Of a stretch of DNA of 15,700 nucleotides, positions 1 through 15,700 are shown in pieces. Within the stretch, counting starts at the first letter, position 1. Every line of letters begins with the position of its first letter. Origin of the DNA: Candidatus Hermodarchaeota archaeon (GTDB lineage Archaea > Asgardarchaeota > Lokiarchaeia > Sigyniarchaeales > SOKP01). The notes beneath the pieces were generated by a model. The model worked only from the letters and a program-made list of their open reading frames with translations, was not told the origin of the DNA and made no database searches. The stretch is taken from contig JBHLLO010000060.1 of NCBI GenBank assembly GCA_048885535.1, positions 3,251-18,950 of the forward strand, in the 5' to 3' direction. The position numbers and the translations under genes are program-made.

Positions 1-251
1 ATGGTGTTATCCCTGAGAAAATTGATCTTAACTTAGTAAAGAATTACCTATACACTAAAGGATTCCCAGAATTAGATTATATCATAAGAACCGGAATGGA
101 AGATGGAGCAAGGTTATCTGGGTTTCTTCTTTGGGATGCTTCATATGCTGAATTTAAATTTAGAGATGATTATTGGCCAGATTATACTAAAGAAATGGTT
201 ATCGAAGATTTAAAAGAATATGTTGACAGACGAAGGCGGAAAGGAGCATAA
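1..251 (+). CDS. uppS: cis-prenyltransferase / polyprenyl diphosphate synthase, C-terminal fragment (5' truncated by window; not in ORF track)
   Basis: Frame starting at nt 3 reads GVIPEKIDLNLVKNYLYTKGFPELDYIIRTGMEDGARLSGFLLWDASYAEFKFRDDYWPDYTKEMVIEDLKEYVDRRRRKGA*, with TAA at 249-251. This matches the cis-IPPS motifs D-x-I-I-R-T...R-L-S-x-F-L-L-W...Y-A-E...Y-W-P-D and the C-terminal RxG motif. Confidence 0.93.
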   Translation, partial: GVIPEKIDLNLVKNYLYTKGFPELDYIIRTGMEDGARLSGFLLWDASYAEFKFRDDYWPDYTKEMVIEDLKEYVDRRRRKGA

Positions 252-373
252 TTCCTTTTCAAAAAATTAAATTTTTTAATGGGTACTCTATGTTTTTTTT
301 ATAACGATTTAAAATGACAATTTAAAGTATCATTGTTCGCCCTTTAATCAAAATAATTATCTATTATGCTTAA

Positions 374-381
374 TTTAAATA
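374..381 (+). promoter_or_regulatory. Candidate archaeal TATA box (TTTAAATA) for the 412-5550 gene cluster
   Basis: TTTAAATA lies about 30 nt upstream of ATG 412. The AT-rich background makes this weak. Confidence 0.3.
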
Positions 382-411
382 AATAAAAAAACATAAGACA
401 TAAATTATATA

Positions 412-2307
412 ATGTCCACCCAAAACCATAATCAAGTTATCAGTATTACAGTCACTAAGTTTCCTCAGAATCTCTTAATTCCTGATGCTGATAATTTAAT
501 TTCGCTTCAGATATTAAGCCAATCTAAGAAGATTGAAACCTTTAAAATTGGTTTCGAGGGAGAAAATTTAGATGTAATTTTTGAGCCTAACGAGTTTAAT
601 AATGAAATTGAATTCAAACCAGGAGAGATTAAGGCAGTTAATTTAAAATTAAAACCGACTGGAGATGGTTATGGTAAATTAATTATTAATGCTTACTGGA
701 TGAAACTTGTCCAATATACTGTAAAAGTCCAAAAATTAAGAGAGTCAGTCTCCTCAAGTAATATTAAAAAAGTATTAGGGAGCCTGCAAGCTCTTGAGCC
801 TGATGCAGGGGATAAATTCAAAGCCAAAGACTACTTTGTTAACTCTCATAAAAATAACATAAAGAGTCTAGAAAAGGATATTAATTCTATGAAAGCTGAA
901 TATAAAGCTTATATTGAAAGCCAGTCCCAATCAGGACAAGCCATTTCTGCACTTATACCTCCAAAACCAGGAATCTCTCTTGAAAAAATTGACTCTCAAC
1001 TTGAAATCTTAGCAAAGCAATACTTGTCAATAAATGAATTTTATAAAGCTTTAGAAACGTCACTGCAACTATCTGATGAGAAAGAAAGGATTAAATTTTA
1101 TTATAATCTAATTAGGGCTTATGCCACAGTTGATTTAAACGCATGTTTAAATGTAATAAAGAGTATAGAAGACCATTTCAAAAAATTTGAAATTATTAAC
1201 AAATTGGTTTTGGATTTCGTAGATATAAATCGTGATGAAATAATCAAAATATTAAGTATTATTGAGGATCCATCAAAGAAAGAAGGTATAATAGCGAAAG
1301 TATTAGGAAATGTCATCAAAAAAGATCATCAATTAGCACTTAAATTTACGTATTTAATTGAGAATGAATTGTTAAAAGTTAAAGTGTTATTTGATGTGGC
1401 TAAAAAACTTAATGAAATTAAAAAAAAGGATGATATCTTAAAAATTATTAACCAAATTACTCAAATTTTAATTAATTCTTCCAAAATAAATTTCACTGAA
1501 AATAATTTTCAAAATGTTGTATACGACTATTTGAAGAATTCCATAACAATTTTAGCGGAATTAGACAGTCCTGAAGCTGCTGAAAAGATTATTAATATGA
1601 TACAAATTCAAAAGGTTAGAGAACATATTATAAAAGACTTATTTAATGTTATATATGAATTAGTAGATGAACTTAGGGAGAAAATTGATCCCACTCTAAT
1701 TTTTTCTCAGTTTTATTTATTGAATGTTTTTTCTTCTAAAGTTAGTGAAGAGGTTAAAGATTTTTCCCTATTAGGAGGGAATGTAAGCAGCAATCTTCTA
1801 TCAAGGGATTATAATTTTAAACTTGCTATTCTATCCTTATTTAACTATGATTTTAGTATTTTTCCAATTCTCGATAGAATTTATTCTGATTTGAAATTTA
1901 ATACACACAAATCTTTTGCATATTATGTCTTTCCATCCACTAAACAACATAATGAAAAGGAATTATCAGTCATGCAAACTACACTGCGACTATTTTTGCA
2001 GCCAAATAAAATTTCAAGTCAAATTATTTTGTTTAATTTAGACTTTATTCCTTATTTGGGAAAACCAACTATCATTCTTGCTTCCGATTCAGAGGATTTA
2101 AGTAATTTAAAATCTAGAATCCAAAAAAAACTGGGCAATAATGTGCAAGTTTTAATTGATGATTCGTTCTTTGAGGGTGGACAAACAGTCTCTAATCTGA
2201 ACAATATCTTTATGTCTCATCATTTCAAAGTAATTAATCTAATATTGTCATATGAATTTTTAAATGATTACAACTCATTTAGAAGTTTTATAGAAGCATT
2301 ATCGTAA
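412..2307 (+). CDS. Uncharacterised multidomain protein: N-terminal Ig-like beta-sandwich, central alpha-solenoid (TPR/HEAT-like), C-terminal degenerate FGase/Zn-exopeptidase-like alpha/beta domain
   Basis: 631-aa ORF with no signal peptide. Residues ~10-105 are beta-rich with an Ig-type KPGEIKAVNLKLKPTGDGYGKLII pattern. Residues ~190-420 are repeated amphipathic helix pairs. The C-terminal ILFNLDFIP..PTIILA...VLIDDSFFEGGQTV...VINLILS resembles FGase strand order. The CDS is solid; the domain calls are inference. Confidence 0.6.
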   Translation: MSTQNHNQVISITVTKFPQNLLIPDADNLISLQILSQSKKIETFKIGFEGENLDVIFEPNEFNNEIEFKPGEIKAVNLKLKPTGDGYGKLIINAYWMKLVQYTVKVQKLRESVSSSNIKKVLGSLQALEPDAGDKFKAKDYFVNSHKNNIKSLEKDINSMKAEYKAYIESQSQSGQAISALIPPKPGISLEKIDSQLEILAKQYLSINEFYKALETSLQLSDEKERIKFYYNLIRAYATVDLNACLNVIKSIEDHFKKFEIINKLVLDFVDINRDEIIKILSIIEDPSKKEGIIAKVLGNVIKKDHQLALKFTYLIENELLKVKVLFDVAKKLNEIKKKDDILKIINQITQILINSSKINFTENNFQNVVYDYLKNSITILAELDSPEAAEKIINMIQIQKVREHIIKDLFNVIYELVDELREKIDPTLIFSQFYLLNVFSSKVSEEVKDFSLLGGNVSSNLLSRDYNFKLAILSLFNYDFSIFPILDRIYSDLKFNTHKSFAYYVFPSTKQHNEKELSVMQTTLRLFLQPNKISSQIILFNLDFIPYLGKPTIILASDSEDLSNLKSRIQKKLGNNVQVLIDDSFFEGGQTVSNLNNIFMSHHFKVINLILSYEFLNDYNSFRSFIEALS

Positions 2308-2332
2308 TAACTGTAAATTTAAAGGGAATTCT

Positions 2333-4015
2333 ATGGCTAAGGATAAAAAAAAAGAAAAGAAAAAGAAGAAAGGAAAAAGTAAAGGAGGGAGTGATACCTT
2401 TGGTGCCTTTATGGGCTCTGGAAAAGCAAAAAGTAAAAAAGTATCTGGTATCACATCAGGTATATCTATTGGAAATCAGATAGATAGATCCCATGATCAG
2501 CTGTTCCTTGGGACAGATTATCGTGAGGTTTATATTCCAGAAAGAACATGGGGGGAAATCTTATGGGATATAGAGCACTGGACACCATTACCATTTACTC
2601 ATGGTATTGAAATGGAACTAATAATAGCAGATGACCAAGGAAATTACCCGCCTGGAGACGAGATGGTTTTTCGGATGAAAGAAATTGTAAAGGATGCAAT
2701 AAGAATAATGGATCAAATCCTTTATGAAGGCAGAGATGATTTCTATCCAGTCCCAGATTATATTCGCTCAAAAGTCACGGCACGTCCATATGGTCGCGAG
2801 GATTTAGAAAAAGGATATGCTATGGATATAAGATATCGATTACCGGATGGTAACGAAGTAGATATTGATACATTTGCGAGAGATGGAAATGTTACGGCAG
2901 TTACTTACATCCTAGAGTTAGTTACACCCCCTTGTGAATATGTAGAAGAATTAGCATATTGGGCTTCTACTCTCTTTTTATTAGCTAAGACAACTTTACC
3001 CAATGATCTACATATTATAGCATCAGCCATAAATCCTGCTGCACAGGAATATATGCGCGGGTTAAGCCAAGCTGATCATTCACACATTGGATCTTTCCAA
3101 TCAGATGTCGAAAAAGTTCAAGCATATTGCATGATAAGGAATTTTATTCCTCATATTATCGCACTCACTTGCAACTCGCCGATCATAAATAACAAACCAA
3201 CTGATGTTGTGAAAATTCTTAACAACAGGATCACAGCTCCGAATTGTGTACGTTCCCTAAGATTAAAATATAACACTACAATGTTAAGTAATAATGATCC
3301 CAAACATTTCATTCCATACATTACCTCATCCGATCAGGATACAATCAATTACTTTCTAGGAATAATCCAGAAAGCAAGTTTAGAAGATGGTAGATTTCAA
3401 GATGTATTTCCTTTTACTGATTGGGGAACTATTGAGGTGAGAATTAGTGATGCTCAAATATCAATTTGTAGGAGGATTGGTATGGTTATGCTTCTTCAAG
3501 CTATGTGTTATAAAGCAAGAAAATTACTCCAAAAAGGTGTTTGGGTGCCTGACGCAGGTTCAGAAACAATAGCTTTAAACCGTAAAGGAGCGATAGAACG
3601 AGGTCTGATTTCACTTTTCCGCCCTGCGCAAAATTTGACGAGAGACCATCTTGCACAATATGATCCTAAATTCGCTGAGCAATATTTAGGACCAGAAAAT
3701 CAACCTATTAGGTATATGATGCAAGCTGTCCAACGTATGTTATTTTACTTAAAAGATGAGTTGAAAGAATTAGGTTTCCTTTATTCGCCGTTTTTAAAGC
3801 CAATACTTCAATCTGTTTTTGGAAGTGTAAGTTATGCAGAACCTCCAATTACAGAAGCAGAATATCAATTATCCTTATATGATTATAAGTTGAGAAATGG
3901 GGAAAATCCAAGTATTTTGTGGGATTTAATTTATTTTACAATCCAATATTGTCAAGACCCTTTAAATAATCCATTAACTGGAGTCTTGACACTTCCTAAA
4001 GAAATGAGGGATTAA
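2333..4015 (+). CDS. Glutamate-cysteine ligase family 2 (GCS2/YbdK-like) carboxylate-amine ligase with Lys-rich N-terminal extension
   Basis: Glutamine synthetase-fold motifs in the expected order: FTHGIEMELII (ExE), ILELVTPPC, DHSHIG (HxH), IPHIIALTCNSP, RSLR, and QDVFPFTDWGTIEVRISD (compare YbdK-type DIRP...GTVEVRVMD). Confidence 0.88.
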   Translation: MAKDKKKEKKKKKGKSKGGSDTFGAFMGSGKAKSKKVSGITSGISIGNQIDRSHDQLFLGTDYREVYIPERTWGEILWDIEHWTPLPFTHGIEMELIIADDQGNYPPGDEMVFRMKEIVKDAIRIMDQILYEGRDDFYPVPDYIRSKVTARPYGREDLEKGYAMDIRYRLPDGNEVDIDTFARDGNVTAVTYILELVTPPCEYVEELAYWASTLFLLAKTTLPNDLHIIASAINPAAQEYMRGLSQADHSHIGSFQSDVEKVQAYCMIRNFIPHIIALTCNSPIINNKPTDVVKILNNRITAPNCVRSLRLKYNTTMLSNNDPKHFIPYITSSDQDTINYFLGIIQKASLEDGRFQDVFPFTDWGTIEVRISDAQISICRRIGMVMLLQAMCYKARKLLQKGVWVPDAGSETIALNRKGAIERGLISLFRPAQNLTRDHLAQYDPKFAEQYLGPENQPIRYMMQAVQRMLFYLKDELKELGFLYSPFLKPILQSVFGSVSYAEPPITEAEYQLSLYDYKLRNGENPSILWDLIYFTIQYCQDPLNNPLTGVLTLPKEMRD

Positions 4016-4017
4016 TA

Positions 4018-5550
4018 ATGCTAACTGCTACAATTGAACAAGATGGGAAAAAGCGAATAGAACAAATATTTGTAATCGATGCGCATTCTCATTTAGGTGA
4101 AGATGTGGACGGTGCAACAATGATGAATCCCTTAGCTCCAGGAACAGGAACTTTTGATTTTTGGGGCAATGTCCAAGGTCGTGTTACTTCTGACTGGGAA
4201 AAAACTGGTGAACAATCATTTAGAACAACTATGGAAGGAAGATCTACACGAATAACCTGGTCATTCACTCCATATCCGTTTACTGATAAATTATATACAG
4301 TTTTACAAAAACTAGGAAAAAGATATTCCGATTTAAAAGAGAAAGCTAAATTCTATTCATTTATAGATCAGGGAGTTGTATTTCCTTTTCAAGATGTATT
4401 CAGAGATAAGCATCCCGAAGCATTATACCGAGCGAGTAATATCAATGTATCTCGATTTACAACGCGATTTCCATTTTCCATGAAGCTGATTGGTTATGGA
4501 CGAGTAGATCCTATGGAAGGTGATAAAGCTGTAAAAGAAGTGAGTTATGCACGTGAAGTTTTAGGTTTAAGAGGTTTAAAACTACATCCTCGTTCAGAAA
4601 GATGGATTGATGATATAAAGTCAGGGAAAGCGGTTAATGTTCTTGTTGAGGCTGCTAGTCAATCGATGCCAGTGATTTTTGATACGAGAGGAAGAGGTTC
4701 AATATTAGATATCGCTGAATTAGTAAAATCAACAAGAGGGGTCATTAAACAACAATTTCCAGAGCTACTACCTCATTTTAAAGTAATTATAGCACATTTT
4801 GCGCAAGGGAATATCGGTGACCATGAAGTATATAATGCTATCGTTCAGCCAAATACGTACGGTGATTTATCAATGCTACATGGAGAGGGCGCAGGCAATT
4901 TTTTTGAAGATTTTCGGCGATGGTTTAAATCCCATAACAAATATACTGTAGATAATAAAGATTGGTCAGAATACTTACTTTACGCCTCAGATTATCCATA
5001 TTTTGGAGAAGTTCATGCTCAGAAATTAATAAAGTACATTATAAATAAACAGTTCTTTGATACTGGAGGAAGTATTCAAGATGTAAAAAACATACTTGGA
5101 TTAAATCAAATAAGATTGCTTCCAGAATATAATATCCCATTTAAAAAAGATGGAAAATCATTACCTAGTACAATTATTTCAGGGGCATCAGACCATAATT
5201 CCTATGAAATGACATTGAAAGCCCTAGCAAAATTGATTTTAGAAAATAAAATTGATATCAAATCATTTTGCATTCAATTCAAACAAACGTGGGAAAAATT
5301 TAATGATGATATATTATTAAATGTTGTTAATCTTTCCACAAAAGAAGGCTTTCCATTAATATTAACAAATCTAGTAAAGAATGAGCTTTCTCTTGTTGCT
5401 CCTTTAAATAAAGGTATGCAATGGAATAAGTTCGGCTATAAATTTTTTAATCCAAAAGATCGCTTATTTTTTGCTTCTGCATTTAAACATAATTTTTTAG
5501 CTACTAATGAGACTCAAGTGCAGAATTGTATTGCCCAAATTTTTAAATAA
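4018..5550 (+). CDS. Amidohydrolase_2-family TIM-barrel metallohydrolase with an extra ~140-aa C-terminal domain
   Basis: Motifs VIDAHSHLG (HxH), GYGRVDP, GLRGLKLHP, IIAHF, YGDLS, LLYASDYPY and ILGLN. It starts 2 nt after the ligase stop codon. Confidence 0.88.
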   Translation: MLTATIEQDGKKRIEQIFVIDAHSHLGEDVDGATMMNPLAPGTGTFDFWGNVQGRVTSDWEKTGEQSFRTTMEGRSTRITWSFTPYPFTDKLYTVLQKLGKRYSDLKEKAKFYSFIDQGVVFPFQDVFRDKHPEALYRASNINVSRFTTRFPFSMKLIGYGRVDPMEGDKAVKEVSYAREVLGLRGLKLHPRSERWIDDIKSGKAVNVLVEAASQSMPVIFDTRGRGSILDIAELVKSTRGVIKQQFPELLPHFKVIIAHFAQGNIGDHEVYNAIVQPNTYGDLSMLHGEGAGNFFEDFRRWFKSHNKYTVDNKDWSEYLLYASDYPYFGEVHAQKLIKYIINKQFFDTGGSIQDVKNILGLNQIRLLPEYNIPFKKDGKSLPSTIISGASDHNSYEMTLKALAKLILENKIDIKSFCIQFKQTWEKFNDDILLNVVNLSTKEGFPLILTNLVKNELSLVAPLNKGMQWNKFGYKFFNPKDRLFFASAFKHNFLATNETQVQNCIAQIFK

Positions 5551-5715
5551 TTTTTATCTGCTTTAATATATCATAAGTTTTTTTATTCTTCCAAAAAATC
5601 AGTTTGAATTTGATTTTGTAAAATCTTAGATTATAACAAAATTTCTATTCATTGAGTTAGATTTAAAAACATCTAAAAATAAAATAAATAGAGCATTATT
5701 GATTATGTTATAATT

Positions 5716-5756
5716 AAATGAAATTTATATAGTGTAATTATTTATTCCTGTGAGGT
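5716..5756 (+). promoter_or_regulatory. BRE/TATA (aaatgaaa-TTTATATA) and Shine-Dalgarno-like GAGGT upstream of TTG 5764
   Basis: TTTATATA at 5724-5731 is preceded by a purine-rich stretch. GAGGT at 5752-5756 lies 7 nt before the TTG start. Confidence 0.5.
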
Positions 5757-5763
5757 TTATAGT

Positions 5764-6984
5764 TTGAAGGGAATTATGATTTTGGCATTTGATGATGATT
5801 ACAAAGCATATATTGATACTCAATTTCCTTCAAATTTAGATGAATTTTTGGGGATTTCACAAGATACTCTTTCATATCTGGAAAATGAACATATGCAAAA
5901 AAAAATGGAACCAAATTATCTTGAATTAATTCTTGAAAATGAATTAAATGTAGTAAGTTTCTATACAGGATTTTCATTTCGTCATTATGTTGGGAAACCA
6001 AATTATGCAATTACTATTTTCTTATCTGATAATGACAACCCGTCTGATGATTTTGAAGGCATGATAAGACGAATAGCCCATGAGTTATTACCAAAAAGAG
6101 AAGCTCTTAATTTTGATGATATCTTTGGAAGATATTATGAAATGCTAAAGAATGAAGAATTAACACCATTTTGGGAAGAAGTCATTGAGGGAGAAACTAG
6201 TAAAGTATTTACTAAGGAGAAGGAAGAAGAATCTACTGAGAAAGAAGAAAAGGAAAGTCTTAATGATGAAATGAAGGAAGAAGAAAAAAAGATTAATGTT
6301 GATATGGAATTAATGAATCAATTTGAGGAGATTAAAGAAAAAAATCAGGAATTGGAGGATCTTCTCGAAGAAAAAACAAAAAAGATCAGGGATCTAACTA
6401 ATAAATATACTGAGTTAATGGAGGAGAAAAATACTATTAATGGAGAAGTTGAATCGTTAAAAGCCGAAGTTAGTGAGCAATATATTAAGTTAGAGGAATG
6501 GAGTCAGCAGATGGCTGATTTAAATGAAAATAATGCAAAATTACTAGAAGAAATTAAAGAGTTTAATGATAAAATTAGTCTAAAAGAGGATGAAATTCAG
6601 GTAAAGGATGAAAAGATACGAGAAATTAATCAAAAACTAGAATCAGCAAAAGGACTTGAAAAGGAAGCAGAAAAATTTCTACAAGAAAGAGATAATTTGA
6701 AAAGGATTAATTTAAGTTTGAATACCCAAATAGGAAGGTTAGATAATGAAATTAAAAAAATGAAGGAAGAAATTGAAAAGTCAAAGCATGAGAATACAGT
6801 TCATATAGATTCAATTACCAATTTAAAATTCGAAATAAAAAACCTAAAAGACAAATTTAACTTAGAAACCAAAGAAAAAGAAAATTTAAAAAACGAAATA
6901 TTTGATCTCAAAAAAGAGATTAAAGTTTTAAGAAGAGAAAGAGATCATTATCTAAAAATCGTAAAAGATAATGATTTACTCTAA
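5764..6984 (+). CDS. Longin/uDENN-like N-terminal domain + acidic linker + long coiled coil
   Basis: N-terminus GIMILAFDDDYKAYIDTQFP...NVVSFYTG...YAITIFLSDNDNP..FEGMIRRIAHELL fits the uDENN/longin beta-beta-alpha-beta-beta-beta-alpha pattern. Residues ~175-400 are E/K-rich heptads. No TM segment is visible. Confidence 0.7.
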   Translation: MKGIMILAFDDDYKAYIDTQFPSNLDEFLGISQDTLSYLENEHMQKKMEPNYLELILENELNVVSFYTGFSFRHYVGKPNYAITIFLSDNDNPSDDFEGMIRRIAHELLPKREALNFDDIFGRYYEMLKNEELTPFWEEVIEGETSKVFTKEKEEESTEKEEKESLNDEMKEEEKKINVDMELMNQFEEIKEKNQELEDLLEEKTKKIRDLTNKYTELMEEKNTINGEVESLKAEVSEQYIKLEEWSQQMADLNENNAKLLEEIKEFNDKISLKEDEIQVKDEKIREINQKLESAKGLEKEAEKFLQERDNLKRINLSLNTQIGRLDNEIKKMKEEIEKSKHENTVHIDSITNLKFEIKNLKDKFNLETKEKENLKNEIFDLKKEIKVLRRERDHYLKIVKDNDLL

Positions 6985-7031
6985 AGATTTCCAATTTCAA
7001 GAAGGAATATTAGATTCTCTATAATAAGTGC

Positions 7032-7463
7032 TTAATTTGATTCTAATATTTCCATCATTAAATCTATGATGTTTTGTAGGGTAAATAAATAAAACATCGA
7101 TCCGATAACCTTAATTTTATTCTGAACTGATGCGCTAGGAGCATCAAGTTTCCCTCTGAATAATTTCAATAAAGTTGATTCAGAAATAGTTAGTTGAACA
7201 TCTGGAGATTCAATATCGCCATGACCATAATACATCATACTATTTTCTACTTTTATCCAGAAATTAAATATTTGTTTTCCTGAAGGTGGTTTACCGTAAT
7301 TCTTAGACCATGTGATAAATTGGATTGCTTGATTCGAATTTTCCAACTCTTCAACAATATCGGGTTCACTATTTACTATTTTTACAAATAATTTCAAGTA
7401 ATTGTCAAAATTTGAAATTGTTAATTTTTTTTTTAACTGATTTAACAATTCATAATCACTCAT
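7032..7463 (-). CDS. SCP2 sterol/lipid-binding domain protein
   Basis: C-terminal PDVQLTISESTLLKLFRGKLDAPSASVQNKIKVIGSM matches the SCP2 signature PDxTLTxxxxxxxxLxxGxLxxxxAxxxGKLKxxGD, somewhat degenerate. Confidence 0.85.
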   Translation of the reverse strand: MSDYELLNQLKKKLTISNFDNYLKLFVKIVNSEPDIVEELENSNQAIQFITWSKNYGKPPSGKQIFNFWIKVENSMMYYGHGDIESPDVQLTISESTLLKLFRGKLDAPSASVQNKIKVIGSMFYLFTLQNIIDLMMEILESN

Positions 7464-7534
7464 ATTCTAGGAAAAAGAAGCTATTCTTAAAGAATTATAT
7501 ATATCTTTAAGTTTTGAAAATAAGCAAAAATTTG

Positions 7535-7990
7535 TTAATCGGGAGTGAGCTCATCCAAATCGCTCAAATCCAGTCCTGAATCTAAAGTATCGGGAATATC
7601 TGACAAGAATTCGTCTAAAATCTCCTTCAACTCGTCACCGGAGCGCTTTAAGATTAGTCTGATCAACCCAATGTTGATATCTGGGTCTGAAATTAGAGTT
7701 AGGACTCCTTTTGGGCCACAGCTTGAGGCAAATATCTTTCCTCCTGAAAACTCACTTGTAACTATTTCTAAATCTCCTAATTCAAGATTTTTTCCTTGTT
7801 CTTCCGAAGCACAGAAAACAGCACTAGCAATTGCGCCTATTCCATCAACATCAGCAGGAAAGTAGCTAAATTTTGATACACTTGCGATGGTTAAACCTGT
7901 TCTATCAACCAAAATAACTTTTTTAATCCCACTTTCTGACTTTATAATTTTGCTTAAGATGTTATCAAAACTTTTAGTGTCTAAGCTAAT
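7535..7990 (-). CDS. Roadblock/LC7 (MglB/LAMTOR-like) domain protein with acidic C-terminal tail; probable start extended to ATT at 7990
   Basis: VILVDRTGLTIAS...DGIGAIASAVF..SEEQGKNLELGDLEIVTSEFSGGKIFASSCGPKGVLTLISDPDINIGLIRLILKR is a typical Roadblock core. The frame stays open 26 codons upstream of TTG 7912 (ISLDTKSFDNILSKIIKSESGIKKVI), supplying helix 1. The exact start is uncertain. Confidence 0.9.
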   Translation of the reverse strand: MSLDTKSFDNILSKIIKSESGIKKVILVDRTGLTIASVSKFSYFPADVDGIGAIASAVFCASEEQGKNLELGDLEIVTSEFSGGKIFASSCGPKGVLTLISDPDINIGLIRLILKRSGDELKEILDEFLSDIPDTLDSGLDLSDLDELTPD

Positions 7991-8016
7991 TGTTCACACC
8001 TTGGGAATTTTGATAA

Positions 8017-8025
8017 TTTATATAA
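8017..8025 (-). promoter_or_regulatory. Candidate TATA box (TTATATAAA on minus strand) for the Roadblock gene
   Basis: It lies 27-35 nt upstream of ATT 7990, in the divergent intergenic region before the SDR gene. Confidence 0.4.
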
Positions 8026-8194
8026 TAATATTAAATTTTATTTTAATAAATATTTTCATACAGTTTATTGATTTAAAAATATTATGAAAAGAGTGGTATA
8101 AAAAATTATCTATTTAATATTTTTTTATCATCCTTTTTGTCATCAGAAAATTGTGAATAAAAATAATCATAATATTTAATAGAAGAGTTGAGTT

Positions 8195-9001
8195 ATGATG
8201 GATTTAGGTTTAGAGAATAAAGTTGCACTAGTTTTAGCGGCAAGTAAAGGGTTAGGTTTTGCTTGTGCTGAAGGTTTATTTCAAGAAGGAGCAAATATTA
8301 TGATTTGCAGCCGTTCAGAGGATAATTTAAGTATGGCAAAGGAGAAGCTTATAAGAAATAAAAATCCTAATTTTGAAAACAATGTTTACTATAGTGTTGC
8401 TGATATAAAATATGAAGACAAGATAAAACGTCTAGTGGAAAAAACTCTAAATAAATTTGGAAGAATTGATATTCTAATTCATAATGCTGGAGGTCCTCCT
8501 TCTGGTCCTATAAACAAAATAACACAAGATGACTGGAAGGATTCTATCGATTTAAATTTATTATCTTTCATAAGGATTACAAGGCTAATTTTACCAGTTA
8601 TGCAAAAGCAGAAAGATGGAAGAATAATTGCGATTACATCAGTATCAGTAAAACAGCCTTTGGAAAATCTAGTTCTTTCAAACACAACTCGTCTTGGGGT
8701 TGTTGGTTACGCGAAAACACTAGCCAATGAATATGCAAAAGATAATATTTTAGTGAATGTTGTGTGTCCGGGCCCAACTCTAACGGATAGAATGAAAGAA
8801 TTAATAAATAGAACAATTAAAGAGACTAATAAATCAGAAAAAGAGGTTCTAAAAACATGGATAGATCAAATTCCATTAGGTCGATTAGGAACCCCAGAGG
8901 AATTAGCAAATTTAGTTGTTTTTCTTGCTTCTGAAAGAGCTAGTTATATAACTGGAACGGTTATCCAAGTTGATGGAGGCTTTATAAAAAGTGCTTTCTA
9001 A
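8195..9001 (+). CDS. Short-chain dehydrogenase/reductase, atypical BKR/FabG-like subgroup
   Basis: Motifs VALVLAASKGLG, CSRS, GRIDILIHNAGGPP, ITS, VNVVCPG..LTDR, IPLGRLGTPEELA and SYITGTVIQVDGG. The catalytic YxxxK is replaced by SNTTR, as in the known BKR-like atypical SDR subgroup. Confidence 0.92.
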   Translation: MMDLGLENKVALVLAASKGLGFACAEGLFQEGANIMICSRSEDNLSMAKEKLIRNKNPNFENNVYYSVADIKYEDKIKRLVEKTLNKFGRIDILIHNAGGPPSGPINKITQDDWKDSIDLNLLSFIRITRLILPVMQKQKDGRIIAITSVSVKQPLENLVLSNTTRLGVVGYAKTLANEYAKDNILVNVVCPGPTLTDRMKELINRTIKETNKSEKEVLKTWIDQIPLGRLGTPEELANLVVFLASERASYITGTVIQVDGGFIKSAF

Positions 9002-9163
9002 ATTAATACAGATTTGATATTACTTTAATATTAGACTTTTCTTTTATAAGCCTTATAATTAGAGAATATAATTATGTATAAAAAAGATTTTTAAAGTAGT
9101 ACTTTTATTATGTTTTTAAAATTAAGTTTAGCTGAATTAAGAATATAATAACTTTATAAGTGA

Positions 9164-12100
9164 GTGATATTGCATATTAAAAAAAGGATAAAAGGGATTT
9201 TAGTTCTATCGATTTTACTTATAAATTTCTTCCTAATTACTTTTCCAAATAATGTTAATATAAATCAAAATATCAAAGGTAATGAAAATAAATATAATAA
9301 TAATGAAGATTTAAAACATGAAAATTTAAAAACTGAAGATGTTGCTTTTGATAATACTTTCACAGGTACAGGAGCCCCTTGGGATGTGACTCATTATGCT
9401 AATTATACAAAATCAAATTTAGCAGTTAGTTTTAATAATAATTCTTTCGATGATACTCACGCAAAAGTTGAATTATACGGATGGAATGGATATCAATTAA
9501 ATTCAACGATAAAAGATTTGTATGATACACGAAATTGGATTAATGGAACATTTCATGCTGGTTCATTTGTGGGAGGTTCTCCAGCCGGATCTAACGATAG
9601 CGATTACATTGATGGATGGACGTTTAAAACAGGAGATGTTCAAGGATATACTAATCCTATGAGCGGGAATTATTTTGATGGTTCAACTTCTATATCTGAT
9701 TATGAAGATTGTTTAGAATTAAGGGTGGATGACTATTCAACCGGTTATTATGATGTTGGTGATAGATGCTGGTGGGAAACAAATATTCAATTAGATAGAG
9801 GGGACGTAGATAAAGCATGGTTAAGTTTTGCAGTATTTCCGAAATATAGTGATGGTTATAATAACCACTGGGTACTCCAAGTTATTATCAATGGTAAACT
9901 CATTTGGGGCAATGGACTTCAATCAATGATAGATGCCTCCGGTAATTCTAATGGTCAATGGTATAACCCATATCCTATTTATCTAGATGGCAATGATGAA
10001 CAAATATTTCCTACAGGAGTTAAAGATCTAAATATTACTTTAGAATTTAAAAGGGTTAGTGGAACTGCTCCAGGTGGTTATGCTGGTTACTATACTGTAC
10101 TCTTTGATAATGTTTCGTTAATAGTGAAATCGAAAGCGAAACCAAGCCAACTACAGTTGCAATTAAATGGTGAAAATGTGCATGATAAAGCCAATTATGG
10201 TGAAGGTAACCTTGGCATAATTGGTAATTGGGATGGAAGTCTCCAATCATCCGTAATTGCTAATTTTAGTAGTGATGCGAATTGGCCTTATACTTATCAA
10301 GATGATGGAAATTGGAATAGCTATAAAGTTGAATTTAGTACAAATTTGAATTTATATACAACTAAATCTACCCCTGAAAGTTATTATAGAGCGGATCCTG
10401 ATTTAAGTTATCAAGGCTCATCTTTTATCGTATCTAATAATAGTAATGTGAATTGGACAACATATGCACATATGGAAATTCCAACGGGATATGAAGAGAC
10501 GAATATGACTGTTGAATATCCTTCAGATTTTGATTTGACAGGAGTATATTTCTCTCTAAATCCTAATTCACTTTCTGAAACTTTTATAAAAAAAATTGGA
10601 AATAAAAAAGTAGTAAATGTACCAGTAAGTTCTATAACAAGCAACACAAATGGATTTTGGAGGTTTGTGGCAGTATCACCTAATTATTGCTTAGAAATGG
10701 ATATGTATAGTAATATTACAGGCAATTGGGAGCTAAAAAGTAGTTTCTTTAGTGGAGAATATATAAATATTACAGCGAGAATAAATAATACTCAACTGAT
10801 CTCTGGATATATTCAACAAACAAAAGCCCAACTTCAGATAAAATTTCCAAATGGTACAATTTGGACAAGAGAAAATCAATTAAAGCAAGTTAATAATGTT
10901 GGTATGGTTTATTTTGATCCTATTATGATACCTTCTGATAAACCAAATTACGAAGTCGGTAATTATAATGCAATAATTACGTGGAATAATTCATATTCCA
11001 GCTTTAATTTAAACGAAACGGGTATTATTTACAAATCTTTTACTGTTAACCATAATTCTTCATTAGTTCCTGATGAATTTTATTATCCAGATATATTTGA
11101 GGGGGAAACAGTAAACCTAAAGGTCTCATTTTACGATCTAAGAAATAATAAACCGATAGAGGATGCAAATATTTATTTAATAAACTTTACCGAGGGAATT
11201 CAATATTTTAATGAGATAAATCCAGGATATTATTTACTTATCTTTAACACAACTGGAGGTAATCCTGGAGATAATGATCTAACGATTTATGGTTCTCATC
11301 CATCTTATCAGAATAATAAAGTTAATATAACTATTGAAGTAATTGCCTATACTAAACTTACTGCTGAAGAATATCCCAATATAGAAGTCCCTTGGAATAA
11401 TAATTTTACCATACATCTTAATTATACAGTTAGATCAGATAACTCTGGTATTGAGAATGCTAATCCTACTGTTTACTGGAATGATGAAATATCGATAAAA
11501 TCAGGAAACGGACTTTATAATATAACGTGTAGTACATCAAAATATCAAGTAAATACTGCTCCTAATTTAAGAATTGAGTTTAATGAGATAGGATACGAGT
11601 CTCAAACAATGATAATATCTATTGAAATAGTTGAACGAGAAACATATATCGATAATATTTTTATAAATGATGCTGATTGTTCGATTAATAAATCTTATAA
11701 CGTACATGCTGGGGATATTCTAAACATTACTATTAAATATAAAGATAATGATGCAGGAGGAAGTTTTATTCATGATGCTATAGTCACATTAAATGGGACT
11801 AGTATTGGAGAAATATTTACAGATAATAATAATTTTTATAATCTTACTTTAAATACATCAAAACTTAGTATTGGAATAATATTTTTAAATATAATTGCTC
11901 AGAAAAAGAATTATACATCAGTTACAGAGTTATTAACTATAAATGTATTTGAGAGGGAGACAGATTATTGGTTATATTTAAATGGACTGATTCAAGGGAA
12001 AAATCCCTCTATAAAGTTATATAGAGATCAATTTTTAAATATCACTCTTACTTATAATGATACTACTTTAAAAGAACATATTTCTGGTGCCATTGTGGAT

Positions 12101-13774
12101 ATAAATGGTTCAGGAATATCGGAGCTTCTCAATGAAGCTTATAATAATTATTCAGTGCTTATTGATACAAATGATTTAAACCAAGGTGTAAACTTTTTAA
12201 CTATTTTCGCTCGAAAAAGTGGTTATGAAGCCCATTCAATTTTACTCGTAATAGAGATTATCCAAATAGAGACAGATTTAACATTATTTATAGATGGAGC
12301 GGAACAACCATTAAATCCATCTATTACACGATATCCAAATGAAATCATCAATGCTACCGTTTCGTATGATACATCTATTCCAGTAAGTCATATTTCTGGT
12401 GCCACTGTAGATATAAATGGTTCAGGAGTATCGGAGCTTCTCACTGAAGCATATAATAATTATTCAGTGCTTATCGATACAAATGATTTAAATCAAGGTG
12501 CGAACTTTTTAACTATTTTTGCTCGAAAAAGTGGTTATGAACCTCAGACGATTTTGCTAGTAATTGAAATTATCCAATTAGAGACAGATTTAACATTATT
12601 TATAGATGGAGCGGAACAACCATTAAATCCATCTATTACACGATATCCAAATGAGATCATCAATGTTACTGCTTCGTATGATACATCTATTCCAGTAAGT
12701 CATATTTCTGGTGCCATTGTAGATATAAATGGTTCAGGAGTATCGGAGCTTCTTACTGAAGCTTATAATAATTATTCAGTGCTTATAAATACAATTGATT
12801 TAAATCAAGGTGTAAACTTTTTGACGATTTTTGCTCGAAAAAGTGGTTATGAACCTCATTCGATTCTACTTATAATACAGATTGTCCAAATAAAAACAGA
12901 TATACAGATATTTTTAAATGATTATAATAAAACTCTTGATCCCGTTTTTAATCTTACGATAGGTCAAGATTTAAATTTAACTATTAAGTATACCGACCAA
13001 ACGGGAGCGTTTATTCCAAATGCAACAATAACTTTAATTGGAGAAGGAAAATTATGGCAATTAGGAAAAGATAGTACATTCCAACAATATTATATAATAC
13101 TTAATACAACAGAATTAGGTACTGGAGGAAAATTATTTTCAATTATAGCCCAAAAGTCTAATTTTGAGGCGATAACAAAAGATTTATATATAACAATAAA
13201 TAGAATTGCAGCGCAAATAAGTACATTATCAGGAGAAACGCAAATAGAGGCTGAAATCGGGGATAATGTATTATTGCAAATAATCCTAAATGATCCTATA
13301 TTCAGTGCTAATATAACAGGAGCAACGGTAACATATAAGTGGGCTTATGGCCAAGGAGAACTTTTTGATTCTGATAATAACGGTATCTTTGAAGTTGTAT
13401 TATATAATGTACCAGAAGGGGTTCATACTATAACTATAAATGCTATAGCTGGGGAGGAATACGATTTCAAAAGCTATCAAATTACACTAATCGTAATGCC
13501 CTCTGGAGGGATTGCAGATTTAACATGGCTTATATATATCTTAGGAGGAGGAATTGTTGGTATGGTTACTATTTTTACATTATATCAAAAACATTTTAAA
13601 TATCCTCCTATGGTACGTAAAATAAGAAAGCTGAGGAAGAAGGTGAGAAAAGAAAAGAAATTGAAAAAAGTATTATTAAATGAACGAGAAGCAATTGTAA
13701 ATGATCAAATTCAAGATAAACTACAAATTTTAGATTTAGAAAAAAATATAGGAAAAATGATGAAAGATGCCTAA
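9164..13774 (+). CDS. Large membrane-anchored cell-surface glycoprotein with tandem Ig-like domains
   Basis: It has a basic + hydrophobic N-terminus (KKRIKGILVLSILLINFFLITF), a beta-rich body with dozens of N-x-S/T sequons, ~100-aa Ig-like repeats, a C-terminal TM (LTWLIYILGGGIVGMVTIFTLY) and a basic cytoplasmic tail (KYPPMVRKIRKLRKKVRK). The start could be GTG 9164 or TTG 9170. Confidence 0.88.
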   Translation: MILHIKKRIKGILVLSILLINFFLITFPNNVNINQNIKGNENKYNNNEDLKHENLKTEDVAFDNTFTGTGAPWDVTHYANYTKSNLAVSFNNNSFDDTHAKVELYGWNGYQLNSTIKDLYDTRNWINGTFHAGSFVGGSPAGSNDSDYIDGWTFKTGDVQGYTNPMSGNYFDGSTSISDYEDCLELRVDDYSTGYYDVGDRCWWETNIQLDRGDVDKAWLSFAVFPKYSDGYNNHWVLQVIINGKLIWGNGLQSMIDASGNSNGQWYNPYPIYLDGNDEQIFPTGVKDLNITLEFKRVSGTAPGGYAGYYTVLFDNVSLIVKSKAKPSQLQLQLNGENVHDKANYGEGNLGIIGNWDGSLQSSVIANFSSDANWPYTYQDDGNWNSYKVEFSTNLNLYTTKSTPESYYRADPDLSYQGSSFIVSNNSNVNWTTYAHMEIPTGYEETNMTVEYPSDFDLTGVYFSLNPNSLSETFIKKIGNKKVVNVPVSSITSNTNGFWRFVAVSPNYCLEMDMYSNITGNWELKSSFFSGEYINITARINNTQLISGYIQQTKAQLQIKFPNGTIWTRENQLKQVNNVGMVYFDPIMIPSDKPNYEVGNYNAIITWNNSYSSFNLNETGIIYKSFTVNHNSSLVPDEFYYPDIFEGETVNLKVSFYDLRNNKPIEDANIYLINFTEGIQYFNEINPGYYLLIFNTTGGNPGDNDLTIYGSHPSYQNNKVNITIEVIAYTKLTAEEYPNIEVPWNNNFTIHLNYTVRSDNSGIENANPTVYWNDEISIKSGNGLYNITCSTSKYQVNTAPNLRIEFNEIGYESQTMIISIEIVERETYIDNIFINDADCSINKSYNVHAGDILNITIKYKDNDAGGSFIHDAIVTLNGTSIGEIFTDNNNFYNLTLNTSKLSIGIIFLNIIAQKKNYTSVTELLTINVFERETDYWLYLNGLIQGKNPSIKLYRDQFLNITLTYNDTTLKEHISGAIVDINGSGISELLNEAYNNYSVLIDTNDLNQGVNFLTIFARKSGYEAHSILLVIEIIQIETDLTLFIDGAEQPLNPSITRYPNEIINATVSYDTSIPVSHISGATVDINGSGVSELLTEAYNNYSVLIDTNDLNQGANFLTIFARKSGYEPQTILLVIEIIQLETDLTLFIDGAEQPLNPSITRYPNEIINVTASYDTSIPVSHISGAIVDINGSGVSELLTEAYNNYSVLINTIDLNQGVNFLTIFARKSGYEPHSILLIIQIVQIKTDIQIFLNDYNKTLDPVFNLTIGQDLNLTIKYTDQTGAFIPNATITLIGEGKLWQLGKDSTFQQYYIILNTTELGTGGKLFSIIAQKSNFEAITKDLYITINRIAAQISTLSGETQIEAEIGDNVLLQIILNDPIFSANITGATVTYKWAYGQGELFDSDNNGIFEVVLYNVPEGVHTITINAIAGEEYDFKSYQITLIVMPSGGIADLTWLIYILGGGIVGMVTIFTLYQKHFKYPPMVRKIRKLRKKVRKEKKLKKVLLNEREAIVNDQIQDKLQILDLEKNIGKMMKDA
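11957..12901 (+). repeat. Intragenic tandem repeat, 312-bp (104-aa) period, ~3 copies
   Basis: GAGACAGAT occurs at 11957, 12269 and 12581, with AAAACAGAT at 12893. CATATTTCTGGTGCC occurs at 12077, 12389 and 12701. DNA is near-identical from 12077 to ~12860. Confidence 0.97.
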
Positions 13775-14894
13775 AGGGTTTGTAATAACTAAATGGACAG
13801 AAGATCGAGGTTTAATTATAGAATTTAGTTATCCAGAAGATTTATTGGTAAACTTAGATGACATGATGAGAATTTTTTATGCACATATTACAGGTGCAGC
13901 ACAAGCAGGGAGTGTTTTAGTAAGATTAGAAAAAGCACGTTCGAACGTATCGAGTTACTTTACAGGTATGGAGGCACATGCAGCATTCATGGTAAATTTA
14001 ATGCTGGAATTAGATGAAGACCCTGAATTGTTTGGTGAAACCGTAATTTCTGAAATCAACAATAATATTTTAAGACTTTTAAATGCTAAAGTTGAAAATC
14101 CTGGACGAAGCTATGAAATTAATGAAGAATTAAGAGATTATATAAAAAATTCACTATTTCTTTTAGTACGCCTTAAAAACCTTAGCAAGGAGCAGAGAAT
14201 GGCTCAAATCTACACAAGTGAAAAAGGAAGGAAAATTTTAGAAAGCTTACAGGAAAAAGCATATTCTCGAAGAGAACTTAGAGAGGTATTAGAAGAAAAA
14301 CTAGAACGATCAATATATAACCTTGAAATAACTTTAGATCCATTTGTAAAAACAGATATAATTAGACAAGATTGGATTAAAGGAGATCAAGACATAACTT
14401 TATTTCTTCTATCTGATTTCACGATAATGCGACAACCAGCGGAGAAAGTGGTTAATGAAGCAAAAGACAATTTACCTACACCATATTTAGCTCAGAAATA
14501 TTTAGAGCGTGTAAAAAATTTCTTTACTTCATATAAACCTACGTTTGAAGATAATTTAAAAATAGCATATAATATGACTAATCCAGATAAGTATGATTTC
14601 ATCACACTTTTTAGAGAAAAATCTTACCCCATTAATAAAATACCAAAAAGCCCAGGTGAAACTTTCGATGAAGTAAAAGAGTTTCTATATTTATTAGAAA
14701 AAGACAATATCATTTCTATAATAAAAGATAGCAAAGGTTTAGAGTGGATATTCTTATTAACTGACGTTGTAGCTCATACTTTTTATCCAGAATATATGAT
14801 TGAAAATATTCGTAAAAATGTGACGGAGAAAAAGTTAAAGAAAAACATTGCTATTAAACATTTAGAACTGCTTGAACAAGTATATAAAAAGTAA
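13767..14894 (+). CDS. Longin/uDENN-like domain + two winged-helix domains (NPRL2-like architecture)
   Basis: N-terminus KGFVITKWTEDRGLIIEFSYP...NVSSYFTG...FMVNLMLELDEDP parallels the 5764 ORF. Two wHTH-like units follow (KGRKILESLQEKAYSRRELREVL...LDPFVKTDII; DKYDFITLFREKSYPINKI...EFLYLLEKDNII), each ending in FLL(S/T)D. It overlaps the upstream gene by 8 nt. Confidence 0.7.
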   Translation: MPKGFVITKWTEDRGLIIEFSYPEDLLVNLDDMMRIFYAHITGAAQAGSVLVRLEKARSNVSSYFTGMEAHAAFMVNLMLELDEDPELFGETVISEINNNILRLLNAKVENPGRSYEINEELRDYIKNSLFLLVRLKNLSKEQRMAQIYTSEKGRKILESLQEKAYSRRELREVLEEKLERSIYNLEITLDPFVKTDIIRQDWIKGDQDITLFLLSDFTIMRQPAEKVVNEAKDNLPTPYLAQKYLERVKNFFTSYKPTFEDNLKIAYNMTNPDKYDFITLFREKSYPINKIPKSPGETFDEVKEFLYLLEKDNIISIIKDSKGLEWIFLLTDVVAHTFYPEYMIENIRKNVTEKKLKKNIAIKHLELLEQVYKK

Positions 14895-14952
14895 GTATCC
14901 TTTAGTTTTTCATTCGTTTTGATAATTTTATAAACCAATTATTTCTATATTT

Positions 14953-15020
14953 AAAAAAAATTTTTAAATAGAGAATAGTATTATTTATCTAATTTTAAGA
15001 TTAAACAGTTTAGGTAGTGA
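14953..15020 (+). promoter_or_regulatory. A-tract/TATA (TTTAAATA 14963-14970) and SD-like AGGTAGTGA (15012-15020) before ATG 15023
   Basis: The motifs and their positions relative to the start codon are visible in the sequence; function is inferred. Confidence 0.4.
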
Positions 15021-15022
15021 AT

Positions 15023-15700
15023 ATGAAAAGAACGAAAAAAGGAGTTTTGTATACCTTAATATTATTTATCGTTATTTCATCTGTATTACCAATTTTTCAA
15101 ATAAAACCGATAAGAAATTTGATGGAAAATCGCGATCAAGACAGCACAATCCGATCGTCAGATATCACAACTACAAAGCAATGGATCACAAACGGTGGAT
15201 TCGACACTCTAGATAATTGGACTTTAATTGAAGGCTCTTTAGGTGACCCAACAGATGTTAATGCATATATAGGCGGGGGAGAAGCAAATTACGAAGTATT
15301 AGGTTCTGAGGATCGATTCACATTTGAGGAAAAATACAATATGGTTTCTAGTTGGGTAAAATCAAACCATCCAGATTTTCCAGTTGATCCTTCTTATGGT
15401 CAAATTGTTGCTGGCCAAGGCTTTAGAGCAGAACATTACTGGAATGATCAAAATGCAAATCAAGTCCCAAGTGTACAGTGGGAACTCAATTTTTCATTAC
15501 CAGTAAATATGTCAGATTTTGTTATTAAATCCGCATCTGTTTCAGCAGGAGTAAATGCTACTGTAGATACTAATATTGATACGGTCGGAGATGGTATTGC
15601 AGGTAGAATGGCAAGAACTGGTGGTTATTATATAGATACCTATAGCGTTGGAGATTATGTTCGTTTTTATATCTCAATTTCAAACCTACAGAAAACTAAA
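15023..15700 (+). CDS. Secreted/cell-surface protein, N-terminal fragment (3' truncated by window; not in ORF track)
   Basis: Open to the window end: MKRTKKGVLYTLILFIVISSVLPIFQ...KQWITNGGFDTLDNWTLIEGSLGDPTDVNAYIGGGEANYEVLG...VQWELNFSLPVNMSDFVIKSASVSAGVNATVD. It has a signal peptide, an NGGF..NW carbohydrate-binding-module-like start, and N-glycosylation sequons. Confidence 0.85.
   Translation, partial: MKRTKKGVLYTLILFIVISSVLPIFQIKPIRNLMENRDQDSTIRSSDITTTKQWITNGGFDTLDNWTLIEGSLGDPTDVNAYIGGGEANYEVLGSEDRFTFEEKYNMVSSWVKSNHPDFPVDPSYGQIVAGQGFRAEHYWNDQNANQVPSVQWELNFSLPVNMSDFVIKSASVSAGVNATVDTNIDTVGDGIAGRMARTGGYYIDTYSVGDYVRFYISISNLQKTK

Follow-up and report, generated by a model that had tools for sequence, protein, structure and literature searches.

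A three-gene locus of an Asgard archaeon encoding a predicted YbdK-type carboxylate-amine ligase, a probably non-catalytic partner and a metal-dependent TIM-barrel enzyme

What could a carboxylate-amine ligase, a metal hydrolase and a protein outside all Pfam families be doing side by side in an Asgard archaeon? We addressed this question for a gene trio of Candidatus Hermodarchaeota archaeon (GCA_048885535.1, contig JBHLLO010000060.1, 3,251-18,950 of the forward strand), analyzing the whole 15,700-nt stretch, hereafter the window, and searching the genome, which is 91.6% complete. A preliminary description had interpreted the trio as a candidate operon for reversible glutamyl tagging, naming its parts in the order ligase, amidohydrolase, solenoid protein. 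The ORF coordinates agree with its view of three co-oriented, tightly spaced genes, with gaps of 25 nt (2308-2332) and 2 nt (4016-4017), but the actual 5' to 3' order is scaffold (g1), ligase (g2) and hydrolase (g3) (Table 1). The start codon (ATG) of g3 is preceded by an SD-like GAGGG, and there are oligo-T runs downstream of the gene. The claim that glutathione synthetase, ergothioneine and Pup genes are absent from the window was confirmed by a Pfam scan of its 11 ORFs. Elsewhere in the genome, the GSH-S_ATP model matches one ATP-grasp ORF, on another contig, at 59.7 bits, and the same model also matches archaea used as controls, M. jannaschii and Sulfolobus among them.

Table 1. Features of the trio and its 3' neighbor (positions in the window)
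Feature	Position	Strand	Remarks
g1, partner/scaffold protein	412..2307	+	631 aa; without Pfam family
Ig-like beta-sandwich, g1 residues 10-109	439..738	+	AF2 strands
Alpha-helical solenoid, g1 residues 147-414	850..1653	+	13 helices in AF2 model
Hairpin, g1 residues 415-439	1654..1728	+	packs on Ig-like sandwich (AF2)
FGase/poly-gamma-glutamate-hydrolase-like alpha/beta domain, g1 residues 446-630	1747..2301	+	structure comparison
g2, divergent YbdK/GCS2-type carboxylate-amine ligase	2333..4015	+	560 aa; TIGR02050 E 5.2e-10
Lysine/glycine-rich N-terminal arm, g2 residues 1-85	2333..2587	+	15 K, 11 G, 8 S in 85 residues
GhExE signature, G91-I-E93-M-E95 of g2	2603..2617	+	G91, E93 conserved >=90%; E95 invariant
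g3, Amidohydro_2 TIM-barrel metal enzyme	4018..5550	+	510 aa; barrel about residues 17-372; C-terminal alpha+beta domain 384-507
Coiled-coil ORF	5764..6984	+	directly 3' of g3; SMC/Rad50-type coiled-coil matches only, far under cut-offs

The Pfam labels of g2 and g3 are weak on the window's own proteins and hold because profiles, orthologues and folds agree. Against GCS2 (PF04107), g2 scores 18.4 bits, under the 21-bit gathering cut-off, whereas its relatives at 33-40% identity clear this cut-off (21.4-39.1 bits). The ligase profile (A2) aligns in three blocks with E. coli YbdK (1r8g, E 1.1e-15) and its Salmonella counterpart (1tt4, E 1.4e-14). Common to these ligases are the glutamine synthetase (GS)-fold core and, at the motif level, GhExE together with the conserved H-x-H-x-G, R and E-x-R elements. 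Residues E95, E195, H251, R310, E368 and R370 are invariant. GhExE is described as the Mg/ATP signature of carboxylate-amine ligases in PMC2588565. The GCS2-type label that the preliminary description had given to g2 is thus borne out by profile, orthologues, an intact GhExE and the remaining conserved positions. In a Pfam scan at E<=0.01, GCS2 was the only family matched, with no match to the PafA or glutamine synthetase families. Compared with YbdK, g2 is nevertheless distinctive: it is longer (560 versus about 370 aa), contains insertions and the Lys-rich N-terminal arm, scores under the Pfam and NCBIfam cut-offs, and falls into a clade of its own, which has only 140 clusters (50% identity) in a set of 1.84 billion representatives. 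According to the alignment, the arm is present in the f1/f2 forms of the ligase and missing in the Ig-tailed forms of other families.

The g1 protein has no Pfam or NCBIfam match, but 222 homologues were detected at E<=1e-3, and its AF2 model (mean pLDDT 85.2) resolves into the domains listed in Table 1. The N-terminal sandwich resembles the CEP192 SPD-2 domain, transglutaminase barrels and MG-type sandwiches at middling scores (VIA Z 8-9.3). The solenoid compares with repeat proteins at VIA Z 8-12.4, and the g1 profile (A1) matches the alpha-solenoid protein TON_1535 (3zpj, E 3.6e-4). The C-terminal domain (residues 453-631 in the comparison) shares the alpha/beta fold of the FGase/Gamma_PGA_hydro group (PF05013, PF05908), being similar to the N-formylglutamate amidohydrolase and poly-gamma-glutamate hydrolase structures 2odf (VIA Z 10.5, rmsd 3.2, 163 aligned), 2q7s (9.2), YndL 5onj (8.9) and phage PghP 3a9l (8.2). 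An ESM Atlas lead points the same way, relating the domain at 0.90 to a cluster with FGase in 22% of its members. Likeness to these enzymes is confined to the fold: neither g1 nor, at E<=1, the short partners of its C-terminal domain type match any Pfam family, the domain profile has no match in the PDB, and in g1 the domain is preceded by a sandwich and a solenoid.

The same domain occurs as a separate protein. In other Asgard families, a homologous ORF of about 220 aa lies 5' of the ligase, and alignment of the respective profiles (hhalign, A1 versus A5) gave a probability of 81% and E 1.2e-5 over 168 columns. The metal-ligand set of FGase-type enzymes consists of His and Glu residues, and this set is not conserved in full in g1. 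His513 is a His in 18/38 long forms and 0/7 short forms, and no other conserved His was found in these 38 long and 7 short sequences; only E517 (35/38 long and 5/7 short forms) and D583 (34/38 and 6/7) are kept. Because the domain lacks a conserved His and the full metal-ligand set, and sits behind the sandwich and the solenoid, the best interpretation is a pseudo-enzyme with a binding role, probably non-catalytic. The architecture foreseen for g1, namely, an Ig-like sandwich, a solenoid and a pseudo-FGase, is accordingly supported on every element by these comparisons and by the missing His.

For g3, the score against Amidohydro_2 (PF04909) is 18.5 bits, under the 26.4-bit gathering cut-off, and orthologues in other families reach 38.2-68.1 bits, with the exceptions of L032 (19.6 bits, under the cut-off) and L029 (no match). 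Seven positions (D21, H23, H25, H190, D222, H260 and D325) are invariant across 21 sequences down to 22% identity, and they include the complete metal-ligand set of the family: the HxH motif (H23/H25), H190, H260 and D325. In the AF2 model (pLDDT 86.1, pTM 0.89), the barrel superimposes at VIA Z 20-21.7 on Amidohydro_2 members (CAC3332 3cjp, 21.7; LigJ 2gwg, 21.5; LigY 5vn5, 20.9; LigW 4icm/4inf, 20.0-20.1; ACMSD 2wm1; IDCase 4hk5), and Foldseek retrieves IDCase and LigW at E about 1e-7, with sequence similarity to any solved member being marginal (E 0.041). These enzymes lack the additional 125-aa C-terminal alpha+beta domain and the beta-rich insertion after the first strand. The amidohydrolase-type label of g3 therefore stands, on the strength of the metal ligands and the fold. 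The closest solved relatives, however, are decarboxylases (LigW, IDCase, ACMSD), a hydratase (LigJ), a C-C hydrolase (LigY), lactonases and uncharacterized proteins, not amidases.

The synteny anticipated for the trio is conserved across relatives. The g1 gene is located directly 5' of g2 in 72/73 related loci, and g3 lies within 6 kb downstream of g2 in 70/71, immediately adjacent in 45/71. Outside families f1/f2, 44 genomes have a partner match, and in 38 of them the short partner lies at most 80 nt 5' of the ligase. Of the 70 loci with g3, 25 have unrelated genes, mostly on the opposite strand, between it and g2, so that co-transcription of g2 and g3 is not obligatory. Among these genes are one for a CitMHS transporter, a pair of the B12-binding/URO-D-family methyltransferase type, a HEPN/NTase pair and one for restriction-modification. 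In family f7, the hydrolase is 9-13 kb from the ligase. At the other extreme, in locus L029 of family f22, the hydrolase overlaps the start of the ligase by 4 nt. Among 201 sampled Asgard genomes, 96 encode both ligase and hydrolase, 3 the ligase only, 3 the hydrolase only and 99 neither, and copy numbers are matched in families f8 and f19 (two each). The trio is thus co-inherited across many Asgard lineages, and its arrangement is far beyond chance.

The preliminary description had confined itself to these three genes; the module is wider. Found only in Asgard-labelled genomes, it comprises the ligase, a small partner, the metal hydrolase and a CDC48N-VWA protein, whose gene lies outside the window, on another contig of the genome. 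Of 27 sampled Asgard families, the same 9 encode ligase, hydrolase and CDC48N-VWA protein, the ligase being always accompanied there by the other two and by the partner; in the remaining 18 families, these proteins occur in 0/88 genomes. In ligase-bearing families other than that of the trio, the ligase forms the start of 980-1400 aa ORFs, the tails of which resemble, by eye, repeated beta-sandwich (Ig-like) domains; a complete fusion of CDC48N-VWA and ligase is seen in P0408 (hhalign 99.8%, E 8.7e-28), and there are also giant ligase fusions with HhH domains. Given this co-occurrence and the Ig-tailed or VWA-fused ligases elsewhere, the trio represents the way in which one Lokiarchaeia-type family arranges an Asgard gene module. 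The four co-inherited components, the several fusions, the preserved pseudo-enzyme partner and the presence of the module in roughly every second Asgard genome sampled indicate that it is a genuine molecular machine and not stray metabolism.

Two known systems come close. In the Pup system of actinobacteria (PafA ligase, Dop depupylase, Pup tag), the closest precedent for a protein-tagging function, the isopeptide bond is formed by a GS-fold ligase derived from GCS2, which has an enzyme that breaks the bond as its counterpart (PMC2588565). The trio differs in that the candidate eraser is a TIM-barrel Amidohydro_2 protein and not a ligase paralogue, in the lack of a PafA-family match noted above, in the absence of any Pup (PF05639) match from the 91.6% complete genome, and in that the 11 window ORFs include no proteasome or AAA genes. 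The second is FluG, in which, according to PMC6478659, a TIM-barrel amidohydrolase and a GS-like gamma-glutamyl ligase form one protein that presumably acts on a glutamylated metabolite; FluG and SCO6961-SCO6962 resemble the trio in coupling or fusing a TIM-barrel metal hydrolase to a GS-fold amide ligase. The FluG-type ligase, however, belongs with GlnA (type I GS), unlike the YbdK-like g2, and FluG is without scaffold, Ig or VWA partners. The preliminary description recognized no described system of such composition, and our literature search likewise found no paper on one.

The folds, intact catalytic residues, synteny, co-inheritance and gene fusions point to an undescribed make-and-break chemistry, for which we tentatively propose the following scheme, rating it, as a whole, a little short of an even chance. 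Predicted from its residues to be an active ATP-dependent enzyme, g2 would phosphorylate a carboxylate, most plausibly of the glutamate type by analogy with YbdK, GCS2 and PafA, and join it to an amine; the acyl donor would then be glutamate itself. The g1 protein would be its obligate, non-catalytic partner. N-formylglutamate amidohydrolase and the poly-gamma-glutamate hydrolases recognize glutamyl amides, and the similarly folded g1 domain may hold a glutamyl-type moiety or product, while the solenoid and the Ig-like sandwich may recruit a large substrate, presumably a protein or peptide. The Ig-like-looking tails, the P0408 fusion and the HhH giant fusions offer hints of a large substrate. 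Finally, g3, a predicted active mononuclear-metal TIM-barrel enzyme, would remove or process the ligase product or a precursor, and might reverse the g2 reaction.

A serious rival to tagging, possible although on the unlikely side in our judgment, is FluG-type small-molecule gamma-glutamylation. Here, as in FluG, SCO6961/6962 and PuuA, g2 would gamma-glutamylate or amidate a metabolite (an amine, polyamine or amino acid), g3 would perform a neighboring step, for example, hydrolysis, decarboxylation or hydration, and g1 would serve as a subunit for regulation or substrate channelling. The FluG precedent (PMC6478659) speaks for this alternative, as does the match of g3 to the FluG-like hydrolase 2qpx (VIA Z 16.0), its best fold matches being metabolite enzymes; moreover, the characterized YbdK/GCS2 members, as their family names also convey, use free amino acids (PMC2588565). 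What the alternative accommodates poorly are the repeated fusions of the ligase to Ig-like-looking tails, CDC48N-VWA and HhH giant proteins, and the retention beside it of a pseudo-enzyme partner with a solenoid and a sandwich. Docking modules of the Ig-like, VWA, HhH and solenoid kinds are unusual for metabolite enzymes, and we count them against it.

Thiol synthesis, with g2 as a gamma-glutamylcysteine ligase like haloarchaeal GshA and its neighbors incidental, is highly improbable: g2 is the sole GCS2-like gene of the genome, it has weak NCBIfam glutamate-cysteine ligase matches (E 7e-7 to 0.075), and a review (PMC7278568) notes GshA-family matches in Asgard archaea, but those scores are far under the family cut-offs (for example, 39 bits versus 176), the restriction of the ligase to 9/27 families, there always with hydrolase, partner and VWA gene, does not fit, and Ig-tail and VWA fusions would make no sense for a thiol synthase. 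We give equally little credence to a functional g1-g2 pair with an unrelated g3, close by chance or shared regulation only, since the heterogeneous intervening genes and the distant f7 hydrolase that favor it are outweighed by the identical family distribution, the near-absence of genomes with one gene only, the matched copy numbers, the f22 overlap and the proximity of g3 in nearly all loci.

Returning to the proposed module of ligase, non-catalytic partner and metal hydrolase, the glutamyl-tagging operon envisaged at the outset fares unevenly: synteny, co-inheritance, catalytic residues and the g1 architecture support it, whereas the closest solved relatives of g3 are not amidases, and neither a tag-like gene nor any small conserved ORF was noticed at the locus. 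In its fullest form, which we regard as doubtful, it would be an Asgard system for reversible amide tagging of proteins or polymers, with parts unrelated to the ubiquitin and Pup enzymes. The YbdK-type writer would attach a glutamyl-type unit to target amines, the g1-type pseudo-FGase/solenoid/Ig partner would select and hold the target, reading or docking of the modified protein would fall to the CDC48N-VWA protein, and the Amidohydro_2 enzyme would erase the mark, making the whole a functional archaeal analogue of glutamylation/deglutamylation or pupylation. Should the module modify proteins, it would add to ubiquitin-like systems and Pup a third covalent tagging chemistry of independent origin; should its product be a metabolite, this would define an Asgard-specific gamma-glutamyl-type compound. 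In either case, the layout in three separate genes provides smaller, more tractable proteins than the fused forms of 1100-1400 aa.

The ORF that follows g3 encodes a coiled-coil protein (Table 1). Coiled-coil ORFs of different families show no significant pairwise similarity, and the membership of this frequent neighbor in the module is uncertain. It is matched by tblastn in 41/80 related loci, and the hydrolase is flanked by coiled-coil ORFs in other Asgard families as well.

Three co-oriented, closely spaced genes had been proposed as a writer-eraser-scaffold operon for gamma-glutamyl/peptide tagging, and the ORF listing bears out this arrangement with exact coordinates: the partner gene (g1), a YbdK/GCS2-type carboxylate-amine ligase gene (g2) and an Amidohydro_2 metal hydrolase gene (g3) are separated by 25 nt (g1/g2) and 2 nt (g2/g3). 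Their order is scaffold, ligase, hydrolase, rather than the one implied by the title of the preliminary description. Given these small gaps, an SD-like GAGGG shortly 5' of the g3 start, oligo-T runs 3' of g3 and an AT-rich tract 5' of g1, the trio would fit a single transcription unit. The window corresponds to G000:C60:3251-18950 in a source genome of 3.09 Mb (112 contigs, 91.6% complete).

Features of the window, of the g1 protein and of related loci
Feature	Location	Strand	Length or basis
g1, partner	window 412-2307	+	631 aa
g2, ligase	window 2333-4015	+	560 aa
g3, hydrolase	window 4018-5550	+	510 aa
g1 beta-sandwich	residues 10-109, completed by hairpin 415-439		AF2
g1 solenoid, 13 helices	residues 147-414		AF2
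g1 alpha/beta domain	residues 446-630		AF2
Coiled-coil ORF	window 5764-6984	+	406 aa
SCP2 gene	window 7032-7463	-	
Roadblock/LC7 gene	window 7535-7912	-	
ORF with weak Pfam matches	window 9164-13774	+	1536 aa
ORF without family	window 13767-14894	+	375 aa
Roadblock/LC7 genes 5' of VWA gene (source genome contig C27; G144)	L040 10953-11342; L124 7030-7422		
ORF opposite hydrolase-VWA pair	L122 14134-16770		878 aa
Further ORFs opposite hydrolase-VWA pairs	L121 10840-13461; L125 6493-9108; L123 2891-5563		~870-890 aa
ORF upstream of partner-ligase pair	L030 3462-5879		805 aa

The clustering extends to relatives. We compared the 80 best loci from GTDB species genomes, with 6-kb flanks; 70 are titled Promethearchaeota, Promethearchaeia, Hodarchaeota or Thorarchaeota, 9 'uncultured archaeon' and 1 bacterium, so that 79/80 carry Asgard or 'uncultured archaeon' titles. 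Among the 73 loci with enough room, 72 have a co-oriented g1 no more than 500 nt upstream of g2, and g3 lies downstream within the locus in 70/71, immediately adjacent to g2 (<150 nt) in 45 of the 71. Where g3 is displaced (25/70 loci), the intervening genes form a mixed set, most of them encoded on the opposite strand, that includes a CitMHS transporter, a B12-binding/URO-D-family methyltransferase-type pair, a HEPN/NTase pair, a type II restriction-modification gene, GTPases and a histidine kinase. The near-universal g1-g2 arrangement, set against the 25 loci with displaced g3, therefore identifies g1-g2 as a tight pair and g3 as a faithful neighbour whose co-transcription is not strict.

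Three loci or groups of loci deserve separate mention. Insertions concentrate between g2 and g3, which makes this junction a hot spot (loci L045-L120). The bacterial-titled locus (L103, from a Nanopelagicaceae bacterium MAG) carries the full Asgard trio with 82% ligase identity, and its contig is probably mis-binned or mislabelled. The single locus of the 73 with no g1 in the 6 kb upstream (L114) comes from a complete MAG chromosome; its ligase match begins at query residue 135, and it could represent a rearrangement or a disrupted gene.

Judged by its sequence and profiles, g2 reads as a very divergent YbdK-type ligase that is predicted to be active. It falls below the Pfam GCS2 threshold (18.4 bits, cut-off 21) and matches TIGR02050 with E 5.2e-10, yet its 39 bits fall short of the 176-bit cut-off. 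As a single sequence it reaches YbdK (1r8g) with E 0.0075, and a profile of 28 family members does so with E 1.1e-15 (1tt4, E 1.4e-14). The GhExE signature, described as a hallmark of carboxylate-amine ligases (PMC2588565), appears in the family alignments as G91-I-E93-M-E95, and E95, E195, H251, R310, E368 and R370 are invariant. An N-terminal arm of 85 residues is rich in Lys and Gly (15 K and 11 G). The family is small, with only 140 clusters at E<=1e-3 among 1.84 billion representatives, and g2 is the only GCS2-like gene in the source genome.

The g3 protein also scores below its family threshold (Amidohydro_2, 18.5 bits, cut-off 26.4), and its orthologues from other Asgard families are mostly above it (38-68 bits). 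Across 21 sequences with identity down to 22%, D21, H23, H25, H190, D222, H260 and D325 are invariant, and the complete HxH/H/H/D ligand set is retained; both g2 and g3 look catalytically competent. The AF2 model of g3 (pLDDT 86.1, pTM 0.89) consists of a TIM barrel (~residues 17-372) followed by a C-terminal alpha+beta domain. Sequence searches of the PDB gave marginal or irrelevant matches only; by structure, VIA-align places g3 closest to 3cjp (Z 21.7), LigJ (21.5), LigY (20.9), and LigW and ACMSD (~20), and Foldseek returns IDCase and LigW (E about 1e-7). The characterised structural neighbours are decarboxylases, hydratases, lactonases and one C-C hydrolase, with no amidases among them, a caveat that matters for assigning g3 the role of eraser.

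No Pfam or NCBIfam family matched g1. Its AF2 model (pLDDT 85.2) has three parts and, at the fold level, bears out the earlier proposal of an Ig/solenoid protein with a glutamyl-amide-hydrolase-like fold. The family profile matches the alpha-solenoid protein TON_1535 (E 3.6e-4), and the best non-helical structural match of the C-terminal domain is the FGase-family structure 2odf (Z 10.5, rmsd 3.2, 163 aligned), with N-formylglutamate amidohydrolase 2q7s next (Z 9.2) and then two poly-gamma-glutamate hydrolases, YndL (Z 8.9) and PghP (Z 8.2); the ESM-feature lead points in the same FGase/poly-gamma-glutamate-hydrolase direction. By sequence, no match to FGase-type families emerged: Pfam gave none, and PDB searches with this domain returned marginal or irrelevant hits only. 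No His is conserved in it: position 513 is His in 18/38 long forms and in 0/7 short forms, the ~220-aa partners found before the ligase in other families. What does persist across forms is limited to E517, D583 and an F-x-G-G motif. From this pattern, g1 is likely non-catalytic and looks like a binding pseudo-enzyme. A complex prediction with the g2 core (80-560) and the g1 C-terminal domain (440-631) returned no answer (score 0.00), which speaks neither for nor against binding.

In whole-model Foldseek searches, the top matches of g1 were alpha-2-macroglobulin and complement C4/C5 (E about 1e-7). We dismiss homology here, given TM 0.12, rmsd 26-40 A, a VIA Z of 8.0 at rmsd 19 and a g1 family without conserved Cys; the likeness reads as one of domain order, a sandwich followed by a helical domain.

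The trio is the layout, in family f1 (that of the source genome), of a wider Asgard module. In 201 sampled genomes of the phylum, representing 27 families and related to one another so that the counts are not independent, the ligase, the hydrolase (E<=1e-25) and a CDC48N-VWA protein (E<=1e-40) were each found in 99, and the g1-type domain in 85. The first three occur in the identical 9/27 families and in 0/88 genomes of the remaining 18; by list comparison, ligase and hydrolase occur together in 96 genomes, while 3 have the ligase only, 3 the hydrolase only and 99 neither. Ligases outside f1 and f2 share 33-40% identity with g2 and form the first ~470 residues of ORFs of 980-1400 aa, whose tails, judged by eye, resemble beta-sandwich repeats. 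Of the 44 genomes outside f1/f2 with a partner match, 38 have an ORF of 214-263 aa <=80 nt upstream of the ligase; this ORF is homologous to the g1 C-terminal domain, with an hhalign probability of 81% (E 1.2e-5) over 168 columns. The hydrolase and VWA genes of other families form an adjacent pair close to the ligase, or 9-13 kb away from it in f7; the source genome has its VWA homologue as a 724-aa ORF on contig C27, and a relative of the same family (G144) has it 10 kb from the trio. The f1 lineage has a ligase without the Ig tail, a partner that gained the sandwich and solenoid, and a hydrolase that moved beside the ligase.

Fusions tie the module parts together. P0408 (962 aa) is a full CDC48N-VWA-ligase fusion (hhalign 99.8%, E 8.7e-28), and giant proteins of 2700-3800 aa (P0402, P0404, P0403, P0424) carry the ligase near the C-terminus, with HhH domains in two of them and no Pfam family in the remainder. 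The L122 ORF of f7 starts with a hydrolase-like copy (97.4%, E 1.5e-11) lacking the metal ligands (HxH to H-I-E, SDYPY to SSYPE) and additionally matches the VWA profile, so that it resembles a defunct copy in which the two neighbours have been fused. ORFs of similar size lie opposite the hydrolase-VWA pair at several loci of f7 and f26. A search for a hydrolase-like N-terminal half in the source genome's VWA protein was negative. In hhalign comparisons, g1 matched neither the VWA protein nor a ligase fusion of 1239 aa and reached 2% probability with the Ig tail of a fused ligase, and the short partner showed nothing against the N-terminal extension of P0397.

Because domains of the docking type, together with the gene fusions, point towards a macromolecular substrate, we tentatively prefer to view the module as a write-and-remove modification system, with somewhat less than even confidence. 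A FluG-like small-molecule gamma-glutamylation pathway is somewhat less probable but a serious alternative, and it has a precedent, since hydrolase and GS-fold ligase pairs can serve such chemistry (PMC6478659). Plain gamma-Glu-Cys synthesis by g2 fits the co-inheritance poorly and is very improbable; the same applies to a chance placement of g3 next to g1-g2. The overall logic is similar to that of PafA/Dop or FluG, and g2 and g3 are members of known superfamilies. Among the papers listed by full-text literature searches, none was seen to describe an Asgard system of this kind, and the preliminary description likewise recognised no described system of this composition; the family may figure in supplementary tables as an orthologous group. 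The module is unusually well conserved, fusion-linked and experimentally approachable.

Several neighbouring genes are also of note. The coiled-coil ORF directly after g3 is found in 41/80 related loci, and families f19 and f26 likewise have short coiled-coil ORFs beside their hydrolase gene, with similarity to the window ORF that is not significant. Farther downstream in the window, the 1536-aa ORF matches TcdB_toxin_midN (25.8 bits, cut-off 24.8) and, under its cut-off, CarboxypepD_reg, and overlaps the next ORF by 8 nt. SCP2 and Roadblock/LC7 genes lie shortly downstream of the trio, and another Roadblock/LC7 gene stands immediately 5' of the VWA gene in both the source genome and G144, a link that may be worth a look. 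Finally, in an f26 genome, the ORF directly upstream of the partner-ligase pair (L030) carries a C-terminal EAP30/Vps36 (ESCRT-II) domain (E 3.1e-19).
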